This document shows positions 1-64,000 of a stretch of DNA of 64,000 nucleotides, piece by piece (positions within the stretch are counted from its first letter, which is position 1; every line of letters begins with the position of its first letter). Source of the stretch: Candidatus Tayloriibacteriota bacterium (GTDB lineage Bacteria > Patescibacteriota > Minisyncoccia > Phycocordibacterales > PALSA-1337). Both the position numbers and the translations under genes were made by a program. The notes under the pieces are model-generated. The model searched no databases. It was not told where the DNA came from and saw only the letters and a program-made list of their open reading frames with translations. The stretch lies in contig PLXZ01000004.1 in assembly GCA_003151615.1 (NCBI GenBank), positions 239,441 to 303,440 of the forward strand, in the 5' to 3' direction.

Positions 1-1
1 A

Positions 2-751
2 AAAATGCTCGGCCCCCGTGTGGTCGTCGGCGTTCCGTCCGGCGTGACGAACGTGGAAATCCGTGCGGTGCGCGATGCGACAAAAAATGCCGGCGCGCGC
101 GAGGTTTTCATTGTCGAGGAGCCGATGGCCGGAGCAATCGGCATCCGACTTCCGATTCACGAGCCGGTCGGAAGCATGGTTATCGACATTGGCGGGGGAA
201 CGACTGACATTGCGGTCATTTCCCTCGGCGGAATTGTCCGTTCGAAAAATCTGAAAATCGCCGGCGACAAACTCAACAACGACATCATTTCGTATATAAG
301 GAACGAATTTAAAATTTTGATCGGCGAAAAAACGGCTGAACACATTAAAATGGCCATTGGCCAGGTCGTGCCGAAAGAGCCTCTCGAAACAACCGTCCGC
401 GGACGCGATCTTATCACCGGTTTGCCGCGCGAAGTTGTCATTACCGATTCTGATATCCGCGAAGCCATGGCCCAGTCGATTGAAACATTGGTCGATGCGG
501 CAAAAGAAGTTCTCGAAACAACTCCTCCAGAAATCCTCTCCGATGTCATGCACCGCGGAATCTATTTGGTTGGCGGTGGGGCATTGATAAAAGGCCTCGA
601 CACTCTCATTTCCGAATCGCTCCGCATTCCGGTTCATATTGCTGATGATCCTTTGACCGCAATTGCCCGCGGCACCGGCATTATCCTCGAAGATCTCGAA
701 AAATATGCCGAGGTTTTGATACAAAACGAAGATGAACTACCAACGCACTAA
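2..751 (+). CDS. mreB: rod shape-determining protein MreB, 5'-truncated by window edge
   Basis: actin-fold motifs (DIGGGTTDIAV, LVGGGALIKG); followed by mreC-like gene. Confidence 0.9.
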   Translation, partial: KMLGPRVVVGVPSGVTNVEIRAVRDATKNAGAREVFIVEEPMAGAIGIRLPIHEPVGSMVIDIGGGTTDIAVISLGGIVRSKNLKIAGDKLNNDIISYIRNEFKILIGEKTAEHIKMAIGQVVPKEPLETTVRGRDLITGLPREVVITDSDIREAMAQSIETLVDAAKEVLETTPPEILSDVMHRGIYLVGGGALIKGLDTLISESLRIPVHIADDPLTAIARGTGIILEDLEKYAEVLIQNEDELPTH

Positions 752-1682
752 ACCCGCGTCGAAACGCGTCACGAAAATAATCATCGCAGTTGGGGTTTTC
801 CTAATACTCCTGCGCCTCGTAGCTCCACACGTGTTCGCCGCATTTTTCGCGGACGTTTTTTCGCCGCTGTGGAGATTTGAAAATGTAATCGTGCGTTCAG
901 TCGTTCCTCAAAATCAAATTGTATTTTCTTCCGATTCTTCATTCGCTTCGTCAACGGTCGCCGACCTTTTGCAGGAAAATAATGATTTGAAGAATATGCT
1001 CGGGCGGTCAACAGCATTGACGCTGCAAAATTCCGTCGTCGCAGCTGTACTCTCCAAGCCTCCTTTCTCGGCCTACGACAGTCTGATTGTGGATGCCGGG
1101 TCGAATCAAGGGGCGCAAGTAGGCGACAAGGTGTATGCTCTGGCAAACCCGGTCGTGTATTCGACTTCAGCCGATCTTCCGTCTTCAGCTTCGACGACTG
1201 TTGTGACATCGTCCGTCTCCGCGTCGACTTCTCAAAAAAAATCCGCGACAGCGACAGCATCAGTGCCGGCGACTTCAACAGTTCAGTCTGGAACTGCCGC
1301 AAATCCGCAAATTGAAATTCCGATAGGGCAGGTGGCGCTGACGTTCGGCGATACTTCAATAGTCACCCTTTTTTCATCGCCCGGACAAAAATATCCCGTC
1401 GAAATCGGTTCGTACCATATCGCGGCAACAGCTCTTGCGACTGGTGCAGGTATGTTCGAGGCGATGGTGCCGAATAATTCAAACATAGCTGTCGGCGACC
1501 CCGTCATAGTTCCGAGCATTCAAACCGGCGTTTTCGCGTCAGTTGTTTCAGTTGTTTCCGATCCTGCGCGCCCCTATTCTCTCGTCATTTTCCAGAGCCC
1601 CGTTAATCCGTTCTCCCTTTATTTTGTCGAGATACAAAAAGCCGCCCTGGCCGTGAATCCGGCCGTTACCAAAACGAAATAG
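732..1682 (+). CDS. mreC: rod shape-determining protein MreC-like
   Basis: N-terminal TM, beta-rich C-terminal region, sits immediately downstream of mreB. Confidence 0.55.
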   Translation: MNYQRTKPASKRVTKIIIAVGVFLILLRLVAPHVFAAFFADVFSPLWRFENVIVRSVVPQNQIVFSSDSSFASSTVADLLQENNDLKNMLGRSTALTLQNSVVAAVLSKPPFSAYDSLIVDAGSNQGAQVGDKVYALANPVVYSTSADLPSSASTTVVTSSVSASTSQKKSATATASVPATSTVQSGTAANPQIEIPIGQVALTFGDTSIVTLFSSPGQKYPVEIGSYHIAATALATGAGMFEAMVPNNSNIAVGDPVIVPSIQTGVFASVVSVVSDPARPYSLVIFQSPVNPFSLYFVEIQKAALAVNPAVTKTK

Positions 1683-1683
1683 T

Positions 1684-1953
1684 ATGTCGCAGAAAATTGT
1701 AAAAAGAATATGCGCGGGAGTCCTGATGGTCCTGCTTGTCGCCTGGGCGCCCTGGTGGATTATCGTCATTGCCGCAGCCGCGTTTCTTTTCGTGTATAAT
1801 TCATATTACGAGATCATCCTGTGGGGGTTGTGCCTGGACGAATTGTACGGAGCCGCGTACCCTCTGCCGTATTCGCTGTCCGCGACGCTGATAGCCTGCA
1901 TCGCGCTCGTCGCCGCATATTTCCTGAAGAAGCGTCTCGCGTTTTATAAATAA
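1684..1953 (+). CDS. small 3-TM membrane protein in the MreD position
   Basis: 89 aa hydrophobic protein between mreC-like gene and PBP2; shorter than typical MreD. Confidence 0.3.
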   Translation: MSQKIVKRICAGVLMVLLVAWAPWWIIVIAAAAFLFVYNSYYEIILWGLCLDELYGAAYPLPYSLSATLIACIALVAAYFLKKRLAFYK

Positions 1954-1994
1954 TTCGGAGTGTCCGCATAAGTGTTACCTTACCCTTAAAAACT

Positions 1995-3776
1995 TTGTCC
2001 GCATTTTCAAAAAAATACGCCAAAAAACAAAAGCATAACCGGGAAATAAATCCCGACGAGATTTTCATGGACTCGAAAAATATCTCGGATTTCGACACGG
2101 ACCAGTTCGAGGGGCGCCTCGAAAAACCGATCTCGACTTTTGCCATGCTCGGCATCGGGATTTTTTTTGCGCTGATTGTCCTGGTGTTCATGTCGAAGCT
2201 GACCATGCTTCAGGTTGTTCATGCCGGGGAATACACAACGCTCAGCGAAAACAATACCCTCCGGTCGACGCCGATTTTTGCCGCGCGCGGCGTGATATAT
2301 GACAGAAATGGGGTGGAGCTGGCGTGGAATGCTCCGTCAATTCCGGCAACGGCCACATCAACCGCATCGAGTTCGTCCGCGGACATAGACGCGTCCGGCG
2401 AATCCGTGCCGACCCGCGAATACACTGATTTGCCCGGATTGTCCCATACCCTCGGCTATGTACAGTATCCGTCAAAGGATTCCAGCGGATTTTATTATCA
2501 GGAAGATTTCGACGGCGTGGCCGGAGCTGAAAAATATTTCAACTCGATTTTGACCGGACAAAACGGACTGAACCTTATTGAGGTCGATGCCCGCGACCAA
2601 GTTCAATCGGAAAGCACGGTCCGTCCGCCGCAGGAGGGGACGAACGTGACTTTGTCCGTCGACTCAAAAGTCCAGAGCGAACTGTATTCAGCCATCGTTG
2701 ACATCGCCGGCAAGAGCGGATTTACCGGCGGCGCGGGAGTGATTATGGATGTTCACACTGGCGAAATTATTGCTGACACCAGCTATCCGGAATACAGTTC
2801 CGAAGCGATGTCTTCGAAAACAAATGCAACGCTTCTGTATTCCTATTTCAACAATCCGAATCATCCGTTTCTTGACCGGGTGACGCAGGGTCTCTACGTA
2901 CCCGGTTCGATCATAAAGCCGTACATGGCGCTGGCGGCCCTCGACGATAATGTCATTTCGCCGACCACAATCATTCAAGGTACGAAATATATTTCAATTC
3001 AAAATCCCTACGATCCGACAAAATCGACGATTTTCAACGACTGGCAGGTGCAGGGTCCCGAGGACATGTACAAGGCCATCGCCGAATCTTCCGACGTTTA
3101 TTTTTATGAAATCGGCGGCGGATACAAAAATCAGAAAGGCCTTGGCATCACCAAAATAGACAAATATATTCCGATGTTCGGCTTCGGTGCGCCTGTTGCC
3201 GCGAATACCGACGGTTTGCCCGACACCGACAGGGAAGGTTCTTTTTTTGCGAGTGCATCCGGCACCATCCCTTCGCCCGCATGGAAGGCCGCCACATTTG
3301 GCGGTGAACAATGGTATTTGGGAGACACGTATCACACTTCCATCGGCCAATACGGCTATCAGGTTACGCCTATTCAGGCAGTGCGCGGCATGGCATCGAT
3401 TGCCAATGGCGGAACAGTTTTGAATCCGACTATTATCAAAGGCGATCAAGGAACGATTGCGCAGACGGTTCCGATTCCGGCCGCCGATTTCCAGGTGGTG
3501 CGCGATGGCATGCGGCAGGGTGCCGAATCGGGCGTGACCGATGCCTTGAACTTGCCATTCGTGCAGGTGGCTTCAAAATCCGGTACGGCCCAATTGGGAG
3601 TCCGGCTTCAATCGGTCAACTCCTGGATTACCGGTTTCTGGCCATACAACAATCCGAAATATGCTTTTGCCATTTTGCTCGACAACGGCCCTTCGACCGA
3701 AACCGTTAACGCAACCAATGCCATGGTCGAGGTTTTGAACTGGATGAATACGAACGCTCCTAGCTACTTCCAATAA
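1995..3776 (+). CDS. mrdA: penicillin-binding protein 2 (class B transpeptidase)
   Basis: SxxK (SIIKP) and KSG/KTG (KSGTAQ) motifs; mreBCD context. Confidence 0.8.
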   Translation: MSAFSKKYAKKQKHNREINPDEIFMDSKNISDFDTDQFEGRLEKPISTFAMLGIGIFFALIVLVFMSKLTMLQVVHAGEYTTLSENNTLRSTPIFAARGVIYDRNGVELAWNAPSIPATATSTASSSSADIDASGESVPTREYTDLPGLSHTLGYVQYPSKDSSGFYYQEDFDGVAGAEKYFNSILTGQNGLNLIEVDARDQVQSESTVRPPQEGTNVTLSVDSKVQSELYSAIVDIAGKSGFTGGAGVIMDVHTGEIIADTSYPEYSSEAMSSKTNATLLYSYFNNPNHPFLDRVTQGLYVPGSIIKPYMALAALDDNVISPTTIIQGTKYISIQNPYDPTKSTIFNDWQVQGPEDMYKAIAESSDVYFYEIGGGYKNQKGLGITKIDKYIPMFGFGAPVAANTDGLPDTDREGSFFASASGTIPSPAWKAATFGGEQWYLGDTYHTSIGQYGYQVTPIQAVRGMASIANGGTVLNPTIIKGDQGTIAQTVPIPAADFQVVRDGMRQGAESGVTDALNLPFVQVASKSGTAQLGVRLQSVNSWITGFWPYNNPKYAFAILLDNGPSTETVNATNAMVEVLNWMNTNAPSYFQ

Positions 3777-3783
3777 TACCTTC

Positions 3784-3880
3784 CACATTCGTATTTCTTC
3801 GAGATACGGAAGTTTTGGGGCTCAAAACTTCCTCACCTCGGACCGTCGTCCTGCGACAGGTCTCTCAGAATACGAATGTG
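3784..3880 (+). repeat. Family-2 structured repeat, copy A (12-bp perfect IR arms CACATTCGTATT/AATACGAATGTG around conserved core)
   Basis: core ...GGGCT-loop hairpin, CCTCACCTC, GGACCGTCGTCC, AGGTCT shared with copies at 19882-19982 and 34172-34282. Confidence 0.6.
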
Positions 3881-3935
3881 TACAGCCTTATTGGAAGTGG
3901 TTGGAACTATGGACTTCCGTGTTTCAAAAATACAT

Positions 3936-4031
3936 CGTCATCATGCAAATGCGAATGCGAAAATCTCGGGTCATGTTTAGAGCCATATTTTGTGCTAAAG
4001 AAATGTTAAATTCGCATTTGCATGATGGTGA
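3936..4031 (+). repeat. Family-1 TIR element copy 1 (~95 bp, 18-bp terminal inverted repeats CATCATGCAAATGCGAAT)
   Basis: near-identical copies at 18592-18688 (same orientation) and 27077-27173 (internal part inverted). Confidence 0.65.
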
Positions 4032-4102
4032 TATTTAGAAGGCATCGATCCGAAGCTCAGCTTTATGTTTTCAAGATCATCTGCTCTCCACAATGGAGCC
4101 GA

Positions 4103-4131
4103 TTGCGAAACCCATTTTTAAATGCTATAAT
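4103..4131 (+). promoter_or_regulatory. candidate sigma70 promoter for greA (TTGCGA-N17-TATAAT)
   Basis: hexamers read directly; 36 nt upstream of greA ATG. Confidence 0.4.
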
Positions 4132-4166
4132 GACACTTCAATTACATTATTTATTTATCGCGAAAC

Positions 4167-4634
4167 ATGACCGAAGAAAAACAATATCTCACAAAGGAAA
4201 AGTACCAGGAGTTTAAAAAGGAACTCGAAGACCTCCGCACAAATCGCCGCAAGGAAGTGGCGGAAAATTTGGAGTATGCGAAGAAGCTCGGCGACCTTTC
4301 CGAAAATGCCGAATATCAGCAGGCTCGTGAGGAACAAGCCAGCGTCGAGGACCGCATTAACCATCTCGAACAGGTTTTAAAAACCGCTGTCATTTTGAAC
4401 GACCGTCACAGCGACAATGTCGGCATCGGTTCGACGGTGAAGGTAGAAAAAACAGGCGACAAAGAGGCCCACACCTATAAAATTGTCGGTTCGGAAGAGG
4501 CCGACATGGCAGAGGGTAAAGTTTCAAATTTGTCGCCGCTCGGCGCCGCCCTTATCGGAAAAAAGAAAGGCGACATTTTATCGGTCTCGACTCCGAAAGG
4601 AAAAGTTTCGTATACGCTTATCAGCATCGAATAA
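4167..4634 (+). CDS. greA: transcription elongation factor GreA
   Basis: N-terminal coiled coil plus FKBP-like C-domain, typical GreA length and sequence. Confidence 0.9.
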   Translation: MTEEKQYLTKEKYQEFKKELEDLRTNRRKEVAENLEYAKKLGDLSENAEYQQAREEQASVEDRINHLEQVLKTAVILNDRHSDNVGIGSTVKVEKTGDKEAHTYKIVGSEEADMAEGKVSNLSPLGAALIGKKKGDILSVSTPKGKVSYTLISIE

Positions 4635-4667
4635 CACCGGCGGCCTGGCCGCTTAAATGCTTACACA

Positions 4668-6167
4668 ATGGCCTCTCTAGAAGAAATTCGCGCAGCACGA
4701 CTTCATAAACTGGAGCTTTTGAAGAAAGCGGGCATGGAGGCGTATCCGTCGAAGGTTCCGCGGACTTTTTGCCTGGAAGACGCGCGAAAAAGTTTTGAAA
4801 AATATGCAAAATCGGGCGAAGAGGTTTCTGTGACGGGACGCATCATGGCAATTCGCGGACAGGGTGCGATTTTGTTCGTTGTTCTCGATGACGGCAAAGG
4901 GAAGTTTCAGGCGGTTTTCAAAAAGGACGCGTTCGAGGCCGTAGGTGGCGAAGGCAATCTGCAAGGTCTCGGTCTTTTCAAATTGTTCGGCGATGCCGCC
5001 GACATCGGCGACTTCATTTCTGTCACCGGAACATTTTTCAAAACGGAACGTGGCGAGGAAAGCATTTTGGCGAAATCATGGACGATGGCTTCGAAATCGC
5101 TCCAGCCTCTGCCGGAAAAATGGCATGGCATTCAGGATGCGGACGAACGTTTCCGCAAGCGCTATCTTGACTTCATCATGAATCCGGAATTGCGCGATAT
5201 TTTTGTAAAGAAGGCGAAATTCTGGGATGTTACCCGCACGTTTTTAAGAGACCGCGGATTTTTGGAAGTGGAAACGCCGACACTCGAGGTGACGACCGGC
5301 GGCGCCGAAGCCACTCCTTTTAAAACACATCACAATGATTTTGATTTGCCGGTCTACTTGCGCATCTCAGTGGGGGAATTGTGGCAAAAGCGTCTGATGG
5401 CAGCAGGCTTCCAAAAAACATTTGAAATCGGCCGCGTATACCGAAACGAGGGATCGAGCCCGGAGCATGCGCAAGAATTCACGAACATGGAATTTTATTG
5501 GGCGTATGCCGACTATGAAGACGGCATGAAATTAATCACCGAACTTTATCGTACCATCGCGAAAGAGGTTTTCGGCACGACCAAATTTACGACCGGCGAC
5601 TTTACGTTTGATTTGGCCGATGAATGGACGCGAATCGACTACGTAAAAGAAATTGAAAAACAGACGGGTGTCGACATTTTGACCGCAAGCGAAAAAGACA
5701 TGAAGAAAAAACTCGACGCGCTGAAAGTCAAATACGACGGCGACAATCGCGAGCGCCTAACAGACACGCTCTGGAAATATTGCCGCAAAAATATTGCTGG
5801 TCCAGCTTTTCTCATCAATCATCCGATTCTTGTTGCGCCTTTGGCGAAAGAAGTTAAAGATGAAAAAGGAAAACTGCAGGCAATTGTCCAAATGTTCCAG
5901 CCAATCATTGCCGGAAGCGAAGTTGGCCGCGGATATTCAGAATTGAACGACCCGATCGACCAGGCCGCGCGTTTTGCCGCGCAGGAAAAACTTTTGAAGG
6001 CCGGCGACAGCGAAGCCATGATGTCGGACAACGAATTTGTTGAGATGCTTGAACATGCCATGCCGCCGGCCTGCGGTTGGGGACACGGCGAACGTCTTTT
6101 CGCCATTCTCACCGGAAAAACTCTCCGCGAAACGCAACTTTTTCCATTGATGAAGCCGAGGGAATAA
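4668..6167 (+). CDS. lysS: lysine--tRNA ligase (class II)
   Basis: OB-fold N-domain, class II motifs (FEIGRVYRNEG), ~500 aa. Confidence 0.9.
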   Translation: MASLEEIRAARLHKLELLKKAGMEAYPSKVPRTFCLEDARKSFEKYAKSGEEVSVTGRIMAIRGQGAILFVVLDDGKGKFQAVFKKDAFEAVGGEGNLQGLGLFKLFGDAADIGDFISVTGTFFKTERGEESILAKSWTMASKSLQPLPEKWHGIQDADERFRKRYLDFIMNPELRDIFVKKAKFWDVTRTFLRDRGFLEVETPTLEVTTGGAEATPFKTHHNDFDLPVYLRISVGELWQKRLMAAGFQKTFEIGRVYRNEGSSPEHAQEFTNMEFYWAYADYEDGMKLITELYRTIAKEVFGTTKFTTGDFTFDLADEWTRIDYVKEIEKQTGVDILTASEKDMKKKLDALKVKYDGDNRERLTDTLWKYCRKNIAGPAFLINHPILVAPLAKEVKDEKGKLQAIVQMFQPIIAGSEVGRGYSELNDPIDQAARFAAQEKLLKAGDSEAMMSDNEFVEMLEHAMPPACGWGHGERLFAILTGKTLRETQLFPLMKPRE

Positions 6168-6192
6168 CTGAGTTCTTGTTCACTCGAAAAAT

Positions 6193-6220
6193 AAAGCCCT
6201 TTAAATAAAGGGCTTTTTTA
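6193..6220 (+). terminator. rho-independent terminator after lysS
   Basis: AAGCCC...GGGCTTTTTT hairpin + U-tract. Confidence 0.6.
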
Positions 6221-6347
6221 GTTATCCACAGTCGCTGTGGTACACAAAAATGGGAAAGTGGTATAAAATGGTCAGTAAGTGGGATAAAGTAGGAAATTGA
6301 TAAAAAACTGATTTCCGAAATTTCCCGCTTGAATCGCAAAAATTCAT

Positions 6348-6794
6348 ATGCTGATCGGCGAATATTCCCACAACTTCGACGACAAGAGCCGCATTTCGCT
6401 TCCGGCAAAATTTAGAAAAGAAATGGGGTCGAAAGTCGTCATCGCGCCGGGGATAGATAACTGTCTCTTTGTTTTTACGATGAAGGGATGGAAGGAATTC
6501 GCGGAGCGGCTTGTGAATCCGGATTCGGCTTCGGTTCTGCGCACGGACAACCGAAACTTCAACCGCCTGATCATCGGTCGGGCCATGGAAGTGGAGGTCG
6601 ACAGCGTCGGACGAATGCTCGTTCCGGAACATCTGCGCGATCATGCGACGTTGACGGGGAAGACCGCAATCGTCGGCATCATGAACCGGGTGGAAATGTG
6701 GAATGCGGACGTTTGGGAAACATACCGCGCTGAATACGGCAAGAAAACGGACATTTTGGCCGAAAAGCTTGTATCGGCAGGGATAAATCTCTAG
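6348..6794 (+). CDS. mraZ: transcriptional regulator MraZ
   Basis: duplicated MraZ domain (DDKSRISLP motif); first gene of dcw cluster. Confidence 0.9.
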   Translation: MLIGEYSHNFDDKSRISLPAKFRKEMGSKVVIAPGIDNCLFVFTMKGWKEFAERLVNPDSASVLRTDNRNFNRLIIGRAMEVEVDSVGRMLVPEHLRDHATLTGKTAIVGIMNRVEMWNADVWETYRAEYGKKTDILAEKLVSAGINL

Positions 6795-6795
6795 C

Positions 6796-7749
6796 ATGAA
6801 CGAAATTCCGCAAACCGAAAGCGTCCACACAACAGTTCTTTTACATGAATCAATTGACGGTCTGGCCATTCGGCCCGGGGATATATATCTCGACGGGACG
6901 CTTGGTGCGGGCGGGCACGCTGAACTCGCGGCAAAAGTTGCGGCGGTTCAGGGTGGATCAATTACCATAGTCGGTCTCGATCAAGATGAAGGAGCACTTG
7001 CACGAACGAAAAAACGTTTGGAAGGGCTTGGCGCAAAACTATTTTTAATACAGCAGAATTATCGGAATCTTGATCAGGCGCTCGATTCGATCCAGCCAAA
7101 GGGCGAAACAGCCATGAAGGCCAACCGCATCATGCTCGACCTTGGACTTTCTTCGGACCAATTTGAAACGTCGGGCAGGGGATTTTCATTCCAGAAAAAC
7201 GAACCTCTGCTCATGACGTTCAAGGAAAATCCTGATCAGAAGATCACGCCGGGAGGCGCTCCTGACCTGACCGCAAGGCAGATCGTCAATACGTGGGATG
7301 AAGAAAATATCGCAGACATCATTTATGGATACGGTGAAGAGCGATATTCGCGAAAAATCGCCAAGGGCATCGTGGAAGCGAGGGCCGTGAAGCCGATTGA
7401 GACCACATTCGATCTCGTCGAAATCATCAAAAACTCGACGCCATCGCGATATGCTCACGGCAAAATCCACCCGGCCACCCGAACTTTTCAGGCATTGCGC
7501 ATCACGGTCAACGATGAAATCAATGCGTTGAAGGAAGGCCTCGAAAAAGGATGGGAACGGTTGGCACCGGGCGGCAGAATGGCAGTCATCTCATTCCACA
7601 GCATCGAAGACCGCATCGTCAAACATTTTTATAAGTCGAGAGAAGGGGCAACGGTCGTAACAAAAAAACCTCTCACGGCATCCCATCAGGAAATTTCAGA
7701 AAATCCGCGGTCAAGAAGCGCAAAATTAAGAATCATTGAGAAGTTATAG
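6796..7749 (+). CDS. rsmH: 16S rRNA (cytosine1402-N4)-methyltransferase RsmH
   Basis: SAM-binding DGTLGAGGH motif; follows mraZ. Confidence 0.9.
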   Translation: MNEIPQTESVHTTVLLHESIDGLAIRPGDIYLDGTLGAGGHAELAAKVAAVQGGSITIVGLDQDEGALARTKKRLEGLGAKLFLIQQNYRNLDQALDSIQPKGETAMKANRIMLDLGLSSDQFETSGRGFSFQKNEPLLMTFKENPDQKITPGGAPDLTARQIVNTWDEENIADIIYGYGEERYSRKIAKGIVEARAVKPIETTFDLVEIIKNSTPSRYAHGKIHPATRTFQALRITVNDEINALKEGLEKGWERLAPGGRMAVISFHSIEDRIVKHFYKSREGATVVTKKPLTASHQEISENPRSRSAKLRIIEKL

Positions 7750-7776
7750 CATCGAAAAAAATTAACAGCACATTAT

Positions 7777-8130
7777 ATGACACAAGCAGCACAAGCAATA
7801 GCACAAAACATACAGCAGGCGTTCCGATACAGGGAACGCATCGCTCTTTTGCTGATTGGCATCATTGCAATTTCCGCGGCTGCCTATGTCTATTATGTGC
7901 GTGAAGCCGTTCTCAATGTCGTCGCGCGCCAGCAGGTCTCAGCCGCAATACAAACGGATAATACGGCTGTCAGCAATCTTGAAAACCAATATTTCGTACT
8001 TAAAAACTCAATCACCATGAATATGGCATTGGCTGAAGGTTTTGAGCCGGCAAAAGTAAGCGCATTTATTCCGGAGAATTCAGATACGAATGGAGCGACG
8101 GGCCTTGCGTATAATGAAATCCAACACTAA
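7777..8130 (+). CDS. FtsL-like small membrane protein
   Basis: single TM + coiled-coil, between rsmH and ftsI. Confidence 0.4.
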   Translation: MTQAAQAIAQNIQQAFRYRERIALLLIGIIAISAAAYVYYVREAVLNVVARQQVSAAIQTDNTAVSNLENQYFVLKNSITMNMALAEGFEPAKVSAFIPENSDTNGATGLAYNEIQH

Positions 8131-9868
8131 TTCAGTTCTCCGGATACGGCTCATTCTTTTGTGCGTTTTCCTGTTCGCGCTTGTTCTGGTGGCGAAACTT
8201 TACGACGTGGACATAGTCCATGGCAATCTGTATGCGCAGGAAGCGAACCATCAATATGTGAAACCCGACACCACGATTTTCGATCGGGGTACTATTTTCT
8301 TTACTTCAAAGGACGGCACGCAGGTTGGAGTCGCGACAGTGCAGAACGGCTTTACCGTGGCGGTCAATCCGAATCTCATGACCGATCCGTCGACGGCGTA
8401 TACGGCACTCGCAAAAGTTTTTGCGGAATCGACCAGCACGCCTGCGCCGGCACTTCTCGACAAGGCCACATTTTTGAAACGCACTTCGAATAAAAATGAA
8501 GTATATGTCGAAGTGGCCGACAAGGTTAACAATGATACCGGCATGGCGGTCCAGGCTTTGGATATTCCCGGCGTTTCCATTTATCAAAACGACTGGCGTT
8601 ATTATCCCGGCAACAAGATGTCCTCGCAGGTTATCGGCTTGGTGGGCGAACAGGCATCGACTACGGACGTCGTCGGCCGTTATGGTTTGGAAAGCTATTA
8701 CAACAATATTCTGAACAGAAATACGAATTCGATTTATGTGAACTTTTTCGCGGAACTTTTCGGTAATATAAAAAATACGGTCGAGAGTCAACCGCAAGAA
8801 GGGAATATCGTCACGACGCTTGATCCCACGGTTGAAAACTATGTCGAACAGCAAATGGTGGCGACGGAAGGTATCTGGCATCCCGATGAGATTGGCGCCA
8901 TTGTCATGGATCCTTCGACGGGTTCGATTTATGCCATGGGACATTTGCCTGATTTTAATCCGAATGACACCAGCGATGTGACCAATCCTGCGGTTTTCTC
9001 CGACCCTCTCGTCGAACATGTATATGAAATGGGATCGATCATAAAGCCCCTGACGATGTCGGCCGGCATTGATTCAGGCGCCATTACTCCGACTGAAACG
9101 TATGACGATACCGGCTGTATAACTGTCAATGGAAGCAAAATCTGCAACTACGACTTCAAGGCCCGCGGCGTCATTCCGATGCAGCAGGTTTTAAGCCAGT
9201 CATTGAATGTCGGCGCTTCGTTTATCGCCACCGCCATGGGTTCGACCACCCAGAATAGATATTTTGCCAGTTACGGACTGGGTTCAACCACCGGAATTGA
9301 TTTGCCGAATGAAGCTCATGGAAATATTAAAAATCTGCTTGTGAACCGCCAACTTGAACATGACGAGGCTTCGTTTGGCCAGGGAATTGCCATGTCGCCG
9401 GTTGAAACCGTTCGCGCGCTGGCGACGATTGCAAATGGCGGTCTGCTTGTCACACCGCACGTTGTCAGTCAAATTGACTATTCAAACGGATTGACGAAAA
9501 CGATTGCCGAACCGGCGTCGCCGCGTGTTTTGAAGAAGACGACGACCGACGCCGTAACGCATATGCTCGTTAATGTCGTGGATCAAGTCATGAATCCGGC
9601 CCGTCCGAACACGGTCATTCCGCATTACAGCGTTGCTTCGAAAACGGGTACGGCCCAGATCGCCGATCCTATCAATGGCGGATATTATGCCGACCGCTAC
9701 CTTCACTCGTTCTTCACTTTTTTCCCGGCGTCCAATCCGCGCTTCATCGTTTTCATGTATCAGGTATATCCAAAAGGCGCGCCCTACGCCTCCGACACGC
9801 TGACCGATCCGGTTTTCAATATCACGAAATTTCTGATAAACTACTACAATATTCCGCCGGATAGGTAG
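8090..9868 (+). CDS. ftsI: peptidoglycan transpeptidase FtsI (PBP3, class B PBP)
   Basis: SxxK (SIIKP), KTGTAQ motifs; dcw position. Confidence 0.8.
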   Translation: MERRALRIMKSNTNSVLRIRLILLCVFLFALVLVAKLYDVDIVHGNLYAQEANHQYVKPDTTIFDRGTIFFTSKDGTQVGVATVQNGFTVAVNPNLMTDPSTAYTALAKVFAESTSTPAPALLDKATFLKRTSNKNEVYVEVADKVNNDTGMAVQALDIPGVSIYQNDWRYYPGNKMSSQVIGLVGEQASTTDVVGRYGLESYYNNILNRNTNSIYVNFFAELFGNIKNTVESQPQEGNIVTTLDPTVENYVEQQMVATEGIWHPDEIGAIVMDPSTGSIYAMGHLPDFNPNDTSDVTNPAVFSDPLVEHVYEMGSIIKPLTMSAGIDSGAITPTETYDDTGCITVNGSKICNYDFKARGVIPMQQVLSQSLNVGASFIATAMGSTTQNRYFASYGLGSTTGIDLPNEAHGNIKNLLVNRQLEHDEASFGQGIAMSPVETVRALATIANGGLLVTPHVVSQIDYSNGLTKTIAEPASPRVLKKTTTDAVTHMLVNVVDQVMNPARPNTVIPHYSVASKTGTAQIADPINGGYYADRYLHSFFTFFPASNPRFIVFMYQVYPKGAPYASDTLTDPVFNITKFLINYYNIPPDR

Positions 9869-9941
9869 GGCGTCGGCGCGACTAGTGAAGAGTACTTCAC
9901 ATAAGTGTGCCCTTAAGTGTCCGTGAATACACTCCCCTTAG

Positions 9942-11327
9942 ATGAAAACTTTCTTTAAAAAAATAGTCACGGCCGCGCTGTTGTGGGAAACCCGTGCAGT
10001 CATTAAAAAGCACAAGCCCGCAATCATTGCCATCACCGGCAGCGTGGGCAAGACTTCCACAAAAGACGCGGCATATCACATTCTGGCTGACGCCGGAGTT
10101 TTTGTGCGGAAGAGCGAAAAAAGCTTCAACAGTGAAATTGGTTTGCCGCTGACCGTCCTTGGCCTGCAGAATGCCTGGGGCAATCCGGTCGGCTGGGTCC
10201 AGAATATATTGCTCGGTCTCGGCCAGGTGTATCCGATTTTGGGAAGCGGTACGCGTGCGCCGTATCCGAAATGCCTTGTTTTGGAAGTGGGCGCCGATCA
10301 TCTGGGAGATATTGAAGGATTGGTCAAATGGCTGAAACCGGACATCGCCGCCATTACTGCCGTTTCGAAAGTTCCCGTACACGTCGAATTTTTTCCTTCT
10401 CCCGAAGCCGTTTTGAAGGAAAAGCTGGCTTTGCCGCGAGGTGTTCGATCCGGCGGCAAACTAGTTTTGCCCGCGAATGATCCTTCGATTTTGGCCGTGC
10501 GCGCCGATGTGCCGGATGCGCCATGCCTTACATTTGGCGTTGATTGTCAGGCGGATGTCATGACTGTTTCGCCGGAAATTGTGTATGGAACTGATGAAAA
10601 AAATATAGCCACATTTAAAAAGCCGGTCGGCATGTCCTTCGTTTTAAAATATGAGGCCAAAGGAATCAAGGTTTCCATAATTGGGGTTGTCGGAACCCAG
10701 CACATTCATTCCATTGCCGCAGCCGCGGCCATTGCATTGTCGTATGGAATCAATTTCGAAGCGGTTGCCGCTTCCATTCCAAAATACCAGGCTCCCCGCG
10801 GACGCATGAATATTCTGGAGGGGATTGTCGGAACCGTCCTTGTTGATGACAGTTATAATTCTTCGCCGGACGCATTGAAGGAAGCCTTGAGCGTTCTTCG
10901 TGAGATACAATCGGCCCGGAAAATTGCGGTTCTCGGCGACATGATGGAACTCGGCAAGTTTTCCGCCGAAGAGCACCGCACGGCGGGGGAGCGCGTGGCT
11001 GAAGCTTTTGGCGTGGGGACCGGCATCACCGCCGACATTCTCGTCACTGTCGGCATCCGCGCGCGTGACATTGCCGAAGGTGCCATGGCCGCGGGTCTAT
11101 CAAAGGACATGATTCACAGTTTCGATACGTCCGTTGAAGCGGGCGAGTGGCTCCGCAATCTTCTCCACAAAGAAAGCATTTTGCAAGGAGATTCGGGCAC
11201 CGTCATTCTGATAAAAGGTTCGCAGTCCTCGCGTATGGAGCGCGTCTCGTACGCTCTTCTGGCGGACCAGTCCCGCGCCGCCGAGTTTCTCGTCCGCCAG
11301 GACGCCGAGTGGCTGGCGAAGAAATAG
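9942..11327 (+). CDS. murF: Mur ligase, probable UDP-MurNAc-tripeptide--D-Ala-D-Ala ligase MurF (short N-terminus)
   Basis: Mur ligase P-loop GSVGKTSTKD, central and C-terminal Mur domains; downstream of ftsI. Confidence 0.6.
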   Translation: MKTFFKKIVTAALLWETRAVIKKHKPAIIAITGSVGKTSTKDAAYHILADAGVFVRKSEKSFNSEIGLPLTVLGLQNAWGNPVGWVQNILLGLGQVYPILGSGTRAPYPKCLVLEVGADHLGDIEGLVKWLKPDIAAITAVSKVPVHVEFFPSPEAVLKEKLALPRGVRSGGKLVLPANDPSILAVRADVPDAPCLTFGVDCQADVMTVSPEIVYGTDEKNIATFKKPVGMSFVLKYEAKGIKVSIIGVVGTQHIHSIAAAAAIALSYGINFEAVAASIPKYQAPRGRMNILEGIVGTVLVDDSYNSSPDALKEALSVLREIQSARKIAVLGDMMELGKFSAEEHRTAGERVAEAFGVGTGITADILVTVGIRARDIAEGAMAAGLSKDMIHSFDTSVEAGEWLRNLLHKESILQGDSGTVILIKGSQSSRMERVSYALLADQSRAAEFLVRQDAEWLAKK

Positions 11328-11395
11328 TTTGCAAAGCGGTTTGCCGACGCCCGATTTTTAAGTTAGATTGAAGTGCGCGGCAAACGAATACACAC

Positions 11396-11470
11396 GGCCC
11401 TATCGTCTATCGGCTAGGACACGGCCTTCTCAAGGCTGGAAGCGGAGTTCGATTCTCCGTAGGGTCACCC
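11396..11470 (+). tRNA. tRNA-Glu (anticodon CUC)
   Basis: hand-folded cloverleaf: acceptor GGCCCTA/TAGGGTC (one G-U), D-arm, anticodon stem CGGCC/GGCTG (one G-U) with loop TTCTCAA, T-arm CGGAG-TTCGATT-CTCCG. Confidence 0.75.
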
Positions 11471-11511
11471 TTGGACACGAGGCAGATTTGCTTTAGTTAC
11501 AAAAATTACAA

Positions 11512-11548
11512 ATAAAAAATTGCCGGCTCCTGAAGAGTCCCGGCAATT
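11512..11548 (-). terminator. rho-independent terminator for gene 11577-12437
   Basis: TTGCCGG...CCGGCAA hairpin followed by T6 on minus strand. Confidence 0.5.
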
Positions 11549-11576
11549 TACTGACACTGTCGTTTTGTCTGAATGT

Positions 11577-12437
11577 TTAGCGTCCATGGCCTCCTCCTCC
11601 TGAACGGCCGCCGCCTCCCGCACTTGCGTGGGCGCCGAAACCTCCGGCACTGGCGCTTGAGCGTGCAGAACTTCCCGAATAACCGCCGCGATTTCCTCCG
11701 CCGCCAAACCATTGCGGCGGATTGCGTGCGATGGGTCCTGGCCGGAAATACGTCGGATATCGCTGCTGTTCGCGAGTGACGTAGCTTTGGTTTCTGTTCC
11801 TCCCGTAATTCGGCGAGGAACGGCCGCCACCGAGGTCCAGGTTGAGGCTTAATTCCCCCGAACTGTTGGGATAATAACCCGGGGAATAGTTATAGTTTTG
11901 CTGGTCGGCGTATGCGAACTGTTGCTGCGGGGGCGCATACACCACCTGCTGTTGCGGGGGCTGAACAAGGTAAACTACCGTAGTCGCATTTTGTTCTGCC
12001 GCCGGCGCGTCATTGCAGGCTCCGTCAGGCACCATTTCGTCCGAATTGTAATCCGTTTCCGGGCAATTAGTGACTGTCGTCGTCGGCGCGGCCGCCGGGG
12101 CTTGTGAGGTCGTGCCTCGCGGAACGTAGATGACCCGGGGTTGCGCTTCCTGGACGATGACCTGAAGAGGCTGTTGATTTTGTTGGCATTGTTGGCCGCT
12201 GTATTCATTCCGGCCAAAACCGAAATCAAGCCAATCGAAGGTGTGCCTGAACATTTCAACCGGATCGGTGGTAAAGTCATGACCTTTCACCGATTCATCT
12301 TCGTGATGAACGCCGTCGGGAGTCTCGTAAGAGTGAGTCGTCGCTTCCCGTTTTTCGTTTGTCACGCAGCCGTTGGTCAAACCAACGATCGCGACCAAAC
12401 CCGCCGCCATAACTGACAGATTAAACATTTTTTTCAT
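11577..12437 (-). CDS. secreted low-complexity (Q/P/G/Y-rich) protein with signal peptide
   Basis: N-terminal signal-like MKKMFNLSVMAAGLVAIVGLTNGC; QQQ/PP repeats and C-terminal Gly-rich tail. Confidence 0.5.
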   Translation of the reverse strand: MKKMFNLSVMAAGLVAIVGLTNGCVTNEKREATTHSYETPDGVHHEDESVKGHDFTTDPVEMFRHTFDWLDFGFGRNEYSGQQCQQNQQPLQVIVQEAQPRVIYVPRGTTSQAPAAAPTTTVTNCPETDYNSDEMVPDGACNDAPAAEQNATTVVYLVQPPQQQVVYAPPQQQFAYADQQNYNYSPGYYPNSSGELSLNLDLGGGRSSPNYGRNRNQSYVTREQQRYPTYFRPGPIARNPPQWFGGGGNRGGYSGSSARSSASAGGFGAHASAGGGGRSGGGGHGR

Positions 12438-12609
12438 AATGTGCTTTCGTTTCCGTAGTTTTTGTTGTATGTATCAGCGCTTGAGTGCGGTTGATACCTG
12501 CTGTGGTCAATTATAGCACACTATATTAGATAATGCAAGTTTTTACTGGCTAAAGTCTCACTTCAGTACGAGTTACATATACTGGCCCACAGCCCTAATT
12601 CTGGATTTT

Positions 12610-13044
12610 TTGGCCATTTTAGGTCATAATAAAGGTATGAAAAGCACTGCAATATGGCGAAATCTGACGAGGGTCTGGACGGTCATATTCTTTGCGGCGA
12701 TTATTTACGATTTCATAACCCAAAATTCCCTCGACAGTTCGAACCTTCTTCTGCCGATTGCCGTCATATATGACGCGGTGCTGGCAATTTACAGCGCGGA
12801 GAAGGAGTTCAAGCGCTGGCATGATTGCCACGAAACCATTCATCCCGGCGAACTGTACGTCATTTTGTGGACGATACTCATTTTCAGCCTGCTGACCCTG
12901 TCGGCAATTTTCCACCAGTCGTACCATGTGCCGGCCGAAGTCAGCTCTTCATACGTCGTGGTCATCGGCATCCTGGCGATTACGAAAGAGTCGAAGCATT
13001 TCTACAGCCGAATGAAATGCGACATTGATGACGACGACGAATAA
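12610..13044 (+). CDS. hypothetical integral membrane protein
   Basis: 4 predicted TM helices; no recognised family. Confidence 0.4.
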   Translation: MAILGHNKGMKSTAIWRNLTRVWTVIFFAAIIYDFITQNSLDSSNLLLPIAVIYDAVLAIYSAEKEFKRWHDCHETIHPGELYVILWTILIFSLLTLSAIFHQSYHVPAEVSSSYVVVIGILAITKESKHFYSRMKCDIDDDDE

Positions 13045-13060
13045 TTTGGGCCAAATTAAA

Positions 13061-15202
13061 ATGAACGAAAAATTTACGAAGCCCTACAATCCCGCCGACA
13101 CCGAAGACCGCATCTACAAAATGTGGCTGGAGAGCGGATATTTCAATCCGGATAATTTGCCGGCGCGCTTTTCCGAACCCTTCACCATTATCATGCCTCC
13201 GCTCAATGCCAACGGCCATATTCATGCGGGACATGCACTCGCGATGACGCTCGAAGACATTATGATCCGTTACAAGCGTATGCAGGGATACAAGGCTTTA
13301 TGGGTTCCCGGAACCGACCATGCCGGTTTTGAAACGCAGGTCGTGTACGAGAAAAAACTTGAAAAGGAGGGCCGTTCGCGCTTCAAAATGGATTCTGCGG
13401 AATTGTACGGGGAAATCATGGCTTTCACTCTGGAAAACAAAAAGCATATCGAAGGGGAGATCCAAAAAATGGGAGCTTCGTGCGACTGGTCGCGCAATAA
13501 GTTCACGCTTGATGAAAAAATCGTGAAGGAAGTCCAGCGCACGTTCAAAAAACTGTTTGACGACGGGTTGGTATACCGCGGTTCGCGCATCGTGAATTGG
13601 TGTTCAAAACACCAGACTTCGCTGTCGGATGTCGAAACTGAAAATAAAGAACAGAAGGATTCTTTTTACTATTTCAAATACGGGCCTTTTGTCATTGGTA
13701 CCGCCCGTCCTGAGACTAAATTCGCGGACAAATATGTGGTCATGCACCCGGACGATAAACGTTATGCTCAATACAAAAACGGGCAAAAAATTGAAATCGA
13801 ATGGATCAATGGTCCGATGACAGCCACAATTATAAAGGATGCGGCAGTCGATATGGAATTCGGTACGGGCGTTATGACGATTACTCCATGGCACAGTGCA
13901 ATTGACTTTGAAATTGCCGAACGCCACGGTTTGGACAAGGAACAGATTATTGATTGGCGCGGGAAGCTGTTGCCGATAGCGGGGGAGTTCGCAGGCATGA
14001 AAATTGCCGAAGCCCGTCCGAAAATTGTCGAGAAATTGAAATCGAAGGGCTTGCTCGAGAAAATCGACGACAAGTACCAGCACAGCGTTCCGTGCTGTTA
14101 CAAATGTGGGACCGTTATCGAGCCGCAGGTGAAGGAACAGTGGTTCGTCAAAATGAAGCCGCTTGCCGAAAAAGCCCTTCAGGCCGTCGCCGAAGAAAAA
14201 GTAAAATTTGTTCCCGATAATTTTCGGAAGATTTTTAATTATTGGATGGAAAATACGATTGATTGGAATATTTCGCGTCAGATTGTCTGGGGGATTCCAG
14301 TTCCGGCGAAACACTGTCTCGCGTGCAATGAATATTTTGTCGATCTCGACGATTCAATATCGAAATGTCCGAAATGCGGCGCAACCGGCGCGGATAAAAT
14401 AGTGAAAGACACCGACACATTCGACACGTGGTTTTCATCGGGACAGTGGCCGTTGCTCGCCCTCGGTTACCCCGACTCGTCCGATTTCAAGACATTCTAT
14501 CCGACCAATGTCATGGAAACCGGCTCGGATTTGATTTTCAAATGGATTCCGCGCATGGTCATTTTCGGGCTTTATCTGGCAAAGAAGGAGCCTTTTAAGG
14601 ACGTGTATCTGCACGGCATGGTCAATGACGCGCAGGGCAAAAAAATGAGCAAGAGCAAAGGCAACGTGGTCAACCCTCTTGATTTGATTGCAAAATACGG
14701 TACCGATGCATTGCGCATGGGATTGATTGTCGGCAACACGCCGGGCAATGAAATGTCCCTGCAGGAGAATAAAATCAAAGGCTATAAAAATTTTACGAAT
14801 AAAGTATGGAATATCGCACGGTTTGTGTTTGAGAATACGCAGGATTTTGAAGTCGATGAAAAGAATGCGATGCCGGTTCATCCGTGGCTCGTTCAATTGA
14901 GCGGGACCATTATTCCGGATATTACTTCCGACATGGATGGCCAGCGGTTCCATCTTGCCGCGGAAAAGGCGTATCATTATGTCTGGCATGAATTTGCGGA
15001 CAAAATTCTCGAAGAGTCAAAACCCATTTTGAAATCCGGTTCTGCCGAGGAACGTCGGGCCGTCCAGCATGCGCTTCTTGAGATTCTGGCGACTTCGTTG
15101 CGGATACTTCACCCGTTTATGCCGTTTGTAACCGAAGAAATTTGGTCGCATATGCCGGGCGAGAAGGGCAGTGTGCTCATTATTGAAAAGTGGCCAAAAT
15201 AA
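13061..15202 (+). CDS. valS: valine--tRNA ligase (short form, class I)
   Basis: HIGH-like NANGHIHAGHA, IRYKRMQG...PGTDHAGFETQ (ValRS signature), KMSKS; start chosen at MNEKF (ORF track begins 13025). Confidence 0.75.
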   Translation: MNEKFTKPYNPADTEDRIYKMWLESGYFNPDNLPARFSEPFTIIMPPLNANGHIHAGHALAMTLEDIMIRYKRMQGYKALWVPGTDHAGFETQVVYEKKLEKEGRSRFKMDSAELYGEIMAFTLENKKHIEGEIQKMGASCDWSRNKFTLDEKIVKEVQRTFKKLFDDGLVYRGSRIVNWCSKHQTSLSDVETENKEQKDSFYYFKYGPFVIGTARPETKFADKYVVMHPDDKRYAQYKNGQKIEIEWINGPMTATIIKDAAVDMEFGTGVMTITPWHSAIDFEIAERHGLDKEQIIDWRGKLLPIAGEFAGMKIAEARPKIVEKLKSKGLLEKIDDKYQHSVPCCYKCGTVIEPQVKEQWFVKMKPLAEKALQAVAEEKVKFVPDNFRKIFNYWMENTIDWNISRQIVWGIPVPAKHCLACNEYFVDLDDSISKCPKCGATGADKIVKDTDTFDTWFSSGQWPLLALGYPDSSDFKTFYPTNVMETGSDLIFKWIPRMVIFGLYLAKKEPFKDVYLHGMVNDAQGKKMSKSKGNVVNPLDLIAKYGTDALRMGLIVGNTPGNEMSLQENKIKGYKNFTNKVWNIARFVFENTQDFEVDEKNAMPVHPWLVQLSGTIIPDITSDMDGQRFHLAAEKAYHYVWHEFADKILEESKPILKSGSAEERRAVQHALLEILATSLRILHPFMPFVTEEIWSHMPGEKGSVLIIEKWPK

Positions 15203-15265
15203 AAACCCGTACTCTGGCATCCAGTTGTAGGGGTTTTGACACGATGTGGTCATGTGACGCGCGGA

Positions 15266-15574
15266 TTAAAATCTGCGGTCGGTGATCCAACGGCGGCGCG
15301 GCGATTCGAGGGGGCTTACCCTCCGTTGTCGCAAATGGCCGAGGCAGGTGTGCTTGATTTCAACTTTTGGTTGCGTAAACAGTTTTTCAGTCCTTTCGGA
15401 ACCAAAGATCCGTTCACACAATTCCGAAGCCGAAATCTCGCCGTCCTCGGAACGCGCGTGGCGTTCCGAAACGACCAGTTTGCCGGTGCCGTTGAATTTG
15501 ACGTGTCCGTGGAAAGCGAGCAGGTTTAATTTTTGCTGTTCGGTTTCACTCGCGGGAATTTTGACAAGTTGCAT
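15266..15574 (-). CDS. hypothetical small protein; C-terminal third Arg-rich and not protein-like
   Basis: ORF only, downstream of yqeY; no family recognised. Confidence 0.25.
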   Translation of the reverse strand: MQLVKIPASETEQQKLNLLAFHGHVKFNGTGKLVVSERHARSEDGEISASELCERIFGSERTEKLFTQPKVEIKHTCLGHLRQRRVSPLESPRRRWITDRRF

Positions 15575-15662
15575 GGTGAACCTTTCTCTTTGGTTGAGGT
15601 TTTGGTTTCTGCGTAAATTTTTGTGAACTGAAAACTACCCCTGTATTGTATCACCCAAAAAC

Positions 15663-16148
15663 CTATTTTGTCAAGAGGCTCTCAATAACCGCCTTTACGT
15701 CAGCCCCGTCGGCTTTACCTTTCAAATCCTTCATGATTTGGCCTATAAATTGGCCGATTTTGGCTTTGTCGAGTGCTGTGCCGGCTGCCGTGTTTGCCGC
15801 GATTTTCACTTCGACAATTTTTTTGATTTCGTCGCAAGACATCATTTTCGGCAGAAATGTTTCGAGGATGGCGAGCTCAGCCGATTCTTTTTCAGCCAGA
15901 TCCGCGCGTCCGCCTTTTTGGAATTGGTCGATCGAGTCTTTTCGTTGTTTGACACTGCGCCGGATGAGTGCAGTTGCTTCTTCATCCGCGAGAGTCGTGA
16001 CTGAAGCGGGGACATCGCCTTTTACCTGTTTCGCAATGAGCTCATTGGTAAATAGGGCAGAGAGTCCGCGTAGGGTTTCGAGCCGCAGAGCGTCCTTTGC
16101 GCGCATGGCGTCCTTGATCTGATTTTTAATTTGTTCGTGTAGTGACAT
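15663..16148 (-). CDS. GatB/YqeY domain protein
   Basis: typical YqeY length and helical repeat sequence. Confidence 0.8.
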   Translation of the reverse strand: MSLHEQIKNQIKDAMRAKDALRLETLRGLSALFTNELIAKQVKGDVPASVTTLADEEATALIRRSVKQRKDSIDQFQKGGRADLAEKESAELAILETFLPKMMSCDEIKKIVEVKIAANTAAGTALDKAKIGQFIGQIMKDLKGKADGADVKAVIESLLTK

Positions 16149-16181
16149 GCTGATATACTAGCATATATAACTTACAATTTC

Positions 16182-17288
16182 ATGCTCGCAATTCTCATTA
16201 TTCTGGTTGTACTTGCGGTCGCTGCCAACATTGTCATGCTGTCGGTTTTTCTGCGCAAAGGGAAGTCGGCTGAAACGCCAAAAGAAGATGCCGGCCTCAA
16301 AATGGTGCTCGACCAGATGAATACAAACATGCACGAGCTTTCGCGGACAGTTGACCGGAAAGTGGGGGATTTGACGAAAACGGTCGATACGAAAATTGAC
16401 CAGTCCTCGCGGAATGTCCAGGAATCGATGCGTTCACAGTTGTCGGAATCGGCGAAGTTGATCCGCGAAGTGACGCAGGGTTTGACGAAGCTCGACGAGA
16501 CGAACCGTCAGGTCGTGTCGTTCGCCGACCAGCTTCAAAATCTACAGGATATTTTGAAAAATCCAAAACATCGCGGTATTTTAGGCGAATACTATTTGGA
16601 GACGCTTTTGAAAAATGTTTTGGCGCCGGGACAATATCAGATGCAGTATGCTTTTAAAAACGGCGAAATCGTCGACGCGGCTGTTTTTGTGAAAGACAAA
16701 ATAATTCCGATCGATTCGAAATTTTCGCTCGAAAATTACAATAAACTGGTCGAGGAAAAGAATCCGGCTGAAAAGGAAAAATTGGAAAAGGCATTTGTCG
16801 GCGATTTGAAACTGCGAATTCAGGAAACAGCAAAATATGTCCGGCCTGCCGAAAATACGATGGAGTTTGCGTTCATGTTCATTCCGCACGAAGCCATTTA
16901 TTACGACCTCCTCGTCAATAAAATCGGCATGGCCGCGGACGAAACCGACAATTTGATCCAGCGCGCCGCGAGTAAATACAAAGTCATCATCGTTTCGCCA
17001 ACCTCATTTTTGGCATATTTGCAGACAGTTCTTCAAGGTCTCAAAGCAATGCAGATTGAAGAAACGGCAAAAGACATCGTCAAGCACGTCAGCCAGCTCG
17101 GCACGCATATGAAAAAATACGAGGAATATCATGTAAAACTGGGCACGTCGCTCGCTACCGTGGTCAATCACTACAATAACTCCGGTAAGGAGCTTAAAAA
17201 GGTGGATAAAGACGTCCTGCGCATCGCCGGCGAGGCTCCGGGTATTGATATCGCCTTGATTGAGAAGCCGGAGGCGGAGGAGGTGTAA
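16182..17288 (+). CDS. rmuC: DNA recombination protein RmuC
   Basis: N-terminal TM, long coiled-coil, RmuC C-terminal region (FMFIPHEAIYYDLL). Confidence 0.75.
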   Translation: MLAILIILVVLAVAANIVMLSVFLRKGKSAETPKEDAGLKMVLDQMNTNMHELSRTVDRKVGDLTKTVDTKIDQSSRNVQESMRSQLSESAKLIREVTQGLTKLDETNRQVVSFADQLQNLQDILKNPKHRGILGEYYLETLLKNVLAPGQYQMQYAFKNGEIVDAAVFVKDKIIPIDSKFSLENYNKLVEEKNPAEKEKLEKAFVGDLKLRIQETAKYVRPAENTMEFAFMFIPHEAIYYDLLVNKIGMAADETDNLIQRAASKYKVIIVSPTSFLAYLQTVLQGLKAMQIEETAKDIVKHVSQLGTHMKKYEEYHVKLGTSLATVVNHYNNSGKELKKVDKDVLRIAGEAPGIDIALIEKPEAEEV

Positions 17289-17306
17289 AAGAAAGTATAA
17301 AAAATC

Positions 17307-18017
17307 TTGGGGGGATACCACCATTTTTTAGCCATAACGCACTCAAGCCGAGTTCAAGATGTATGGTACAATTTGTTCAACATGTATTTAAACTTACTGG
17401 AAGTTTTTTTGATTTCAATAGTTCCGATTTCACTGATCAAGTTTAAAGTAATTCCTTCAAGATTTCGTTTTGTTGTTTTGTCCGGAATTTTCGTACTACT
17501 TTTGATCCTTATATATTTTCAGGGCATAACATTAATGCAACTTGGAATAAGAATTGATGACATATCTTCAACAATAGTGCCTTATTTGTTCGCCACAATT
17601 ATTGCAATTTTCGCATTGATTGCGCTTTCAAAAATTATGAGGCATGGCCATGCAAAAGAATGGTATAAAGACCCCCATTTTCTTTTTTTATTTATTCCAA
17701 TCAGTATCGCCCAACAATTTTTATTTCAAGGATTTATTCTTTTGAAACTTGAAGGGGTATTTCCAACCGTATTTGCCGTAATTATCACCGCGCTTATTTT
17801 TGGCTATATGCACACGATCTATCCAAAACCGATTTTCAGTATGATTTTAGGAATACTGGCGGGTTTGTTCTTTGCGACACTATATGTAATTTACCCAAAT
17901 CTTCTATCGGCGTCGATATCACACGCGATATTAAACTTTACAGCCGTATATCTAGGATTCTTTACTTTTGTTGATTCCGAAGGTGTACCAAAGAAAACAG
18001 AGTTAAGCTTATTCTAA
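17307..18017 (+). CDS. CPBP family intramembrane metalloprotease (CAAX protease/Abi fold), strongly AT-rich gene
   Basis: multi-TM, conserved FGYMHT...ISHAILNF motifs; ~32% GC versus ~50% in neighbours. Confidence 0.55.
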   Translation: MGGYHHFLAITHSSRVQDVWYNLFNMYLNLLEVFLISIVPISLIKFKVIPSRFRFVVLSGIFVLLLILIYFQGITLMQLGIRIDDISSTIVPYLFATIIAIFALIALSKIMRHGHAKEWYKDPHFLFLFIPISIAQQFLFQGFILLKLEGVFPTVFAVIITALIFGYMHTIYPKPIFSMILGILAGLFFATLYVIYPNLLSASISHAILNFTAVYLGFFTFVDSEGVPKKTELSLF

Positions 18018-18138
18018 TTATTTCCCTCCATGCCGGAGTCCCGAACTCATTCATGGTTTGGAGCTAGATAGCGCTGGTTGTGGTTGTTTATTTTGGGCTA
18101 TTAATGAGACCGTTGCGCTTTTTTCAGCCTCGTGTATA

Positions 18139-18510
18139 ATGATTTCCACTATGAAAACAGCCGGAACAGCAGCAAAAACAGTTGCGAAATCAAGCGAATT
18201 CGCGGTAATCCAGACTGGAGGCAAACAGTATCAGGTTTCTGTTGGCCAGGAGATCAAAATCGAAATACTTACCGGCGAACACAAGGAGGGCGATGCAGTC
18301 GTTTTTGACAAGGTCTTGCTCGTTGATAACGGCTCGGACACTACTATCGGCGCACCTTTCATCAAGGGCGCAAAGGTAAACGCGACGATTTCTAAAATCG
18401 GCCGCGCGGCAAAAATCGACGTCATCAAATACAAGCAGAAGTCCCGCTACTTCAAGAAAAACGGCCATCGCCAACCTTTCTATCAGGTGAAGATTGAGTC
18501 TCTAAAATAA
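18139..18510 (+). CDS. rplU: 50S ribosomal protein L21 (N-terminally extended)
   Basis: FAVIQTGGKQYQV...KKNGHRQPFYQVKI; start could be 18139 or 18151 (ORF track 18058). Confidence 0.85.
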   Translation: MISTMKTAGTAAKTVAKSSEFAVIQTGGKQYQVSVGQEIKIEILTGEHKEGDAVVFDKVLLVDNGSDTTIGAPFIKGAKVNATISKIGRAAKIDVIKYKQKSRYFKKNGHRQPFYQVKIESLK

Positions 18511-18528
18511 AGAAAAGTTATTTATGAA

Positions 18529-18552
18529 AAACCTCCAATCGGAGGTTTTTTC
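18529..18552 (+). terminator. rho-independent terminator after rplU
   Basis: CCTCCAATCGGAGG hairpin + T6. Confidence 0.7.
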
Positions 18553-18591
18553 TTGCTTGGCACGTTGAGGCTGTCGATACTCTTTTTCTTT

Positions 18592-18688
18592 CACCATCAT
18601 GCAAATGCGAATGCGAAAATACAGGGTCATATTTAGAGCCATATTTTATACTAAAGAAATGTTAAATTCGCATTTGCATGATGGTGAT
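18592..18688 (+). repeat. Family-1 TIR element copy 2
   Basis: CACCATCATGCAAATGCGAAT...ATTCGCATTTGCATGATGGTG; internal sequence ~90% identical to copy 1. Confidence 0.65.
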
Positions 18689-18747
18689 GTAAAAAGGCGA
18701 GGCTCTGTCCTGAAGTTTTGCAAATCCTCAATAATCATCGATAGGCC

Positions 18748-19227
18748 TCAATTTTTCGGGCCGAACGTCTTTCGCAGATATTTGTACTCATGCCAGGTAA
18801 GCGCTATGACCACAAGATCCAATACCGTAATGAGCAAAAGCCATATCGAATGCGTTGATGTAAAACGGATCAGTTGATAGACAATAAAGAAGCCGAAGAC
18901 AATCAGCGATGTCGGATAGTACCAGAGCTTTTTGCGCAGGAGGCCGGTAATCAACCATAATTTTATTACTCCGTGACTGACCAGATAAAATGCCGCAAAA
19001 TGCTGCGAGTTGACGGAAAGGCCTTGTGCGGCGTGCAGTAAATAATTGGAAATGAAGTCCTTTGGATCTTCGCTCAATTCGTCCTTGGTGAGCGTCGCCA
19101 CGGTGTTGATCAGGAATTCTTGGGTGGCAAAATACGCCAAAAAGCCGACGATTGTTTCAAACAACGCAAGAACGCCTTTGACAATAAGGCTCCACTTGAA
19201 AACAAAGCGAATATTTTTTTCGGACAT
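18748..19227 (-). CDS. DUF2127-like membrane protein
   Basis: ~160 aa, 4 TM, sequence resembles DUF2127/YqaE-type proteins. Confidence 0.45.
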   Translation of the reverse strand: MSEKNIRFVFKWSLIVKGVLALFETIVGFLAYFATQEFLINTVATLTKDELSEDPKDFISNYLLHAAQGLSVNSQHFAAFYLVSHGVIKLWLITGLLRKKLWYYPTSLIVFGFFIVYQLIRFTSTHSIWLLLITVLDLVVIALTWHEYKYLRKTFGPKN

Positions 19228-19246
19228 CTTAATAGAAGTATACGTT

Positions 19247-27760: not shown

Positions 27761-28267
27761 ATGATCGAATTCATTACAAGCGCGGCCGTGCTTCTTTCGT
27801 CCATGTACGGAACGCCGGCGCAGGCGACTACCACAGCGCCTGAAATCATCGCTTCTTCAACTCAGACGGCATCCATTGTCGTGGCTATTTCGACGACCAC
27901 GTCTTTTACCGACAATGCGGGTGTAATGGCATATGTAAAGGCGCAGTATTGGAATGAACCCATCCTCGTCGACATCGCCCGCTGTGAATCGGCCTTCAGA
28001 CAGTACGATCTGAAAACCGGCGAAGTTCTCCATGGCGTCAAAGACAACCAGGACATCGGCATCATGCAGATCAATGAGCAGTATCAGGGCGCGAAAGCCG
28101 CTTCAATGGGCTATGATATTGATACGGTTGAGGGGAATGTGGCATATGCCGCGTACCTTTACCAGACGCAGGGAGCCGCTCCGTGGAACGCTTCGTCCGC
28201 ATGCTGGAGCAATGCATATGCTTCGGCCGTTGCCGCCGCGAACGCCAATAATGTGGCGGTTAAGTAA
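27761..28267 (+). CDS. secreted lysozyme-fold protein (transglycosylase-like, Rpf/SLT-like)
   Basis: signal peptide; CES...DIGIMQIN...AYLYQTQGAAPW...ACW resembles Rpf/SLT transglycosylase cores. Confidence 0.45.
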   Translation: MIEFITSAAVLLSSMYGTPAQATTTAPEIIASSTQTASIVVAISTTTSFTDNAGVMAYVKAQYWNEPILVDIARCESAFRQYDLKTGEVLHGVKDNQDIGIMQINEQYQGAKAASMGYDIDTVEGNVAYAAYLYQTQGAAPWNASSACWSNAYASAVAAANANNVAVK

Positions 28268-28292
28268 ATTTCAAACAAAAATCTAACGCATG

Positions 28293-28332
28293 AAAAAACC
28301 GAACGGATCTGAAAAGATTCGTTCGGTTTTGC
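28293..28332. terminator. bidirectional intrinsic terminator between convergent genes
   Basis: CCGAACG...CGTTCGG hairpin with A-run upstream and T-run downstream. Confidence 0.6.
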
Positions 28333-28357
28333 GTTGGGTTTATTTGTCCCGCCGCTA

Positions 28358-29029
28358 TTATTGCAATGGCAAGTGATACTCGTAACCGTCCGGGACAGTG
28401 AGCGAATCCGGATGAATGCCGTTCCAGCTGATGTAGCCGTGCACGACCATGTCGGTCACGAGTGCTTGGAACTGATGTTCGACGGCGTTGACTTTTTTGG
28501 CCAAAGTTTCGGCGGTGTCGTTCGGTTCAATGGGCACGGGCATTCTGAAAAAAACCGGACCTTTGTCGTATTCGTCCGTGACGAAATGCATTGAAACTTC
28601 CGAATGCGTCACTTCGCCGTTTTTGTAAGCGGCGATGACTGCTTCGTGGACATGATGTCCGTAAAGTCCGGGACCCCCAAAACGGGGAAGCGGACCAGGG
28701 TGAATGTTAAAGGTGTTCCAGGGATTGAGACCTTTCGCCAGTTTGAGCCAGCCAGACAAAGCAATGAAATCGGGCCGAGTTGATTCCACGATGCCTTCAT
28801 AGAACGATGTGTCATCAAAAGGTCCCGGAAAGTGTATGAAATGTGTTTTGGAGTGTTTTGCTTTTTCATACACGCCACCGAATGGGTGGTTTGAAACCAC
28901 GGCGACGATATCCGCTTGGAGCGCGCCAGTTTGGGTTGCTTCAACGAGCTTTCCAAAGCCCGAGCCTCCGTTGGTCACGCCGCCTGAGGCGAATACGAGA
29001 AGTCTTGGTTTTTTCATAATGATTTTCAA
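28358..29029 (-). CDS. formyltransferase, PurN (GAR transformylase)-like
   Basis: NIHPGPLPRFGGPG and HFVTDEYDKGPV match PurN catalytic motifs. Confidence 0.7.
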   Translation of the reverse strand: MKIIMKKPRLLVFASGGVTNGGSGFGKLVEATQTGALQADIVAVVSNHPFGGVYEKAKHSKTHFIHFPGPFDDTSFYEGIVESTRPDFIALSGWLKLAKGLNPWNTFNIHPGPLPRFGGPGLYGHHVHEAVIAAYKNGEVTHSEVSMHFVTDEYDKGPVFFRMPVPIEPNDTAETLAKKVNAVEHQFQALVTDMVVHGYISWNGIHPDSLTVPDGYEYHLPLQ

Positions 29030-29222
29030 TTTTTAAACTGCAGCTGCCTTAAGATTGGCAAATTGGGGCGTTTTGTCAAGGGTTTTCGTGCCGCTTACCT
29101 TTTTCCGTATCACTGGTTTGACAAATCTCCCATTTTTTGGTAGAAAGCGGACAGTAGAAACGGACAATAACTGCAACTTAACAATTAATATGAGCTCAAA
29201 CAATTCGATCAACAACGGTTCG

Positions 29223-30215
29223 ATGCGGGTTAAAATTGGCGGTTCACGCGGCTCCTTGCCAGTCTCGGGACCGCAGTATAACAAGACCGGCGGCAATACC
29301 ACTTCATTGCGCGTCTACTCAAGCTGTTTGCCTCCAAAGACAGCTCTCATCATTGACGGGGGAACGGGATTTTTGCCCCTTTCGAACGAGGCGCTCAAGG
29401 AAGGTGCGAACCATCTTATGATTTTGCTCACGCATCATCACCACGATCACAGCCAAGGGCTTTTCATTGCTCCGACGACGTTCAACCCGCAAATCCGCAA
29501 AAGCATTTGGGGACCGGTTGAAAGCAATGTCGGTCCGCAGGAGGCTTTCAAAAATTTGATGAAACCGCCCTATCATCCGGTTCCGGCAGAGCGCGTATTG
29601 GCGGCGTTTTCCTTCCAAAATTTGGAAACACCCTCGGCATTCGTGTTCCTGTTTCATCCGCAGGCCGACAATCCGGTTATTATACCCGTTGACCAATACG
29701 AATTGATTGTCAAAAAGGGAACGGGCATGATTGACTTCGGCGGCAAAAATCTTCAAAAATTCAACGAATGCCTCCTTGTCAGGATGTATTGGTCGAATCA
29801 TCCGGAGCGCACCATATGTTACCGGTTCGAGGAATTGCCGACGGGGAAGATTTTCGTCTTTCTGACCGACCATGAAAACATGGCGGAACTTCCGTTAGTC
29901 ACGCAGAAGCATCTCGAAAATGCTGGCCTGCTGATTATGGATTCGCAATACAGCGAGGAGGCGTATCATAGCTATGCCAAAGGCTTCGGCCACGGCACTC
30001 CGGAATATTGCGTTGATGTGGCGGTTCGTTGCGGCGTCAGCCAGCTTGGGCTTACACATCATGATCCGTCGTCGAGCGACGACTATCTGGAGACGGTCAT
30101 TTTGAAAGCCGCCACTGACGAAAGGGAACGCCGATGCGTTGCACCTGAAGGCGGCGGCATGATGAGCCTGAAGTCCGTGTTCCTGTGCATGGACGGTTTG
30201 GTTATTGAAGTTTAA
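29223..30215 (+). CDS. MBL-fold metallo-hydrolase
   Basis: HHHHDH (HxHxDH) motif; start assumed at MRVKIGG (ORF track 29055). Confidence 0.6.
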   Translation: MRVKIGGSRGSLPVSGPQYNKTGGNTTSLRVYSSCLPPKTALIIDGGTGFLPLSNEALKEGANHLMILLTHHHHDHSQGLFIAPTTFNPQIRKSIWGPVESNVGPQEAFKNLMKPPYHPVPAERVLAAFSFQNLETPSAFVFLFHPQADNPVIIPVDQYELIVKKGTGMIDFGGKNLQKFNECLLVRMYWSNHPERTICYRFEELPTGKIFVFLTDHENMAELPLVTQKHLENAGLLIMDSQYSEEAYHSYAKGFGHGTPEYCVDVAVRCGVSQLGLTHHDPSSSDDYLETVILKAATDERERRCVAPEGGGMMSLKSVFLCMDGLVIEV

Positions 30216-30236
30216 AAAACAAGCGTGTCAAAACAC

Positions 30237-30270
30237 AAACGCCGTGGAAAATTTCACGGCGTTTTTTTAT
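30237..30270 (+). terminator. rho-independent terminator after MBL gene
   Basis: GCCGTG-gaaaattt-CACGGC + T7. Confidence 0.7.
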
Positions 30271-30435
30271 TTAAGGGGAGCTAGGGGAACACTTATGTGG
30301 GCATTTATGTCGGATACTTCCGACGCCGAGAAAGTGTATTGAATCATTGCAGGGAAGGCTCCATAAGCCTTATACACTCGTGTCGCACAATATACATTTT
30401 TAGCCACACCTAATATAGTACTTCAGCGTTAATGC

Positions 30436-30762
30436 CTATATAGTCGCTGGCGGAGTTGGATATTCGGCTGGGTTCTGATTCTGCTCGCCCGCCGGCAACT
30501 GTCCCGAATCTATTCTCTGTATGTCGGCTATCGACGGGTCCCAAATATAAGTTATAAACAAATCATAAACTTCGGTGGCCGGCGTTTTCAAATAAGTATC
30601 CCAAACATAGGTTACGCTGCCCCATACGTACGAAAAATTGCTTTCGGATGTCGGCGAAGTCGCGAGTTGGCGGAGGTTGATGCCGAAATAGCTTACGACA
30701 AGCAGGGCGATGATGATTAGAATAACCGTGCGGACGATTCCCCTCTGTTTGTTAATTTTCAT
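30436..30762 (-). CDS. small membrane-anchored hypothetical protein
   Basis: N-terminal TM, 108 aa. Confidence 0.35.
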   Translation of the reverse strand: MKINKQRGIVRTVILIIIALLVVSYFGINLRQLATSPTSESNFSYVWGSVTYVWDTYLKTPATEVYDLFITYIWDPSIADIQRIDSGQLPAGEQNQNPAEYPTPPATI

Positions 30763-30804
30763 GGTCTAATTATATCACAGCCTTTCCGCCGGCAAGATCG
30801 AGTT

Positions 30805-32292
30805 TTAAACAGCTTGTCTGAGGCGTCTCAAGGTTTCGTCCTTGCCAAGCACGCTTGCCATAATGAATGGATCGGGAGATTTTTCCTTTCCGGATAATGC
30901 ATAGCGCATCGGCCACAGGACGCTGCCGCGACCGCCGGCATCGGCCGTTATTGATTCCGCGTAGGGCCAGATTGCAGCCTTTATTTTTTCCGCGCTGAAG
31001 GCGCCGTCGGTATCCCCCATCGTTTCAAGTGTTTTTATGACACTATTGATGTGCACCGCGACGTTTGCGGCGTCCTTTTCCTTCTTCCAGATGAGAGATT
31101 TTTTTTCATAGGCCGGAAGGGCATTGATGAACGACAACTCCCCTGCCGGCGCAAAAAGTTCCGGTATCTCGCTGAAGACCTGAATTTTTTCGCGGATGAG
31201 CGGCAGAAGTTTTACAATTTTATTTTCATTGCCGGCGTTTTTGTCCGTCAAATTTTTCGGAAGAAAATCCTGCGCGAGCTTCAGAAATTCCCCGTCGGAA
31301 AGTTTCGCCAAATAATTTTTATTCATCCAGAGCAATTTTTCCTCATTGAATGCTCCGCCCGATTTTTGTATTTTTTCAAGGCTGAATTGGGCCATCAGTT
31401 CCCTGCCGTCCATGATTTCCTCCGTTCCGCCCGGGTTCCAGCCAATCAATGCAAGAAAATTGACCATAGCGTCGGGCAAGAAACCTTCGGCCCGGTATTC
31501 CAAAATGTCCTTTGCCCCGTCACGTTTGCCGAGCTTTTTGGTCCGGTCGTCGCGCAAAATCGGCGGCAATGTGGCGAACTGCGGCGGTGTAATGCCGAGC
31601 GCTTCGTAGAGGCTCAAAAAACGCGGCGTGCTGGAAATGAATTCGTCTCCGCGCAAAATATGCGTCACGCCCATATTCAAGTCGTCAATGATATGCGCGA
31701 AATTGTAGGTCGGATAGCCGTCAGCTTTTATTAAAATAAAGTCATCGAGAGCTTCTTCTCCCGCTTCCAAATCGCCGCGAACAATGTCGTGCCATTTGCA
31801 CCGTTTGATTTCAGGAACTTTTAAACGAAGTGGTTTTATGCCGTCCCACGTCGCCTTGTACCCGGCCTCCGCCACTTCCTTTGGCCGATGATCGCGGTAC
31901 AAAAACGGCCGTTTTTCCGCTTCAGCTTGTTTTCGAAACGCATCGATTTCTTCCTGCGTGTAAGGATCGGGATATGCCAAACCTTTTTCAATTAATTTAT
32001 GCGCGTACTCGCGATATGTATCAAGGCGCTGTGATTGAATGCACGAACCAAACGATCCTGGCTTGTCCGGTCCGTAATCCCAATCAATACCGAGCCACGA
32101 AAGCGATTTTTGAATGTGTTCAATCGAACCCGCAACCTCCCTTTCTTTGTCGGTGTCTTCAATGCGGAGAATGAATGTGCCTTTGTTTTTTCGGGCCCAA
32201 AGCCACGCAAAAAGAGCCGTGCGCACCCCTCCGATATGCATAAAACCCGTTGGAGACGGGGCGAAACGGGTAACAATAGGCTTATTTGACAT
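30805..32292 (-). CDS. gltX: glutamate--tRNA ligase
   Basis: PSPTGFMHIGG (HIGH), KLGKR (KMSKS-like), anticodon-binding C-domain. Confidence 0.9.
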   Translation of the reverse strand: MSNKPIVTRFAPSPTGFMHIGGVRTALFAWLWARKNKGTFILRIEDTDKEREVAGSIEHIQKSLSWLGIDWDYGPDKPGSFGSCIQSQRLDTYREYAHKLIEKGLAYPDPYTQEEIDAFRKQAEAEKRPFLYRDHRPKEVAEAGYKATWDGIKPLRLKVPEIKRCKWHDIVRGDLEAGEEALDDFILIKADGYPTYNFAHIIDDLNMGVTHILRGDEFISSTPRFLSLYEALGITPPQFATLPPILRDDRTKKLGKRDGAKDILEYRAEGFLPDAMVNFLALIGWNPGGTEEIMDGRELMAQFSLEKIQKSGGAFNEEKLLWMNKNYLAKLSDGEFLKLAQDFLPKNLTDKNAGNENKIVKLLPLIREKIQVFSEIPELFAPAGELSFINALPAYEKKSLIWKKEKDAANVAVHINSVIKTLETMGDTDGAFSAEKIKAAIWPYAESITADAGGRGSVLWPMRYALSGKEKSPDPFIMASVLGKDETLRRLRQAV

Positions 32293-32303
32293 GTTATTAT
32301 TCT

Positions 32304-32332
32304 AGCACAAAAGCGCCCGTTGAGGCGCTTTT
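32304..32332 (-). terminator. intrinsic terminator after gene 32358-32840
   Basis: GCGCC...GGCGC hairpin followed by TTTTGT on minus strand. Confidence 0.55.
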
Positions 32333-32357
32333 GTGGAAATTATATTTCGAAGGTTGA

Positions 32358-32840
32358 TTAACCCTTTATGTTCGCGTTTGCATTCGCACTCGCATGGAAT
32401 GTCGCCATGATTGCGTTTCCGTTTGAGTCGAGAATAGGCTGGGTAGCTGCCGCGTCAGAGTACAGTTCAGCGTAATATGTTTTGCCGTCAATCATTGAAG
32501 ACGTCAGGTTGACCTGGCCGGGATTTATTCCAGCCGGGAAAGCCTTCGATCCGATCACTTTGCCGGGCGTGCCGCTGTTGTCATTTTTTATGACGACATA
32601 GCCGGGAGCCGCCAATTGAACCGATGAAACGTAAACGATATTTCCCGGAAACTGGTCAGTGACCGAGATTCGGTTCGCCTCGCCCGCCTGTGCCGGCTGG
32701 TTCGAAGTCGTACCCGTGCTCGTTACCGGAGCCGGAGCGCTGCTTCCGCCGAAGAAATAGAAGCCGAGAATGATAAGAATAATGATGACTACTACGGTGA
32801 TGATCCATGTCCATGGATTTACTTTATTCTGTGGTTGCAT
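32358..32840 (-). CDS. membrane-anchored hypothetical protein
   Basis: N-terminal TM then soluble domain; no recognised family. Confidence 0.4.
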   Translation of the reverse strand: MQPQNKVNPWTWIITVVVIIILIILGFYFFGGSSAPAPVTSTGTTSNQPAQAGEANRISVTDQFPGNIVYVSSVQLAAPGYVVIKNDNSGTPGKVIGSKAFPAGINPGQVNLTSSMIDGKTYYAELYSDAAATQPILDSNGNAIMATFHASANANANIKG

Positions 32841-32964
32841 GTGTTTTTATTATTGATTAAAACTGACGCTGATAATTACTACACGTTTTCGACGTGAAAT
32901 ATTTCGCTGTTATTTCCCCGCCATTATAGCACATATCCGCCGTCGGAAAAGTAATAGTTTTCCA

Positions 32965-34143
32965 CTATTCGTGCTGAAGGCCGATTTCCAGGATAACACG
33001 CGCTATTTCACGGGCTGAATCGGTCCGGGCGAAGTTTTTGGCCCCCCGTATCATCTTCTCCTGCAAGGCATGATTGCCCATGATTTTGTCAATTTCAGCA
33101 ATCAATATGTGAGACGTCATATTGTGTTCCTCAATGACCGAGCAGGCTCCGGAACGCGCGTATGAGAAAGCATTTTCAGTTTGGTCGTGGCTGATTGCGG
33201 TATTGAGAGGTATGAGGATTGAAGGCTTGCCCCACGCCGCAATTTCAAAAATGGAAGAACCGGCGCGCGATACGACGATGCTTGCGGCGCCCGCGGCCAT
33301 GCGCATGGTGAGGTCGTTCAAATAATCAATCGGTTTATAGCGTCCGGCATCCGGGTTATCCTTCATGATACTCGAGAGGACGGTGCTGACGTCCTGAAAG
33401 TTTTTTCTTCCGGTCTGATGGATTATCTGGTAGCGTTTTACCAATTCAGGAACTGCATCCGTGACTACGTCATTGATGAACTGCGAACCTTGCGATCCGC
33501 CGATTATGAAAACGATGGGCAGGTTTTCTTCAAGATGAAGATATTCTTTCGCGCCGTTTGACAGCGGCGTGAGAACTTCCTTGCGCACCGGATTGCCGGT
33601 GTAGGCGATTTTGCTTTTGCCGAAGTTGGGGTCTTTTTTGTTCTTGATTTTTGCCTTTGTCCCGAGCATTTTTTCAAAATAATCGGCGGCCGAAGGATAT
33701 GAAACGGCAACGCGAACCGCAAATTTCGCGGCCCATTTGTTGACGCGTCCCGGCTGGCTGTCGGATTCGTGGATTACGACTGGAATTCGCAGCAGTCGCG
33801 CCGCCAGAAGTCCCGGAAAGCTGGCGTAGCCTCCTTTTCCAAAGACGACGTCCGGATATGTGCCAAACATGGAAAATACCGCCGATATGATTCCGTAGCC
33901 TGTTTTAAAGACGTCGGTGATGTTGAGAAGCGAAAAATAGCGGCGCATTTTTCCCGCCGGCACGCGGATGAATTCTATTTCATTGTCAAAGAGCGCGCGC
34001 GGATTGTAGCGCGACGGCGCCATATAAAAAAGTTCCGGATTGAGGATTTTCCGGTCCTTCGCTTCTTCCTGCACGGCTTCCGCCACTGCAATGATCGGAT
34101 AGAAATGTCCGCCCGAACCGCCGCCCGTTAATACTATTTTCAT
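32965..34143 (-). CDS. murG: undecaprenyldiphospho-muramoylpentapeptide beta-N-acetylglucosaminyltransferase MurG
   Basis: GGSGGHFYP N-terminal motif, GT-B fold length; adjacent to ftsW. Confidence 0.9.
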   Translation of the reverse strand: MKIVLTGGGSGGHFYPIIAVAEAVQEEAKDRKILNPELFYMAPSRYNPRALFDNEIEFIRVPAGKMRRYFSLLNITDVFKTGYGIISAVFSMFGTYPDVVFGKGGYASFPGLLAARLLRIPVVIHESDSQPGRVNKWAAKFAVRVAVSYPSAADYFEKMLGTKAKIKNKKDPNFGKSKIAYTGNPVRKEVLTPLSNGAKEYLHLEENLPIVFIIGGSQGSQFINDVVTDAVPELVKRYQIIHQTGRKNFQDVSTVLSSIMKDNPDAGRYKPIDYLNDLTMRMAAGAASIVVSRAGSSIFEIAAWGKPSILIPLNTAISHDQTENAFSYARSGACSVIEEHNMTSHILIAEIDKIMGNHALQEKMIRGAKNFARTDSAREIARVILEIGLQHE

Positions 34144-34171
34144 GGGGATGATTATAGCATAAACTCCATTA

Positions 34172-34282
34172 CCCCCACGATATTGTTGTTATGCAAGACA
34201 CGGAAATTTGAGGGCTTCAAATTTCCTCCTCTACGGACCGTCGTCCTCCGAGAGGTCTTGTATAACAACAATATCGTGGGGG
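34172..34282 (+). repeat. Family-2 structured repeat, copy C (21+6-bp IR arms CCCCCACGATATTGTTGTTAT...ATAACAACAATATCGTGGGGG)
   Basis: core with 10-bp hairpin (loop GGGCT), CCTCCTCT, GGACCGTCGTCC, GAGGTCT. Confidence 0.6.
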
Positions 34283-34337
34283 TGCTAAAGATTGACATCT
34301 GTAAAAAGCAAAACCCCACAAATAAATGCAGGGTTTG

Positions 34338-34649
34338 CTATTGAAAGAGTTGGAGGATTAAATCAAAGCTATCGTCTGGCGCTGTAATGTTTCTTTGAAT
34401 TTTACGACACTCGATACACTTGTGAACTATCATCCAACCTTTCTTTGAGTGACGTTCTATGCGTATCGGTTCCATCAAATTACGGCATGTTTCCATTCGA
34501 TCGCCAGGCACAATATCTACATGTTTACACCATAGACAATGCGGGCAATGGTTACGGAAACTTCCGTTTGAAAGTGATTCCACAAACATAGAACATTTCT
34601 CACATGTAAAGGCATCGTTGCCTTTACCATAGAAATTTTTTCGCTTCAT
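34338..34649 (-). CDS. RNHCP domain protein (Cys-rich zinc-finger-like)
   Basis: literal RNHCPHC motif plus multiple CxxC pairs. Confidence 0.55.
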   Translation of the reverse strand: MKRKNFYGKGNDAFTCEKCSMFVESLSNGSFRNHCPHCLWCKHVDIVPGDRMETCRNLMEPIRIERHSKKGWMIVHKCIECRKIQRNITAPDDSFDLILQLFQ

Positions 34650-34952
34650 CCTGCGTAAGCAGGGTTCGGTTTAATCTTAAAAGCAGGCTTGAGCAAAAGT
34701 AGTTACAACATTCATCGCCAAAGCGATTACTTCCAGTTCCTACTTCATTTCCAAAAAGGAAAATCCGAGTGGGGTTTATGAATTTGTTCCCACCACAGTC
34801 CATCGCCATTACACGATTGGTCACCGGTTTAGTGTCTTTTGCTCTCACTGCACTCTGTTACCAGAGGCATCCTCCCCTTACAGGATTAGCGATGTAAATG
34901 AACAGTTTAATAATACAATATTAGATATACTATGTCAAATAGGAATCAAATT

Positions 34953-36050
34953 TTACTTCTTCTGATACTTCGAAATATTGGCGATGACGCCGACGGCGGC
35001 GAGAATAATGATAAGTGCGGTACCGCCGTGCGAGACGAAAAGGAGCGGCTTGCCGGTCAGCGGGATGACGCCGAGCATGGCGCTGATATTGACGAATGAT
35101 TCCACGACGACGAGCATACTAATGCCCAAAACGGTCAGGCGGGCGAAATTGTCCGGAGCGCGGGTGGCGATTTTAAACGAGCGCGCCGCGAACAGGACAA
35201 AAAGTGCTATCAATGCGACTGCTCCGGCGAAACCGAATTCCTCGGCCTCAACGGCGAAAATGGAATCGCCGGTCGGTTCCGGCAGGTAGCCGAATTTCTG
35301 CACGCTTTGTCCATAGCCGCGTCCGAAAATTCCTCCCGAACCGATCGCGATAAGGGATTGCTGAATCTGGTAGCCCGAACCTTGCGGATCCGCCGCGGGA
35401 TTCAAATACGTGACGATGCGTTGACGGGCATAGGGCCGCGTTGCAACAACTCCTCCCACGACTAGCGCCCCAATAAGGACAATCAGCCCTAAATGGCTCA
35501 ATTTAGCCCCGCTGGCGATGAGCATTCCCCCGCCGGTGACGACAATGACGGCCAGGGTGAACGTGTCGGACTGTGCCAGCAGAAGTCCGCCTAAAATGAG
35601 GCAGAGAAATAAAAACGGCAGAATTCCCTGTTTGAAGGTCGATACTTTGTCCTTCACATGCGCGAGCCATGCCGCGAAATAAATGATGAAGGCGATTTTC
35701 AGAAATTCGGAAGGTTGGAGCGTTACGAATTTCAGGTTGATCCACCGGCCCGCGCCTCCGGACGTCAGCGTCAATGCATGGATGAACAAAACGCAGTTGA
35801 GCGCGATTGCCGCGACCAGAATATAAAAGGCGTTTTTCTTCCAAAATGTGTAGGGAATTTTTGAAGCGACGTAAAAAGCGACGAGACCCAGGATGAGGCT
35901 GACGAACTGCGTCATCGTCACCGAACCGAAAATCGAATTCGTCTGCGCCAGAAGCCCCAGCGACGCGGAGGTGAAAATAAAAAAGCCGCCTAATGCCAGG
36001 ACGATGACCGAAGCCAAAAATATCCTGTCAATTTTCGCTGATTTTTTCAT
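34953..36050 (-). CDS. ftsW: SEDS-family peptidoglycan polymerase FtsW/RodA
   Basis: 10-TM SEDS protein, IAIGSGGIFGRGYGQS motif; adjacent to murG. Confidence 0.8.
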   Translation of the reverse strand: MKKSAKIDRIFLASVIVLALGGFFIFTSASLGLLAQTNSIFGSVTMTQFVSLILGLVAFYVASKIPYTFWKKNAFYILVAAIALNCVLFIHALTLTSGGAGRWINLKFVTLQPSEFLKIAFIIYFAAWLAHVKDKVSTFKQGILPFLFLCLILGGLLLAQSDTFTLAVIVVTGGGMLIASGAKLSHLGLIVLIGALVVGGVVATRPYARQRIVTYLNPAADPQGSGYQIQQSLIAIGSGGIFGRGYGQSVQKFGYLPEPTGDSIFAVEAEEFGFAGAVALIALFVLFAARSFKIATRAPDNFARLTVLGISMLVVVESFVNISAMLGVIPLTGKPLLFVSHGGTALIIILAAVGVIANISKYQKK

Positions 36051-36627
36051 TTAAGGGATCTGTTGCCGCTGAATCAGCTGGGGTATCCGTCACATCCGCC
36101 ATGGCCGCCGCCTTGAACGTTTCTATGTTTTTTCGGACGCTTTCATAGTCGGGCAAATCGGCGATATTCGAAATGCCGAGATGAGACATCAAATCAAAAG
36201 ATGATTTATAAAGGAAACTACGGCGGTCCTTCGGATTTTCGACCTTGTCCACGAGACCCCGGACGAGCAGATTTCGCAGGATAAACTGCGAATTGACGCC
36301 GCGGATATAGTCGATTTCTGCACGCGTAACTGGCCCCTGATACAGGATGATCGAAAGGGTTTCAAGACCGGCTTTGCCGAGGTCCTTCACCAGCTCTTCT
36401 TTCGTCAATTTTTCAATGAGCGTGGAAACATCCTTCGAAGTGCCGAGCGTCACTTCATTTTCGAGCTCGACGAGGGTCAGGCCGCGGTTTTGCAGCGTGG
36501 TTTTCAGTACAGCGATGGCGTCACGTATTTCCTGTTCGCTTTTTTCGAAAATAGCCGCCAATTTTTTGACGGATGTCGGTTCTGCTTTCCAAAAAAGCAC
36601 CGCTTCAATTTGCGCATCGAGAGTCAT
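36028..36627 (-). CDS. scpB: segregation and condensation protein B
   Basis: tandem winged-helix ScpB sequence. Confidence 0.85.
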   Translation of the reverse strand: MTLDAQIEAVLFWKAEPTSVKKLAAIFEKSEQEIRDAIAVLKTTLQNRGLTLVELENEVTLGTSKDVSTLIEKLTKEELVKDLGKAGLETLSIILYQGPVTRAEIDYIRGVNSQFILRNLLVRGLVDKVENPKDRRSFLYKSSFDLMSHLGISNIADLPDYESVRKNIETFKAAAMADVTDTPADSAATDPLNEKISEN

Positions 36628-36659
36628 GCCGGAATTATAACATACGAAAAGTTGTCCGG

Positions 36660-37427
36660 TTATGTATAGTGCGGAATCCCGGCTTCCCGCGTTTCCATGT
36701 GAATATCCGCATGAGTATTGGCGTCGGCATTTTCCTGGGTGACATTAATGATTCCCTGCTTCACTAATTCCAGCATGGCGAGAAAGCTTACGATGACATG
36801 GACTTTCACTTCTTTGTTTCCCGCACTCGTGCCAGTCGAACCGTCGCCCATTTTGGCGAATTCCTTGAAGCTCATGCGCAGGCTTTTTGTGACGCGCTCG
36901 GTCAGTCGGCCTATCATTTCCTCCAGGCTCATGACTTTTTGGACAAGGGCTTTTGGCAAGGTTTCTTTTTTTGGCAATGCCTGGATCAAGGCCTTAATTG
37001 AAGCGGAAAGACCCGCCACGGTCATTGATGCATCGGGCGAAAACAGAGGTTCCATCGGCCGCGATTGCGAAGGTTGGAAAATAATGTCTTTGCCGAATAA
37101 TGTTTTTACATGCAGGCTGGCATTTTTTATTTCCTGGTAGATTTTGAGGCGTGTTTCCAAATCGTGAATTCCCTGCTCTTCCTCGCCCGTCAAATCAAGC
37201 GCCGGCAGAAGTGATTTCGACTTGATGAGGAGAAGCGTCGACGCGATCAAAATAAAGTTCGCCGAATCGGCCATCGGAAATTGTCCGAGAGCCTGGATGT
37301 GCGCGATGAAGTCATCCGTCACTTTCGCCAAAGCAATGTCGTTCACGAACAATTTCCGTTTTTCTATGAGCGACAGCAAAAGGTCGAGCGGTCCTTCGAA
37401 ATGTTCTTGTTTGACGATAAATGGCAT
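36660..37427 (-). CDS. scpA: segregation and condensation protein A (kleisin)
   Basis: ScpA N-terminal motif FEGPLDLLLSLI; scpA-scpB order. Confidence 0.85.
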   Translation of the reverse strand: MPFIVKQEHFEGPLDLLLSLIEKRKLFVNDIALAKVTDDFIAHIQALGQFPMADSANFILIASTLLLIKSKSLLPALDLTGEEEQGIHDLETRLKIYQEIKNASLHVKTLFGKDIIFQPSQSRPMEPLFSPDASMTVAGLSASIKALIQALPKKETLPKALVQKVMSLEEMIGRLTERVTKSLRMSFKEFAKMGDGSTGTSAGNKEVKVHVIVSFLAMLELVKQGIINVTQENADANTHADIHMETREAGIPHYT

Positions 37428-37445
37428 GTTTTTTGTGGGGTTTCG

Positions 37446-49080: not shown

Positions 49081-49431
49081 TTATACGAATTCAATCACGG
49101 CCATAGGCGCCGCGTCAAGTTTTCGTGCCGGCAATTTGACGATGCGCAGATATCCGCCGTTTCGTTTCGCGTATTTCGGAGCGATTTTTTCGACCAGGAT
49201 TTTAGCTTCGCGTTCGCCGCCGATGCGGGTAATGATGAGGCGTCGGCTCGCGAGAGTTCCGGTTTTTGCCTTTGTAACGAGCTTTTCAACGAATGGTCGA
49301 AGTTCTTTTGCCTTCGCAGTTGTCGTCGTGATGTTCTCGTGGAGTACAAGTGAACGCGCCAAAGAACGCACCAGAGCGTCGCGCTGGTTCATCTCTCTTC
49401 CGAATTTTCTTTTTTTGCTGTGGTGGTTCAT
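49081..49431 (-). CDS. rplQ: 50S ribosomal protein L17
   Basis: L17 sequence; follows rpoA. Confidence 0.9.
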   Translation of the reverse strand: MNHHSKKRKFGREMNQRDALVRSLARSLVLHENITTTTAKAKELRPFVEKLVTKAKTGTLASRRLIITRIGGEREAKILVEKIAPKYAKRNGGYLRIVKLPARKLDAAPMAVIEFV

Positions 49432-49454
49432 GGTTTTAAATAATTTCTAAGCGT

Positions 49455-50456
49455 CTATTTCAACGTTATGCCGTATCCGGAAAGGACTTTCTTGATTTCC
49501 TGAATGCCCTTCGATCCGAGTCCGTCGACGTCGAGGATATCAACTTCTTTCTTTCGCGCCAATCCGCCGACTGTGCGGATATTCGCGCTGGTCAATGCTT
49601 TCGCTGTGCGAGGAGAAAGACCGATTGAGTCAATGCGTGTCTTCAAAAATTCGACGTCGAGTTCCTTTTTAGGAGCCTTACCGCCTTCAGCAGATTCAGA
49701 ACCTTCAGCCGTTGCTTTCATTTTCTTCGGCTCTTCGACAGGCTCTTCTTCTTTCCAGCCGACAATTGCCTTTAACTGCGTGATCATGATGCCGACAGAA
49801 TCCTCCAATGCTTTTGCGGGAGTAAGAGTTCCGTCAGTTTCAATTGTGATGCGGAGACGGTTGAAGTCCGTTCGGTCGCCGACGCGCATGTTCTCTACTT
49901 CGTAATTGACGCGATAGATTGGAGTGAACGTCGCATCGAGGCTGATTGAGCCGATTTCAACGCGTTCCTTTTCGAGGATTTCCTTTGAAACGTAGCCAAG
50001 GCCCTTTCCGACCGTCATTTCAATGTCGAGTTCGGTATTTTTGTCGGTGATGTCGGCAATATGAAGGTCGGAGTTGAGGATTTCAACCTGTCCAGGGACT
50101 TCAATGTCCTTTGCGGTTACCTTTTTAACGCCCTTTATTTTAATGGTCAAAGTTTGCGCCTCTTCCGTGATCATCTTGACGCGGAGTTTTTTCAGGTTCA
50201 AAAGAATCGTAATGACATCCTCTTTGACGCCTGCGAGAGAAGAAAATTCGTGTTCAACGCCCTTGATTTTTACCTTCGTGACGGCTGCACCCGGGATTGA
50301 TGAAAGAATAATGCGGCGGAGCGAGTTTCCGAGAGTGTGTCCGTATCCGGGATAAAGTCCGTCAATTTCATAAATGCCGCTGTTACCCTCCTCGCGGACG
50401 ATCTTTGGCTTTGACGGGAGCAAAATATTATTTGGCTGTGTCATATTTGTGGACAT
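49455..50456 (-). CDS. rpoA: DNA-directed RNA polymerase subunit alpha
   Basis: alpha NTD and CTD. Confidence 0.9.
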   Translation of the reverse strand: MSTNMTQPNNILLPSKPKIVREEGNSGIYEIDGLYPGYGHTLGNSLRRIILSSIPGAAVTKVKIKGVEHEFSSLAGVKEDVITILLNLKKLRVKMITEEAQTLTIKIKGVKKVTAKDIEVPGQVEILNSDLHIADITDKNTELDIEMTVGKGLGYVSKEILEKERVEIGSISLDATFTPIYRVNYEVENMRVGDRTDFNRLRITIETDGTLTPAKALEDSVGIMITQLKAIVGWKEEEPVEEPKKMKATAEGSESAEGGKAPKKELDVEFLKTRIDSIGLSPRTAKALTSANIRTVGGLARKKEVDILDVDGLGSKGIQEIKKVLSGYGITLK

Positions 50457-50480
50457 ATATTTTTATATTAAAATTAATAA

Positions 50481-51101
50481 TTATCTGCTGTAAAATTCCA
50501 GTACCGCGCCGACGTTAAACAGAAGCTCCGACTGCATCGCGACGGGAATGCCATCAACGGTGACTTGCTTCTTTTCGGTGTCGAGTTTCAGCCATGCGGG
50601 AGCCTTCACGGTTTTCAGTCGTTCGTCGAGCGTCGTGAAGAGTGCCTTCTTTTTGCTGCCTTCGCGTATGGAAACGACGTCGCCGATCGAGACCTGGTAT
50701 GAAGGAATGGTGACGATGGTTCCGTTTACGAGAAGATGTCCGTGGGAAACCATCTGGCGGGCTGCCTGGCGAGTTGTTGCGTAGCCTGCGCGAAGAGCCA
50801 CATTGTCGAGACGGCCTTCGAGAAGTCGGACGAGCATTTCAGCCGAGCTGCCCTTTTCATGCATCGCTTTTTTCACGTAATTTGTAAACTGGCGACCCGG
50901 TACGCCGTAGCTCATGCGGGCTTTCTGTTTTTCGAGCATGCCCAAACCGTATTCGGATTTTGCGCGCGGCTTTGAACCGGATCGGCCGGGAGCCTTTCCT
51001 GCGACATTTCCCGAGCGGATAGCGTATTTCTGAGTTTGAGTTTTCTCAAATACCGGTACTCCGAGTCGGCGGGCTATTTTGTATCGTGGTCCAATAATCA
51101 T
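50481..51101 (-). CDS. rpsD: 30S ribosomal protein S4
   Basis: S4 N-terminal and S4 RNA-binding domain. Confidence 0.9.
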   Translation of the reverse strand: MIIGPRYKIARRLGVPVFEKTQTQKYAIRSGNVAGKAPGRSGSKPRAKSEYGLGMLEKQKARMSYGVPGRQFTNYVKKAMHEKGSSAEMLVRLLEGRLDNVALRAGYATTRQAARQMVSHGHLLVNGTIVTIPSYQVSIGDVVSIREGSKKKALFTTLDERLKTVKAPAWLKLDTEKKQVTVDGIPVAMQSELLFNVGAVLEFYSR

Positions 51102-51129
51102 ATGTTTATATTAAAAATTATTTGTGATG

Positions 51130-51618
51130 TTATACTCGGCGCGGCTTCTTCGGCTTCGGACCGTTGTGCGGAACCGGAGTCACGTCCTTTATTGATGAAA
51201 TGAAAACGCCTTTTGAAACGAAGCCTCGGACAGAAGATTCTCGTCCTGAACCCGTGCCCTTGATGACGACGGCTACTTCCTTGAGTCCGATTGCCTGAGC
51301 CTTTACCGCAAGAGTTTCGCCCACCTTTGCGGCTGCGAAAGGAGTTCCCTTTTTTGCGCCCTTGAAACCGAGAGCTCCGGCTGATGAAGCGAAGATTGCA
51401 TTGCCCTTCGGATCCGTCAAAAGCAATTTTGTGTTGTTGTAGGTTGACTGCACGTACAAAATGCCGCTGTCGAGGCGCTTTTTTGAGCCTGAAGAAGCGG
51501 GTGCGGATGAAGCCGAAGCTGAAGCTGGTTTGGCAACATCGGCAGATTTACCAGCCGCTTTTGGAGCCGCTCCCTTCTTTGCTTCCTCTTCAGTTTTTAC
51601 GATTGTTCGTTTTCCCAT
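51130..51618 (-). CDS. rpsK: 30S ribosomal protein S11 with ~40-aa K/A/S-rich N-terminal extension
   Basis: S11 core from ...KKRLDSGILYVQSTYNNT. Confidence 0.85.
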   Translation of the reverse strand: MGKRTIVKTEEEAKKGAAPKAAGKSADVAKPASASASSAPASSGSKKRLDSGILYVQSTYNNTKLLLTDPKGNAIFASSAGALGFKGAKKGTPFAAAKVGETLAVKAQAIGLKEVAVVIKGTGSGRESSVRGFVSKGVFISSIKDVTPVPHNGPKPKKPRRV

Positions 51619-51650
51619 TTTGTTAGTGTTTGATGTTTATTCGGCAGTTC

Positions 51651-52031
51651 CTATGTCTTTTCTTCCTTCTTTCGTCCCGAGCCCATGGTCTTTCGGACGT
51701 TTCCTCGGAGTGTTCGCGAATTTGTTTTTGTGCGCTGGCCTCGAGTCGGCAATCGGTGGACATGGCGCGAGCCGCGATATGTTTTGATGTCCTTCAGTCG
51801 TTTGATGTTTGAAGCGACTTCTCGTTTCAGGTCACCTTCGATTTTAAACGATTCGATGATTTTGCGGATTTCGTTCTCCTGTTCAACCGTCAGTTCCTTC
51901 GCTTTTTTGCTCGCTTCAATTTTTGCCTTCTTCAAAATGAAGAGCGCGCGCGATCGTCCAACGCCGTAGAGAGTCGTGAGGGAGATCTCAAGTCTTTTTT
52001 CGTCTGGGATTGTGATACCGAGGATACGCAT
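51651..52031 (-). CDS. rpsM: 30S ribosomal protein S13
   Basis: MRILGITIPDEKR... Confidence 0.9.
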   Translation of the reverse strand: MRILGITIPDEKRLEISLTTLYGVGRSRALFILKKAKIEASKKAKELTVEQENEIRKIIESFKIEGDLKREVASNIKRLKDIKTYRGSRHVHRLPTRGQRTKTNSRTLRGNVRKTMGSGRKKEEKT

Positions 52032-52065
52032 TTTTTTTAGTATTTAAATTATTATTTTACGAAAA

Positions 52066-52182
52066 TTAACCTTGCCGCTGCTTGTGGCGTGGGTTCGCCG
52101 TGCAGATCACATATACATAGCCCTTGCGACGGACAGTTTTGCATTTTGGACAGATTTTTTTGACTGATGCTTTTACTTTCAT
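52066..52182 (-). CDS. rpmJ: 50S ribosomal protein L36 (38 aa; below ORF-track size cutoff)
   Basis: hand translation [38 protein letters not shown]. Confidence 0.85.
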
Positions 52183-52220
52183 TTTTGTATGTATGTTTTT
52201 GTATGCCGCTTTTCCTACTT

Positions 52221-52472
52221 CTACAATCGTTTCGTGATTCGCGCCCGTCCTCCGTACGGATCCAGCTGAAGCTCCACCTTGTCGCCGATCAGAATGCGGA
52301 TATGATGCATTCTCATTCGGCCCGCAAGATACGCCAGTGTCGTTTCGTCGCCGACAGTGCCATCCACCTTCACGCGAAAAAGCGTGTCGGGCAGTGCTTC
52401 TGTTACGATGCCAAAAGCGTGGTTCTTCGCCTGGTTCTCTGCTTTGCTATTTGGGGCTTTTTGAATATCCAT
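52221..52472 (-). CDS. infA: translation initiation factor IF-1
   Basis: S1-like OB fold sequence FRVKVDG... Confidence 0.9.
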
Positions 52473-52613
52473 TTAAAAAAACGTGTCTAGCTATCATATC
52501 AAAAATGGTGGGCAAATGTCAATACCCGGCGGTTTAACATGCGCTTCCTGAGCTATTGTGCTCGAATAACCAATTTTACTTAACCCTTTTTCTCGGGATA
52601 TGCCATATATAAT

Positions 52614-53921
52614 CTAATTTTTAGCTATAACTATATTAATCCGTGAAGGCGAGCTCGGAAACGAGCGTTTCCAGAACGGTAGTATTGTAGCATGAGCAGT
52701 GGCAATTGTGCTATACCCCTTGAATACGGCCACGCTTTGAGCCAATGAAACGCCCGCCAATTGGATTGTCAGTGTCGTCGTGGAGATTATGCCGACCAGA
52801 TTCATGGTGCCTTTGAGGCTGAAATTCAAAGGTTGGCCATTTGTCACGGAAAACGACTGAGGGTTGTTGATCGTGAACTGTGCCGATTCAAGACCCTGGG
52901 GATCGAATGAACTGTTGTATTGCGTCGGTGCGATTGTCTGCGCGAGATTAGTTTTCTTGAATATGATTCCGGAGAAAGAAGCCTGCACGCCGACGTTTGC
53001 GGTTGTCGATGAAGTAGTTGAAGCGGAAATTAGATTGTAATTTATTGCATATGCGTTATTGAACATGACGTATCCCGTCGGCACGAGCGTTTGGGTCTGT
53101 GTGAGAAGAGTTTTTTGCAAGGATTGCTCCATTGTTTGGTCTGCCGATGAAACCGTCGTGCTTGAGGTAATAATCTGGTGCCCCGATGAACCGCCAATTA
53201 TTCCCGCGCCGTTTGGATTGAGACGGGCGTAGAATCCGCTATATTTTGGACTACCTTTATATGCCACAATGCTGAAATCGCCGTAGGAAGGATTTGTGAC
53301 AAGATCCGAAGGATTAATATTGTATGAAGACCCGCCCGCCGCCGCCGTTACGGCGACTGCAACACTGCCGGCTGTTCCCCCGACAATGCCCGGAATGACG
53401 ACGGAATTATTTGTTGTGTAAATGAGACCGTTGCCGCTCGAAAGTCTCGTTCCCGCGACTATTTTTTGCGAAGCCGCACTGTAATTATTGTAAAGAATCA
53501 CGGTTCCCTTTGCGAAAGTCGTCACGACCGGACCGACGGAAGCCGGAACGCTTTGATTGAGCTGGCTGCTTGTTTGAATTATTTTATAGGCCATGGTGCC
53601 CGAAGCGGATGCGTTTGCGTAAGCCGTGTATGAGCCGCTCACCGGAATATCAATACTCGCCGGCATGATGACGACGGTTGCTTTTGCGTATACGATTGAA
53701 AATGCATAAGCGATTGCTCCGAGACAAATGACGGCGATAAGTCCAAAAAGCCATGGCTTTACGGTGCGCTTTCCCACTGTTCCGCGGGATCTATTTGACT
53801 GCGGAAATGTTTCAATTTTTTCCGCCGGTTTTTCGATTCGCCTGCTTCTCTCCATGGGAATGGCATTGCGCAAGGGCGGCTTTTTTTTGGCGGGAATCAT
53901 GTCCTGGATAATTTTGTTCAT
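52614..53921 (-). CDS. membrane-anchored S/T/N-rich protein (cytoplasmic N-tail, one TM, large extracytoplasmic low-complexity domain)
   Basis: topology from sequence; no family. Confidence 0.4.
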   Translation of the reverse strand: MNKIIQDMIPAKKKPPLRNAIPMERSRRIEKPAEKIETFPQSNRSRGTVGKRTVKPWLFGLIAVICLGAIAYAFSIVYAKATVVIMPASIDIPVSGSYTAYANASASGTMAYKIIQTSSQLNQSVPASVGPVVTTFAKGTVILYNNYSAASQKIVAGTRLSSGNGLIYTTNNSVVIPGIVGGTAGSVAVAVTAAAGGSSYNINPSDLVTNPSYGDFSIVAYKGSPKYSGFYARLNPNGAGIIGGSSGHQIITSSTTVSSADQTMEQSLQKTLLTQTQTLVPTGYVMFNNAYAINYNLISASTTSSTTANVGVQASFSGIIFKKTNLAQTIAPTQYNSSFDPQGLESAQFTINNPQSFSVTNGQPLNFSLKGTMNLVGIISTTTLTIQLAGVSLAQSVAVFKGYSTIATAHATILPFWKRSFPSSPSRINIVIAKN

Positions 53922-53961
53922 GTGTCTTTAAAAATTAAGTATACCCTACTTTATCGCAGCT

Positions 53962-55239
53962 TCATCCCAGGTTTTGTTGGAGGGCGAAAACGTACAGGCT
54001 CATGAGCGAATCCTCTTGTTCCTTGTCTTCATGCGAGACTTTTGAATCCAGTGCGCTTTTTTCAATCGGAGAGACGGTCACGTGTTCCCCTGAAATTTCG
54101 GCCAATGCCCGTTCGAAATGCGAATAGTGTCCGTTCGCCAAAAGATATATCCGGTGCGGCATGGAATTCATTTGGCCAAGCGCGGCGAGAGTGTCCGTCA
54201 GCTGTTCCGCCCATGTATTGGTGCTTGAATCGGCGATTGCCGCCACGCGGCTGTTTTCGGCGGGATGAAGGGCGTTTTGCGACTGAAGATTCAGCGACGA
54301 GTAGGTCAATTTCCGGGAAAGCAATGCCGTGCCGGCCGGAAACGAAGCCATGGCCGCGCACAGGCCGTCTTTGACCACGATAATGTCGGAAATTTCCCTG
54401 TGCACATGAATTGCAATATAGTCGCTTCCCCCCGCAACAATGGTACGCAATGCAGAATATTGCAGAAGAAGCGAAGAATGGCATTCGATGTTGCGTTCGG
54501 ACATGCGGATCGATTTTTCGAGGGTTTTTTCGATGTGGCTGAGGATGCTTTTTGAGCTGATCGAAACGGCGAAAGAAACTTCGAGTTCGCGGGCTTTCTT
54601 GCCTTCAAAACGGACAGTCGGATAGCCGTTGAGCTTCACTTCAAAAATTTTCTGCTCGATGAACGCGAGGTCGAATTCAAGCGAGCTGTCGTGCTCGGCC
54701 AGAAATTTTTGTTCAAGATCGCGGCGTTCCCCGTCCAGTATCGCATTGACGGCGGTTTTGGTTATTTCCGTTTCCTTTTCGTACGAAACTTTTACGGTCT
54801 TTGTTTTTGAAATGATCCACGGCGAAGAAAAGACGACATGGATCTTTGATATCGGAATATTTAGCGAATTGGCCGAGGCGATTTTCAATCCCCCGGTTAC
54901 CGTTTTTTCGGAAACGACGGATACGGCGTCGAGCATTGCGGACAGGAGTCTTACCCCGCCTTTTGTTTCATCGCCGTTTCCGCGCGGCATTATTTCAGCC
55001 GAAGCTCTGTGGAATATGTGCGGGGCGACGGCAGCGGAAGAACCGCCTGAAAACAAAACAAGTGACCCGCGGACGAGGCCGCTTTCGACGTCTATGACAA
55101 GGGAGAGTTCCCGCTCCTTTCCGTGTTTTTTCGAAGAACGGGAAGGAGATTTTGTAAGAAACGAAAAAGACATGGCCGAATTATAACACGACTCGGCAAA
55201 ATTGGGCCATCGCGTTCCTGTAACGCCGCGACGGTTCAT
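53962..55239 (-). CDS. actin-fold (ASKHA) ATPase-like protein, PilM/FtsA-like
   Basis: two phosphate-loop-like hairpins (LSLVIDVESGL..., IAIHVHREISDIIVVKDG) ~230 aa apart, as in FtsA/PilM. Confidence 0.35.
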   Translation of the reverse strand: MNRRGVTGTRWPNFAESCYNSAMSFSFLTKSPSRSSKKHGKERELSLVIDVESGLVRGSLVLFSGGSSAAVAPHIFHRASAEIMPRGNGDETKGGVRLLSAMLDAVSVVSEKTVTGGLKIASANSLNIPISKIHVVFSSPWIISKTKTVKVSYEKETEITKTAVNAILDGERRDLEQKFLAEHDSSLEFDLAFIEQKIFEVKLNGYPTVRFEGKKARELEVSFAVSISSKSILSHIEKTLEKSIRMSERNIECHSSLLLQYSALRTIVAGGSDYIAIHVHREISDIIVVKDGLCAAMASFPAGTALLSRKLTYSSLNLQSQNALHPAENSRVAAIADSSTNTWAEQLTDTLAALGQMNSMPHRIYLLANGHYSHFERALAEISGEHVTVSPIEKSALDSKVSHEDKEQEDSLMSLYVFALQQNLG

Positions 55240-55285
55240 TCGTCTGAACTATTGCAGATCCTATTAATAGTTAATTAAAAAATCT

Positions 55286-55438
55286 ATGTTAATGACACTC
55301 GCAGTTATACTTTTGATACTTTGGTTTTTGGGCATTATCGGAGTCTATACCATCGGATGGTTTATCCACATTCTTCTTGTCGTCGCCATTGTTCTGTTCC
55401 TTGTCCGCATCATTCAGGGCAGAAACCCGATTGCTTAA
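55286..55438 (+). CDS. 50-aa hydrophobic two-helix membrane protein (lmo0937-family-like)
   Basis: hand translation MLMTLAVILLILWFLGIIGVYTIGWFIHILLVVAIVLFLVRIIQGRNPIA. Confidence 0.45.
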   Translation: MLMTLAVILLILWFLGIIGVYTIGWFIHILLVVAIVLFLVRIIQGRNPIA

Positions 55439-55470
55439 TTGGTTTTGAGGCAGGCTTAAATTAGCTTTAA

Positions 55471-57243
55471 TTAAGCGAGAACGGCTTTAATCCGGCGTAC
55501 GCCCTGCGAGACGGCTTCTTCCTTTTGGATTTTGAATTTCCACTTCCCTTCGGGGCCGGCAAGTTCGGCTGTGTTTTTCACGTGCGGACCGCCGCAGAAT
55601 TCTTTTGAGTAAGCGTGTTCAAGGTCCGGACCGACGAAATAAATCGAAATTTGGTCGCCGTATTTTTCGTGGAAGAAATGCCGTGCACCTGTTTTTTCAG
55701 CTTCAGCTTTCGACATGGTGACATTATTCACCGGCAATTTCGCGGAGATTTTTTCATTGACGATATCTTCGACTTTCTTTTTTTGTTCGTCGGTCATTTT
55801 CGACCCGTATGAAAAATCAAAACGGAGACGTTCCGGCGTTATGTTCGAACCTTTCTGTCCTACCGAGTCTCCCAAAACGTCATGCAAAGCCTGATGAAGC
55901 AGGTGCGTAGCCGTATGATACCGGACCGACATTTCGCTCGTATCCGCGAGCCCACCCTTGAATTTCTGCTCTGCGCCTGCGCGGGAGAGCTCCTGGTGTT
56001 TTTTCATTTCTTCCTGAAAGCTTTCTTCGCCGACAACGATTCCCTTTTCTTTTGCCAGTTCAACGGTCATTTCAAATGGAAAACCGAAGCTTGAAAAAAG
56101 ACCAAAGGCATCAATTCCCGAAATCGAACCTGTTTTTGCCATGCGTTCAAATTCTTTCATGCCTTGAACCAAAGCGTCCGCGAACTTGTCCGATTCTTCC
56201 TGCAGGACTTTTTTTATCAAATCAGATTTAATGGCGAGATCCGCATATCCATCTTTATAAATACCGACAACCGTGTCAACAATTTTTGAAATGCGCGGAG
56301 CATCGAGTTTTTTATCCGTCATATTCATGATGGCGCGCCGGATGAGGCGCCGCAAAATGTATCCGCGATCGGTATTTGAAGGAATAACTCCGTCCGCGAT
56401 CATGAAAACGCTCGTGCGCAAATGGTCCGCGATTATGCGCTTGTTTTTATCCTGTGCATTGGGATTTTTCATCAGACTCATTATTGGTTCGAGCACGTCC
56501 GTCTCGAAAACACTTTTTTTATTCTGCACTGTCGCGAGAAGTCGTTCGAGACCCATGCCAGTATCGATGCCAAGAGTCGGAAGTTTTGTCAGTTGTGCTT
56601 TGCCTTTGTCCAATGCCTCACGCGTACCATCGCAGAGATATTCATTGAAGACGATATTCCATATTTCGACGTCTTTGTCGTCGGCATTTTTGCAGTAAAT
56701 TTCTGTTGTCGGCCCGCATGGTCCGGAACTGCCGGTTGGTCCCCAGAAAACGTCGGATCCGTCTTCGCGAATGTCGCTGACGCCGAGTTTATGCCAGATT
56801 TCGCGCGATTTTTCATCCCGCGGAACGTTGTCGCTGCCCTTGAAAAAAGTGACGTATGAAATTGTCAGGCTGAGTTCTTTCGCGATAAAATCATGCGCAT
56901 ACGTTATCGCTTCTTCCCTGCCATACCCGCCAAAGGAAAAATTCCCGAGCATTTCGAAAAAAGTCAGGTGCGTCGCGTCGCCAACCTCGTCAATATCCGA
57001 GGTGCGCACGCATTTCTGGACGGAAACCGTGTTCATCGAGCCGAAATCTTTTTTGGCATTTTTTTCAGCGGTGTAGTATGGCTTGAATTGCTGCATTCCC
57101 GCAGTCGTAAAAAGCACGGACGGGTCGCTTTCCGGCACGAGCGAAGATGAAGGAATGACCGCATGCCCGCGCTTCTCGAAAAAAGCAAGGAAACGAGAGC
57201 GGATTTCGGCGGAGGTCAGGGTCGGAGAAGGTTTCGATTGCAT
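55471..57243 (-). CDS. alaS: alanine--tRNA ligase, short form lacking C-terminal C-Ala/DHHA1 region
   Basis: class II catalytic core + editing domain (HTATHLLH...CGGPHV); ends ~600 aa; start at MQSKPS. Confidence 0.85.
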   Translation of the reverse strand: MQSKPSPTLTSAEIRSRFLAFFEKRGHAVIPSSSLVPESDPSVLFTTAGMQQFKPYYTAEKNAKKDFGSMNTVSVQKCVRTSDIDEVGDATHLTFFEMLGNFSFGGYGREEAITYAHDFIAKELSLTISYVTFFKGSDNVPRDEKSREIWHKLGVSDIREDGSDVFWGPTGSSGPCGPTTEIYCKNADDKDVEIWNIVFNEYLCDGTREALDKGKAQLTKLPTLGIDTGMGLERLLATVQNKKSVFETDVLEPIMSLMKNPNAQDKNKRIIADHLRTSVFMIADGVIPSNTDRGYILRRLIRRAIMNMTDKKLDAPRISKIVDTVVGIYKDGYADLAIKSDLIKKVLQEESDKFADALVQGMKEFERMAKTGSISGIDAFGLFSSFGFPFEMTVELAKEKGIVVGEESFQEEMKKHQELSRAGAEQKFKGGLADTSEMSVRYHTATHLLHQALHDVLGDSVGQKGSNITPERLRFDFSYGSKMTDEQKKKVEDIVNEKISAKLPVNNVTMSKAEAEKTGARHFFHEKYGDQISIYFVGPDLEHAYSKEFCGGPHVKNTAELAGPEGKWKFKIQKEEAVSQGVRRIKAVLA

Positions 57244-57274
57244 GTTCGTCAGTCTAGCAAAAATAAGCCCAAAA

Positions 57275-59086
57275 TTAAAGTGTCGCGAGCCACGCCCGGT
57301 ATTTCGCGTCCATGTCCTCAAAACTTTTCCGGTTGTCCGTTATTTTCTTTTTGCCATGAACCATTGTTATCGTGCCTTTCAAATTAACCGGCTTTTTATA
57401 GAACGGCACTTTCTCGAGCCGGGCAATTCTAGATTTTGCGTCTGTTAACGCTCCACCAAGCGTTTTTGTCGCATTTCGTATGAATGCCTCGGGTCCGAGC
57501 TTTTTGCCCGTAGCCATTTTGACAAGTTTTTTGGCCGGATACATCGACGCGTACGACCACATTTTTGTGATTTCCCTGCCGACGTTCGGGTTGTCGACGA
57601 TATAGCCGTATTTTTTGAGGAAATATTCGCGCCATTGATGGACGCCGAGTTCGGCGAGACCGTAACCATGATAGTACGCGGATGATTCCCAGGAATAAAT
57701 ATGCGGCACGTTCAAAATCGATATTGATTCGCCTGTGCGGTCAAAATATTTTTGATAGACTTTGCGCGCGGTTTTCAGCACGAAATTTTTTGTCAGATTT
57801 TTGCATTCGTAAATTTCCTTTTCGAAAAAAACGACGTATATTATGCCCATAAGTTCAAGGGGATATAATGGGTGGAGCGCCCGCAGTTTCTTTTCAAAAT
57901 GACTGAAGGGATACGCCTCGCCCGCCGCATTTTTTGCATAACGCATGCACCATTCGATGCTGGACGCCATTGTATCCATGAACATGCTGTGCGTTTCCGC
58001 CCAAGAAATGGTAGAGGGCGGATATTCGCTGTTTATGCAGACGTCTTCCTGAAGGGAGTTAAGCCGGTCAGCCGCGTGTCCGCCTTCATGAAAAACCGTG
58101 TGGATTCCCTGCGCTCCGGAACCGATTTGACCTGGAATTGCATTCGATGAAAAATCGGCCGAACCCGGCAAACGCTTGCCCTTCTCGTATCGGACAAGAT
58201 CGGTATAATGGCAAAAGCCGTTGTTATGCTTGCCTTTGCGGTCGAGAAGGTCAAGTGTTACAGCACCGCCCTTGAAGTCGATTCCGAGCGCCGCAAAGGA
58301 ACGGCCCCAATATGAAATAGCATTCTCAAACTGAAAATACTGATCTTCTTCTTTGGTGAATTCACCCGTCATCATATAGCCAAAATTCCACGGCTTGCGA
58401 AGTCCGGGTTTTTCTTTTTCGATTTCGCGCACATTTTTAAACGCATATTTTGTCTTTTGATATATGGCTTCAAAAATTGGAAAGAGCTCTTTTTTGCTCA
58501 TATCTTCGTCAATTCGAAGTTTGTATTCGTAAAAATCGGAATAGCCGACCGCGCGGGCAAATTCATTGCGAAGACCGATGATTTTTATGTAGTCATCCAG
58601 GGTCGATAGCGGCAATTTCTCCATGGATTCAAAACATGCCTTACGAATCGCTTCGTCGGGATGGGTGCGCATGAGTGAGCGCATTTTATTTTCCGATGCT
58701 GGCACAAATTTTCCGGACTTCGGATCAAGGTAGCCTTCTTTTCGCGAACTTCTTTTTTGGGCGATTTTTGCTTCGAGGGCGGAGACTTTATCCTTGATGG
58801 CTGCGGCGTGTGCCGGAGCCTGATACAAGCTGAAGAAATGATCCCATAGACCGAGCCTTCTTTTTATTTCGCCTTTTGCCATACGCATATATTGTTCGGT
58901 CTCCGCTTTCAGTTTTGGATCCGCGCGAAAAGCGTCACGGGCGGCCTGCGCCTTGTTCATGGCTTTATCGACGCTGTGATCGCCCATATATGAAAGCCAA
59001 AAATTTTTCTCGTATGCCGTGTGAAGTTTCGAATATTCCTTGTTCAAATAGTCCAGGAATTCTTTGGCGGATTTTGCTTTTTGCAT
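57275..59086 (-). CDS. M3-family oligoendopeptidase (PepF-like)
   Basis: HEGGH zinc-binding motif; ~600 aa. Confidence 0.7.
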   Translation of the reverse strand: MQKAKSAKEFLDYLNKEYSKLHTAYEKNFWLSYMGDHSVDKAMNKAQAARDAFRADPKLKAETEQYMRMAKGEIKRRLGLWDHFFSLYQAPAHAAAIKDKVSALEAKIAQKRSSRKEGYLDPKSGKFVPASENKMRSLMRTHPDEAIRKACFESMEKLPLSTLDDYIKIIGLRNEFARAVGYSDFYEYKLRIDEDMSKKELFPIFEAIYQKTKYAFKNVREIEKEKPGLRKPWNFGYMMTGEFTKEEDQYFQFENAISYWGRSFAALGIDFKGGAVTLDLLDRKGKHNNGFCHYTDLVRYEKGKRLPGSADFSSNAIPGQIGSGAQGIHTVFHEGGHAADRLNSLQEDVCINSEYPPSTISWAETHSMFMDTMASSIEWCMRYAKNAAGEAYPFSHFEKKLRALHPLYPLELMGIIYVVFFEKEIYECKNLTKNFVLKTARKVYQKYFDRTGESISILNVPHIYSWESSAYYHGYGLAELGVHQWREYFLKKYGYIVDNPNVGREITKMWSYASMYPAKKLVKMATGKKLGPEAFIRNATKTLGGALTDAKSRIARLEKVPFYKKPVNLKGTITMVHGKKKITDNRKSFEDMDAKYRAWLATL

Positions 59087-59109
59087 ATGTTGATTATAGT
59101 TCTTATTCT

Positions 59110-64000: not shown

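Follow-up and report, generated by a model that had tools for sequence, protein, structure and literature searches.

REPINs are doublets of REP sequences which form hairpins and are mobilised by RAYT (TnpA-REP) transposases. Correia elements of Neisseria (CREE/NEMIS) and RUP elements of Streptococcus pneumoniae are about 100-150 bp long and carry long terminal inverted repeats. They are intergenic, are often found at gene 3' ends, and their hairpins are cut by RNase III when transcribed by read-through. Subtypes with differently combined ends or interiors exist, and these elements duplicate a TA target, a feature tied to DDE transposition. Minute loop inversions are known from chloroplast non-coding hairpins, and quasipalindromes undergo template-switch mutation in bacteria.

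The anatomy of REPINs combines invariant inverted ends with a less conserved spacer of fixed length, and compensatory changes keep the hairpin (PMC3116915). The GI REPINs of Pseudomonas fluorescens SBW25 have 71 bp between their invariant 16-mers and are present in hundreds of copies (PMC3116915).

Here we describe a palindromic-ended repeat, F1, in a 64-kb stretch of DNA (the window), together with a second family of hairpin elements, F2, found in the same region. The window corresponds to bases 65,007-129,006, reversed, of contig k141_1990104 (562,931 bp) in the ENA metagenome assembly ERZ27254241. With the roughly 15 kb of this contig beyond its ends, 79 kb were examined in all. The same three assemblies carry every window protein tried. 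According to CysRS and GreA, the nearest named relatives are MAGs assigned to Candidatus Taylorbacteria, Parcubacteria, Paceibacterota or "Patescibacteria group", which identifies the host as a member of the CPR.

Six occurrences of the 18-mer CATCATGCAAATGCGAAT were counted in the window, arranged in three inverted pairs, while 0.17 are expected and none of 100 shuffled sequences reached six. The pairs start at 3939/4010, 18595/18666 and 27080/27151, with a spacing of 71 bp start to start in each. F1 arm sequences are the only 14-mers occurring at least three times in the window. No singlet arm was found there with up to three mismatches allowed, and no further copy is present in the flanking parts of the contig, 5.8 kb on the left side of the window and 9.4 kb on its right. 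The three copies and their 18-bp inverted termini, first noticed from the sequence alone, are thus real, with coordinates agreeing within a few nucleotides (Table 1).

Table 1. Positions of the F1 copies, the neighbouring terminators and the adjacent F2 element in the window.
Feature	Position	Strand	Details
F1 copy 1	3934-4032	+	arms 3934-3956 and 4010-4032 (23 nt, 91% complementary); interior 3957-4009
F1 copy 1, invariant 18-mers	3939-3956, 4010-4027		mrdA(PBP2)-greA spacer; positional homolog in L107
F1 copy 2	18582-18696	+	arms 18582-18612 and 18666-18696 (31 nt, 90% complementary); interior 18613-18665
F1 copy 2, site			spacer between convergent rplU (+) and DUF2127 gene (-); absent from the 44-bp orthologous spacer of L017
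F1 copy 3	27064-27184	-	arms 27064-27097 and 27151-27184 (34 nt, 88% complementary); interior 27098-27150
F1 copy 3, site			spacer between convergent rplI (+) and rpmA (-); no F1 in the L017 and L022 orthologous spacers
Best-conserved F1 interior block	3976-3991 (+), 18632-18647, 27116-27131 (minus strand)		TTTAGAGCCATATTTT; from alignments
rplU intrinsic terminator	18527-18551	+	AAAAACCTCC-AATC-GGAGGTTTTTT; fold -14.1 kcal/mol; ~30 nt upstream of copy 2
rplI intrinsic terminator	27049-27072	+	CCGGG-TTGCCG-CCCGG followed by a T-run; the T-run extends into the outer left arm of copy 3
rpmA bidirectional terminator hairpin	27172-27211	.	ATATAAAAAGACCTCAGG-GAAA-CCTGAGGTCTTTTTATAT; 18 nt, 100% complementary; -26.9 kcal/mol
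F2 element I6	3766-3898	+	35 nt upstream of F1 copy 1; P2 hairpin at 3808-3832

The F1 unit is 99-121 bp long, depending on how far the arms remain complementary beyond the 18-mers, and its three copies are dispersed. The arms, read as 18-25 nt, are AT-rich and contain no internal hairpin. The interior is asymmetric and measures exactly 53 nt in all three copies. Pairwise, the interiors agree at 47, 45 and 42 of the 53 positions (79-89%, with copy 3 reverse-complemented) and the whole elements are 88-94% identical. The near-identity of the interiors therefore stands, while the figure of ~90% originally given for it does not. Among the window copies, 12 of the 53 interior sites vary compared with none of the 36 arm sites (Fisher p=0.0013). 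Outside the arms of copies 2 and 3, and of the homolog described below, there is a T-run on the left (T5) and an A-run on the right (A5). These flanks lengthen the stem and are inverted, not direct, copies of each other.

Each unit folds as one long hairpin, far past shuffled controls. RNA folds have energies of -37 to -46 kcal/mol (z -5.4 to -9.0) and are stable on both strands; for single-stranded DNA the range is -24 to -34 kcal/mol (z -5.5 to -9.2). The values are -37.2 kcal/mol (z -5.4) as RNA and -24.4 (z -5.5) as ssDNA for copy 1, and -45.6 (z -7.8) and -30.7 (z -9.2), respectively, for copy 2. The long hairpin expected from the terminal repeats is thus seen in all three copies at both levels. 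Any RNA reading through a copy would contain a near-perfect duplex of 18-23 bp, with imperfect pairing out to 31-34 nt, and this duplex could serve as an RNase III substrate or as a 3' stabiliser.

In a small RNA gene family, an option named in the original prediction, each copy would be a hairpin RNA gene with its own promoter. The fold is indeed stable on both strands, and there is a weak likeness to long-hairpin miRNA precursor models, the only Rfam models to show one. In Rfam 15, no family reaches its gathering threshold on F1 (only a tRNA-Glu passes in the window), the best sub-threshold matches being plant miRNA-precursor models at 23-30 bits against gathering thresholds of 83-140. These models reward any long hairpin. 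No sigma-70-like promoter was found within the copies or immediately before them, and the hairpin is not followed by a terminator; the orientation relative to neighbouring genes is unconstrained and the interior varies at 12 of 53 sites among recent paralogs. The small RNA reading is poorly supported and we regard it as very improbable.

The frame MQMRMRK...HLHDGD (about 31 aa or longer) is open across all three copies, which would permit a small protein. Its stop positions vary among the copies, the substitutions are mostly non-synonymous, and in the L107 homolog described below the frame closes after four codons (M-R-M-K-stop). No match was found among 5.8 billion proteins, in searches where the open-frame peptides were used concatenated in order to catch mis-called ORFs over other copies, and the gene caller of the contig annotation predicts nothing at F1. 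A small protein is poorly supported and effectively refuted, and the short ORFs called over the copies are artefacts of the repeat, as had been suggested.

The neighbouring genes had been assigned correctly: copy 1 lies between the PBP2-type transpeptidase gene and greA, copy 2 between rplU and the DUF2127 gene, copy 3 between rplI and rpmA. The association with terminators is weaker than claimed, as it holds for copies 2 and 3 and fails for copy 1. A consensus scan called no terminator-like site in 3700-4200, and the hairpin upstream of copy 1 lacks a T-run and is helix P2 of an F2 element. The rplU terminator was placed by eye from sequence and fold; the consensus scan did not list this site. 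The A-run of the rpmA terminator hairpin overlaps the outer right arm of copy 3. Adjacency of this kind is also expected if, in a compact genome, insertions are tolerated in 3'-end spacers alone.

F1 itself is not an intrinsic terminator, because on both strands the U-run is located 5' and the A-run 3' of the stem. No terminator-like site was called inside any copy, and the identity of a bidirectional terminator, considered from the sequence, was rejected.

Contigs with CysRS 82% (L017-L021, L027-L029) and 74% (L022) identical to that of the window are collinear with window positions from about 12 to 34 kb and allow orthologous spacers to be compared. The rpmA-rplI spacer is 107 bp in L017 and 89 bp in L022 versus 220 bp in the window, and that between rplU and the DUF2127 gene is 44 bp in L017 versus 237 bp, F1 being absent from the shorter spacer in each case; these contrasts, like all those reported here, are between species, not strains. 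At the third site, the mrdA-greA spacer of L109, L114 and L111 (GreA 88%, 88% and 83% identical) is 80-93 bp long and holds neither F1 nor F2. A covariance-model search of ~0.9 Mb of DNA from related Patescibacteria, taken from the surroundings of CysRS, revealed no F1 copy.

One homolog was found, on a 2-kb JGI contig (L107; 3300048822, Ga0495402_0051136; GreA 92% identical), where it occupies positions 921-1033 in the mrdA-greA spacer, that is, the position of copy 1. It aligns to F1 over 113 columns with zero gaps and with 57-65 identities. Its stem is formed by TTTTTCCAAATGAGGATGAAG and CTTCATTCTCATTTGCAAAAA. Six stem pairs differ from F1 on both sides and are still paired, and four inner pairs are gained. 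Over F1 and L107 together, 87.5% of the stem cells are paired, compared with only 27-41% in slid controls, and the covariation score was reached by none of 500 shuffles. In the interior, identity to L107 is 51% across the 53 nt that the invariant arms enclose (counted by hand), or 25/45 over columns 35-79. Its central block TTT.A.AGCCATATTTT is kept, and the best-conserved block TTTAGAGCCATATTTT reads TTTTAAGCCATATTTT in L107. The L107 hairpin is the MFE and centroid structure only on the strand sense to mrdA and greA, owing to a G-U pair.

The presence of a homolog at the greA site indicates that the F1 family was already there before the L107 lineage split off. Two additional copies are found in the window genome, both in 3'-end spacers which are empty of F1 in relatives. 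The three copies of the window resemble one another far more closely than copy 1 resembles the homolog at its own position in L107, suggesting either recent spread within the lineage or concerted evolution.

The same comparison bears on the possibility that F1 is a selected hairpin module of gene 3' ends and intergenic spacers, working at the RNA or DNA level and not merely selfish DNA. Such a module might act on read-through RNA, by RNase III processing, 3'-end protection or insulation of convergent transcription, or alternatively as a DNA hairpin or cruciform bound by a protein, and would be a functional analogue of the F2 family of the same clade. The six double stem changes that preserve pairing, the invariance of the arms among paralogs and the conservation of the central block AGCCATATTTT while the neighbouring spacer DNA has largely diverged are consistent with selection. 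The rpmA-rplI spacer, occupied by F1 in the window but by F2 in L017 and L031, agrees with this, as does, weakly, the strand preference of the L107 hairpin. However, reoccupation of one spacer is also expected if few spacers tolerate insertions, template switching can homogenise arms without selection, and 51% interior identity is too low to point to a particular fold. Copies 2 and 3 come after functional-looking terminators and may rarely be transcribed, and relatives manage without F1 at all three sites. We consider a selected function rather unlikely, though it is the main rival of the mobile-repeat reading given below. It does not exclude mobility: the two readings are compatible, and mobility goes together with functional use in REP, ERIC and Correia elements.

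We searched the flanks for signatures of insertion. Across all symmetric boundaries 0-15 nt outside the 18-mers, direct repeats of 2-10 bp are never found around more than one F1 copy. Candidate 9-nt direct repeats near copy 2 (GAGGCTGTC and GAGGCTCTGTC) and near copy 3 (GGTCTTTTT, twice) have offsets that do not agree, and the pair near copy 3 is part of the two terminators; both were rejected as target-site duplications.

In agreement with the original prediction, there is no transposase ORF. Across the 79 kb examined, no gene for a transposase, RAYT, integrase or recombinase was found; the genes of the window and of its 5.8-kb and 9.4-kb extensions are all housekeeping or small unknown ones. 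An insertion sequence with F1 ends (ACATCACCATCATGCAAATGCGAAT) was found neither there nor among GTDB representatives, JGI metagenomes, IMG/VR, plasmids or phages.

These results bear on a classical MITE, that is, a deletion derivative of an insertion sequence with a DDE transposase, moved by cut-and-paste through its terminal inverted repeats. F1 does have terminal inverted repeats (18 nt perfect; 23-34 nt at 88-91% complementarity), is small, lacks a conserved ORF, and is present in several dispersed copies in a lineage-specific manner. It shows no direct target-site duplication, though, its flanks being inverted (T-run left, A-run right), and no parental insertion sequence was found in the 79 kb or the public collections searched. 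As the duplication is a defining feature of MITEs, the classical MITE fits F1 less well than a REPIN, and we judge it improbable.

The general class named in the original prediction, MITE/REP-like, is nevertheless right, given that F1 is multi-copy, palindromic-ended, without an ORF, intergenic, absent from the relatives' spacers and unknown to the databases searched; the cut-and-paste MITE is not supported. The prediction had been staked on further copies, target-site duplications or insertion polymorphism being found, and on F1 not belonging to a known REP or BOX family. There is no duplication and no further copy in the 15 kb beyond the ends, which goes against it, whereas presence and absence in relatives, the diverged homolog and the lack of a match to any known REP or BOX family speak in its favour.

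F1 resembles the SBW25 REPINs in its invariant inverted ends, its less conserved spacer of fixed length and the maintenance of the stem by compensatory changes. Like REPINs, it forms a long hairpin in ssDNA and mRNA, is extragenic, has no ORF and leaves no target-site duplication. Both sets of ends are 71 bp apart, start to start, which is a numerical coincidence, although the scale is the same. Unlike REPs, F1 has AT-rich arms which are not imperfect palindromes and carry no GTAG-type or recognisable RAYT cleavage motif. Three copies are seen in 79 kb, without singlets or clusters, compared with the hundreds of SBW25, and the host has a reduced CPR genome, unlike the host of the SBW25 REPINs. 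REPIN membership cannot be claimed for F1, as its arms are not REP-like palindromes and only three copies are present in 79 kb. With Correia and RUP elements, compared by description only, F1 shares the ~100-bp scale, long inverted ends and intergenic location; it differs in having no TA or other direct duplication and no known sequence similarity to them.

Overall, we give about an even chance to F1 being a non-autonomous palindromic repeat family of the REPIN/MITE kind, REPIN-like and mobilised in trans. An enzyme encoded outside the 79 kb would recognise the arms and copy the unit, most likely through a single-stranded hairpin intermediate, as with HUH/RAYT-type enzymes. Hairpin copying is preferred over cut-and-paste because of the missing target-site duplication, the invariant arms combined with a drifting spacer, and the compensatory stem changes. 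Copies would survive only where they are harmless, in AT-rich DNA just past terminators or between genes.

Several observations are counted against the mobile-repeat reading. There are just three copies in 79 kb and one homolog elsewhere; neither an excision nor an insertion event was observed; no transposase, RAYT or recombinase gene is located within this region; and the arms, being neither small palindromes nor carriers of a GTAG-type motif, are unlike typical REPs. The upkeep of the hairpin and the invariance of the arms could equally reflect a selected function or concerted evolution by template switching.

The interior of copy 3 is oriented opposite to those of copies 1 and 2, as first noted, and had been described as flipped relative to the termini. 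The perfect arms themselves are uninformative on this point. In the outer flanks (14 nt per side), copies 2 and 3 match at 24 of 28 positions when compared in the same genomic orientation and at 20 of 28 when one is flipped, so that a flip relative to the termini is mildly favoured, by about four positions. Under the mobile-repeat reading, the whole unit may have been inserted the other way round. Alternatively, the loop may have flipped by strand switching in the hairpin, an option that the flanks slightly favour. Loop inversion and template switching can flip a spacer between perfect inverted repeats and keep the arms complementary without selection, and would explain both the orientation of copy 3 and the inverted flank repeats. 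They are mutational processes and not element families, and leave the spread to new loci unexplained.

We also looked for F1 in wider collections. In GTDB representative genomes (596 Gb), the exact 18-mer has 15 single matches, which is about the chance expectation, and no paired ones. Paired F1 14-mers are absent from JGI metagenomes and the 18-mer from IMG/VR, and blastn against PLSDB plasmids and INPHARED phages gave no match. A degenerate arm pattern has three matches in IMG/VR, where ~1-2 are expected by chance, and none was accepted as a member of the family: two are Fur-box-like TGAGAAT-N-ATTCTCA operator repeats, and the third (L115) is a hairpin from a phage, which matches the 75-nt span and carries an (AATGAG)x3 tandem but has an interior unrelated to F1.

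The interior motif AGAGCCATAT was considered as a clade-wide operator or promoter and rejected, being not enriched in 0.9 Mb of related loci (57 occurrences versus ~54 expected). Upstream of rpmA in L038, a region that contains a palindrome is identical to it over 19 nt, and there is a one-mismatch site at 27732 of the window; these matches are treated as local or due to chance. An integron attC site was rejected in view of the absence of R' and R'' boxes at the F1 ends and the housekeeping character of the neighbouring genes. A parS or dif identity was considered from the sequence and likewise rejected. In full-text literature searches for such elements, no description was found of small palindromic or MITE-type repeats, or of structured intergenic hairpins, in CPR genomes. 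F1 is most likely a previously undescribed family, although its kind of bacterial repeat is well known and ordinary.

An inverted-repeat scan found four F2 elements in the window, at 3766-3898, 19875-19989, 21447-21570 and 34171-34283. The outer stem of F2 is 29-34 bp long and near-perfect, and its sequence is different in every copy. It closes on CAAGAC/GTCTTG around a conserved core of about 55 nt, which folds into two hairpins, giving a three-way junction. The interior measures 55-56 nt in three of the four elements in the window, whereas I6, the element next to F1 copy 1, has 73 nt between its arms. L022 carries orthologs both in the spacer between ftsW and murG and in front of dnaB, with the core conserved and the stems rewritten yet paired. 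A covariance model of F2 revealed further members in L017, L022, L030, L031 and L055. Among 12 distinct sequences, 92.6% of the cells are paired and 20 of the 24 pairs are changed on both sides; none of 500 shuffles reached the observed value in any of five measures. F2 has no match in Rfam 15. It is a candidate new structured RNA or DNA element in the phylum and a stronger candidate than F1 for something new.

Homology between F1 and F2 was rejected, as F1 gets no score from the F2 covariance model and BLAST finds no similarity between the two. The two families share the same size plan (given the 53-nt interior of F1), the same kinds of spacers and compensatory stem evolution, and across relatives they occupy the same rpmA-rplI spacer, which contains F1 in the window but F2 in both L017 and L031. 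Their design differs: F2 combines a conserved three-way-junction core with a stem of its own in each copy, whereas F1 has identical stems and an interior with little structure. In this clade, the same small set of spacers is thus occupied again and again by long hairpin elements, which belong to several families.

One may speculate that F1 and F2 are two families of a single selected class of long-stem hairpin modules in Parcubacteria, which we hold to be unlikely. Selection would maintain the members of such a class at the 3' ends of genes and within operons, where they might serve as sites of RNase III processing or insulation, or as protein-bound DNA hairpins. They would replace one another at the same spacer, as could have happened between rpmA and rplI, and their spread would rely on a copy mechanism that depends on the hairpin and is so far undescribed in CPR bacteria.

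Repeats of this kind break assemblies and can pass for terminators. They also create spurious ORFs, two of which were called here by six-frame translation. F2 may matter more than F1; it is found within essential operons, among them dnaB-recR and ftsW-murG. Genomes of CPR/Patescibacteria are small and compact. A hairpin repeat with arms invariant among copies and a stem maintained between species by compensatory change would mean that miniature mobile DNA is still active in them or has been put to use by them, and would imply a mobilising enzyme not seen so far.

F2, the second hairpin family of this genome, is unrelated to F1 and combines a variable stem with a conserved core. The outer stem (29-34 bp) differs in sequence in every copy, and the stems of orthologous elements have been rewritten with compensation. 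Inside it lies a conserved core of about 55 nt forming a three-way junction, with the consensus ACRG-[GAAATTTGA GGGCT TCAAATTTC]-CTCACCTC-[GGAC CGTC GTCC]-TNCGRNAG. Base pairing is intact in 92.6% of cells when 12 distinct members are compared, and both sides have changed in 20 of the 24 pairs, values reached by none of 500 shuffles. An Rfam search with F2 gave no match. We consider F2 a candidate for a new structured RNA or DNA element. It occurs within the dnaB-recR and ftsW-murG operons, after mrdA and upstream of dnaB; copies in relatives lie within the rpmA-rplI spacer or next to it.

An outer imperfect inverted repeat of 33 nt (AATGTTTATAAGGT.../...ACCTTATAAAC, 21411-21610) surrounds the F2 copy that precedes dnaB, giving a compound hairpin of about 200 nt. 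The outer repeat around this element is also found in the syntenic relative L022 (~12150-12320).

F2 members and genes that differ between relatives at hairpin-bearing spacers (L-numbers are fetched contigs)
Feature	Sequence	Position	Strand	Remark
F2	window	3766-3898		
F2	window	19875-19989		
F2	window	21447-21570		
F2	window	34171-34283		
F2	L022	2275-2390	-	
F2	L022	12197-12276	-	
F2	L022	1534-1614	+	
F2	L017	7150-7265		
F2	L031	6762-6839		
F2	L031	7588-7665		
F2	L030	3164-3241		
F2	L030	10501-10580		
F2	L055	11352-11429		
RNHCP-domain ORF	window	34338-34649	-	ftsW-murG interval; Pfam E=1e-30
Uridine-kinase-like gene	window	21975-22724	+	cysS-dnaB interval
Rce1-like gene	window	17307-18017	+	adjoins rplU; absent from L017
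ORF, 117 aa	L022	1771-2124		ftsW-murG place; unrelated to window ORF
ORF, 144 aa	L022	11651-12085		cysS-dnaB place; unrelated to window ORF

Spacers with hairpin elements coincide with sites of differing gene content among close relatives. The 117-aa ORF of L022 has one F2 element on each side, the two being in inverted orientation.

As a rule, rplU and rpmA form one operon. In the window they lie on different strands with 8.5 kb between them (rplU at 18058-18510, plus; rpmA at 27229-27501, minus), and rpmA is convergent on rplI. Since relatives without F1 keep the same split arrangement, F1 is not its cause.

Resemblances to the F1 interior were seen near rpmA. Upstream of this gene in a distant relative (L038, 6772-6836), the interior is matched exactly over 19 nt (CCATATTTAGAGCCATATT), next to a perfect palindrome, ATATGGCTCT-GT-AGAGCCATAT. 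The divergent promoter region on the rpmA side in the window carries the interior motif with one mismatch (27732-27742). The interior 10-mer showed no enrichment across related loci.

Two further window sites (21677-21793 and 46757-46873) each consist of an 18-nt inverted-repeat pair enclosing 81 nt with tRNA T-arm-like pieces (GGGTTCGATTCCCTC, minus strand; GCGGGTGCAACTCCCGT). Both adjoin a repeat of about 60 nt, ATGAAATTC..TAAAGA..TTAAAATTTCGATAAAAATTTG, present in inverted orientation (21840-21900 versus 46620-46680). ARAGORN and Rfam called only tRNA-Glu (11396-11469) in the window and nothing at the T-arm-like pieces. These sites and the adjoining repeat may be relics of tRNA genes or else att-like sites.

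Just beyond the window, the source contig encodes a predicted protein of 1,722 residues (bases 57,957-63,125; L023 2379-7547). The precomputed Pfam list gives it LeuRS-like class I tRNA-synthetase domains, two NUDIX domains and one HAD domain, making it either an unusual fusion or a synthetase bearing an intein or insertion.

A pattern scan, with 1-2 hits expected by chance, yielded, in the phage-like contig L115 (IMG/VR UViG_3300014039_000016, 11277-11365), a hairpin whose 18-bp arms are perfect (GGATTTTCAAATGAGAAT); a small HTH-like ORF lies on one side of it and an ORF of 260 aa on the other. The hairpin shares with F1 a 75-nt CAAATG..CATTTG span, and its (AATGAG)x3 tandem resembles the (AATGCG)x2 of F1, but the interiors are unrelated. 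More distant relatives carry long hairpins of unrelated sequence: one with a 26-bp GC-rich stem (TCATTCCCGCGAAGGCGGGAATCCAG...) at L040 7725-7825, identical to L039 2298-2398, and another in L113 at ~520-590 (ACATACCCGTGTGAT.../...ATCTCACGGGTATGT). Because such unrelated hairpins occur in these relatives, long-stem intergenic hairpins seem to be common in the clade.

Follow-up and report, generated by a model that had tools for sequence, protein, structure and literature searches.

A candidate REP/REPIN-like superfamily of structured intergenic elements with a Y-shaped core and copy-specific palindromic arms in Paceibacteria (CPR)

Four copies of a Y-shaped structured element are present in the window (the whole 64,000-nt stretch of DNA analysed, in whose coordinates positions are given unless a related locus is named), and 14 additional copies were found in related metagenome contigs, giving 18 in total, of which several are non-independent orthologues. 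Each copy combines a conserved centre with a palindrome of its own, and all 18 copies lie in the stretch that runs from the 3′ end of a gene to the following promoter or to a convergent 3′ end. They immediately follow stop codons, immediately precede promoters of leaderless genes, or take the place that a bidirectional terminator usually has between convergent genes. The best reading of these data is a previously undescribed REP/REPIN-like superfamily of structured intergenic elements in Paceibacteria (CPR), and the data fit an element that is old, mostly vertically inherited, occasionally gained or lost, and kept by selection. CPR/Patescibacteria genomes are tiny and, to our knowledge, contain few repeats and few described non-coding elements, and our search of the literature did not find such elements described in these bacteria. 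A dispersed and strongly selected structured element in housekeeping regions would be an unrecognised piece of CPR biology: it may control transcript boundaries, reflect a partnership of protein and nucleic acid, or be a domesticated mobile element of long standing.

Copies in the window and fold of the core

The first-pass annotation of this DNA had described three copies with the core on the + strand, and their positions and strand agree with ours, as does their intergenic placement, for which Pfam confirms the flanking GreA, RecR, RNHCP, PBP2, DnaB and MurG. In copy C, the left arm ACCCCCACGATATTGTTGTTATGC (34171-34194) pairs with the right arm at 34260-34283 through 23 Watson-Crick pairs and one G.T, the longest perfect run being 22, and the right arm ends 28 nt before the ATG of murG, which is on the minus strand. 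The core between these arms (34195-34259) matches the covariance model with 91.7 bits and is further supported by pair counts and by the alifold prediction. It consists, on the + strand, of P1 (34195-34199/34255-34259), HP1 (34202-34211/34217-34226, with the loop GGGCT at 34212-34216), P3 (34229-34231/34250-34252) and HP2 (34235-34238/34243-34246, with the loop CGTC).

The arm lengths previously given as 12, 12 and 21+6 bp needed revision for the other two copies. Around the core of copy A (3801-3864, + strand, 86.8 bits), the 12-bp pair stands as an inner pair of arms, CACATTCGTATT (3784-3795) and AATACGAATGTG (3869-3880), and an additional 11-bp outer pair had been missed: its left arm ACTTCCAATAA (3766-3776) is formed by the last codons (YFQ) and the stop codon of PBP2, and its right arm TTATTGGAAGT (3888-3898) is an inverted match to this gene end. 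The core of copy B (19900-19964, + strand, 88.3 bits) is enclosed by arms that are perfect over 17 bp rather than 12, AATCGGTGCACATGCAT (19878-19894) and ATGCATGTGCACCGATT (19970-19986), and the left arm abuts the extended -10 box of recR, TGCTATACT, on the minus strand.

The count of three copies was also too low, as a fourth, divergent copy, G, occupies 21448-21567 on the + strand, upstream of the dnaB promoter. An unbiased inverted-repeat scan gave its arms (21450-21471/21546-21567) as 22 bp perfect, and its centre, with the core at 21477-21540, has the same architecture as the other cores but another sequence, i.e. HP1 AGAGATTTCT-TGCT-AGAAATCTCT, the linker TCGTCCTC, HP2 GACGC-CTGC-GCGTC and the 3′ end TGCGGATGTCTT. 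With a covariance model (R1) built from six cores and filters off, copy G scores 25.7 bits (E = 8e-6, E-values being approximate since calibration of the model was shortened).

Whole units are 97-125 nt long, and in the same unbiased scan the arms of the window copies rank among the longest inverted repeats of the window. A 20-nt core pattern matched the window more often than any of 100 shuffles, and each whole unit, whichever strand is folded, far surpasses its dinucleotide-shuffled versions in folding (z = -6.5 to -12.5).

The core of ~65 nt contains P1, an A/T-rich HP1 of 10 bp with a conserved loop of 4-5 nt, and a short helix, P3, capped by the 4-bp HP2. P3 (alignment columns 35-37 with 56-58) was lacking in the fold proposed earlier, and because of this further helix the core is a three-way junction. 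Other features of the earlier fold were recovered: in the three copies the HP1 stem varies in sequence yet stays complementary around the constant loop GGGCT, it is followed by the linker CCTCACCTC or CCTCCTCT, HP2 reads GGAC-CGTC-GTCC and in copy B AGAC-CGTC-GTCT, and AGGTCT is present at the 3′ end of the core. Junction and linker bases are conserved as well (the CCTC linker and TnCG).

Pairing was evaluated on nine GGGCT-type cores (alignment A4) at the columns of P1 (1-5/61-65), HP1 (8-17/23-32), P3 (35-37/56-58) and HP2 (41-44/49-52). On the + strand 95.5% of cells are paired, and changes on both sides occur in 14 of the 22 core pairs, in 29 cells, a level reached in none of 500 column shuffles. 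When the 3′ partners were slid by 1-3 columns, at most 2 pairs changed on both sides compared with 14 in register, and one-sided changes on the + strand are scarce, with one against 29 double changes. RNAalifold independently predicted the same fold from the aligned cores. Thus, the fold is maintained through compensatory changes, and the proposal that the core is a selected single-strand structure and not a decaying copy held, on this covariation and on core conservation at shared loci (see below). The alternative helix GACC/GGTC, which had been proposed as mutually exclusive, fared differently: it can form in 94% of cells but shows zero compensatory changes, and in copies I and J an HP2 mutation is compensated by the HP2 partner, not by GGTC.

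Related copies and conservation at shared loci

Copies D, E and F were obtained by a specific pattern scan of metagenomes (related loci L122/L124, L123 and L126, respectively), and eleven copies (H, I, J, K, L, M, N, O, P, Q and R) by an R1 search of loci around homologues of DnaB, PBP2 and MurG, for which the best named homologues belong to Candidatus Taylorbacteria, Paceibacterota and Patescibacteria. Three subtypes are distinguished by the HP1 loop (GGGCT; TGCT/TACT; TGTT), and all of them follow the Y-shaped plan, with CCTC in the linker that comes after HP1 and a TnCG motif behind HP2. Divergent subtypes score 19-45 bits, mostly 19-27, and control loci that share a 16-base pattern with the element reach 20-22 bits. 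These controls come from a search of genome contigs for GACCGTCGTC-N7-AGGTCT, which returned 120 chance matches in high-GC genomes and no real copy, and they were kept as a negative control. Hence, scores of 20-22 bits are not proof of membership, and for most divergent copies membership rests on architecture, arms and shared locus. Due to HP2 columns being shifted out of register between subtypes in the MAFFT alignment A6, a single covariance model for the three subtypes was not built.

Three loci carry copies in the window genome and in relatives. Copies C, E (L123) and O (L163) lie upstream of murG; copies A and H (L135) lie just past the PBP2 stop codon; and upstream of the dnaB promoter copy G corresponds to K (L127, 9837-9900), N (L130, 9844-9898) and Q (L163, 19774-19837). 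Core identity is 94% for C/E, where fourfold sites of MurG are 52% identical, 88% for G/K compared with 54% in DnaB, and 78% for A/H compared with 42% in PBP2, and the 28-nt promoter spacer beside C and E is essentially unalignable. Since cores at 78-94% lie so far above fourfold sites at 42-54%, the core is under purifying selection, or was recently replaced, and is not a decaying insertion.

Presence of the element varies between close relatives: copies occur in the window genome, L122, L123, L126, L127, L130, L135, L163 and L164, and none in L129, L131-L134 and L136. The convergent spacer between L27 and L9 holds three different subtypes, in both orientations, in L127, L130 and L164, a truncated remnant in L163, ordinary bidirectional terminators in L129 and L131-L133, and in the window a family 1 repeat plus a terminator. 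The dnaB-recR spacer is empty and only 3-30 nt long in five relatives, so copy B with both its arms represents a gain of ~110 nt. At the PBP2 stop codon, L136 has a small hairpin without the element (TTCCAGTA-A-TACTGGAA), which fits an element that, in the window and in L135, sits at the apex of a pre-existing hairpin. L164 carries neither the murG nor the dnaB copy, yet retains the gene-proximal arm at both places (13 and 7 nt). The sites in L136 and L164 could be either ancestral empty sites or precise or partial deletions. Moreover, subtypes recur at unrelated loci (B with F, D with I, and C/E with J), and where repeat tracts of copies within the window genome were compared, identity was only 71-78%, which indicates no recent burst.

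Copy-specific arms

The palindrome that closes each copy has a longest perfect run of 6-29 bp, in most copies of at least 9 bp, and arm pairs overall comprise 450 Watson-Crick, 9 G.T and 14 A.C pairs, with no strand asymmetry. The arms had been regarded as the basal stem of an RNA; their strand-symmetric and essentially Watson-Crick-only pairing speaks against this and points to maintenance at the level of DNA, not to compensation at the level of RNA. Between arms at the same locus, identity amounts to only 50-62% for the clearest pairs (C/E, C/O and A/H), and other pairs are at the background of unrelated arms (37% +/- 8% with the same aligner). Thus, arm sequence drifts near the neutral rate and complementarity is kept within each genome. 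Neutral drift together with perfect Watson-Crick pairing is hard to reach through stepwise compensatory selection on RNA and is expected from hairpin-templated template switching, by which the arms are probably kept perfect.

Template switching is documented as a process by which hairpin arms arise, become homogeneous and grow longer (PMC8794818, PMC13100816), and the hairpins in those reports resemble the present arms in their perfect stems, in one-step multi-base 'compensatory' changes, in homogenisation and in outward expansion into the flanks. They differ in that a mutational process in rRNA, miRNA and promoter repeats is described there, and no dispersed family with a conserved centre. 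In our system, outer arm parts coincide with ancestral flanking DNA: the outer arm of copy A is the conserved stop-codon region of PBP2, whose C-terminus SYFQ/QYFQ is kept in homologues, and the outer repeat of copy G is the motif CTTATAAAC, which precedes the dnaB promoter in all relatives, including those free of the element.

Two other origins of the arms were considered and dropped. Capture of foreign DNA or of DNA from another locus was rejected, as in the sequence set analysed no match to the arms occurs outside their own locus. Travel of the arms with the core on dispersal was suggested by CATGCAT, common to copies B and F, but ~8 such 7-mers are expected by chance over all pairs.

Arms of 20-30 bp that change near the neutral rate and are still perfectly complementary provide a clean natural test case, in which 'compensatory' hairpin evolution can be tested as DNA-level template switching versus RNA selection. 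They also caution against taking covariation statistics by themselves as proof of an RNA function.

Candidate explanations and known families

A joint model, which we hold tentatively and at somewhat less than an even chance, supposes that the core is the part that is selected and recognised, that the palindrome is kept and extended by template switching, and that the unit acts at transcript boundaries. Hairpin-templated template switching during replication would either remove each mutation that arises in a single arm or transfer it to the partner arm, and the same process may extend the arms into flanking DNA. New sites would be reached rarely, with the apex of existing hairpins being favoured. 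A resident element would then act at a transcript boundary, its structure blocking read-through or exonucleases, and the Y-shaped core may offer a binding platform for a putative factor. Several observations fit poorly with this model. Copies A, C and O have no U-tract and copy C follows a separate canonical terminator; thus, not all copies are classical intrinsic terminators. A plain hairpin role would leave the strong conservation of loop and junction unexplained, and the mixed orientation of copies is awkward for a strand-specific RNA role. Moreover, no mobilising enzyme was found in the window or at 18 related loci, no target-site duplication was seen, and the sample of 18 copies is small.

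The joint model overlaps with two of its rivals, one of which takes the copies as mobile and the other as small RNA genes. In the former, the element would be an active non-autonomous MITE or REPIN, mobilised in trans as folded single-stranded DNA (e.g. by an HUH/RAYT-like enzyme) and inserting into hairpin apices, in which case the core would be conserved because a transposase needs to recognise it. We consider this unlikely, although the element is multicopy, its subtypes are common to unrelated loci, its presence is variable among close relatives and the L27/L9 spacer was taken by different subtypes in both orientations. Watson-Crick-only covariation would also fit a DNA fold, and the strand that carries all four window copies has a positive, if weak, GC skew. 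A replication-strand bias was rejected as not significant: all copies point the same way in the window (4 of 4) and in L130 (3 of 3), but both orientations occur in L127 and in L135.

Conservation of shared-locus copies far above the neutral level is unexpected for inert insertions, and the identity of only 71-78% within the window genome speaks against a recent burst. Moreover, the possibility that the element is the terminal repeat of an IS or MITE, considered in the first-pass annotation, is not borne out, since conserved terminal inverted repeats and target-site duplications are both absent. No duplication was seen at the flanks of copies A, B, C, E and H when compared with empty or related sites, and the only common terminal repeat is 5 bp (AGAC/GTCT, part of P1), the sequence outside being copy-specific. 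No transposase, reverse transcriptase, recombinase or RAYT is encoded among the 60 proteins of the window (~11% of a 563-kb contig), whose genes are housekeeping only, and the gene tables of the 18 related loci list no mobilising enzyme. In viral contigs, a degenerate pattern of the architecture gave 0 matches and a short pattern gave 26 chance matches, none with the fold. Bacterial MITEs such as Correia, ERIC, RUP and family 1 of the window are likewise small, non-coding, intergenic, multicopy and strain-variable, but they have conserved terminal inverted repeats (in family 1, terminal repeats of 31-34 nt) and target-site duplications, and the present element has neither.

Among known families, REPs and REPINs come nearest. 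Their hallmark is a conserved imperfect palindrome of 20-40 nt, common to all copies and with an unpaired GTAG (or CGTC) tag at its end, and a single-copy RAYT of the IS200/IS605-type Y1 group with the repeats on its flanks. The element shares with them long hairpins, location outside genes at gene ends, both orientations, persistence at shared loci and proposed roles in termination or mRNA stability. In REPINs, however, the conserved REP forms the arms and bears the GTAG tag, whereas here the arms are copy-unique and without common sequence, the conserved part is a branched centre of 65 nt, a GTAG tag is absent and CGTC is the HP2 loop and not a terminal tag; no RAYT was found among the 60 window proteins or at the 18 related loci, and the host is a CPR bacterium. 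REPs and REPINs with their RAYTs have been described as short structured repeats outside genes, of which a genome contains tens of copies (PMC3116915, PMC3337134), and REPINs reportedly pass on mainly by vertical inheritance and last for millions of years in lineages (10.1101/2022.05.22.493013).

The closest published parallel is that of REP dimers embedded in long palindromes (PMC3733652). The CGTC-tagged REPs of that study have 8-9-bp stems starting with A/T, loops of 4-5 nt and short unpaired tails, the tag is sometimes CCTC, and a dedicated transposase is not known for them; in A. variabilis and H. neapolitanus, REP dimers occur inside long palindromes that are never found without dimers (PMC3733652). 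Those palindromes fit a consensus and hence are parts of the repeat, whereas the palindromes described here have no common sequence. Likewise, CGTC-tagged REPs are stem-loops or dimers with a terminal CGTC, and the present core is a three-way junction in which CGTC is confined to a loop.

Integron attC sites and retrons resemble the element less. attC sites carry R′′/R′ boxes (RYYYAAC/GTTRRRY) and form cassette arrays beside intI. They resemble the element in that they are recognised as a folded single strand with structure conserved over sequence, but they have conserved outer R boxes and a variable centre, the reverse of the arrangement here, where outer ends are copy-unique; our copies are dispersed among housekeeping genes, and neither arrays nor an integrase were seen. 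A retron msr-msd is characterised by an adjacent reverse transcriptase, a1/a2 repeats and an ncRNA of 150-200 nt, whereas the units here measure 97-125 nt and have PBP2, greA, recR, dnaB, murG and RNHCP as neighbours.

The choice of strand bears on the RNA-based alternatives. The + strand had been taken as the RNA strand, which is doubtful, as the complement gives the better RNA fold: nine cells on the + strand deviate from Watson-Crick pairing, and 8 of them are A.C, i.e. G.U on the complement, and in the reverse-complement alignment (A5) 99.0% of cells are paired compared with 95.5% on the + strand, with an alifold energy of -24.9 versus -19.3 kcal/mol. On the complement P3 gains an invariant U.G, and column pair 8/32 shows G-C, G.U and A-U, the states expected if change passes via a G.U intermediate. 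Should one strand count for more than the other, these data would favour the complement of the + strand core, and they are only suggestive because the G.U excess represents perhaps 5-6 independent events. A possible but improbable extension of this preference is a new kind of structured nucleic-acid module in CPR bacteria, selected by the host: a Y-shaped complementary-strand RNA with a GAGG-containing purine stretch exposed at the junction, which would be presented on the long perfect duplex or be cut from it and would be recognised by a putative dedicated protein or by the ribosome. The palindromes would be continuously regenerated by hairpin-templated conversion and so would drift neutrally without loss of pairing.

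Quite unlikely, in our judgement, is the second rival that overlaps with the joint model, a family of small RNA genes in which the complementary-strand Y-shaped RNA would be freed from its duplex by RNase III and act in trans. Perfect duplexes of 20-30 bp are RNase III-type substrates, and the concentration of G.U on the complement (8 cells versus 1) and the conserved loops and junction bases would suit an RNA. However, the arms are nearly free of G.U and strand-symmetric, the G.U excess rests on the few events just mentioned, and no consistent promoter was found, the 150 nt upstream of most copies being free of -10-like boxes on either strand. At 4 loci (B; C/E/O; G/K/N/Q; I) the complementary strand is sense to flanking transcription, and at 5 (A/H; D; F; M; P), i.e. 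at about half of them, it is antisense, so many copies would go untranscribed; a tally of the gene tables gave no orientation bias relative to flanking transcription. Known RNA families gave no match either. At the gathering threshold, Rfam 15 returned one tRNA only for the whole window, and for 34100-34350 at E <= 10 it returned noise of 12-23 bits compared with cut-offs of 33-119; small ribozyme families did not match at E <= 10, and the hammerhead core motif CUGAUGA was absent by eye. A small ORF across the core was rejected as well, as the frame of possible TTG starts with respect to the conserved loop is not the same in all copies and one copy is startless.

The copies might instead be just unusually long bidirectional terminators in which the common core is a historical passenger, and this we regard as very unlikely. 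An intrinsic terminator has a G+C-rich stem with a U-tract right behind it, and a bidirectional one also has an A-tract in front. Copies are confined to gene ends, and in J, R, F and L the arms or flanks are rich in A on the 5′ side and rich in T on the 3′ side, like those of bidirectional terminators, and these copies replace canonical terminators of relatives; long hairpin terminators without a core also exist in the window, e.g. at 48229-48282 and 27172-27211. Nevertheless, a passenger core would not stay 78-94% identical next to neutral sites at 42-54%, and a U-tract after the stem is absent in A, C, O and P. Copy C lies downstream of a separate canonical terminator at 34311-34336, the only one called there, and copies B and G occur where relatives need none, having either 3-30-nt spacers or co-oriented genes with the next promoter adjacent.

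Scarcely credible is the anti-Shine-Dalgarno reading of the first-pass annotation, in which the CCUCACCUC linker of a + strand RNA would mimic the anti-Shine-Dalgarno sequence and pair with Shine-Dalgarno regions of neighbouring genes: no unpaired motif is as widely conserved over the three subtypes as the pyrimidine linker with its CCTC, but this linker is partly paired in P3, the + strand is the poorer RNA fold, and the idea loses its basis because the genome barely uses Shine-Dalgarno sites (an SD-like motif precedes only 5 of 64 genes) and the neighbours offer none for pairing. At least ten genes have a -10 box, in many cases an extended one, that ends 6-7 nt before the ATG, and thus look leaderless, among them recR beside copy B and murG beside copy C.

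Long palindromes and an RmuC-family gene

Long perfect palindromes appear to be a general trait of this genome, beyond family 2 (the Y-shaped element of ∼65 nt closed by a copy-specific palindrome), because very long hairpins without any family-2 core are also found at gene ends. Such core-less hairpins are located at 48229-48282, 48039-48081 and 27172-27211, with perfect or near-perfect stems of 17–25 bp and loops of 4–9 nt. An RmuC-family gene is located at 16182-17288, and all relatives conserve it near this position. In Escherichia coli, RmuC has been associated with inversions that occur at short inverted repeats; this may be relevant here, as perfect palindromes are abundant in the genome.

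Family 1 and a core-like stretch

Family 1 (copies at 3934-4032, 18582-18696 and 27064-27184) looks like a classical MITE: each unit is ∼95–115 nt long and has conserved terminal inverted repeats of 31–34 nt (CTTTTTCTTTCAyCATCATGCAAATGCGAAT) separated by 53 nt. These conserved termini distinguish it from family 2. One copy is separated by 54 nt from copy A, the family-2 unit in the PBP2-greA spacer, and another overlaps the terminator hairpin at 27172-27211, the stem of which is a perfect 18 bp. In addition, the stretch 27668-27720 (AGACACGGAA...GGGCT...AGTCT) is similar to the ends and loop of the family-2 core without its hairpins, and the covariance model built from six family-2 cores gives it no score; it may be a family-2 relic or a chance match.

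Spacers that hold family 2 in the window or in a relative

Upstream of the dnaB promoter, the motif CTTATAAAC (21401-21411), which resembles a DnaA box, is kept at the matching position in four relatives (loci L129, L131, L132 and L164), and relatives both with and without the family-2 element conserve it. In the window, an inverted copy of CTTATAAAC at 21586-21596 makes up the outer repeat around copy G, the family-2 unit at this site. The non-coding ftsW-RNHCP spacer on the minus strand (34650-34952, ∼300 nt) contains a promoter-like TTGACA...TATTAT; the equivalent position in the related contig L163, directly past ftsW, is occupied by a family-2 copy, P.

tRNA-like units and gene starts

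Two tRNA-like units, at 21677-21793 (minus strand) and 46757-46873 (plus strand), each carry an inverted repeat of 18 bp that has perfect arms in one unit and 94% complementary arms in the other, with an arm spacing of 81 nt in both. The tRNA-like part contains the first arm and is followed by a promoter-like TTGACn-17-TAnnnT and then by the inverted arm copy. ARAGORN found nothing in either unit, and the Rfam matches (mascRNA, tRNA-Sec and the Tymovirus tRNA-like element) stayed below threshold; only one canonical tRNA was called across the 64-kb window.

Shine–Dalgarno motifs are nearly absent in the window (5 of 64 genes). In at least 10 genes, an extended −10 box (TGnTAnAAT) ends 6–7 nt before the ATG, which suggests that leaderless mRNAs are widespread in this genome; all gene starts in the window were examined, among them 19861, 21375, 24200, 30762, 32292, 34143 and 36627.
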